From: an uncultured Anaerolineae bacterium
GTDB taxonomy: Bacteria > Chloroflexota > Anaerolineae > VGOG01
Assembly (NCBI GenBank): GCA_964592085.1
Contig: CAZQDO010000004.1
Location: 1-33,266 of the forward strand
Reading direction: 5' to 3'
Length of the DNA: 33,266 nucleotides
The notes beneath the pieces were generated by a model. That model had not been told where the DNA came from. It saw nothing but the letters and a program-made list of their open reading frames with translations, and did not search any database. Position 1 is the first letter of the stretch. Each line of letters opens with the position of its first letter. Shown here in pieces: positions 1-33,266 of the stretch. A program made the position numbers and the translations under genes.

Positions 1-367
1 TGGTCGAGGGGGCCTCCGGATTGTGTTTCCGAAGGGGGATGATGAGCTCCTGGTCTATTTGCAGGAGTTCAGGGCTCAGGATAGCATTGGCTTCCTGGAG
101 GGCCTCGGCGCTGATCCCATACTGCTTGGCGATCCCGATGATGGTATCGCCTGGTTGCACGATGTGGATCACCGGCGTGGGGCTGGGTGCAGGAGTGAAG
201 GTCAGAGCAGGGGTGGCCGGCGCCGGCGTCGAGGTGGGCCTGGGTGTCACCGTTGGCAGATTGACAGCACCAGCGGGCACTGGTGTGGGAGTGGGCACTG
301 TTATCACCTGACCGCAGCCACATAGGATCAGTGCAATGATGGATAGGGCAACGAAAAAAATTCTCAT
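1..367 (-). CDS. LysM domain-containing secreted/lipoprotein (C-terminus runs off window start)
   Basis: Not in the ORF track because it has no stop in the window. Minus strand from ATG at 367 reads MRIFFVALSIIALILCGCGQ (signal peptide with Cys), then a Pro/Thr-rich linker, then HIVQPGDTIIGIAKQYGISAEALQEANAILSPELLQIDQELIIP, a canonical LysM pattern. GGAG lies 8 nt upstream of the ATG. Confidence 0.8.
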   Translation of the reverse strand, partial: MRIFFVALSIIALILCGCGQVITVPTPTPVPAGAVNLPTVTPRPTSTPAPATPALTFTPAPSPTPVIHIVQPGDTIIGIAKQYGISAEALQEANAILSPELLQIDQELIIPLRKHNPEAPST

Positions 368-405
368 TTTCGCTACTCCACGACGAGGGGTTTTAGATGG
401 GCCTA

Positions 406-434
406 ATTATACCAGATAGAAGGTAAATCGGCAA
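406..434 (-). promoter_or_regulatory. Putative sigma70-type promoter for the LysM gene (TTGCCG-17-TATAAT on minus strand)
   Basis: Reverse complement of 406-411 is TATAAT. A 17-nt spacer separates it from 429-434, whose reverse complement is TTGCCG. It sits about 40 nt upstream of the ATG at 367. Confidence 0.3.
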
Positions 435-443
435 AAACCGGCC

Positions 444-472
444 TTGTCAGAAGTGGAAAATTGTGTTACACT
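444..472 (+). promoter_or_regulatory. Putative sigma70-type promoter for mutS2 (TTGTCA-17-TACACT with TG extended -10)
   Basis: TTGTCA at 444-449, 17-nt spacer ending in TGT, TACACT at 467-472. It is divergent from the LysM promoter. Confidence 0.35.
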
Positions 473-549
473 ATCGCTACCTTCTGGTAGCCCAAGACCC
501 TGACTGCCAACACACCAGAAATCACTCCTGATTGCGACTGAGGAAAGAG

Positions 550-2910
550 ATGAACCATAAGTATCTGCAAATTCTCGAACTACCCAAAATACTGAAGCGG
601 CTGGCGGAACACACTTCGTTCTCTGCCGGCCGGAAACTGGCCTTGCGCTTGCAGCCCTCTCCTGATTTTGATGAAGTGGCCAGGCGACAGGGGGAGACCG
701 GCGAGGCCAGAGCTCTGCTGGATGCCAGTGCCGATGTCTCCCTGGGTGGGGCGCGGGACGTGCGCCCTCTGGTGGACAGAGCGGAGCATGGCGCTGTCCT
801 GTTGCCCGACGAGCTCCTGGACGTCCAAAGCACTCTGGCCAGTGGACGAACCCTGCGACGGGCCATCACCCGCCTGCGCGATCAATTCCCCCTTCTGGCC
901 AGCACTGCTGCCAGGGTCGAGGAGTGCCCTGATGTTATCGCCGAGATCGCCCGCTGCATCAACGACCGGGCTGAGGTGGTGGATGGGGCCAGTCAGAACC
1001 TGGCCCGCATCCGCCGCGAGCTGAGGCAGGCCCACCAGAGGCTGATGGCCAAGCTGGATAGGATCGTGTCCGCTTCGTCCAATGTCGCCTTTCTCCAGGA
1101 GGCCTTCATCACCCAGCGGGGCGGGCGCTACGTCATCCCGCTCAAGACCGATTTCAAAGGGCGCATTCCCGGCATCGTCCACGACCAGTCAGCCAGCGGC
1201 GCCACCGTCTTCATCGAGCCCATCTCCACCGTCGAGCTGAACAACCGCTGGCGAGAGCTGCAACTGGAGGAGGAGCGGGAGGTGCAGCGCATCCTGGCAG
1301 GGCTCTCCAACCTGGTGGCCGAGGAAGGCGAGTTCATCCAGCGCACCGTCGAAGCTCTGGCCGAGCTTGACCTGGCCTTCGCTAAGGCCAGATACGCCGA
1401 GGAGATCGAGGGGGTGGAGCCTAAGCTGGTCGCTTTCAAGAAAACGGCCGACGGTCTGCACCCTGGGTCCTGCATCCAACTGATCAAAGCCCGTCACCCG
1501 CTGATTGACCCGGCCAAGGTGGTACCCATTGATGTCTATCTGGACGAAGACTATTTCATCATCGTCATCACTGGGCCTAACACCGGCGGCAAAACCGTTT
1601 CCCTTAAGACGGTGGGTCTCCTATCCTTGATGGCCCAGTGTGGATTGGCCATCCCTGCCGACCAGGGCTCCGCCCTCTCCGTGTTCAGCGACATCTACGC
1701 CGACATCGGCGACGAGCAGTCCATCGAGCAAAGCCTCTCCACCTTCTCCGCTCACATCACCAACGTCATCAGCATCCTGGACCAGGCCGGAGAGCGCTCC
1801 CTCGTGCTGCTGGACGACCTGGGAGCCGGCACTGACCCAGGCGAAGGTTCGGCCATCGCCAGGGCACTGCTTTCTCACTTCCTGCGACGGCGGATCACGT
1901 CCTTCATCTCCACCCACTACCCGGAACTGAAGTTCTACGCCCACACCACACCGGGGGTGGAAAACGCCTGCGTGGAATTCGACCTGGAGACCCTCTCACC
2001 TACCTACGAGCTGAGCATCGGCTTGCCTGGCCGCAGCAACGCTTTCGCCATCGCCCGACGCCTGGGCCTCTCGCCCGAGATCGTGAGCGAGGCCGAGAGC
2101 CTGGTCTCGCCAGAGAGCCTGGAGACGGAGGGGTTGCTCGCCGAGATCAAGCGGGCTCACCAGGAGACCCTGGCTGCTCAAGAGGCAGCGGAGGCGGCCC
2201 GGGATCGGGTTGAAGGACTGGAGGGAGAACTGCGCCAGGAGTTGACCGACATTGAGAGAACGAGGCGCGAGATACTGAGTACTGCCCGTGAGGAGGCTCA
2301 ACGGGAGCTAACAGAAGTGCGTGCCGAGCTAAGGAAAATCAGATCTGGGCTGGGCACCACCGCCGCCACCCGGGAGTGGATGGCCCAGGCCGAAGATAAA
2401 CTGGCCTCGCTGGAGCCCCAGCCTGTCGAGCACATCGTTCAGCCACGCTTCGTGCCCCAGCAGCCGCTAAGCCTGGGCGACACTGTCTGGGTGGCGAGCC
2501 TGCAAGCCACCGGCGAGATCACGGAGCTCGTAGGGGACGAGGCCGAGGTGCAGGTGGGCTCTTTTCGGATCAGGGCTGAAGTGGGCGACCTGGAGTTTAG
2601 AGGGAAAGCCGCCAAGCCACAAATCACGGAGCGGGCAGTGAGCGTTCCCAGGGTCGCCTCGCCCGGCCTGGAACTGAACCTGCGGGGGCAGACGACTGAG
2701 CAGGTGTTGCCTCGCCTGGACAAGTACCTGAACGACGCATACCTGGCAGGGTTGCCCAAGGTTCGCATCATCCACGGCAAGGGAACCGGGGCGCTCCGGC
2801 GCGCTGTGCGCGACTTTGTAGCAGGCCACCCCCTGGTAGCCTCCCACCGACCTGGCGACCGCTACGAGGGTGGGGAAGGCGCGACGGTGGTGGAGTTGGC
2901 AGCCAGGTAA
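550..2910 (+). CDS. mutS2: Endonuclease MutS2 (MutS domain V ATPase plus C-terminal Smr domain)
   Basis: ORF 532-2910. ATG at 550 is preceded by GAGGAAAGAG. Walker A is GPNTGGKT, followed by DDLGAGTDP. A long coiled-coil region precedes the C-terminal Smr motif LNLRGQTTEQVL...VRIIHGKGTGALRRAV. Confidence 0.93.
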   Translation: MNHKYLQILELPKILKRLAEHTSFSAGRKLALRLQPSPDFDEVARRQGETGEARALLDASADVSLGGARDVRPLVDRAEHGAVLLPDELLDVQSTLASGRTLRRAITRLRDQFPLLASTAARVEECPDVIAEIARCINDRAEVVDGASQNLARIRRELRQAHQRLMAKLDRIVSASSNVAFLQEAFITQRGGRYVIPLKTDFKGRIPGIVHDQSASGATVFIEPISTVELNNRWRELQLEEEREVQRILAGLSNLVAEEGEFIQRTVEALAELDLAFAKARYAEEIEGVEPKLVAFKKTADGLHPGSCIQLIKARHPLIDPAKVVPIDVYLDEDYFIIVITGPNTGGKTVSLKTVGLLSLMAQCGLAIPADQGSALSVFSDIYADIGDEQSIEQSLSTFSAHITNVISILDQAGERSLVLLDDLGAGTDPGEGSAIARALLSHFLRRRITSFISTHYPELKFYAHTTPGVENACVEFDLETLSPTYELSIGLPGRSNAFAIARRLGLSPEIVSEAESLVSPESLETEGLLAEIKRAHQETLAAQEAAEAARDRVEGLEGELRQELTDIERTRREILSTAREEAQRELTEVRAELRKIRSGLGTTAATREWMAQAEDKLASLEPQPVEHIVQPRFVPQQPLSLGDTVWVASLQATGEITELVGDEAEVQVGSFRIRAEVGDLEFRGKAAKPQITERAVSVPRVASPGLELNLRGQTTEQVLPRLDKYLNDAYLAGLPKVRIIHGKGTGALRRAVRDFVAGHPLVASHRPGDRYEGGEGATVVELAAR

Positions 2911-2918
2911 ATTTGAAT

Positions 2919-2947
2919 TTGACAAAATCCTCGCTCTGTGTTATAAT
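2919..2947 (+). promoter_or_regulatory. Consensus sigma70 promoter (TTGACA-17-TATAAT) driving lacI-family gene and ABC operon
   Basis: TTGACA at 2919-2924, exactly 17 nt spacer, TATAAT at 2942-2947. It lies 9 nt after the mutS2 stop. Confidence 0.6.
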
Positions 2948-2975
2948 GTGAACGTTCACGGTGAACGTTCACATT
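2945..2975. promoter_or_regulatory. Tandem LacI-type operator: two perfect 12-bp palindromes GTGAACGTTCAC forming a 31-bp near-perfect palindrome
   Basis: GTGAACGTTCAC occurs at 2948-2959 and 2961-2972. The whole AATGTGAACGTTCAC-G-GTGAACGTTCACATT is symmetric about G2960. Each copy resembles the LacI/CcpA-type TGNAANCGNTNNCA consensus with a central CG. It overlaps the -10 element and the expected transcription start. Confidence 0.65.
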
Positions 2976-3028
2976 ATTTGCTGTGCACACTCCTCGTTTC
3001 TACTCCTGTTAAACTCCACGAGGTTTCG

Positions 3029-4027
3029 ATGAAGCGTAAGCAGATCACCATCGAAGATGTCGCTGCCCTGGCAGGCGTCTCCCGCCAGACTGTTTCGCGT
3101 GTCCTGAACGACAAAGACATAGTTGCCGAAGCAACCCGCCAACGCGTGCTATCCGCGGTCGAGGAGCTAGGGTACCGACCGAGTAAGGTGGCACGGGCTA
3201 TGGTTACACATCGCACCGAAACCGTGGGCCTCGTGGTAGGTGATATTGCCAACCCCTTTTTCCCCGAAGTTGCCCGAGGAGTCGTGGATACAGCCCAGAC
3301 CCAAGGGTACAACGTTTTCCTATGCAACTCTGATGGGAACGTGGAGCAAGAAGCCCGCATCCTGCACTCCATGGCCGAGCACGCCGTGGATGGCATCATC
3401 ATCTACCCTGGCTTTGGTGGTGGGAATAACTTGAGGGCTTTTGCGGAGCACGCGCCGCTGGTGGCGATCAACTGTTTTTTCGATTATCCAGGAGCCAGTC
3501 GGGTTATGGTAGACACCCGCCGTGGAGCGAAACTGGCGGTGAGCTACCTGATTGACAAGGGACACACTGCCATTGGCATGCTAGCCGGGCAAGCCCCATC
3601 TCTGAGTCTCATGCGCCGTGTCCGGGGGTATCGTGACGCACTGATGGCCCACGGGCTTCCCATCGTCACCGAGTGGATCTTACCTGGCTCCCCGGTCGTG
3701 GCGCGTGGCGTCGAGTCAACCCGGCAACTGCTGACTCAATATCCCCAGATGACGGCGATTTTCGCCTACAACGATTTGCTGGCCGTGGGTGCCATGCGGG
3801 CTTGCCAGGAACTGGGCCGCCGTGTACCCGATGATTGCGCTATCATTGGTTTCGATGACATTCCACTGGCTGCGATGTTGGCCCCACCGCTGACCACGGT
3901 CGGCGTGGACAAGTATGACCTAGGACGACAGGCAATGGGCCGTCTGTTGGATATGTTGGACAGTCCTGGGACCACCTTTCCTCCTGTCTATCTCAATGTC
4001 GAGTTGGTCATCCGGGAGTCGGCATAG
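3029..4027 (+). CDS. LacI family transcriptional regulator
   Basis: N-terminal HTH ITIEDVAALAGVSRQTVSRVLND, followed by a periplasmic-binding-protein-like sugar-binding core (GIIIYPG, FAYNDLLAVGA, IIGFDDIPLA). I chose the ATG at 3029, because the ORF-track start at 2870 would overlap mutS2 and the promoter. Confidence 0.9.
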   Translation: MKRKQITIEDVAALAGVSRQTVSRVLNDKDIVAEATRQRVLSAVEELGYRPSKVARAMVTHRTETVGLVVGDIANPFFPEVARGVVDTAQTQGYNVFLCNSDGNVEQEARILHSMAEHAVDGIIIYPGFGGGNNLRAFAEHAPLVAINCFFDYPGASRVMVDTRRGAKLAVSYLIDKGHTAIGMLAGQAPSLSLMRRVRGYRDALMAHGLPIVTEWILPGSPVVARGVESTRQLLTQYPQMTAIFAYNDLLAVGAMRACQELGRRVPDDCAIIGFDDIPLAAMLAPPLTTVGVDKYDLGRQAMGRLLDMLDSPGTTFPPVYLNVELVIRESA

Positions 4028-4040
4028 AAGGGGCAGCAAA

Positions 4041-5054
4041 GTGATCCACTCAGATGCAAACACGATCCTGGAGATCAAAAACCTGAAAACCTACTTCTTT
4101 CTCGACAACGGCACGGTAAGGGCGGTGGACGGGGTCAATCTGAAGTTGGATCGCCATACTACCCTGGGCCTGGTCGGTGAAAGTGGTTGCGGCAAGAGTG
4201 TCACGGCCCTGTCGGTCATGCGGCTCATCCAATCCCCCCCAGGCAAGATCGTGGAGGGTCAGATCTGGCTCTATCAAGATGGGGGCAGGCGAATCGTGGA
4301 TATTGCCGACCTCGACTCCCGAGGTCCGGAGATGCGGAGCATCCGCGGTGGCCAAATTGCGATGGTTTTTCAGGAGCCAATGACCTCTCTGAACCCCTTG
4401 TACACGGCGGGGTCACAGATCGCAGAGTCAGTGCAGTTGCATCAGAACGTTAGCCGTAAAGAGGCCATGGGCCGGGCGCTGGCGATGCTCTACAAGGTCC
4501 GCATCAGCGATCCTGAGCAGCGACTCCACGAATATCCCCACCAACTGAGCGGCGGCATGCGGCAGCGGGTGATGATTGCCCTGGCCCTGTCCTGCAATCC
4601 TGCGATCCTGATCGCGGACGAGCCCACCACGGCCCTCGACGTGACGGTCCAGGCCCAGATCCTGGACCTGATGCGCGAATTACAGAGCGAGTTTGGGTCT
4701 TCTATCATCATGATCACCCACAACCTGGGTGTGATCTCCCAGATAGCTGATTGCGTGGCGGTGATGTACCTGGGCAAGGTCGTCGAATATGCCGACGTGC
4801 GGACGGTATTTCACAACCCCCTTCACCCCTATACCCTTGGGCTTTTGAATTCCGTTCCAGTATTTGGCAGGAAGGAGAAAAAGGTGCTGGTACCCATCGA
4901 GGGGATGGTTCCCACCCCCACCGAAATCATTCCGGGCTGTGCGTTTGCACCGAGATGTCCCAGCGCCAAGAAGATCTGCGAGGAGAAAGAGCCTATCCTG
5001 CGGGAAGTCGAGCCAGGCCATCAGGTAGCCTGCTGGCCTGCTTGGGTTGAGTAG
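4041..5054 (+). CDS. ABC transporter ATP-binding protein, OppD/DppD type
   Basis: Walker A GESGCGKS, signature LSGGMRQR, Walker B ILIADEPTTALD, and Opp-type C-terminal extension HPYTLGLLNSVP with a 4-Cys cluster. I prefer the GTG at 4041 (GAAGGGG upstream). The alternative ATG at 3996 would overlap the lacI-family gene. Confidence 0.85.
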   Translation: MIHSDANTILEIKNLKTYFFLDNGTVRAVDGVNLKLDRHTTLGLVGESGCGKSVTALSVMRLIQSPPGKIVEGQIWLYQDGGRRIVDIADLDSRGPEMRSIRGGQIAMVFQEPMTSLNPLYTAGSQIAESVQLHQNVSRKEAMGRALAMLYKVRISDPEQRLHEYPHQLSGGMRQRVMIALALSCNPAILIADEPTTALDVTVQAQILDLMRELQSEFGSSIIMITHNLGVISQIADCVAVMYLGKVVEYADVRTVFHNPLHPYTLGLLNSVPVFGRKEKKVLVPIEGMVPTPTEIIPGCAFAPRCPSAKKICEEKEPILREVEPGHQVACWPAWVE

Positions 5055-5247
5055 CCGAAGGCGTATCGAAACCAACGAGGCATCGCCAGCAGGGTGATGC
5101 CAAGTGTTGGCTGTGGCAGACTTGTCGAGTGGGTTCTTTATTTCAGGAAGGAGGTGATGAAACGGGACCAGACGGGGAAGTGCGGAGGGATCTTCCACCC
5201 TCAGGTTGATTCGCATCTCATGACACAAACAAACTAAGGAGGAAGAA

Positions 5248-7503
5248 ATGTACAAGAAATGGATGAATTTGATCGCCTTGGTGGCGATGGCTGCCCTGAT
5301 ACTCCCGTCCTGTGCCACACCCACCCCCGAGGTGATCGAGAAGGAAGTAATCGTCGAGAAGCCGGTGGTCGAGACCGTGATCGTCGAGAAAGAGAAGGTC
5401 GTCGAGAAGCCGGTGGTCGAGACCGTGGTGGTCGAGAGGGAGAAGATCGTCGAGAAGCCAGTGGTCGAGACCGTGGTGGTCGAGAAAGAGGTGGTGGTCG
5501 AGAAAGAGGTCGAGAAGCTCGTCGAGGTCGTCGGCGCCATCCCCTACGCCGAGAGTGTGCCCATAGGCACCGGCCCCGAGGCCAAGCGCTTCAAACTCGA
5601 AGAGGTTATGACCTACGAGGCGCTGCCTGAGTACCATCAGGCTCCATGGTTGGACGCGTTCGTGGCCGACGGGACGATCCCACCCGTCGAGGATCGCCTA
5701 CCCAAAGAACCGCAGGTCATGCTGGCCTCTGGCATGTCGACCGGCGTCGGGACGTACGGCGGCGTGTGGCGCGACTTTTCCGCCTGCCCTACCGAGGGCT
5801 GGAACCTGGGTGCTGGCCAGACGCAGGGTTGGTTCGGGATCAACATCATCTACGAGGAAGCACTGCTGATCACTGGTCCCTTGTTCAGGTCCGAAAAGGT
5901 TGAGCCGTGGCCCAACCTGGCCAAGAGCTTTGAGTGGTCGGACGACGGCTACGAGCTCACCATGCACCTGATCGAGGGGGCCAAGTGGTCCGACGGAGAG
6001 CCTTTCAGCGCGGATGACGTCATGTTCACCTGGGAGTACTTCATCCTGGACCCCAACGTCAACTCTTTCACCTCCCGCACCACCTGGCAGATCGGCGGCG
6101 AGGACGTCACCCTGGAGAAGGTGGACGACTATACCATCAAGTGGACCTTCCCCGTGCCCTTCCCCGTCCAGAAGCTGTTCAGCATGACCGAGTACAACTT
6201 TGCAGTGTGGCCCAAGCACATCTGGGAGCCCCTGCACCCGGCCTTTTCGGACAACGACTACATCGCCTTTGAGAAGGCCTGGCCGGCAGACAAGCTGCCC
6301 AACGTCGGCATGGGCCCCTGGATCGCGGTGGAGTACAAGACCGACGAGCTCATGGTGTTGCGTCGCAACCCCTACTACTGGAAGGTGGACGAGGAGGGAA
6401 ACCAGTTGCCCTACTTCGACGAAGTGGTGTTCGAGAAGGGCTCCACCGGCGTGGGCCGCACGCTGAGCACGCTGGCCGGGAGCGCGGACCACAGCAACCT
6501 GGAGAACCCCAGCACCTTCAACGAGACACTGAAGCGGGCCGCCGAAGCGGACGCCCACTTCTTCGTCACCTGGGGCCCCGAGATGCTCGTCTTCCCGCTA
6601 CTTATGAACCAGTCGGCCTCGTTGGGCGTGCAGGATGAGCGGGACGCCGAACTGCGCAAGTTGTTCCGCAACGTGACCTTCCGCCGCGCGGTGAGCCAGG
6701 CGGTTGACCGCGATGGCATCGCCCAGGCGATCATACGCGGTCCCTTCCTGCGCGCCTGGCCGGGTGGCCTCTACCCCGGCGCGGCCGAGTACGATCGCGC
6801 CTCCGTCGTCTACTATCCTTACAGCCCCGATACCTCGCGCAAGCTACTGGCCGAGTTGGGCTTCGAGGACACCGACGGCAACGGCATCCTGAACTGGACC
6901 GAGGGCCCGCTGGCTGGCCAGGACCTGGTGATCGCCTTGATCGCCACCGAGGACCAGGCGGAGTCGGTGAGCGTCGCCGAAGCGCTGGTGCCGCTGATGG
7001 CTGATGTCGGCATTCAGGTGAACTTCCGCCCGGTCAAGGCCACCGTACGGGACGATTCGATGGTAAGTGGTGAGTGGGAGTGGAACGTGGACCGCGGCGG
7101 TTATGAATACGCTGTGCCCTTCTCCTATGCCACAAGCCTGGCACCGATCACGAAGGAGAGCCCAGCCTGGCACCGCGAGGGCGAGCAGCCGCGCGAGCTC
7201 CAGCCCTTCGAGGAAGAGCTGGTCGAGATCGTGAACGAGTTCGCCCTGGAGCCGGATGCCGAGAAGCGCAACGAGCTGATGTTCGAGTACAACCGCATCT
7301 TCACCGAGAACGTCTACCTAGTCGGCACCGTCATCGGCAGCTACGGCCTGGCCCTGGCCAAGCGCTTCGACAACATCCCCGCTGGTTCGACGCCGTTCTT
7401 CTATCACTGGACCTGGGCCAACGTCAGCCCCGAGCAGATGTGGACGGCGACCGAGGAGCAGTTGACGCAGATCCGGCCCAATGAGATCCCGATCTATGAG
7501 TAA
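5248..7503 (+). CDS. ABC transporter substrate-binding lipoprotein, family 5 (peptide/nickel/oligosaccharide type) with repetitive N-terminal linker
   Basis: AAGGAGG RBS. Signal peptide MYKKWMNLIALVAMAALILPSC, then an E/K/V/T repeat linker, then an SBP_bac_5-like body (RRNPYYWKVDEEGNQLPYFDEVVF is typical). Confidence 0.88.
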   Translation: MYKKWMNLIALVAMAALILPSCATPTPEVIEKEVIVEKPVVETVIVEKEKVVEKPVVETVVVEREKIVEKPVVETVVVEKEVVVEKEVEKLVEVVGAIPYAESVPIGTGPEAKRFKLEEVMTYEALPEYHQAPWLDAFVADGTIPPVEDRLPKEPQVMLASGMSTGVGTYGGVWRDFSACPTEGWNLGAGQTQGWFGINIIYEEALLITGPLFRSEKVEPWPNLAKSFEWSDDGYELTMHLIEGAKWSDGEPFSADDVMFTWEYFILDPNVNSFTSRTTWQIGGEDVTLEKVDDYTIKWTFPVPFPVQKLFSMTEYNFAVWPKHIWEPLHPAFSDNDYIAFEKAWPADKLPNVGMGPWIAVEYKTDELMVLRRNPYYWKVDEEGNQLPYFDEVVFEKGSTGVGRTLSTLAGSADHSNLENPSTFNETLKRAAEADAHFFVTWGPEMLVFPLLMNQSASLGVQDERDAELRKLFRNVTFRRAVSQAVDRDGIAQAIIRGPFLRAWPGGLYPGAAEYDRASVVYYPYSPDTSRKLLAELGFEDTDGNGILNWTEGPLAGQDLVIALIATEDQAESVSVAEALVPLMADVGIQVNFRPVKATVRDDSMVSGEWEWNVDRGGYEYAVPFSYATSLAPITKESPAWHREGEQPRELQPFEEELVEIVNEFALEPDAEKRNELMFEYNRIFTENVYLVGTVIGSYGLALAKRFDNIPAGSTPFFYHWTWANVSPEQMWTATEEQLTQIRPNEIPIYE
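5353..5496 (+). repeat. Three tandem 48-bp in-frame repeats (16-aa unit VEKPVVETVVVEKEKV), with degenerate copies on both sides (about 5335-5535)
   Basis: Units 5353-5400, 5401-5448 and 5449-5496 each begin GTCGAGAAGCC(G/A)GTGGTCGAGACCGTG and differ at a few positions. Confidence 0.9.
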
Positions 7504-7520
7504 CGTGGGCTAGTAGAGAA

Positions 7521-7562
7521 CAGCAGGAGGAGGAGATATCTCCTCCTCCTGCTGCCTTTTCT
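7521..7562 (+). terminator. Perfect 34-nt palindrome followed by CCTTTTCT: intrinsic terminator/attenuator after the SBP gene
   Basis: CAGCAGGAGGAGGAGATATCTCCTCCTCCTGCTG at 7521-7554 is fully self-complementary. A T-rich tract follows, and it lies between the SBP and permease genes. Confidence 0.6.
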
Positions 7563-7584
7563 CACAATCGCTGAGGATTAGCCT

Positions 7585-8583
7585 ATGATCAACTACATCT
7601 TGCGTAGATTACTGTTCGCCGTGGTAGTGCTGGTCGGGATCAGCGCGGTGTCCTTTGTCGTCATCCAACTGCCGCCTGGCGACTTTGCTACTGTGTACAA
7701 GCAGCGGCTCATCAATCAGGCCGGTATGTCAGCGGCCGAGGCAGAAGCAATAGCGGATGTTTTCCGGGAAAGATATGGCCTGGACAAGCCTCTACCCATT
7801 CAATATTTCAACTGGATCAAGGGCATCGTGACCGAGGGAAACTTCGGCTTTTCTATGGCCTATGGGAGGGACGTGGGGGTGCTGATCAGAGAGCGCTTGC
7901 CGCGCACCATCTTGCTGGCTTTGCTGGCCCACGCCACTTCGACCCTGGTTGGCGTCGTCGTCGGCATCTACATCGCACCCCGCCAGTATAGTCTGAGTGA
8001 CAACGTTGCCGCGTTCGTGGCCTTTATCTTTACCTCGTTGCCCCGCTTTTGGATCGCGCTAGTCATCATCTATCTCCTCGTTTTTGTGTTTAAGCAGCAA
8101 CACGTCAGCTCTTTCTTTTCCCCACAATACGTGCTCGCCCCGTGGTCCTGGCCCAAGTTGCTGGACTTCATCAAGCACATCTGGCCGGTGGTCGTGATTG
8201 CCGGCCTGGGGGGGGTGGCCCGGAACATGCGCGTCATGCGGGGGAATCTACTGGACGTGCTGAACGCGCAGTACGTGACGACGGCACGCTCCAAGGGGTT
8301 GACGGAAAACAAGGTGATGTACAAACACGCCGTCCCCAACGCCCTGCATCCGATCATTATGTACCAGGGTATGGTGCTGCCCTACATGGTGCAAGGCGAG
8401 CTACAGGCAGCCATTGTGATGAGCATCCCAACCATCAGCCCCATGTTCTACGATTCGCTCATCAATCAGGACATCTATATTACGGGCGGTATCCTGTTGA
8501 TGTACAGCGTGATGCTGGTGGTAGGCAATATCCTGGCCGATGTCTTTCTGGCCATGTTGGACCCGCGCATCCGATACACCTAG
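7585..8583 (+). CDS. ABC transporter permease, OppB/DppB type
   Basis: Multiple TM segments. EAA-loop region [22 protein letters not shown] is typical of the BPD_transp_1 Opp/Dpp first permease. GAGGA lies upstream of the ATG. Confidence 0.9.
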
Positions 8584-8621
8584 CGCACGTCCGAATTCCT
8601 GATCGTTTTGGGAGTTGAGAC

Positions 8622-9758
8622 ATGAGTCAAACGGAACTCATCGAACCCACGATTTCCGCTGTTCCGGAAGAAAAAGAACTGCACGAGAGCTATTTCCAGC
8701 TCGTCTGGCAAAGGTTCAAAAAGAGCAAGCCGGCCATCGTCGGCGGCTTGATGATCCTCACACTGGTCATCCTGGCGGTGTTTTCGGACTTTTTCTCACC
8801 CACCGATCCACTGAAACTGAACATGCCAGCCAGCTTCACACCCCCTCAGCAGATCCACTTCATAGATGCCGAAGGCAAGTTTCACCTGCGGCCCTTCACC
8901 TATTTGCAGACGGTCGAGCTTGACCCTACGACCTATGCACCCCAGTGGACGGAGGACCAGAGCCAGCGTTACCCTCTCAGGTTTTTCGTCAAGAGCTGGG
9001 AGTACAAGCTGCTGGGCATCATCCCCTCCCGCTGGCACCTTTACGGCGTGGAGGAGGGAGGCACCGTCTATCTCCTCGGGACCGATAAGTTCGGTCGGGA
9101 TCTGTGGGGGAGAGCCTGTCGCGCGGGACGCATCTCCCTGTCCATGAGCTTGTTTGCCACTTTTATCAGCGTCTCTGTAGGCTCTGTTCTGGGCGTCGTA
9201 TCCGGTTATTATGGCGGTGGGATTGACAATGTGTTGCAGCGCTTCGTCGAGTTCGTCCAGTCCTTTCCCCAGTTGCCTCTGTGGATGGCTCTGGCAGCCA
9301 TCATCCCTCGCACCTGGGATTCATTCAGGGTTTTTGTCATCATGGCTTTCATTTTCGCCCTTCTGGGCTGGACTATGCTCGCCCGGGAGGTTCGTGGCAA
9401 GGTGATGGCCTTTCGGGAGACGGACTTTATCCTGGCCGCCAAGGAGATGGGGGCCTCCGACCTGCGCATCATCTTTCGTCACCTCTACCCCAATTCCTTG
9501 AGCCACATTATCGTCGTTTTGACCCTAACCATTCCGGACATTATCCTGGCGGAAGCTTTCCTCAGTTTCCTGGGCATTGGCATTCAGGAACCTCTGACGA
9601 GCTGGGGGCTTCTCATGCACGATGCCCAGAACCTGCAAACCCTGGGCTCTCACCCCTGGATCATGAGCCCTGTCGTCTTCATCATTATCGCGGTGTTGGG
9701 ATACAACTTCCTGGGCGATGGGCTGCGAGACGCGGCTGATCCTTACGCCATCGTGTAA
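8622..9758 (+). CDS. ABC transporter permease, OppC/DppC type
   Basis: The motif [22 protein letters not shown] and a long periplasmic loop after TM1 are typical of the OppC/DppC family. GGAG lies upstream. Confidence 0.9.
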
Positions 9759-9775
9759 AGAAGAAAGAGCAAAAA

Positions 9776-10795
9776 ATGGAAGTCAGCGACAACATCATCC
9801 TCGAGGTCAAAGGTCTCAAGCAGTATTTCCCCATCTTCACGGGTTTTTTCCAAAGAGTGGCGGGCTACGTGAGGGCAGTGGATGGGGTGAGCTTTTTCAT
9901 ACGAGAGAACGAGGTCCTGGGCCTGGTGGGGGAAAGTGGCTGTGGCAAAACCACGACGGGACGGACGATCCTGCGCCTCTACGATCCCACTGCTGGAGAG
10001 ATCTGGTACCGTAAGGGGACCGGAGAGCGGGTGGAGATATCTCACCTCAGCCAGAAAGAGATGAAGCCGCTGCGACGAGAGATGCGCATGATCTTCCAGG
10101 ATCCTTTCAGCTCTCTCAACCCCCGGCTGACAGTCAAGGACATCATCAGCGAGCCGCTCGCTATCCACAGTGTCGCCAGGGGGAGAGCCATGGAGGACAG
10201 GGTAGCGGAGTTGATGAGGGCGGTAGGACTGGACCCCGCCTGTATGCGCCGCTATCCCCATGAATTCTCTGGCGGGCAGCGGCAGAGAATCGGCCTCGCT
10301 CGAACCCTTTCGCTCAGCCCTCGCCTCATCATCGCCGACGAGCCGGTATCCGCCCTGGACGTGTCCATCCAGGCCCAGGTGCTCAATCTCCTGCAGCAAT
10401 TGCAGGAAAGGCTAGGGCTCACCCTGCTATTCATCGCTCACGACCTGTCCGTGGTGGAGCACGTGTCCAATCGCATCGCCGTGATGTACGTGGGCAAGAT
10501 CGTCGAAATGGCGGGGACAGAGGAGATGCTCAGGCATCCCTTGCACCCTTACACCGAAGCCCTGATTTCCGCTGTTCCACCGGCAGACCCAGACATCCGT
10601 CTCCATCGGATTGTCCTGGAGGGCGAAGTGGCCAGCCCATCGCACCCACCTGCGGGTTGCATCTTCCACCCCCGATGCCGCTACGCTGAGGATGTTTGCA
10701 GCCAAGAGGAGCCACAACTGGTCGAGGTCGAGCCCGATCACTACGTCAGTTGTCACTTTGCCGCAGAGCTGAGTCTACAGGGGATTGAGGGCTGA
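9776..10795 (+). CDS. ABC transporter ATP-binding protein, OppF/DppF type
   Basis: Walker [10 protein letters not shown], signature [13 protein letters not shown], Walker [14 protein letters not shown]-terminal [12 protein letters not shown] plus a 4-Cys cluster. Confidence 0.92.
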
Positions 10796-10816
10796 ACGCA
10801 GGCGAGGCAGAAACAT

Positions 10817-10899
10817 CCCACCCTCACCCTAACCCTCTCCCTGCGAGGGAGAGGGAACTTGCCCCTTCGCCCCGTTGGGGAGAGGGCGGGGGTGAGGGG
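10817..10899. repeat. REP-like nested GC-rich palindromic element
   Basis: Outer arms are CCCTCACCC (about 10821-10829) and GGGTGAGGG (about 10890-10898). An inner hairpin pairs CCCTCTCCC (10833-10841) with GGGAGAGGG (10847-10855). The spurious minus ORF 10753-11109 reads through it (PALSPTGRRGKFPLPRRERVRV). Confidence 0.6.
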
Positions 10900-10991
10900 A
10901 AGCTTCCAAGGTGGGGATTGCTTCGGCGCAAACAACGTGCCTCGCAATGACAACAGGCGGAGCTCAACATTGTCGAGATAGGAGGACGGCC

Positions 10992-12773
10992 TTGAAACGA
11001 TCTTTGATCCTTGCTCTACTCGTCGTCCTGGTGGTATCTGTACTGTGCGTGGCCGGGGTGATTGAAGGATACGCCGCATCCCCGCTGTATTCTCCTGCCG
11101 GTGTAACACCTACGCCGAAGCCCGTGCTCCCATCGGGTATGGTGTCTGGCGTGGTGTGCGACGCCGTGGGGCCAGTGGCCGGGGCCACCGTGCGCGTGCA
11201 GCTCACCGACAACCAAACGACCACTGCTGTTGATGGCTCCTTCACCCTTAGCGGCATTACCACTGGTGTGCCGGCGAACATCACCGCCTGGGCCGAGGGT
11301 TATTACATCGGCTCGACCAGCGCCACCCCTGGCCTGGAGCCTGTCACCATCACCCTCAAACCTCTTTACACCACCGACAACCTCGATTACGAATGGTTCT
11401 CGTACGAGGGTGTTACGGGCTCCGCCAGTTGCGCCCCGTGCCACACCGCCTATACCGAGTGGAGAGCTGACGCCCACTCCCAATCCGCCACCAACCCCCG
11501 TTTTCTGACCATGTACCAGGGCACCGATGTGCAGGGCAATAAGAGCCCGCGCACCCAATATGGGGCCGATGGTGTTCTGCCCCCCGATCCCTCTCAGCCG
11601 TACTACGGCCCTGGCTACAAGACCGACTTTCCCAATCGGGCGGGCAACTGCGCCGCCTGCCACACTCCGCTGGCATCTAATATGGAGCCAAGCAACACCT
11701 GCGGCTGGTCGGGCTGCCACACCGAGCTGACGGGGCAGCGATCGCCATCCGTGCCCGATCCGATCGCTTTGCCCTCAGATCAGTATGGCGTCAGCCCCAC
11801 CGACCTCACCGGCGACGCCGCCGATGGGGTGGGCTGCGACTTCTGCCACAAGATCGGGGACGTGATACTCGACCCCGACACAGAGTTGCCTTATCCCGAC
11901 AGCCCAGGCATCTCCTCCATGCGCTTGTATCGTCCCGATGAAGGGCAGCAGCTCTTCTTCGGCACCTTCGACGACGTGGCCCGGCGGGTGACTTACCTGC
12001 CGTTAGAGGAGGAGAGCGCTTTTTGCGCCCCCTGCCATTATGGGGTCTTTGACGCCGTGGATGGTAAGTACGGTGGGGTGGTGATCTACAACTCCTACGG
12101 GGAGTGGTTGGAGAGTTCCTACAGTGACCCGGAAACTGGCCAGACCTGCCAGGACTGTCACATGCCCACGGTTGACTACGATTATTTCGTCTACCCCGCG
12201 TTGGGCGGGCTGCATCGTGATCCCGATCGCATCCACGACCACTATATGGCCGGGGCGAGTGACGAGACGCTGTTGCAAAACTCCATCACCATGACCACCA
12301 CGGCCCGGTTGAAGGGGCAGGAGGTGCTGGTGGAGGTGAGCATCAACAACGACAAAACCGGCCACCACGTTCCCACCGGCGTGCCGTTGCGCCATATAAT
12401 CCTGGTGGTGCAGGCCACCGACGCCGACGGCAATCTGCTGCCGTTGCGCGATGGCCCGGTGCTGCCCGACTGGACTGGCAACTACGCCGGGCAGTCGGGG
12501 CAGTACTACGCCAAGATCCTGGAGGATGAGTGGACCGGCGAGTCGCCGACGGGGGCCTACTGGCGAGACATCCGCCTGGTGGAGGACACACGCCTCGCGG
12601 CCTTTGCGACGGACGTCAGCCAATATGCCTTTGCTGCGCCCGCCGAGGGCTCAGCCACCGTCGAGGCGCGGCTCATCTTCCGCCGGGCCTTCCAGGAGTT
12701 GATGGAGCAGAAGGGGTGGGATGATCCCGACATCGTGATGGAGGAAGAGACCATCGTGGTGGGTGTCCCCTAG
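10992..12773 (+). CDS. Secreted multiheme c-type cytochrome (5 CXXCH + 1 CX4CH) with N-terminal carboxypeptidase-regulatory-like beta-sandwich
   Basis: CXXCH motifs at 11430-11444 (CAPCH), 11649-11663 (CAACH), 11835-11849 (CDFCH), 12024-12038 (CAPCH) and 12147-12161 (CQDCH). CGWSGCH lies at 11700-11720. CAPCHTAYTEWRADAHS resembles the cytochrome c554/multiheme family. GMVSGVVCDAVGPVAGATVRVQ...DGSFTLSGI is CarboxypepD_reg-like. I prefer the TTG start at 10992 (AGGAGG at 10980-10985, 6-nt spacer), giving MKRSLILALLVVLVV as signal anchor. The ORF-track start is 10911. Confidence 0.85.
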   Translation: MKRSLILALLVVLVVSVLCVAGVIEGYAASPLYSPAGVTPTPKPVLPSGMVSGVVCDAVGPVAGATVRVQLTDNQTTTAVDGSFTLSGITTGVPANITAWAEGYYIGSTSATPGLEPVTITLKPLYTTDNLDYEWFSYEGVTGSASCAPCHTAYTEWRADAHSQSATNPRFLTMYQGTDVQGNKSPRTQYGADGVLPPDPSQPYYGPGYKTDFPNRAGNCAACHTPLASNMEPSNTCGWSGCHTELTGQRSPSVPDPIALPSDQYGVSPTDLTGDAADGVGCDFCHKIGDVILDPDTELPYPDSPGISSMRLYRPDEGQQLFFGTFDDVARRVTYLPLEEESAFCAPCHYGVFDAVDGKYGGVVIYNSYGEWLESSYSDPETGQTCQDCHMPTVDYDYFVYPALGGLHRDPDRIHDHYMAGASDETLLQNSITMTTTARLKGQEVLVEVSINNDKTGHHVPTGVPLRHIILVVQATDADGNLLPLRDGPVLPDWTGNYAGQSGQYYAKILEDEWTGESPTGAYWRDIRLVEDTRLAAFATDVSQYAFAAPAEGSATVEARLIFRRAFQELMEQKGWDDPDIVMEEETIVVGVP

Positions 12774-12783
12774 ACGAGTTGTC

Positions 12784-12882
12784 AAGGTGCCAGGCACTTG
12801 CGAATAGCTGAGTGATTGAGCGAACTCACCTGGATTGGAGGCACTGTAGCCCTCAAGAAGCCGATGAAAGTGCCTGGCACCT
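12784..12882. repeat. 99-bp unit bounded by perfect 15-bp inverted repeats (AAGGTGCCAGGCACTT / AAGTGCCTGGCACCT)
   Basis: The arms at 12784-12799 and 12868-12882 are reverse complements. Each arm contains the near-palindrome GTGCC(A/T)GGCAC. The unit is intergenic, between the cytochrome and DUF4870-like genes. Confidence 0.6.
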
Positions 12883-12906
12883 GAATGCTTGCTTTGGAGG
12901 TCGAAC

Positions 12907-13263
12907 GTGAGTAAGCCTGGTAGAAATGCCGCCTTTCTGGCCTATCTCCTGCCCATCGTGGGTTGGCTTTACGTGCTTCTCTTTCGAAAGAAGGACGAGT
13001 TCGCCGTATACCATGCAAAACAATCCATGATGCTCACGGTGGCCGCCGTAGGCGCGCCGGCGGCCTGGGCACTTTTCGCCTGGATCGTTTCCTGGCTTCC
13101 TTTGGCTGGCCCCATCATCGCGGCTGCTCTATTTGCCCTGGTCATACTCGCATACATCTTCCTGGCCGCAACCTGGGTCATCGGCATGGTGTATGCGTTA
13201 CAGGTGAAGATGAAGCCTGTCCCCGTGGTGGGGGGATGGGCAGAGCGGATTCCTATCTGGTAG
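12907..13263 (+). CDS. Small integral membrane protein, DUF4870-like
   Basis: GTG at 12907 with GGAGG 6 nt upstream. It has 3-4 TM helices, and the motif AVYHAKQSMML after TM1 resembles the DUF4870 family. Confidence 0.7.
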   Translation: MSKPGRNAAFLAYLLPIVGWLYVLLFRKKDEFAVYHAKQSMMLTVAAVGAPAAWALFAWIVSWLPLAGPIIAAALFALVILAYIFLAATWVIGMVYALQVKMKPVPVVGGWAERIPIW

Positions 13264-13299
13264 GTGCAACGCACTTACAGAGCAAAAGGGAGGGTGCAA

Positions 13300-13884
13300 A
13301 TGGCTGAAAAGCTATTTGGCAAAACGGTGGCCATCATCGTGGCCCATGAGTTCGAGGACGTCGAGTTGCTCTTCCCACTGCTGAAGCTCAGCGAGGAGGG
13401 GGCTGAAATCGTGGTGGCGCCCGTGCACGAGGGCCTCCATCCTCGCCCGTACGTTGAAGGGAAGCCTGTCACAGGCCGCTTTGGCCACACTGTCCCCATA
13501 CCCGTCATGGCGGAGGGCAACAGGCACAGCGTGAGCAGCGTCGAGGAGCTCAGCGCGGATGACGTTGACTGCGTGCTCTTCCCAGGTGGGTATTCCCCCG
13601 ACGCCTTGCGACTGCACCAAGGGACCCTCGATCTGGTGCGTGAGTGTCACCAGCAGGACAAGCTGCTGGCCGCCATCTGCCACGGCCCCTGGATTTTGAT
13701 CTCTGCGGGGATCATGGAGGGGAAGCAGGCCACGGGCTACGTCGCTGTGCGAGACGACCTGGTGAACGCGGGGGCCGAATTCGTGGATGTGCCAGCGGTC
13801 CGGGACGGCAACATCATCACCGGCAGGGTGTCTGACGATCTGCCTGAGTTCTGCCAGGAGATCATTGAGGCCCTGTCTGAGTGA
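13300..13884 (+). CDS. DJ-1/PfpI family protein (type 1 glutamine amidotransferase-like)
   Basis: ATG at 13300 after AAGGGAGGG. GKTVAIIVAHEFEDVEL, and the nucleophile elbow AAICHGPWILISAG with a Cys-His pair. Confidence 0.88.
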   Translation: MAEKLFGKTVAIIVAHEFEDVELLFPLLKLSEEGAEIVVAPVHEGLHPRPYVEGKPVTGRFGHTVPIPVMAEGNRHSVSSVEELSADDVDCVLFPGGYSPDALRLHQGTLDLVRECHQQDKLLAAICHGPWILISAGIMEGKQATGYVAVRDDLVNAGAEFVDVPAVRDGNIITGRVSDDLPEFCQEIIEALSE

Positions 13885-14134
13885 GCCGACAGAATTACCC
13901 ATCCTGGGACCGAGAATCGAAGACCTTGTTGAAAAACGCATCTCCAGTGGGAGTCCTCAACTTGTTGAGGGCTTTCTCGCCTGCAAACCAGGGCTGCTGT
14001 GGGGACACCCCGAACAAGTTCGGGACTCCGGCGCTTTCCGGCGACTACAGGGCTAGCTTGATGCGTATGGCGATGAGATGCCTTCAGATAGCCCGCACGA
14101 GCGGGCTTTGACTTTGTGGCGTAGGATGTGAGCA

Positions 14135-14995
14135 ATGCGTGACGAGCAATCAGAAGCAGAGACCTACCAGCCGGTTTTTGATGACCGTTTCAGTTGGCGG
14201 TCCATCAGGCAGAGGCCCAAGCGCAAAGGCCTGATCCTGGCCACCGCGACACTCGTAGGCATCATTCTACTTGCGGCATGTGCAGTTTACGCTGTGGGGT
14301 CTCTGAGTCCTTATGCTTTCGCTTGCAGTCGGGACAACCGAGACGAGGCAATTTGCTTTGTCTTCTTCCGACAGTCTTTGCCTCCAGCGTGCCCGCCAGA
14401 TTGTCATGCAGCCGACCTCAGCGAGGCTAACCTGAGCGGTGTTGAGCTCAATAAGGCCGATTTAAGCGCAGCCATCCTGCGCAGAGCCGAGCTGCGCGAG
14501 GCCAGACTGATCAAGGCCGATCTGAGCGGTGCCGATTTGAGTCGGGCAGACCTGCGTCGAGCCAACCTTTTGGCCGCCTACCTGCCCGAGGCCAATCTGA
14601 AAAGGGCCGATCTCACCAGGGCTGACCTGCGTATAGCCAACCTGGAAAAGGCCGATCTGAGCCTGGCTGACCTGTTCGAGGCCGACCTGAGTGCAACCAA
14701 TCTGCGCTGGGCCAACCTGGTGAGGGCTGATCTGGCCGGGGCGGACTTGCGCGAGGCCATGCTCTTCGAGGCCGATCTGCACGAGGCCGATTTGAGCGGA
14801 GCCAGTCTCTATCAGACCTTCCTGCGCAGGGCTGATCTGAGCGGGGCCGTTCTGGAAGGAGCCGACCTGCGCCTGGCTGACCTGCGCGAGGCCAACCTGA
14901 GCGGGGCCAACCTCAACGGAGCGTGGTATAACGATACGACCCTGTGGCCAGAGGGTTTTGACCCCGCCCAGGAGGGCACAGTTTTCCAATACTGA
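14135..14995 (+). CDS. Membrane-anchored pentapeptide repeat protein
   Basis: N-terminal cytoplasmic tail and one TM (GLILATATLVGIILLAACAVYAV), a Cys-containing linker, then about 35 A(D/N)LxX pentapeptide repeats (ADLSEANLSGVELNKADLSAAILRRAELREARL...). Confidence 0.9.
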   Translation: MRDEQSEAETYQPVFDDRFSWRSIRQRPKRKGLILATATLVGIILLAACAVYAVGSLSPYAFACSRDNRDEAICFVFFRQSLPPACPPDCHAADLSEANLSGVELNKADLSAAILRRAELREARLIKADLSGADLSRADLRRANLLAAYLPEANLKRADLTRADLRIANLEKADLSLADLFEADLSATNLRWANLVRADLAGADLREAMLFEADLHEADLSGASLYQTFLRRADLSGAVLEGADLRLADLREANLSGANLNGAWYNDTTLWPEGFDPAQEGTVFQY

Positions 14996-15020
14996 TCGAG
15001 GAGCTGAAAGGAGAGTTTTG

Positions 15021-16349
15021 ATGCCCAAAATCACCCTGATCGGCGCCGGCAGCGTCGTCTTCACCCGCAATCTGAGCAGCGACATCCTGCTGACGCCAGC
15101 GCTACAGGAGAGCACCATCGCCTTGATGGACATTGACCCTGAGCGATTGACCCAGGCTCAGAATTTGGTGCAGGCGATTATTGACCAGCGTGGGTTAGAG
15201 GCCCAGGTGGAAGCTACCACCGACCGGCGGGAGGCTGTGCGAGATGCGGATTACGTGATCACCACCTTCCAGCAGGGTGGGCTGGATGCCTACGCCCTGG
15301 ATATTGAGATCCCCCAACGGTACGGCGTGGAGCAATGCGTGGGCGACACGCTGGGGCCGGGCGGTGTCTTCCGAGGATTGCGCACCATCCCGGTGCTGAT
15401 TGACCTGTGCCAGGACATGGATGACCTCGCGCCGGACGCGCTGCTGCTCAACTACGTCAATCCGATGGCGGCCAACTGCTGGGCCGTGGACGTGGCCACC
15501 GGTCGCCCTCACGTGGGCCTGTGCCACAGCGTGCAGGGCACCAGCGAGATGCTGGCCCAGTGGATCGGCGTGCCCTACGACGAAGTGGTCTACCTCTGCG
15601 CTGGCATCAACCACCAGGCCTGGTTTCTGGAATTCCGCCGGGACAAAGAGGACCTCTACCCGCTGATCTGGGAAGCCATTGAGCGGCCGGAGGTTTACGC
15701 CCAGGAGCCGGTGCGTATCGAGCTGATGAAATACTTCGGCCACTTCGTCACCGAATCCAGCGGCCACGCCAGCGAGTACCTGCCCTACTTCCGTAAGAAC
15801 GCCCAGATGGTGAACGACGACCTGGTGCCGCGTTTCACGGACAACGTCAACCACTGGTTCGACTTTGGCCGCACGGGTGGCTATCTGCGCCACTGCATCA
15901 ACGCTTTTGCGAAGGCCCAGAAAGAATATCAGGAACTACTGGAAGGCGTCAAGGATCTGCCCACCGAGCGCACGCACGAGTACAGTTCTTACATCATTGA
16001 GGCGATGGAGACCAACCAAGCGGTGCGCATCAACGGCAACGTGCCCAACTGGGGCTTGATTGACAATCTGCCCCAGGGGTGCTGTGTGGAAGTGCCGTGC
16101 CTGGTGGACGGCAACGGTGTTCAGCCCACAGCCGTTGGCGCGCTGCCCACCCAACTGGCTGCCCTCAACCGCACCAACGTCAACGTGCAGGAGCTCATCG
16201 TCGAGGCTGCTCTGACCGGTGACACGGAGGCGGTTTACCATGCTGTCATGCTCGACCCACTGACCGCCGCTGTGTGTACCCTGCCCCAGATCCGCTCCAT
16301 GGTGGATGAACTGTTGGCGGCGCAGAGCCAGTGGTTGCCGCAGTTCTAG
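15021..16349 (+). CDS. Glycoside hydrolase family 4 (alpha-glucosidase/alpha-galactosidase type), paralogue 1
   Basis: N-terminal NAD-binding MPKITLIGAGSVVFT, metal/catalytic motifs GLCHSVQGT and CAGINHQAW, VTESSGHASEY. ATG at 15021 after GAAAGGAG. Confidence 0.9.
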   Translation: MPKITLIGAGSVVFTRNLSSDILLTPALQESTIALMDIDPERLTQAQNLVQAIIDQRGLEAQVEATTDRREAVRDADYVITTFQQGGLDAYALDIEIPQRYGVEQCVGDTLGPGGVFRGLRTIPVLIDLCQDMDDLAPDALLLNYVNPMAANCWAVDVATGRPHVGLCHSVQGTSEMLAQWIGVPYDEVVYLCAGINHQAWFLEFRRDKEDLYPLIWEAIERPEVYAQEPVRIELMKYFGHFVTESSGHASEYLPYFRKNAQMVNDDLVPRFTDNVNHWFDFGRTGGYLRHCINAFAKAQKEYQELLEGVKDLPTERTHEYSSYIIEAMETNQAVRINGNVPNWGLIDNLPQGCCVEVPCLVDGNGVQPTAVGALPTQLAALNRTNVNVQELIVEAALTGDTEAVYHAVMLDPLTAAVCTLPQIRSMVDELLAAQSQWLPQF

Positions 16350-16352
16350 TAG

Positions 16353-16480
16353 GGCTGGCGACCGAGGTCGCGCCTGTAGGGCCTTTGGCCGGGCATCGGC
16401 CTCCGCCGACGCAGGCCCGACCGCGTAGGCGGTCGACCGGCGTGGATACGCCCTACCAGGCGCGGTTTCAACCGCCAGCC
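16353..16480. repeat. Long imperfect GC-rich palindrome (REP-like / structured intergenic RNA) between GH4 paralogues 1 and 2
   Basis: GGCTGGCG (16353-16360) pairs with CGCCAGCC (16473-16480). GCGCCTGTAGGGC (16370-16382) pairs with GCCCTACCAGGCGC (16450-16463), leaving a 1-nt bulge. Inner sub-hairpins include CCGCGTAGGCGG and GGTCGACC. Confidence 0.55.
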
Positions 16481-16519
16481 TGAGCTGACGAAAAACTCAA
16501 ATCAAGAGGAGTCTCTTTG

Positions 16520-17836
16520 ATGACTAAAATCGCCTTCATCGGCGCAGGAAGCTTGGAATTCACTCGTAAACTGGCCAGGGACCTCATGACCTTCCCCCTG
16601 TTGCAAGACGCCACGCTGGCCTTGATGGACATCAACGCCGAACGCCTGGATTTCGCTCAGAGGTCTGTCCAGAAGATTGTGGAGTTGGGCAACTATCCGG
16701 CCACAGTGGAGGCAACCACGGACCGGGCGGAGGCCCTGAAGGGTGCCGATGCCGTGCTGGTCACCATCCTGGCCGGGGGGACGGACGTGTGGCGTCACGA
16801 CATCGAGATCCCCAAGAAATATGGGGTGGACATCAACATCGGCGATACCCGGGGCCCATCAGGTATCTTCCGAGCGCTGCGGACCATCCCGGTGATGCTG
16901 GACATCGCCCATGACATGGAGCGCTATTGCCCGCGCGCCACCATGCTCAACTATACCAACCCTATGGCCATGCTCTGTCGCGCCATGCAGCGGGAGACCA
17001 GTATCCGCCTCACCGGGCTGTGCCACAGTGTCCAGGGCACAGCAATGATGCTGGCTCGCTGGATCGGTGCGCCTATGGAAGAGATCACCTATACCTGCGC
17101 CGGTATCAATCACATGGCCTGGTACCTGAAGTTTGAGTGGAATGGCAAAGATGCGTACCCCCTCATCCGCAAGGCCATTACGGAGGATCCAGAGATTTAT
17201 AACGAGGAGATCGTGCGCAACGAGATGTTCCTCCACCTCGATTATTACGTGACCGAGTCCAGCGGACACAACTCCGAGTACAACTGGTGGTTCCGCAAGC
17301 GGCCCGATCTGATCGAGAAGTACTGCACCCACGGCACCGGTTGGAATCCCGGCGAGCACGCCTACATCCTCACGGAATATCAGAAGCGCGAGGACACCTG
17401 GCGTGACGAGGCAAAAAAGTGGTTCGCCGACGACACGCCCATTTCGCTGGAGCGGGGGCACGAATACGCGGCCTACATCGTCAACGCACTGATGGGGGGT
17501 GAACCCTTCGAGTTCAATGGCAACGTGCCCAACACGGGTCTGGTCACCAACCTGCCTGAGAACGCCTGCGTGGAAGTGCCGGTTTGGGCCAGTCGCAAGG
17601 GGTTAAGCCCCGTGCAAGTGGGCGCACTGCCGCCCCAATGCGCAGTTCTCACCAACCTGAGTTCCACACTTGAGGAGATGGCAGTCGAGGCCGCTCTCAC
17701 TGGCGACACCCGGCTGGTCTTCCAGGCCATCGCTTTCGATCCGTTGACGGCCTCTGTCCTCTCGCTGGCCGAGATTAAGCAAATGGTCAACGAAATGTTC
17801 CAGCAAAACCGGGACCACCTGCCTCAATTTCAGTGA
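16520..17836 (+). CDS. Glycoside hydrolase family 4, paralogue 2
   Basis: [45 protein letters not shown] used the ATG at 16520; the ORF track starts at the TTG at 16517. Confidence 0.9.
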
Positions 17837-17870
17837 TCAGTGATTGCCTGAGAGGAGAAATTAGAGAACC

Positions 17871-19268
17871 ATGCCCAAGATCACCTTCATCGGAGCTGGC
17901 AGCACCGTTTTCGCCAAGCGTCTGCTGGTTGACATCCTGAGCTTTCCTGAGCTGGCTAACTCCACCATCAGTCTGCACGACATTGATGAGAAACGCCTGC
18001 GCACCTCAGAGGTCGTGGCCCGCAAATTAGCCCAGGCCCTGGACGCTCACCCCACCATCGAAGCCACTACTGACCGCCGGGCAGCTCTGGATGGCGCGGA
18101 TTATGCCATCAGCATGTTCCAGGTGGCGGGTTATGAGCCGGGCACGGTGATTGACTTCGAGGTTCCCAGGAAATACGGCCTGCGTCAGACGATAGCCGAC
18201 ACCCTGGGCATTGGTGGCATCCTGCGTGCCCTGCGCACCATCCCCGCCCTGCTGGAGATGACCCAGGACATGGAGGCACTGTGCCCAGGCGCCACTTTCC
18301 TGAACTACGTCAACCCGATGGCCATGAACTGCTGGGCCATCAGCCGGGCCAGCAAAGTCAAGACGGTGGGGTTGTGTCACAGCGTCCAGGGCACGGCGGC
18401 ACAACTGGCCTACGACATCGGCGTGCCGCTAGAGGAAATCAACTACCTGTGCGCGGGCATCAATCACATGGCCTTCTACCTGCGCTTCGAGCGCAAGACG
18501 GAGGACGGCGTCGAGGACCTCTACCCGCGCATCCGTCAGGTAGTAGAAGAGGGGCGGGTGCCCGACTGGAACCGGGTGCGCTACGAGATACTCACCCGCC
18601 TGGGCTACTTCGTCACCGAGTCCAGCGAGCACTTCGCCGAATACGTGCCCTGGTTCATCAAGCGGGATCGCCCAGACCTGCTCGAGCGATTCAACGTTCC
18701 GCTGGATGAATACATTCGGCGCTGCGAAGCTCAAATTGGCCTGTGGGAGGTTATGCAGGAGAGTCTGGAGGACCCCGACATCTCCATTGCAGAGGTCGCG
18801 TCTGAGATGTTGGAGAGCGCTCGCAAGGCATTGGAGAGCACGGTCATGCCGGCCCATTTCATTGAAGAGATATTTGAGATGAGGATGAGCGGCGAATACG
18901 CCCCGCTGATTATCCACAGCATGGAGAGCGGCACACCCCGCGTGGTCTACGGCAATGTGCCCAACCGTGGTCTGATTGACAACTTGCCCCCAGGCTGTAT
19001 CGTGGAAGTTCCGTGCGTGGTGGACAAGAACGGCGTACAACCCACCCGCATCGGTGCCCTGCCGCCGCACCTGGCCGCGCTGATGCAGACCAACATCAAC
19101 GTGCAGGCATTGACGGTGGAAGCGGCCCTGACGCACAAACGAGGGCACATCTACCACGCCGCCATGCTAGACCCTCACACCGCCGCCGAACTGGACCTGG
19201 ATCAGATCTGGAATCTGGTGGACGACCTGATCGAGGCGCACGGCGACTGGTTGCCGACCTATCGGTGA
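17871..19268 (+). CDS. Glycoside hydrolase family 4, paralogue 3
   Basis: [52 protein letters not shown] lies upstream. Confidence 0.9.
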   Translation: MPKITFIGAGSTVFAKRLLVDILSFPELANSTISLHDIDEKRLRTSEVVARKLAQALDAHPTIEATTDRRAALDGADYAISMFQVAGYEPGTVIDFEVPRKYGLRQTIADTLGIGGILRALRTIPALLEMTQDMEALCPGATFLNYVNPMAMNCWAISRASKVKTVGLCHSVQGTAAQLAYDIGVPLEEINYLCAGINHMAFYLRFERKTEDGVEDLYPRIRQVVEEGRVPDWNRVRYEILTRLGYFVTESSEHFAEYVPWFIKRDRPDLLERFNVPLDEYIRRCEAQIGLWEVMQESLEDPDISIAEVASEMLESARKALESTVMPAHFIEEIFEMRMSGEYAPLIIHSMESGTPRVVYGNVPNRGLIDNLPPGCIVEVPCVVDKNGVQPTRIGALPPHLAALMQTNINVQALTVEAALTHKRGHIYHAAMLDPHTAAELDLDQIWNLVDDLIEAHGDWLPTYR

Positions 19269-19291
19269 CGTCTGGGGCCGAAAGGACACAA

Positions 19292-19346
19292 GAGGCAGAC
19301 CTCCCAACCTGTCCCTCAGACAGGTTGGGAGGTCTGCCTCGTTTTT
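19292..19346. terminator. Strong bidirectional rho-independent terminator between convergent genes
   Basis: A 22-bp perfect stem pairs GAGGCAGACCTCCCAACCTGTC with GACAGGTTGGGAGGTCTGCCTC. The loop is 5 nt (CCTCA) and GTTTTT follows. It lies between the GH4-3 stop (19268) and the methyltransferase stop (19432). Confidence 0.85.
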
Positions 19347-19431
19347 GAGCTGGGGATCATTTGGGGGCAGACGGTCGAGGAAGTGTTGTCTAGCTCACAG
19401 ATTACCAGCAGAGGCGGCTCCCAACATGCTC

Positions 19432-20196
19432 TCAGTCCAAGTCACTTGATCCGTTAAATCCCACAGTCCGTTGTCCCTTCCCCACCACCACAAAATGCGA
19501 CAACCCAAAAGCCCGCAGCGGTGTCCTTTCCAGGAAATAGGTGACCCGGCGCAAAAGTCTCCCTATCCCCGGACGGCGGGCCGCGATCTTATCGTAACCG
19601 GGGTAGATTTGGGTGTGCACGATGATCTCCACATCCAGGCCGTCGAACAGTCGGCAAATGTCACCGCCGGTGTAAGTTCGCACGTGGGGGCAGAGGCGTC
19701 GCCGCAGGAAATCTGGCAGGTAGTTGACCAGTGGGATGTTGCCGAAGCGGTACGTCCCCCGCCAGAAGATGCCGTGGGTCTCCAGGGGATAGAGGCGGTT
19801 AGGAGCGAAGATGACGATGCGGCCTCCCTCTTTGATCACCCGATGAGCCTCGCGGATGGCCTGCTGGTCGTCTTCAACGTGCTCGATGACCTCGTGCAGG
19901 AGCACCACGTCGAAGAAGCCGTCGGGAAAGGGCAACTTCTCCGCTGGAGCCAGGTGGATGTTGGGCAGCGTCTGGCTCGCCTCCGCCACCTTCTGCGGGT
20001 CCACGTCCACGCCGTAGACTTCCTCGCTGAAAGCCCGCATCTTCTTCACATACATCCCCAGCCCACAGCCCACGTCCAGGATGCACTTGCCCTCCAGCGG
20101 CGCATACTTGCGGATCAGGGCCAGTCGCCTGTCCTGCCCAAAGCGCCAGACATAGCTGGGATGGCCGAGGGTGATGGCTTTTCTATCCCGGTTCAC
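19432..20196 (-). CDS. Class I SAM-dependent methyltransferase (Methyltransf_11-like)
   Basis: Motif I is CILDVGCGLGMY, followed by FFDVVLLHEVIEHVED. I chose the GTG at 20196 because the upstream part of ORF 19432-20535 overlaps the MFS gene and is Arg/Gly/Pro-rich junk. This GTG overlaps the MFS TGA stop (GTGA). Confidence 0.8.
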   Translation of the reverse strand: MNRDRKAITLGHPSYVWRFGQDRRLALIRKYAPLEGKCILDVGCGLGMYVKKMRAFSEEVYGVDVDPQKVAEASQTLPNIHLAPAEKLPFPDGFFDVVLLHEVIEHVEDDQQAIREAHRVIKEGGRIVIFAPNRLYPLETHGIFWRGTYRFGNIPLVNYLPDFLRRRLCPHVRTYTGGDICRLFDGLDVEIIVHTQIYPGYDKIAARRPGIGRLLRRVTYFLERTPLRAFGLSHFVVVGKGQRTVGFNGSSDLD

Positions 20197-21443
20197 TGTG
20201 TTGATTCCTTTGCATCCTCCACCAACCCCGCGACTCCCAAAGCAGCCAGGGCGAAGATGCCGGCCGCGCAAGGGAAGATGAAGCGGAGGCCTATTCCTGT
20301 GGCGATAGCTGCGCCAACCATTGGAGCTATGGCATTCGCCATGGAGACGGCGCTGGCGTCCAGGCCGTACACGATCCCCTGCCGGCCTTCTGGGGCCAGG
20401 TTGGCTAACGTGGCACTGACGGAAGCCAAGACACCCCCCAGCACTACGCCCGCTGCAGCTTGCAGGATCAGCAATTGGGTGGGTGTGTGAACGAAGGACT
20501 GAGGGACGTACAGCGCTGCCGCTCCTAGCGCACAAGACACCAGCACACGCCGATGGCCGATGCGATCACCGATTCGCCCCAGGGTGACCGCACCCAGGGC
20601 ACTGGCAGCCGCTCCTGCCCCCGTGATCAACCCTGTGACAGAGGCCACCCGTTCTCCATCTGGCATCAAGGACTGAACGAAGAGCGGCAACATGGGGCTT
20701 ACGATCCTCGCCCCAAAACGCATGACCACCCGGGTGCCGAACATGATCAACAAAGCCCGCGATCGCAGCACCAAAGCCAATCCCTGCCGGAATCCCTCGA
20801 CTGCACTCGTGCCGGGGCCATCGGCTGGCGAGCCCCCTTTCTGTTGGGATGGCTCGAAGTGCTCCTCGACCAGGAAGAACACGCCCAGGCCCGCTACGAA
20901 GAGCAATGCGGCCGTCACCCAGAAGGCAGCCTGATAGCCAAAAGCGTCGGCCACCAAACCGCCCAGCAGTGGGCCGGCCGAGGCCCCGCTGTAGACCGCC
21001 ATCTGCAACAGCCCCAGAGCATAGCCGGCTCTCTGGCGGGGCGCTGAACTGGCTACCAGCGTGGTGGCCGCAGACACGGTGCCTGACACACACCCCTGCA
21101 ATATCCTCAGGATCGCCAGTTGCTGCACGCTGCGTGCAAATCCCGTGGCGCCAAGCAGCACTGCTCCGCCAAACATGGCGCGCACTACCATCAATTTGCG
21201 CCCGTAGCGATCGGCCAGGGAACCCCAGATAGGGGCAAAGATGGTCATGGTGATAGCGTGGCCAGTTAACAGAAGCCCAGACCAGATTGCCGCCTGGTCC
21301 AGGTCGGTCACTCCCAATTCCTGCACGTAGTAGGGCATGAAGGGCATGACCACGCTGAAGCCAGCGATAGCCACCAGCTCCGCCACCCAGATTACGTATA
21401 GATTGCGCTGCCAACCTCGCTTCGACGAATCCGCTTCCATCAT
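20193..21443 (-). CDS. MFS transporter (DHA-type, 12 TM)
   Basis: MFS motif A GSLADRYGRK lies between TM2 and TM3, and 12 hydrophobic segments are present. I prefer the start at ATG 21443 (MMEADSSKRGWQRNLYVIWV); the ORF-track start is 21497. Confidence 0.85.
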   Translation of the reverse strand: MMEADSSKRGWQRNLYVIWVAELVAIAGFSVVMPFMPYYVQELGVTDLDQAAIWSGLLLTGHAITMTIFAPIWGSLADRYGRKLMVVRAMFGGAVLLGATGFARSVQQLAILRILQGCVSGTVSAATTLVASSAPRQRAGYALGLLQMAVYSGASAGPLLGGLVADAFGYQAAFWVTAALLFVAGLGVFFLVEEHFEPSQQKGGSPADGPGTSAVEGFRQGLALVLRSRALLIMFGTRVVMRFGARIVSPMLPLFVQSLMPDGERVASVTGLITGAGAAASALGAVTLGRIGDRIGHRRVLVSCALGAAALYVPQSFVHTPTQLLILQAAAGVVLGGVLASVSATLANLAPEGRQGIVYGLDASAVSMANAIAPMVGAAIATGIGLRFIFPCAAGIFALAALGVAGLVEDAKESTQ

Positions 21444-21668
21444 CCTACAGTCTTTGGTGCGAAAAGAATGCTGTGCGGTGCTACCGCACAGCATCATCAG
21501 TCCATATTGTACTACAAGTGGCTTGGCAAGTAAAATCTCACCTCACGTAGGCTCACTGGTTGAAACACAGAGAATCTCGCCGCCGTGAAGACGTCCCGAT
21601 ACACGCCTGAGCTACCTTCCTACGGCAGGATGATCTTGCGGATGCGGTTGTTGTCCAGTAAGTCTTTG

Positions 21669-23069
21669 TTAGTCTGCTTGGCTCACAGCAAGCAGTCTTC
21701 GCTTGGCTATTTCGCAGTAGTTTCTGTCAATCTCGACCCCGATTCCTTCCCTGCTTGTCTCAAGACAGGCGATGAGGGTTGACCCGCTTCCGAGAAAAGG
21801 ATCGAGCACTGTATCCCCTACAAATGTGAACAGCTTTATGCATCTCCGTGGCAGCTCTACGGGAAACGGGGCCGGATGTCCCACCCGCTTCCTGCTCTCT
21901 CCACTGAAGTTCCACACCCCATTGGTCCACTCCATGAACTCTTCTCTGGTGATATCGGATTGTCTGCTCCCACCCGCTTTTTTCCACTGCTGCTTGTAAA
22001 GAACAACGATCACTTCCACCGGTGCGATCACGTAAGGGGCTGAGGCGCTGAGCCAGGAGCCCCACGCCGTGCGCCTGGAGATGTTCTGCTCGTTCCAGAT
22101 GATGGTGGAATGATATTTCCAGCCAACCTGCTTGGCAATGGTGGTGATGTCGGCGCAGACGCTTTGTTGGCCGCCTTTGTTCTTGTCCAACGGGATGTTG
22201 AGACAGAACCGGCCGTCGTCTTTTGCCAGCTCCAGACACCTGGCCAGCCACTCCCTGGTAAACTCCAGGTACTCTTCATAAGAAATGTCATCGTCATAAG
22301 AGCCGTATTTGATGTCCACGTTGTAAGGGGGAGAGGTTACGATGAGGTCAATGCTGTTTTTCTCCACGCACGCCGTGGTTAGAAAATCGTCGTGGTAGAT
22401 CAACACCGGATCTTTACGAAAGCAGGGATGGCCTTTTCGCGGAGACGCCATCGTATTCCCCGAAGATTTCGGCCATTCATCCCAAGCAATGGCCTTGAGC
22501 TTTTCCGTCTCAATCAGGGTTATTCTGTCCGGTCGCCCCGGCCTGCTATAGACCTTGTATCTGGCAGCTTTTGCCAAATGTACTGTGGTGTTCAGGTCAA
22601 CCAACTGCTCTACCAATTCGATCAGGTCGTCACGCTTTACAACAACCAGTGCATCCTTCTTCTCGAAAGCGATCAGCTCCGCTTTTCCGCCGTATAGCCA
22701 GCCACGGTCATTCTCCCTCACGCCATGTAGCTCTATCCACATCCATTCGTCCTGGACATGAGAATCAAGGCGACTCAACCGCTTCATGCCCTTCACGTCA
22801 ACCCTGTATCTTTCTGCCCCTTTCTCGATCAGAAGGTCCCAGTGGTCATGGACGTTGGCGTAGCTTGAGGCCGCCGTTACCTTCCACCCCTTTTCAGCGG
22901 CGATTCGGGCAAAAACGGTTTCTGCCCTCTGCCCTATTTCGAGACAATCTCTCTTGTCGTGCTTGTTGCGTTTGTCGTGCATGGCATAACCTGTTCGAAA
23001 ATAGCCCGCACTTCGGCGGGCTCTGGGGGAGACGATCCATATATCGCTTGGAAATTTGGCAAGCCCCAC
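21669..23069 (-). CDS. Fusion protein: N-terminal PD-(D/E)xK-like module + beta-class N4/N6 DNA methyltransferase
   Basis: The C-terminal half has motif IV TSPPY (22323-22334) before motif I DPFLGSGST (21777-21803), plus HPAPFPVELP, matching the N6_N4_Mtase family. The N-terminal ~200 aa has E50...HDHWD78...D91-V-K93. The start is either ATG 23069 or ATG 22982 (MHDKRNKHDKRD). GC is clearly lower than in the flanks. Confidence 0.8.
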   Translation of the reverse strand: MGLAKFPSDIWIVSPRARRSAGYFRTGYAMHDKRNKHDKRDCLEIGQRAETVFARIAAEKGWKVTAASSYANVHDHWDLLIEKGAERYRVDVKGMKRLSRLDSHVQDEWMWIELHGVRENDRGWLYGGKAELIAFEKKDALVVVKRDDLIELVEQLVDLNTTVHLAKAARYKVYSRPGRPDRITLIETEKLKAIAWDEWPKSSGNTMASPRKGHPCFRKDPVLIYHDDFLTTACVEKNSIDLIVTSPPYNVDIKYGSYDDDISYEEYLEFTREWLARCLELAKDDGRFCLNIPLDKNKGGQQSVCADITTIAKQVGWKYHSTIIWNEQNISRRTAWGSWLSASAPYVIAPVEVIVVLYKQQWKKAGGSRQSDITREEFMEWTNGVWNFSGESRKRVGHPAPFPVELPRRCIKLFTFVGDTVLDPFLGSGSTLIACLETSREGIGVEIDRNYCEIAKRRLLAVSQAD

Positions 23070-23073
23070 TTGC

Positions 23074-23700
23074 CTACTTGATCACCAGCACCTCATCTAC
23101 GGCCACCCTGAAGCCGGCCAACACCTCCGAACGAGCATCCTCGCCTGCAGCCCACTTACCCAGCAGTTCGTAAGCTCCCTCGCGGAGGGTGAACACCTCG
23201 ACTGTCCGTCCATAGGGATCCACGATCCAATACTCCCTCACCCCGGCTTGCGCGTATTCCACCGGCTTCTCCAGGCGATCCGTGCGCCGGGTGCTGGGAG
23301 AGAGTACCTCCACCACGAGATCCGGCGGGCCATAGGCCTGCTCACCGATGCGATCGCTGTGTTCCCTGGCCACAAAGAGAATATCCGGCTCACGAATCTT
23401 GCCAGGCCACAGACGCACCGGCAGCGGGCCTATTTGAACGAGACCTAGATCTCGTTCTTCGACAAAAGCTCTCAGCCTGGTGGCTAGTTCGAATACGATC
23501 AGTTGATGGGTGTGGGTTGGATGAAGGGGCATGACCAGTTCTCCTTCTGACAGCTCGACAAAACGGTTTGTCTCCGGCAAGATGAAATAATCCGCCTCCG
23601 TCCACTGCCCCCGAGGCGGCCACAACTGGGCCACTTCAACCGTCAGTTCCAACGGTTGAATAGCTGCTTCCGCCATGCTGCCAGATGTAGTAGCTCTCAT
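23074..23700 (-). CDS. Uma2 family endonuclease (DUF820, PD-(D/E)xK)
   Basis: Hallmarks are WTEADYFILPE...VELSEGELV, EPDILFV, PPDLVVEVLSPSTRRTDRLEKPVEYAQAGVREYWIVDP. AAGGTG lies upstream of the ATG at 23700. Confidence 0.88.
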   Translation of the reverse strand: MRATTSGSMAEAAIQPLELTVEVAQLWPPRGQWTEADYFILPETNRFVELSEGELVMPLHPTHTHQLIVFELATRLRAFVEERDLGLVQIGPLPVRLWPGKIREPDILFVAREHSDRIGEQAYGPPDLVVEVLSPSTRRTDRLEKPVEYAQAGVREYWIVDPYGRTVEVFTLREGAYELLGKWAAGEDARSEVLAGFRVAVDEVLVIK

Positions 23701-23734
23701 CGTACACCTTGTTTCCAGGGGAATTCGTAAGCTC

Positions 23735-23779
23735 GTAGATTCGTAAATTGGTACATTGGGTACGAACCTACGAATCTAC
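23735..23779. repeat. 11-bp perfect inverted repeat (GTAGATTCGTA / TACGAATCTAC) between ABC permease stop and Uma2 start
   Basis: The arms lie at 23735-23745 and 23769-23779 with a 23-nt loop. No U-tract follows on the minus strand, so a terminator role is uncertain. Confidence 0.4.
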
Positions 23780-23788
23780 CGTAACTGA

Positions 23789-25060
23789 CTATTGCTTCTC
23801 GTAGGGTATGCCGTCGGCTGCCGGTGGGATGGCTCGACCGACGACGCCGGCCAGCACGATCATGGTCACGATGTAGGGAGCCATCAGCAAGAACTCAGAA
23901 GGAATGGGCACGCGCAGGATCTGCAGCTTGATCTGCAAAGAATCGGCGAACCCGAAGATGAGCGAGGAGGCGAAGGCTCCAAAGGGGTTCCACTTGCCGA
24001 AGATCATCGCCGCCAGGCCGATGAAGCCTTTGCCTGCAGTCATGATCTCGTCGAAGCGGCCCACCGAGCCGATGGTGAAGTAGGCCCCGCCAATGCCGGC
24101 CACCACCCCGCTGAGGATGACGTTGACGTAGCGCACCAGGTAGACGTTGATGCCCAGGGTGTCGGCGGCGCGGGGGTGCTCGCCCACGGCGCGGGTACGC
24201 AGCCCCCACGGCGTGTAGAACAGCACCACGTGGATGATCGCGGCCAGGATGAGCGCCAGGTAGACAATGAGCCCGTTCTCAAAGAAGATGGGGCCTAACA
24301 GGGGAATCTTTGACAGGAAGGGAATGGGGATGATGGGGAAAGTGCCGGAGTTGTTCAACCCATCAATGTTCTTCTCCAGGAAGCGGGCGCTGATGAAACT
24401 GGTGGCCCCCGCGGCGAAGATGTTGATGGCCGTGCCACTGACGATCTGATCCACCTTGAAGGAGATGGAAAGCACGGCGTGGACGGCGGCCAGGACGGCT
24501 CCGGTCAGCATGGCCGCCAGAAGCCCGACGTACAGATTGCCGGATATCGTGCCAGCAACTACGGCGGCTAAGGCCGAGAACAACATCATGCCTTCGATGC
24601 CGATGTTGACCACGGCGCACCGTTCGGAGATGACGCCGCACAAAGCAGCCAGGGCAATGGGGGTGGCTCGCACCAGTGAGCTGGCCAGCATCCCCACCAA
24701 GTTAAAGGACTTGCCCCGGGTGGCCCAGGTCAGGAAAGCGGCAATGAAGAGAACAGCTACCACTCCCAACACCGCATCGGTGGAACGAAAGCCGCGCACC
24801 AGTTGCCATGCGCCCAGGATCAGGGTGAGGAGGGCCAGGACATAGATGGTGGGCTGCACCGGGAGAACCAGATCCGGGATCTTGATGGCCTGGGAAACAT
24901 AGCCGGGATTGAGCCCGAATTTGGCCTCCACACCGGGCTCCAGGGACCTCCCGAACAATAGAGGAATAGCCAGGCCGATGACCAGGAACAGAACGCCCAT
25001 CCACCGCCCGCGGTCCATCGAGATGATTCTCGTTTGTGGTTGCACAGTACTGATCGCCAT
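23789..25060 (-). CDS. ABC transporter permease (BPD_transp_2; YufQ/NupQ-like)
   Basis: Polytopic membrane protein. Motifs ISERCAVVNIGIEGMML and RTRAVGEHPRAADTLGINV are typical of the RbsC/branched-chain type permeases that accompany BMP-family binding proteins. Confidence 0.88.
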   Translation of the reverse strand: MAISTVQPQTRIISMDRGRWMGVLFLVIGLAIPLLFGRSLEPGVEAKFGLNPGYVSQAIKIPDLVLPVQPTIYVLALLTLILGAWQLVRGFRSTDAVLGVVAVLFIAAFLTWATRGKSFNLVGMLASSLVRATPIALAALCGVISERCAVVNIGIEGMMLFSALAAVVAGTISGNLYVGLLAAMLTGAVLAAVHAVLSISFKVDQIVSGTAINIFAAGATSFISARFLEKNIDGLNNSGTFPIIPIPFLSKIPLLGPIFFENGLIVYLALILAAIIHVVLFYTPWGLRTRAVGEHPRAADTLGINVYLVRYVNVILSGVVAGIGGAYFTIGSVGRFDEIMTAGKGFIGLAAMIFGKWNPFGAFASSLIFGFADSLQIKLQILRVPIPSEFLLMAPYIVTMIVLAGVVGRAIPPAADGIPYEKQ

Positions 25061-25080
25061 GAAGAATCCTTTCTAATCTA

Positions 25081-25167
25081 AGGGATCGGGGAATCAGACA
25101 ATCAGGGAACTAGGGGATCAGGGATTGCACCCTGGTTTCCCAATTCCCTGATCACTGATCCCTGCAA
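25081..25167. repeat. Short tandem 7-8 nt repeats (AGGGRATC-like) arranged as an imperfect inverted repeat
   Basis: The left side reads AGGGATC GGGGAATC AGACAATC AGGGAACT AGGGGATC AGGGATTG, the loop is CACCCTGGTTTCC, and the right side is CAATTCCC TGATCAC TGATCCC. It is intercistronic, between the two permease genes. Confidence 0.6.
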
Positions 25168-26454
25168 CTAGCTTCCCCATCCTCGTGTCAGCACAATCTC
25201 CTCTTCCCGAGGCATACGGATACGATAGAGCCAACGGATGATGACAGGAGCGGCCACGAAGATGATGATCAGCCCCTGGATGATGGAGATGATGTCAATA
25301 GGGATGCCGGCTATGGACTGCATGCGGGTGGCACCGCTGCGCAGGGTGCCGAACAGCAAGGCTGACACGACGACGCCCAGCGGGTGGCTTTTTCCCAGCA
25401 AGGCCAGGGCAATGGCGTCGAAGCCGTAGCCGGCCGAGAACCCCTGCCCCACCCAGTGATCCGTCCCTAATACCTGCGTGGCTCCAGCCAGTCCCGCCAG
25501 CGCGCCACTGAGGATCATAGCCAGGACGAAGTTCCAGGTGATGTTAATGCCGGCATAGCGGGCTGCGTCGGGGTTGGCCCCCACAGCGCGAATCTCGAAG
25601 CCGATGGTGGTCTTGAATAGCAGCCAATACACCACGGCCGCCACCGCCAGGGCCACGAAGAAGCCAACGTGGAGACGTATTGGGGAAGGAAGTAAACGAG
25701 GTAGCGCTGCAGTCGCCTCGATCTGGGGCGTGAGAGGGCGATAGCCAGGAGCTTTCATGGGACCGTTGAGTAGCCAATCGCTGAAGCGGAAAGCGATCCA
25801 GTTCATCATGATGGTATTGACTACCTCATGGGCTCCGGTGACGGCCTTGAGATAACCAGGGATAGCCCCCCAGAAAGCTCCTCCCAGACCTCCGGCCAGC
25901 AGGGCCAGGGGCAGGTGGATAAACCAGGGCAGGTTGGTGAAGGTGTAGCCGACCCAGGCCGAGCACAGCGCCCCAATAAAGAATTGCCCTTCGACGCCGA
26001 TGTTGAACAGGCCGCAGCGGAATCCCAGAGCCACGGCCAGACCGCTGAGAATGTAGGGCGTCGAAGCGACCAGGCTCTCGGTGATGGGCCAAAGGGATTG
26101 CAACAGAGGCTTGGAGTCCCCGTTGGCCAGATAGGCTTGGAAGCCCTGGTAGATCTCCGACGGATTGCCAATGGATCCCTGGAAGAGGGCGCCGTACGCC
26201 GTCGAGATGGACTTCCAGGTGGCCGAAAGAGCTGTCCCTGGCGCGCTCAGGAAGTTGCGGTACGCGGCTACTACGGTGGCATCGGTGATGACGATGACGA
26301 TGGCTCCGATAACTAGGCCGGTGAACACGGCCAGGGCCGGAACCAGCACTGCCCTAAAGAGGCTTCGCCAGGCTGGCTCCCCTTCGACTGCCTCGGAGAC
26401 TTCGGCCTCAACAGCTTGTTGTTTCCTTTTTTGCTCGTTGCTAGATTGGTCCAA
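25168..26454 (-). CDS. ABC transporter permease (BPD_transp_2; YufP/NupP-like)
   Basis: TTG start at 26454 with AAAGGAG 6 nt upstream. Polytopic, with motifs GLFNIGVEGQF and EIRAVGANPDAARYAGINI. Confidence 0.85.
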   Translation of the reverse strand: MDQSSNEQKRKQQAVEAEVSEAVEGEPAWRSLFRAVLVPALAVFTGLVIGAIVIVITDATVVAAYRNFLSAPGTALSATWKSISTAYGALFQGSIGNPSEIYQGFQAYLANGDSKPLLQSLWPITESLVASTPYILSGLAVALGFRCGLFNIGVEGQFFIGALCSAWVGYTFTNLPWFIHLPLALLAGGLGGAFWGAIPGYLKAVTGAHEVVNTIMMNWIAFRFSDWLLNGPMKAPGYRPLTPQIEATAALPRLLPSPIRLHVGFFVALAVAAVVYWLLFKTTIGFEIRAVGANPDAARYAGINITWNFVLAMILSGALAGLAGATQVLGTDHWVGQGFSAGYGFDAIALALLGKSHPLGVVVSALLFGTLRSGATRMQSIAGIPIDIISIIQGLIIIFVAAPVIIRWLYRIRMPREEEIVLTRGWGS

Positions 26455-26471
26455 GGCTCACTCCTTTCCTG

Positions 26472-28049
26472 TTAAAAAACCCGCTCGACCTCGACCGCCT
26501 CTTCCTCTACGACGGGCGGAGCTACCTCGATAGCTTCTTCTGGCTTGGCTCCAGCCATCAGCAGACCCAGGTACTCCTTGTTGACCCCTGGTCCTGGTAC
26601 AATGTCCATGATCTGGCCCTTATACATCACCGCGATGCGGTCGGACAGGGCGATGATCTCGTCCAGCTCCGGAGAGACCAGCAGCACCGCTGTTCCCTCA
26701 TCCCGCTTCTCGATGATGCGGCCGTGGATGTACTCGATGGAACCCACGTCCAGACCTCGTGTGGGTTGGGAGGCGATGAGCAGCTTGATGGGACGGGAGA
26801 ACTCTCTGGCCACGATGACCTTTTGCTGATTCCCACCGGAAAGATTGGACGCGGGCACGAATACGTTGGGAGTGCGCACGTCAAACTCCTCAACCAGTTC
26901 GCAGGACGTGGCGATGACCGACTCCTCCTGAGTGGCTATGCCTTTGGCAAAGGGCGGCAAGTAGTACGAGCACAACACCAGGTTGTCGTGGACCGGGAAG
27001 CTGAGGATCAGGCCGTGTCGCTGCCGGTCCTCCGGCACGTGGGCTACTCCTTTCTCCAGAATCTTGCGAGGGTTAGCATGGACCAGAGTCTCGCCCAAAA
27101 TGCGTATCTCCCCGCCAGCAATGGGTTGCAGCCCGGTGAGGGCATACACCAGCTCTGTCTGTCCGTTGCCCTGCACGCCGGCGATGCCCAATACCTCTCC
27201 CTCTCTCACCTCGAAAGACATCCCGTTCACCGTCATGTTCTGACGCTCGTCCCGTACCTGCAGGTCTTTGACCTCCAGCACCACATCACCGGGGGAGGCC
27301 GGCTTCTTGCGCACCACCAGGTCCACCTCGCGCCCCACCATCATGGCCGCCAGTTTCAACTCGGTGGTTTCATCCGTCGTGGTGGTGCCCACCACCCGGC
27401 CGTTCCGCAGCACGGTGATGCGGTCGGCCAGGGCCATGACCTCTCTCAGCTTGTGCGTGATGAAAATGATGGACTTGCCCTCAGAGACCAGGGAACGCAG
27501 TACTTCAAAGAGGTCTTCCACTTCCTGAGGAGTGAGCACGGCGGTAGGCTCGTCCAAAATGAGGATGTCGGCCTCGCGGTACAGCACCTTGACGATCTCC
27601 ACCCGCTGCTGTACGCCGACGGGGATGTCTTTGATGTAGGCATCCGGATCCATTTCCAGCCCATGCTGTTGGGAGATTTCCCGGATGCGCTGTTCCACCT
27701 GGACCTGATCAAGGAAGATGCCGTTGCGGGTGGACTCCACACCCAGCATGACGTTCTCTGTGACGGTCATGACGGGAACGAGCATGAAGTGCTGATGCAC
27801 CATGCCGATGCCCTGAGCAATGGCATCGGAGGGGTCCTGGATCTGCACCTCTTGGCCATTGAGTATGATCTGGCCTTCGTCCGGAGTGTAAAGACCGTAC
27901 AGGATGTTCATCAGGGTGGTCTTGCCCGCCCCGTTTTCACCTAACAGGGCGTGGATTTCCCCCTGCTCCAACGTCAGGTCAATACGATCATTGGCCAGCA
28001 CGCCGGGGAAAGCTTTGGTAATGCCGCGCAATTCTAGCACTGGGGGCAT
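26472..28049 (-). CDS. ABC transporter ATP-binding protein with duplicated ATPase domains (YufO/NupO/RbsA-like)
   Basis: Domain 1 has GENGAGKTTLMNIL and ILILDEPTAVL. Domain 2 has GVQGNGQTEL, LSGGNQQKVIVARE and LLIASQPTRGLD. I prefer the ATG at 28049 (GGAGA 6 nt upstream; MPPVLELRGITKAF). The ORF-track start is 28082. Confidence 0.88.
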   Translation of the reverse strand: MPPVLELRGITKAFPGVLANDRIDLTLEQGEIHALLGENGAGKTTLMNILYGLYTPDEGQIILNGQEVQIQDPSDAIAQGIGMVHQHFMLVPVMTVTENVMLGVESTRNGIFLDQVQVEQRIREISQQHGLEMDPDAYIKDIPVGVQQRVEIVKVLYREADILILDEPTAVLTPQEVEDLFEVLRSLVSEGKSIIFITHKLREVMALADRITVLRNGRVVGTTTTDETTELKLAAMMVGREVDLVVRKKPASPGDVVLEVKDLQVRDERQNMTVNGMSFEVREGEVLGIAGVQGNGQTELVYALTGLQPIAGGEIRILGETLVHANPRKILEKGVAHVPEDRQRHGLILSFPVHDNLVLCSYYLPPFAKGIATQEESVIATSCELVEEFDVRTPNVFVPASNLSGGNQQKVIVAREFSRPIKLLIASQPTRGLDVGSIEYIHGRIIEKRDEGTAVLLVSPELDEIIALSDRIAVMYKGQIMDIVPGPGVNKEYLGLLMAGAKPEEAIEVAPPVVEEEAVEVERVF

Positions 28050-28111
28050 ATTCATTCTCCATGATGAGCTTATGATGGCCATTGTGGGCTACTTTAGCCA
28101 ACAATACAGCC

Positions 28112-28140
28112 ATTATAACCTATTTTGTACAAAGGCGCAA
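28112..28140 (-). promoter_or_regulatory. Putative sigma70-type promoter for the ABC importer operon (TTGCGC-17-TATAAT on minus strand)
   Basis: Reverse complement of 28112-28117 is TATAAT, and of 28135-28140 is TTGCGC, with a 17-nt spacer. It lies between the ftsK stop and the ATPase start. Confidence 0.4.
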
Positions 28141-28151
28141 ACCAGGTTCTC

Positions 28152-30317
28152 TCAGTCCTCGGCCGCCTCTCCGCTCAGCACCTCCCGCGAGCGACCAGCC
28201 CCTGCCTCTGGCCCGACGATGCCTTGTTCCTCCAGGAGGTCTATGAGGCGAGCGGCCCGCGAGTAGCCAATGCGTAGCTTCCGCTGTAGGAGGGAGATAG
28301 AGGCCCGATTGTGCTGACGCACCACCGCGATGGCTTCCTCCAGGAGGTCATCTCTCCGGCTGGCTTCCTCTTCTTTGGCTCTCATCTCCTCCCAGAGCGG
28401 TTGCTGGGCCATCTCCTCCGCTCTGTAGAAGCTGAGGGGGAGGCTTGGACCTACCTCCGCTCCCTTCCAGTAATGTACCAGGCGATCCAGTTCCTTATCA
28501 GAGACAAAGCAACCTTGTAGTCTCACCAACTGGCTGGAGTCCGAAGCCATGTAGAGCATGTCGCCCCGTCCCAACAGCCTCTCTGCTCCCACCATGTCCA
28601 AAATCACTCGCGAGTCCACCTGGCTGGTAACGGCGAAGGAGATGCGAGCGGGGAAGTTGGCCTTGATAAGCCCCGTGACGACGTCCACCGAGGGTCTTTG
28701 GGTGGCGATGACCAGGTGGATACCTGTGGCCCGAGCCATCTGGGCGATGCGACAAAGGTGCCGCTCGACTTCATCGTGGGCTATCATCATCAAGTCGGCC
28801 AACTCGTCTACGAAAACCACCATGTAGGGCAGACGACTCTCCCCGCGGGTGGCGGCTCGTTTGTTATACTCCTCAATGTTGCGCACTTCGACACTGGCCA
28901 GCTTTTTGTAACGCTGATCCATTTGCCGCGTGACCCACTGTAAAGAACCCACGACTCGTTCCATATCCACGATCACAGGTGTTATCAGATGAGGAATGCC
29001 GTTGAAGTTGGTCAATTCCACCCGCTTTGGATCTATCATCATCAATTTCAGGTCATCGGGGGTATTATTGCATAGCAGGCAAGCGATGACGGCGTTGATG
29101 CAGACGGATTTGCCCGAGCCGGTTGCCCCGGCGATCAACAGGTGAGGCATGGCTCTTAGATCGGCCACCACTGGCTCGCCAGATACGTCGCGACCCAGGC
29201 CGATGGCTAGCCTGGAATTCAGTTTCTTGAAGGTCTCCGATTCCATCACTCCGCGCAAAGCCACCAGGGTCAATTCGGCATTGGGCACCTCAATGCCCAC
29301 AATGGAGCGGCCAGGCACGGGGGCCACGACGCGGACAGGCGAAGCGGCCAGGGCCAGGGCCAGGTCGTCGGCCAGGGCACTGATCTTCGACACTTTGACC
29401 TTCATGCGCTTCCCCCCGCGCCCTTCGAGGAAGCCCGGTTCGAGGCCAAACTGGGTGATCACCGGCCCCTGGTTGACCTCGACGACCTTGACAGGTACAC
29501 CCAGGCTGACCAGAGTCTCCTCAATGATCTTAACTCGCTTGCGAATCTCTGCCTGGCTGATTTCCTGATCCAGGCTATCTTCCAGGATTTCAGTCACAGG
29601 AGGCAGTCGCCATTCCTGATCACCGCCAATGATGCGGGGCAAGACGGGGCTTCGTACTGAACGGGGAGCGCGGGATGCCTCAGTCGCAGGCTCAGGCGAA
29701 AGAGTCATTGAGGGCCTCGCTTTGCGCCAGTCTCGGAGGCGAGAAAGGCGATTCTGGACGAGATAGCGAAGCCCCATCAGCCTTTCTCTTAGGATCTGAC
29801 CTATCTCGGTAGCGGAAAGGCCAGAGAGCATGATGATGGCTATGATGGCCAGAGCCAGGATGGCAATGTAAGAGCCTAGACGGCCAAAGCTGGCGACCAA
29901 AGCCCGACTCACCAGCCAGCCCAGGGAGCCCCCACCACCCCCCTCAGCAGCCAACGCTCCTGGATCCTCGGCCGAGGAAAGCGCATGGGTCAGGGCCAGG
30001 CTCAGGGTGAAGAGCAGCGCCACCCCCACGACTTTTTCCCAGGCTACTTCCGGCTCGCGATCTGATCCCTTCCTGAGCAGCCAGAACCCTGCTATCCCGA
30101 ACATGATGGGGGTGAGATACGTGCCCCAGCCGAAGACCAATCGCAAGAGGCGCAGCCACCCCTCGGTAAGGGTACCTCGGCTCAGGGCAAGCAGGCTGAG
30201 AAGAGTCAGCAGGGCCAGGGCCAACAAGGCGATGCCCACTCTGTCCGCTCGCAGCAGTTCAGAGAGATTGATGCGGGGGCCTGTTTTCTTTTTCGTAGAT
30301 CGTTTTCGTCTTGCCAT
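28152..30317 (-). CDS. ftsK: DNA translocase FtsK/SpoIIIE
   Basis: Basic N-terminus plus 4 TM segments and a linker. The motor domain has Walker A GATGSGKSV and Walker B VVFVDELADLMM. The C-terminal gamma winged-helix is ASISLLQRKLRIGYSRAARLIDLLEEQGIVGP. Confidence 0.95.
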   Translation of the reverse strand: MARRKRSTKKKTGPRINLSELLRADRVGIALLALALLTLLSLLALSRGTLTEGWLRLLRLVFGWGTYLTPIMFGIAGFWLLRKGSDREPEVAWEKVVGVALLFTLSLALTHALSSAEDPGALAAEGGGGGSLGWLVSRALVASFGRLGSYIAILALAIIAIIMLSGLSATEIGQILRERLMGLRYLVQNRLSRLRDWRKARPSMTLSPEPATEASRAPRSVRSPVLPRIIGGDQEWRLPPVTEILEDSLDQEISQAEIRKRVKIIEETLVSLGVPVKVVEVNQGPVITQFGLEPGFLEGRGGKRMKVKVSKISALADDLALALAASPVRVVAPVPGRSIVGIEVPNAELTLVALRGVMESETFKKLNSRLAIGLGRDVSGEPVVADLRAMPHLLIAGATGSGKSVCINAVIACLLCNNTPDDLKLMMIDPKRVELTNFNGIPHLITPVIVDMERVVGSLQWVTRQMDQRYKKLASVEVRNIEEYNKRAATRGESRLPYMVVFVDELADLMMIAHDEVERHLCRIAQMARATGIHLVIATQRPSVDVVTGLIKANFPARISFAVTSQVDSRVILDMVGAERLLGRGDMLYMASDSSQLVRLQGCFVSDKELDRLVHYWKGAEVGPSLPLSFYRAEEMAQQPLWEEMRAKEEEASRRDDLLEEAIAVVRQHNRASISLLQRKLRIGYSRAARLIDLLEEQGIVGPEAGAGRSREVLSGEAAED

Positions 30318-30323
30318 GTTTCT

Positions 30324-30372
30324 CAGTTACCAGTAGTCAGTCATCAGTGATCGGTGTTTACTGGTCACTGAT
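30324..30372. repeat. Heptanucleotide tandem repeat (CAGTNNN x4 then degenerate) with embedded hairpin
   Basis: CAGTTAC CAGTAGT CAGTCAT CAGTGAT CGGTGTT TACTGGT CACTGAT. ATCAGTGA and TCACTGAT form inverted arms. It is intergenic, between the beta-helix protein stop and the ftsK start. Confidence 0.65.
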
Positions 30373-30381
30373 ACCTGGATA

Positions 30382-33266
30382 TTATATCACACAACTCCCC
30401 GAAAACACAAACTGCTTCCCAAGGGCATTATGGGCAAAGGTAGTAGCGACTTCAGTCGCTTTTGCGGCAGAAAACTGCGACGATTTGAGAAGGCCGCGTT
30501 GATCGTTCGTCAGTCCGCCGACCAACAACCAACGGGACACTGCCTCCTGCGCGATGGCATCGAGCTGGGTTTGCATCAGGCTGCCAGGGTCGCCGTGCGT
30601 GGCTTCGCCTCCAGCCGCAACCAGTGGAATCGTGATGTTCGGTAGCGTGGGTTGCACGTTGGACAGGTTGATCGTGCCCGATGTGCTCACTGTGGGAGGA
30701 TCGGTGGCCGGGTCTCCGCCCCCGCCGGTGTTGTTGTTGTCATCAAGCACACCCTGAACGGTCCCGGACGACGATCCGTTTCGGAAGAGATTGAATGTTC
30801 CATTGGAACGGGTGAATCCGTAGCCCTCGGGAGCCGTGTTGGTCTGCAGGAACAGGTCGAGGCTGTTTCCAGCCTGGTTCTGTACCTCGACCTCAAGTGT
30901 GTTGTCGGTGGGGCTGTTGACCACATCGTGCTGAGGCAGGTTTTCGTTTTGGATGGTGAGATCCAGATTGCCGTCGTTGCGGACATTCACCAGGACGCCC
31001 TGGAACGGTGATGGGCAGTAACCGGTCGGGTCTCCAGTTCCGCAGTCACCGCCCTCGAGATCCGTCCCAGGGCCGCCGACCAGTCCGTCTGTCCAGGTGT
31101 TGTTTTCGACCAAGACGGCAGCGCTGTTGGTTCCCTCGGCCCGGATCACAAGCGCGGCGTCCCAGGGCAGTTTGAACTCGTTTCCTCGCACGATGACTTC
31201 GACGTCACCGCCGTTAAGCCCCAGGGTCAACTGCCCGAATCCACCGGCTGCGTGCATCACTTGATCGAACAAGTTATTGGAGACAATCGCCTCATAAGTG
31301 CCGCCCGCGGGATTCAACGATACACCACCTTGCGGGAAGTTAAAACTGGTGAAGTCCGGAGGCGTCGACTGAGGCGTCTTATGATCGTTGACCTCGAATG
31401 TGTTCTGCGAGATCACCACATCGATGTCGCCAGTGTGCGGGGTCGCGCCACCCCCTTGACCCAAGACCACAACCGATGCCGTCGCGTTGTCGGTGAAGGT
31501 GTTGCCGAGCGCGGGATTGGTTTCGTTGGGATCACCGATCCTGACCACGGCATCGTGTGTTCCCTCGACCTGAACGCTGATCCCCCGAATCCCGACGTTT
31601 ACCGTGCCACCTGAATCGAATGCCTTGTAGATCTGGTTGAATGTGCTCTGCTGAACGGTCATATCCAGAGTGCCGTCGCCGCTCACCGTGCCCAAATCGA
31701 GGCCCCGCCCGCCGTTCTGGAACACGCTGTTGTTGACGCTGACGATACCTGTTATGCCACGGATTCGGACCAGCCCCTCGTCTGCGTCATCTCCGCGATT
31801 GGGCACGTGAAAGCGGTTTGAGTTCTCCAGGGTGCTATTGAGGATTTCCAAGCCGTTCCAGGTCGTGGCAGAGACGCCGTCGGAGAACAGGGCACCGTTG
31901 ATGGCGTTGTCGCTGAAGCGGCGCATCGTGACATTGTCCAGAGTGAGCCCACCATCTACGCTCTGGCCATGGATGCCGTCCACCCCGCTGCGTGTGAAGA
32001 GCGGGTCGCTCGCATCGTCCGAGTCGCTGATGTCCTCAATGATCATGTTTTTGAAGGTGACGCGGCCGTCGGTATTGTTGAACGTGATGGCATCGCTGTC
32101 GGTGATGTTCTCAATGGTGCCGCCCGAACCGTCAGTGCTACCGCTACCTGTCACCATGAGCTCACCGCTGCCGGTGTCGTCGAGGATGATGGCTGGGCTG
32201 TCGGGGCTGACCGAGTCCTGATCAACGTTGATGCTCTGGAAAGTGACACCGCTGGCACCGATGGTGGTGTCGGAGATGTTGACGGCAGTGCCGCCTGTAG
32301 CGATGGTGTTGCCCGTCCCTTGCACCGTGATCGTGCCTCCTCCGGTCGCCGTGAAGCCCGCGCCGCTGGTGGTGTCAATGTCCAGCCCGCCGTTGGTGAA
32401 GTCAATGGTGCCGTCGGGATTTGTGTCGAGGATGACCGCGTCATTCGTTCCGCCGTTGATGACCTTGCTGGTTCCGCTGAAAGTGACGGTGGCCGCGTTG
32501 CCGTTGTTGATCTCCGAGACCTTGATGCCCATCCCCGTGTCGTTGATGTTACCCGACAGGGTGTAGCTGCCGCCGTTCAGTTCCTGGATGAACACCGAGC
32601 GCCCGGTGGTGTTGGTGATGTCGCCAGCGTAGACTACGGTGGCATCGCCGCCGCTGCCGTTGGCGGTGCCACCGACGTCGAAGGCCGTGCCGCTCGCAGC
32701 GGTGATGCTGCCGCCGTTCATGGTCAGCGTGCCGCTGATGAAGTCAAGCTGAATGCCCGCACCACTGCTGCTGTTGGACGAGACAGAATCGAACGTCATG
32801 CCCAGCGTCACGTTGTCGAAGTCAATGGCCACACCGTCGGTGGCGTTGATGGATTCGTCGCCCCCCGTCGCCGTGACATTGATCGTACCGCCGCCCGTGG
32901 CGATAAAGCCCGTGCCACTGGCGGTGTCAATGTCCAGCCCGCCGTCGAAGTTGACCGTGGCGCCGGCGTTGTTGGTCAGGTTGATGCCGTCGGCGGTGCT
33001 GGTATTGCCCGTCACCGCGACGTTAACGTCAATCGTTCCAGTCGAGTGACCGTTGACCTTCACGGCACTCGCTGCATTGTTTTGCGTGATGCTCCCGCCG
33101 TTGTAGCTCACGTTGCCGCTGCTGCTATCCACGTTCAGCGCCACGCCCGTGGGACTACTGATCGTCGTGTCGGCAAAGATGAACGTGCCAGCGGAGCCGT
33201 TGAGGATGTCAATCCCCGCGTCCCCACCGTTGAGGGTCACCGTGCCGTTGAAGTTGTAGGTGCCAT
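30382..33266 (-). CDS. Large parallel beta-helix repeat-containing secreted/surface protein (N-terminus beyond window end)
   Basis: The reading frame stays open to position 33266 (..GTYNFNGTVTLNGGDAG), so the GTG at 33240 in the ORF track is not the true start. The protein is G/T/N/S/D/V-rich with recurring GGxIxVxxTG and IxNNxF-type rungs. It contains an internal duplicate GGLDIDT(A/T)SG(T/A)GF(I/T)ATGGGTI(N/T)V. Confidence 0.85.
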   Translation of the reverse strand, partial: GTYNFNGTVTLNGGDAGIDILNGSAGTFIFADTTISSPTGVALNVDSSSGNVSYNGGSITQNNAASAVKVNGHSTGTIDVNVAVTGNTSTADGINLTNNAGATVNFDGGLDIDTASGTGFIATGGGTINVTATGGDESINATDGVAIDFDNVTLGMTFDSVSSNSSSGAGIQLDFISGTLTMNGGSITAASGTAFDVGGTANGSGGDATVVYAGDITNTTGRSVFIQELNGGSYTLSGNINDTGMGIKVSEINNGNAATVTFSGTSKVINGGTNDAVILDTNPDGTIDFTNGGLDIDTTSGAGFTATGGGTITVQGTGNTIATGGTAVNISDTTIGASGVTFQSINVDQDSVSPDSPAIILDDTGSGELMVTGSGSTDGSGGTIENITDSDAITFNNTDGRVTFKNMIIEDISDSDDASDPLFTRSGVDGIHGQSVDGGLTLDNVTMRRFSDNAINGALFSDGVSATTWNGLEILNSTLENSNRFHVPNRGDDADEGLVRIRGITGIVSVNNSVFQNGGRGLDLGTVSGDGTLDMTVQQSTFNQIYKAFDSGGTVNVGIRGISVQVEGTHDAVVRIGDPNETNPALGNTFTDNATASVVVLGQGGGATPHTGDIDVVISQNTFEVNDHKTPQSTPPDFTSFNFPQGGVSLNPAGGTYEAIVSNNLFDQVMHAAGGFGQLTLGLNGGDVEVIVRGNEFKLPWDAALVIRAEGTNSAAVLVENNTWTDGLVGGPGTDLEGGDCGTGDPTGYCPSPFQGVLVNVRNDGNLDLTIQNENLPQHDVVNSPTDNTLEVEVQNQAGNSLDLFLQTNTAPEGYGFTRSNGTFNLFRNGSSSGTVQGVLDDNNNTGGGGDPATDPPTVSTSGTINLSNVQPTLPNITIPLVAAGGEATHGDPGSLMQTQLDAIAQEAVSRWLLVGGLTNDQRGLLKSSQFSAAKATEVATTFAHNALGKQFVFSGSCVI

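What the first reader, a model, noticed from the sequence alone, without database searches (positions are those of the whole stretch)
21669..23069. In-frame fusion of a PD-(D/E)xK-like module to a small beta-class SPPY DNA methyltransferase
The C-terminal half has motif IV TSPPY (22323-22334) upstream of motif I DPFLGSGST (21777-21803). That is the permutation of beta-class amino-methyltransferases (N6_N4_Mtase family), and SPPY rather than DPPY is commoner among N4-cytosine enzymes. Stand-alone members usually begin about 40 aa before the (S/D)PPY motif, which is where an internal Met (aa 207, MASPRKGHP) sits. Residues ~30-206 are therefore an extra module. That module shows E50 ... D78 (HDHWD) ... 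D91-V-K93 within alternating hydrophobic strands, the pattern of a restriction-endonuclease-like core. A further ~100 aa (WIELHG...GWLYGGKAELIAFE...YKVYSRPGRPDRITLIE) follows that I cannot place. Single-chain Type IIG/IIC enzymes couple a nuclease to gamma-class methyltransferases plus a TRD. A nuclease-like head on a compact beta-class enzyme, with no TRD and no separate classical REase, is not an architecture I recognise. It could be a single-chain R-M/defence enzyme, a nuclease-derived DNA-reading domain, or a phage-type orphan methylase.
Basis: partly seen in the sequence, partly recalled or inferred. Interest (0 to 1): 0.7.

Follow-up and report, generated by a model that had tools for sequence, protein, structure and literature searches.

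The report
Restriction and methylase genes fused naturally
This gene is a natural fusion of the two halves of a bacterial restriction-modification system, a small DNA-cutting enzyme of an undescribed family and its protective DNA methylase, made by loss of one stop codon; close relatives show the same fusion arising several times.

Summary
Window 21669-23069 (-) is one open frame, and translation most likely starts at the ATG at 22982 (437 aa). Its C-terminal 260 aa are a beta-class N6_N4 DNA methyltransferase (Pfam E 1e-49; TSPPY lies upstream of DPFLGSGST). Its N-terminal 173 aa fold confidently (pLDDT 91) as a PD-(D/E)xK nuclease, and E50, D78, D91 and K93 sit where the catalytic residues belong.

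The N-module is not an unplaced domain. Elsewhere it is nearly always a separate ~173-aa gene next to this same methylase. The two genes occur in either order, in many bacterial phyla and one archaeon, and they diverge together (rho 0.86). In syntenic Anaerolineae loci one TAG and a 12-nt in-frame spacer separate them. The window has TCG at that codon. Relatives carry Ser, Tyr or Trp there, a junction deletion, or a read-through spacer, so there are at least five junction states. Both halves stay under purifying selection (dN/dS about 0.1 and 0.055).

Best reading: a Type II restriction-modification pair fused into a single chain, with a beta-class methylase, which differs from characterised Type IIC enzymes. 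Activity, recognition site and methylated base are untested. Solitary and phage homologues, and loci with extra nucleases, keep an accessory-nuclease role open.

The parts
21669..22982 (-). Fused R-M gene as most likely translated. It runs from ATG 22982 to the stop at 21669-21671 and encodes 437 aa (= P0001).
   Evidence: Homologues begin at MHDKRN.
22983..23069 (-). Open upstream extension of 29 codons from GTG 23069. It is probably not translated and is not conserved in orthologues.
   Evidence: The upstream open stretch varies between 2 and 77 codons among loci.
22464..22982 (-). Nuclease module (ORF aa 30-202). It corresponds to the stand-alone ~173-aa protein of relatives and has a PD-(D/E)xK fold with a C-terminal subdomain.
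22920..22922 (-). E50, the helix-1 glutamate of the nuclease core.
22836..22838 (-). D78 of the HWD motif. It is invariant and lies at the start of strand 2.
22791..22799 (-). D91-V-K93, the (D/E)xK motif in strand 3. K93 is invariant and position 91 is D or E throughout the family.
22461..22463 (-). Codon 203 (TCG, Ser), the former stop codon of the nuclease gene. It is TAG in L013, L018, L040 and L042.
22452..22460 (-). Remnant of the inter-gene spacer (G-N-T). It contains the Shine-Dalgarno-like GGGGA that precedes the methylase ATG.
22449..22451 (-). Met207, the original start codon of the methylase gene, retained inside the fused frame.
21672..22451 (-). Beta-class N6_N4 DNA methyltransferase module (260 aa).
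22323..22337 (-). Motif IV, TSPPY.
21777..21803 (-). Motif I, DPFLGSGST (AdoMet binding). It lies downstream of motif IV, which is the beta-class order.

Best explanation
The gene encodes a single-chain restriction-modification enzyme that arose by stop-codon loss in an ordinary two-gene Type II system.

Ancestral arrangement. This is still seen in sister Anaerolineae genomes and in other phyla. A ~173-aa restriction endonuclease of an uncharacterised PD-(D/E)xK family is followed, or preceded, by a ~260-aa beta-class amino-methyltransferase. In the Anaerolineae clade the endonuclease's TAG is followed by a 12-nt in-frame spacer carrying GGGGA, then the methylase ATG. In the window TAG has become TCG, so ribosomes read through into the methylase.

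Inferred mechanism. The N-terminal domain cleaves unmodified copies of a specific site, using E50/D78/D91/K93 and Mg2+, probably as a dimer. The C-terminal domain methylates the same site (N4-C or N6-A) and so protects the chromosome. A disordered linker of about 25 residues joins the two. Because the old GGGGA-ATG signal survives, free methylase may also be made by internal initiation.

Shown: the fold, motif conservation, gene linkage, the origin of the fusion, its recurrence, and purifying selection on both halves.
Inferred: nuclease and methylase activity, shared specificity, dimerisation, and internal initiation.
For: Domains:
- Pfam N6_N4_Mtase at E 1e-49. PADLOC Type II MTase model PDLC03353 at E 6.5e-95.
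- The AF2 model of the N-module has pLDDT 91. D78 sits at the start of strand 2 and D91-x-K93 in strand 3.
- Foldseek returns mainly PD-(D/E)xK nucleases.

Linkage to the methylase:
- About 70 close clusters of the N-module are stand-alone proteins of about 173 aa.
- In 75 of 115 loci fetched, this methylase lies within 3 kb. About 83% of metagenome loci with enough flank have it.
- Both gene orders and divergent orientation occur. Hosts include Chloroflexota, Caldithrix, Poribacteria, Ignavibacteriota, Patescibacteria, Aquificota relatives and the archaeon Methanoperedens.
- Identity of the N-module and of the methylase co-vary (Spearman 0.86, n=67).

Origin of the fusion:
- L001 has the same synteny (ABC permeases, Uma2, R, M) but two genes.
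- L013 and L018 differ from the window at the junction essentially by TAG versus TCG.

Recurrence:
- The ex-stop codon is Ser, Tyr or Trp in different fused proteins.
- L005 has a junction deletion and L019 a 40-codon read-through spacer.
- The methylase ATG is lost in P0004, L005 and L019, so there the methylase can apparently be made only as a fusion.

Selection:
- dN/dS is 0.08-0.19 for the N-module and 0.04-0.075 for the methylase among fused copies, the same as among split copies.
- All invariant nuclease residues are retained in every fused copy.

Precedent: an engineered in-frame fusion of Eco29kI R and M kept both activities, and its authors predicted natural fusions of head-to-tail pairs (PMC3039593).
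Against: - No biochemical or methylome data exist, and no similarity to any characterised restriction enzyme was found. There is no Pfam, NCBIfam or PADLOC REase hit and no PDB sequence hit.
- Some homologues lack this methylase although the fetched DNA had room for it. Some of these sit at positions conserved between loci, next to a recurring 306-aa gene or a recurring 415-aa gene.
- At least 53 of 80 phage-contig relatives (33-51% identity) have no such methylase nearby.
- In 16 loci another nuclease-like gene accompanies the pair: RE_BsaWI-like, an HNH protein, or a 345-aa NucS_C/EVE-like protein. Two of these, the HNH and the 345-aa protein, can each be the methylase's only nuclease-like neighbour elsewhere.
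- The window's fused state depends on one nucleotide in one contig.
- The full-length AF2 model was poor outside the N-module.
Confidence: 0.68

Rival explanations
1. The N-module is an accessory nuclease, not the restriction enzyme that the methylase holds in check. It would travel with methylases and other nucleases, for instance as a phage-derived or homing-type nuclease, a repair or processing nuclease, or a second effector. The fusion would simply tether it to the methylase's DNA-binding activity.
For: - The best PDB fold match is the homing endonuclease I-Ssp6803I, followed by Hjc resolvases.
- There are 118 relatives on viral contigs, mostly without this methylase, and many uncharacterised phage look-alikes.
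- Solitary copies sit in conserved chromosomal contexts.
- It co-occurs with RE_BsaWI-like, HNH and 345-aa nuclease-like genes around the same methylase.
- It is also fused to an HD_4 domain in P0192.
Against: - Among relatives of at least 43% identity, the pair with no other nuclease-like gene detected among the four searched is by far the commonest arrangement (61 of 115 loci, against 16 with an extra nuclease).
- The two genes co-diverge (rho 0.86).
- The pair moves as a unit between phyla in both gene orders.
- The window and its syntenic relatives carry no other candidate restriction gene next to the methylase except the ubiquitous Uma2 gene.
Confidence: 0.2
2. The fusion is non-functional or an artefact. 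Either it is a one-base assembly error at codon 203, or it is a neutral or slightly deleterious read-through on its way to decay, with the only working product being methylase made from the internal ATG.
For: - The window protein P0001 is known from a single contig.
- The split and fused forms differ by one base.
- The GGGGA-ATG initiation signal is retained in the window.
- The engineered Eco29kI fusion restricted phage 100-fold less well than the split system.
Against: - Fused orthologues are seen on many independent contigs and samples, with at least five different junction states.
- Three junction states have lost the methylase start codon yet keep the methylase under dN/dS of about 0.05.
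- dN/dS of the nuclease half in fused copies (mean 0.126) is like that in split copies (0.094), with dS of about 0.8-1.0, so the fusions are old and maintained.
- All catalytic residues are intact.
Confidence: 0.08
3. The N-module is a nuclease-derived, catalytically silent DNA-reading domain that gives the methylase extra specificity.
For: Such exaptations of the PD-(D/E)xK fold are known in general (own knowledge). The linker and domain order would allow it.
Against: - E50, D78, D/E91 and K93 are conserved across the family and in all fused copies.
- The same protein exists as a free-standing gene in most relatives, which a specificity domain of the methylase would not.
Confidence: 0.04

Closest known systems
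Type IIC / IIG combined restriction-modification enzymes (Eco57I, MmeI, BpuSI, BcgI-type; BtgZI as the exception)
   Same: An N-terminal PD-(D/E)xK nuclease domain and a DNA amino-methyltransferase domain lie in one polypeptide. This is the formal definition of Type IIC (PMC4081073).
   Different: - Characterised members couple the nuclease to a gamma-class (NPPY) methylase, or alpha-class in BtgZI.
- They share one specificity module between both activities, cut at a distance, and are 900-1300 aa long.
- Here the methylase is beta-class (TSPPY before FxGxG) and the protein is 437 aa.
- Each half derives from a self-sufficient protein that presumably has its own DNA recognition.
RM.Eco29kI, the engineered fusion of the Eco29kI R and M genes (Mokrishcheva et al. 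2011, PMC3039593)
   Same: A head-to-tail Type II R and M pair is joined in frame by removing the stop, in R-then-M order. Both activities were retained experimentally. The authors predicted that natural Type IIC enzymes could arise this way.
   Different: That fusion was made in the laboratory from a GIY-YIG nuclease and a C5-cytosine methylase. This one is natural and recurrent, and it joins a PD-(D/E)xK nuclease to a beta-class amino-methylase. Its activities are untested.
Beta-class N6/N4 methyltransferases with solved structures: TTHA0409 (2zie), 8urk, an N4C methyltransferase (8s9m/8s9n), M.RsrI, M.PvuII, CcrM
   Same: They have the same Pfam family and motif order. The best PDB sequence match is TTHA0409 (E 8e-26), which also has TSPPY.
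   Different: All of these are stand-alone methylases, or carry other C-terminal domains. None has an N-terminal nuclease. Identity is low, so specificity cannot be transferred.
Small PD-(D/E)xK nucleases: I-Ssp6803I, archaeal Hjc, the SPARDA nuclease subunit (Pfam pPIWI_RE_REase)
   Same: They share the core alpha-beta-beta-beta-alpha-beta fold and the placement of the acidic and Lys residues (TM 0.45-0.54 over the core).
   Different: Sequence identity is 12-18%. There are no significant sequence-level hits. The module has an extra C-terminal subdomain (residues ~117-171 of the module) that those proteins lack. The genomic partner is a methylase.

Membership tests
Beta-class DNA amino-methyltransferases (Pfam N6_N4_Mtase, PF01555) | Profile match above the curated threshold | tested here: met
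   169.6 bits against a cut-off of 26.7, covering aa 240-456 and profile positions 1-220 of 221.
Beta-class DNA amino-methyltransferases (Pfam N6_N4_Mtase, PF01555) | Circular permutation: motif IV (S/D)PP(Y/F) lies N-terminal to motif I FxGxG | tested here: met
   TSPPY is at aa 245-249 and DPFLGSGST at aa 423-431.
Beta-class DNA amino-methyltransferases (Pfam N6_N4_Mtase, PF01555) | Transfers a methyl group to N4 of cytosine or N6 of adenine in a defined sequence | not testable with these tools
   TSPPY is shared with an N4C enzyme (8s9m) and with TTHA0409, a putative modification methylase; 8urk has DPPY. This is suggestive only.
PD-(D/E)xK nuclease superfamily | Alpha-beta-beta-beta-alpha-beta core fold | tested here: met
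   The AF2 model has pLDDT 91.3. The Foldseek PDB hits are mainly PD-(D/E)xK nucleases, at probability 0.9-1.0 though with modest E-values of 1e-3 or more. BFVD hits reach E 4e-10 and some are named PD(D/E)XK endonuclease.
PD-(D/E)xK nuclease superfamily | Catalytic E ... D ... (D/E)xK at the canonical structural positions, conserved in the family | tested here: met
   E50 is on helix 1, D78 before strand 2, and D91-V-K93 in strand 3. D78 and K93 are invariant, position 91 is D or E, and E50 is present in nearly all of the 31 sequences aligned.
PD-(D/E)xK nuclease superfamily | Metal-dependent phosphodiester cleavage | not testable with these tools
Type II restriction-modification system | Nuclease and methylase genes are adjacent and inherited as a unit | tested here: met
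   Adjacent in 43 of 80 metagenome loci, and within 3 kb in about 83% of those with enough flank. Both orders occur, many phyla are represented, and the two co-diverge with rho 0.86.
Type II restriction-modification system | Both enzymes recognise the same sequence, and methylation blocks cleavage | not testable with these tools
   Palindrome avoidance gives candidate sites only: CAGCTG 0 observed against 8.1 expected in the window, and 1 against 31.7 in the clade, with CTCGAG, GTCGAC and ATCGAT also depleted. The signal is not clearly shared by distant hosts.
Type IIC (combined R-M in one polypeptide) | Nuclease and methyltransferase domains lie in one chain | tested here: met
   There is no stop between the modules in the window. 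The same holds in P0002-P0007, L005, L014, L017 and L019.
Type IIC (combined R-M in one polypeptide) | Both activities are demonstrated in the single chain | not testable with these tools
   Indirect evidence only: both halves are under purifying selection in fused copies, and three junction types lack the methylase start codon.
Type IIG / classical Type IIC subgroup (Eco57I/MmeI-like) | Gamma-class (NPPY) methylase sharing one specificity module with the nuclease, in a large protein of roughly 900-1300 aa that cuts at a distance | tested here: not met
   The methylase is beta-class. The Eco57I and N6_Mtase profiles score below threshold (13.7 and 16.3 bits). The protein is 437 aa, and both halves exist as independent proteins in relatives.
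Any characterised restriction endonuclease family (REase Pfam families, PADLOC REase models, PDB sequences) | Significant sequence similarity of the N-module | tested here: not met
   Only sub-threshold pPIWI_RE_REase (18.3 bits against 26.1) and YraN hits. The profile search of the PDB found nothing relevant. Source names are 'hypothetical protein'. REBASE itself could not be searched.

The most novel reading that the evidence does not exclude
This Anaerolineae clade may preserve the birth of a new subclass of single-chain restriction-modification enzyme, caught in the act and repeated. A self-sufficient Type IIP-like nuclease of an undescribed PD-(D/E)xK family would have been fused again and again, by Ser, Tyr or Trp stop-loss, deletion and spacer read-through, to a beta-class methylase. 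Selection would maintain the fused forms as bifunctional enzymes, for example because 1:1 coupling tames a long-resident chromosomal restriction enzyme.

A further possibility is that this very conserved methylase family is a hub serving up to three unrelated nucleases in one locus: the 173-aa module, an HNH protein, and a 345-aa NucS_C/EVE-like protein.
Probability: 0.3. Interest if true: 0.6.

Novelty: new variant of a known kind. Interest (0 to 1): 0.45.

Why it matters
Origin of combined enzymes. Gene fusion has long been proposed as the origin of combined Type IIC restriction-modification enzymes, and it was modelled in the laboratory with Eco29kI. Natural intermediates have been lacking. 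This locus and its relatives provide a graded series in one syntenic chromosomal position:
- split with a long spacer;
- split by a single in-frame TAG;
- fused with the methylase start retained;
- fused with that start lost.
Both halves are under purifying selection throughout. That makes the question directly testable by cloning sister alleles that differ by one codon.

An unannotated nuclease family. The work also puts a function-linked context on a large family: 1188 representative clusters in the 50% library, with no Pfam or NCBIfam model. The family is common in uncultured Chloroflexota and in phages.

Practical use. A 437-aa single-chain enzyme with a beta-class methylase would be an unusually compact R-M tool, if it is active.

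Tried and rejected
1. Recognition site from palindrome avoidance. CAGCTG is almost absent from the window and the Anaerolineae loci. CTCGAG, GTCGAC and ATCGAT are depleted as well, and distant hosts of the pair do not clearly avoid CAGCTG (7 observed against 12.4 expected). No site can be assigned. The PvuII-like idea is also not backed by similarity: M.PvuII matches only weakly (E 4e-6) and R.PvuII is absent from the fold hits.

2. Full-length AF2 model. The aim was to see how the domains are arranged. The methylase half was modelled poorly (mean pLDDT 60.7) because the alignment is shallow and nearly invariant. Only the low-confidence linker (residues 172-196 of the 437-aa protein) was taken from it.

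3. Phylogeny of fused against split copies. The neighbour-joining trees are star-like and unresolved. Independence of the fusions is therefore argued from the distinct junction sequences, not from the tree.

4. Function of the phage relatives. PHROG scans of their neighbours gave nothing useful.

5. Phage and plasmid collections. There was one weak phage hit, and four Vibrio megaplasmid hits annotated 'hypothetical protein' with no methylase annotated nearby.

6. The D. radiodurans m4C DraI system (PMC10855626). It was looked at as a possible relative, but no sequence comparison was possible and no link was established.

7. Phage-type orphan methylase. Rejected because the window neighbourhood is FtsK, an ABC transporter, MFS and GH4 genes, with no mobile or phage genes.
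Full report
**1. The observation**

Window 21669-23069 on the minus strand is a single open frame of 466 codons from a GTG.
- SPPY at 22323-22334;
- DPFLGSGST at 21777-21803;
- Met207 at 22449-22451;
- E50, D78, D91 and K93 as stated.

Pfam N6_N4_Mtase covers aa 240-456 at E 1.3e-49. NCBIfam gives only partial, sub-threshold matches to YhdJ-like and CcrM-like adenine methylases. A PADLOC Type II methylase model matches at E 6.5e-95. The closest solved structures are beta-class enzymes: TTHA0409, 8urk, an N4C methyltransferase, CcrM, RsrI, MboIIA and PvuII.

The real start is almost certainly the ATG at 22982, giving 437 aa. Orthologues and the gene caller begin at MHDKRN, and the upstream 29 codons are not conserved.

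**2. What the N-terminal module is**

By sequence it is nearly invisible. The only hits are sub-threshold: pPIWI_RE_REase (E 0.0025) and YraN (E 0.056). A family profile finds nothing relevant among PDB sequences.

By structure it is clear. I aligned 31 homologues and predicted the structure from that alignment. The AlphaFold model has pLDDT 91.3 and pTM 0.86. Its PDB neighbours are mainly PD-(D/E)xK nucleases: I-Ssp6803I, the SPARDA nuclease subunit, Hjc, D212, RecU and EcoRV. Among viral predicted structures it matches many uncharacterised phage proteins, some of them named PD(D/E)XK endonuclease.

D78 and K93 are invariant, and position 91 is always D or E.

The '~100 aa I cannot place' is the C-terminal half of the same protein. 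It forms a helix-and-strand subdomain, residues ~117-171 of the module.

**3. The decisive finding: elsewhere it is a separate gene**

A search with the module alone returns about 70 clusters. Nearly all are stand-alone proteins of about 173 aa with no Pfam domain, named 'hypothetical protein'. The exhaustive library holds 1188 representatives.

In an Anaerolineales MAG the locus is syntenic with the window: ABC-transporter permeases, Uma2, the 173-aa gene, then a 259-aa N6_N4 methylase. There, however, the two are separate genes.

The pair also occurs in other arrangements:
- nuclease then methylase, 17 nt apart, in Caldithrix;
- methylase then nuclease in a prophage-like region, in Poribacteria, and in the archaeon Methanoperedens;
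- divergently oriented in a Desulfurobacteriaceae MAG and a Patescibacteria MAG.

Across 115 fetched loci carrying a homologue of at least 43% identity, the counts are as follows:

| Content of the locus | Loci |
|---|---|
| Module plus this methylase only | 61 |
| Module, methylase (not detected in two short loci) and a further nuclease-like gene | 16 |
| Module alone (many at contig ends) | 38 |

Identity of the module and identity of the methylase co-vary (Spearman 0.86, n=67). This is the signature of a two-gene Type II restriction-modification cassette that moves horizontally as a unit.

**4. How the fusion arose**

Junction sequences of ten Anaerolineae-clade loci give a series.

| Loci | State | Junction |
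|---|---|---|
| L013, L018 (also L040, L042) | split | ...CCGAAATCC TAG GGGAATAGCCTG ATG...: one stop, a 12-nt in-frame spacer carrying a Shine-Dalgarno-like GGGGA, then the methylase ATG |
| Window | fused | AAA TCT TCG GGG AAT ACG ATG, so the stop is now Ser203 |
| L014 | fused | TCG at the ex-stop codon |
| L017 | fused | TCA at the ex-stop codon |
| P0003 | fused | Tyr at the ex-stop codon |
| P0007 | fused | Trp at the ex-stop codon |
| L005 / P0005 (seen on 17 contigs) | fused | a deletion removes the spacer and the methylase ATG |
| L019, L047 | fused | read-through of a 40-codon low-complexity spacer, which in L016 ends in a stop |
| L001, L012, L038 | split | a 158-nt palindromic repeat element lies in the spacer |

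Ser, Tyr and Trp codons are each one substitution away from TAG. There are therefore at least five junction states that give a fusion. Neighbour-joining trees are too star-like to polarise the events. Because every distant relative is split, repeated stop loss is the parsimonious reading.

Among the non-redundant fetched junctions of at least 74% identity, 5 are fused and 13 split. The window and the fused database proteins P0002-P0007 come on top of that.

**5. Is the fused protein functional?**

- All invariant nuclease residues are intact in every fused copy.
- Pairwise dN/dS (NG86) for the nuclease half averages 0.126 among fused copies and 0.094 among split copies.
- For the methylase core the values are 0.058 and 0.054, with dS of about 0.65-1.0.
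- The fusions are therefore old, and both halves remain constrained.
- In P0004 (ATG changed to ACG), L005 and L019 the methylase start codon is gone. There the methylase can apparently be made only as part of the fusion, yet it is as conserved as elsewhere.
- In the window the GGGGA-ATG signal survives, so additional free methylase from internal initiation is possible. This is inference.
- The full-length AF2 model keeps the nuclease domain confident, shows a low-confidence linker (residues 172-196 of the 437-aa protein), and is otherwise uninformative.

**6. Most likely mechanism**

I read this as a Type II restriction-modification system expressed as a single chain:
- The N-terminal PD-(D/E)xK domain, probably as a dimer, cuts unmodified target sites.
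- The C-terminal beta-class domain methylates the same sites.
- TSPPY is shared with an N4C enzyme and with TTHA0409, and differs from the DPPY of 8urk. This leans toward N4-cytosine but proves nothing.

The laboratory fusion RM.Eco29kI kept 80% of its methylase activity and a third of its nuclease activity, and it restricted phage 100-fold less well. Its authors predicted natural fusions of head-to-tail pairs (PMC3039593). A plausible advantage here is obligatory 1:1 co-expression and attenuation of a long-resident chromosomal nuclease. The neighbourhood is housekeeping genes (FtsK, ABC transporter, MFS, GH4) with no mobile genes.

**7. What weakens this reading**

The wider family is not exclusively linked to a methylase.
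- Solitary copies recur at conserved chromosomal positions: beside a recurring 306-aa gene in L079-L091, and beside a recurring 415-aa gene in L065 and L070. No methylase motif is nearby.
- There are 118 relatives on viral contigs at 33-51% identity, and at least 53 of the 80 kept have room for this methylase but lack it.
- One relative is fused to an HD_4 domain.

In 16 loci another nuclease-like gene accompanies the module. Three kinds were found:
- RE_BsaWI-like (L025, L029);
- an HNH protein of about 195 aa;
- a 345-aa protein with weak NucS_C and EVE hits.

The HNH protein is 64% identical to the sole nuclease-like partner of an HTH-fused copy of this methylase in L037. The 345-aa protein is the sole nuclease-like neighbour of this methylase in L035.

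So the same very conserved methylase (65-89% identity across phyla) works with several alternative nucleases, sometimes stacked together. The 173-aa module could therefore be an accessory rather than the restricting enzyme. I rate that rival at about 0.2. The module-plus-methylase pair, with none of the other nuclease genes searched for, is by far the commonest state, and it is the state of the window.

**8. Recognition site**

Palindrome statistics:

| Site | Window, observed / expected | Anaerolineae loci (121 kb), observed / expected |
|---|---|---|
| CAGCTG | 0 / 8.1 | 1 / 31.7 |
| CTCGAG | 3 / 19.6 | 7 / 51.9 |
| GTCGAC | 3 / 13.8 | 3 / 16.0 |
| ATCGAT | not among the most depleted | 1 / 17.4 |

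Distant hosts of the pair do not clearly avoid CAGCTG (7 against 12.4). These are leads only.

**9. Comparison with what is known**

Formally, a protein with both domains is Type IIC. The review by Pingoud et al. states that most Type IIC enzymes join an N-terminal PD-D/ExK domain to a gamma-class methylase, with BtgZI (alpha-class) as the noted exception (PMC4081073).

This protein fails the features of the Eco57I/MmeI-like group:
- it has a beta-class methylase;
- it is 437 aa long;
- its two halves were once self-sufficient proteins, each presumably with its own recognition.

The nuclease belongs to no described restriction-enzyme family that I could test. REBASE was not available.

**10. 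Verdict**

This is a natural, recurrent stop-loss fusion of an ordinary but uncharacterised Type II restriction-modification pair. That makes it a new variant of a known kind.

Interest is moderate (0.45). It is not a new defence principle. It does offer a rare natural series of split-to-fused intermediates, and a first functional context for a large unannotated nuclease family.

Noticed in passing
L001:5523-5689 (also L012 and L038; second copy of the core at L001:9622-9637): A ~158-nt element with long inverted repeats (core GTGGACYAGGGTCCAC) sits exactly in the spacer between the nuclease and methylase genes of some split loci. It is flanked by GGGGA(n)A repeats. Its core recurs elsewhere on the same contig, so it looks like a small REP/MITE-like mobile repeat.
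   Followed up: partly
Whole window (33,266 bp) and Anaerolineae loci L001-L019: Several 6-bp palindromes are strongly avoided. In the window: CAGCTG 0 observed against 8.1 expected, CTCGAG 3 against 19.6, GTCGAC 3 against 13.8. Across 121 kb of the clade: CAGCTG 1 against 31.7 and ATCGAT 1 against 17.4. This suggests several long-resident restriction systems. None could be tied to this gene.
   Followed up: partly
L055, L056, L062, L067, L071, L078, L009/L072, L068, L025, L029: The same conserved methylase is flanked in some loci by two or three different nuclease-like genes at once. Besides the 173-aa module these are an HNH protein of about 195 aa, a 345-aa protein with weak NucS_C and EVE hits, or an RE_BsaWI-like protein. 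The HNH protein (L037) and the 345-aa protein (L035) are each its only nuclease-like neighbour elsewhere.
   Followed up: partly
Proteins P0025-P0120; L037:4001-5014: Many close homologues of the methylase (75-82% identity) carry an N-terminal HTH_17/MerR-type helix-turn-helix of about 80 aa instead of the nuclease. This is a different recurrent N-terminal fusion on the same methylase core, possibly autoregulatory.
   Followed up: no
L079, L082, L084, L086, L089, L091; L023, L028, L065, L070: Solitary homologues of the nuclease module, without this methylase, sit at positions conserved between loci. One set is beside a recurring 306-aa gene. Another set precedes a 415-aa ORF in L065/L070, and L023/L028 share a different conserved set of flanking genes. 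The L028 copy is truncated to 109 aa. L065 has a 408-aa ORF that joins the module to a region with a weak IS200-like Y1_Tnp hit.
   Followed up: partly
L118-L197 (IMG/VR contigs); LR756504.1: 118 relatives of the module (33-51% identity) lie on viral contigs, mostly among small genes of unknown function and without the methylase. The family appears to be common in phages, where its role is unknown.
   Followed up: partly
Protein P0192 (365 aa): A relative of the module (51% identity) forms the C-terminal half of a protein whose N-terminal half is an HD_4 (HD phosphohydrolase) domain.
   Followed up: no
Window 23074-23700 (-): A Uma2-family gene (Pfam 'putative restriction endonuclease', E 3e-38) lies immediately upstream, 5 nt from the GTG of the long ORF. 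A Uma2 gene occupies the same position in the syntenic loci L001-L003 and lies further upstream in L005/L006.
   Followed up: partly
Window 14958-19268 (+): Three tandem paralogous family-4 glycoside hydrolase genes (463, 439 and 465 aa) follow a pentapeptide-repeat protein gene (14135-14995).
   Followed up: no
Window 30382-33240 (-): A 952-aa ORF next to ftsK has no Pfam hit at E <= 1e-5.
   Followed up: no
NZ_CP015514.1 673580-674798 and NZ_CP062152.1 344446-345661 (L033, L034): In ~0.9-Mb Vibrio replicons, a 33-38% identical homologue of the module overlaps a downstream ~238-aa hypothetical gene. The region also holds Sir2-family, 3'-5' exonuclease and GIY-YIG nuclease genes, so it may be a defence island.
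   Followed up: no
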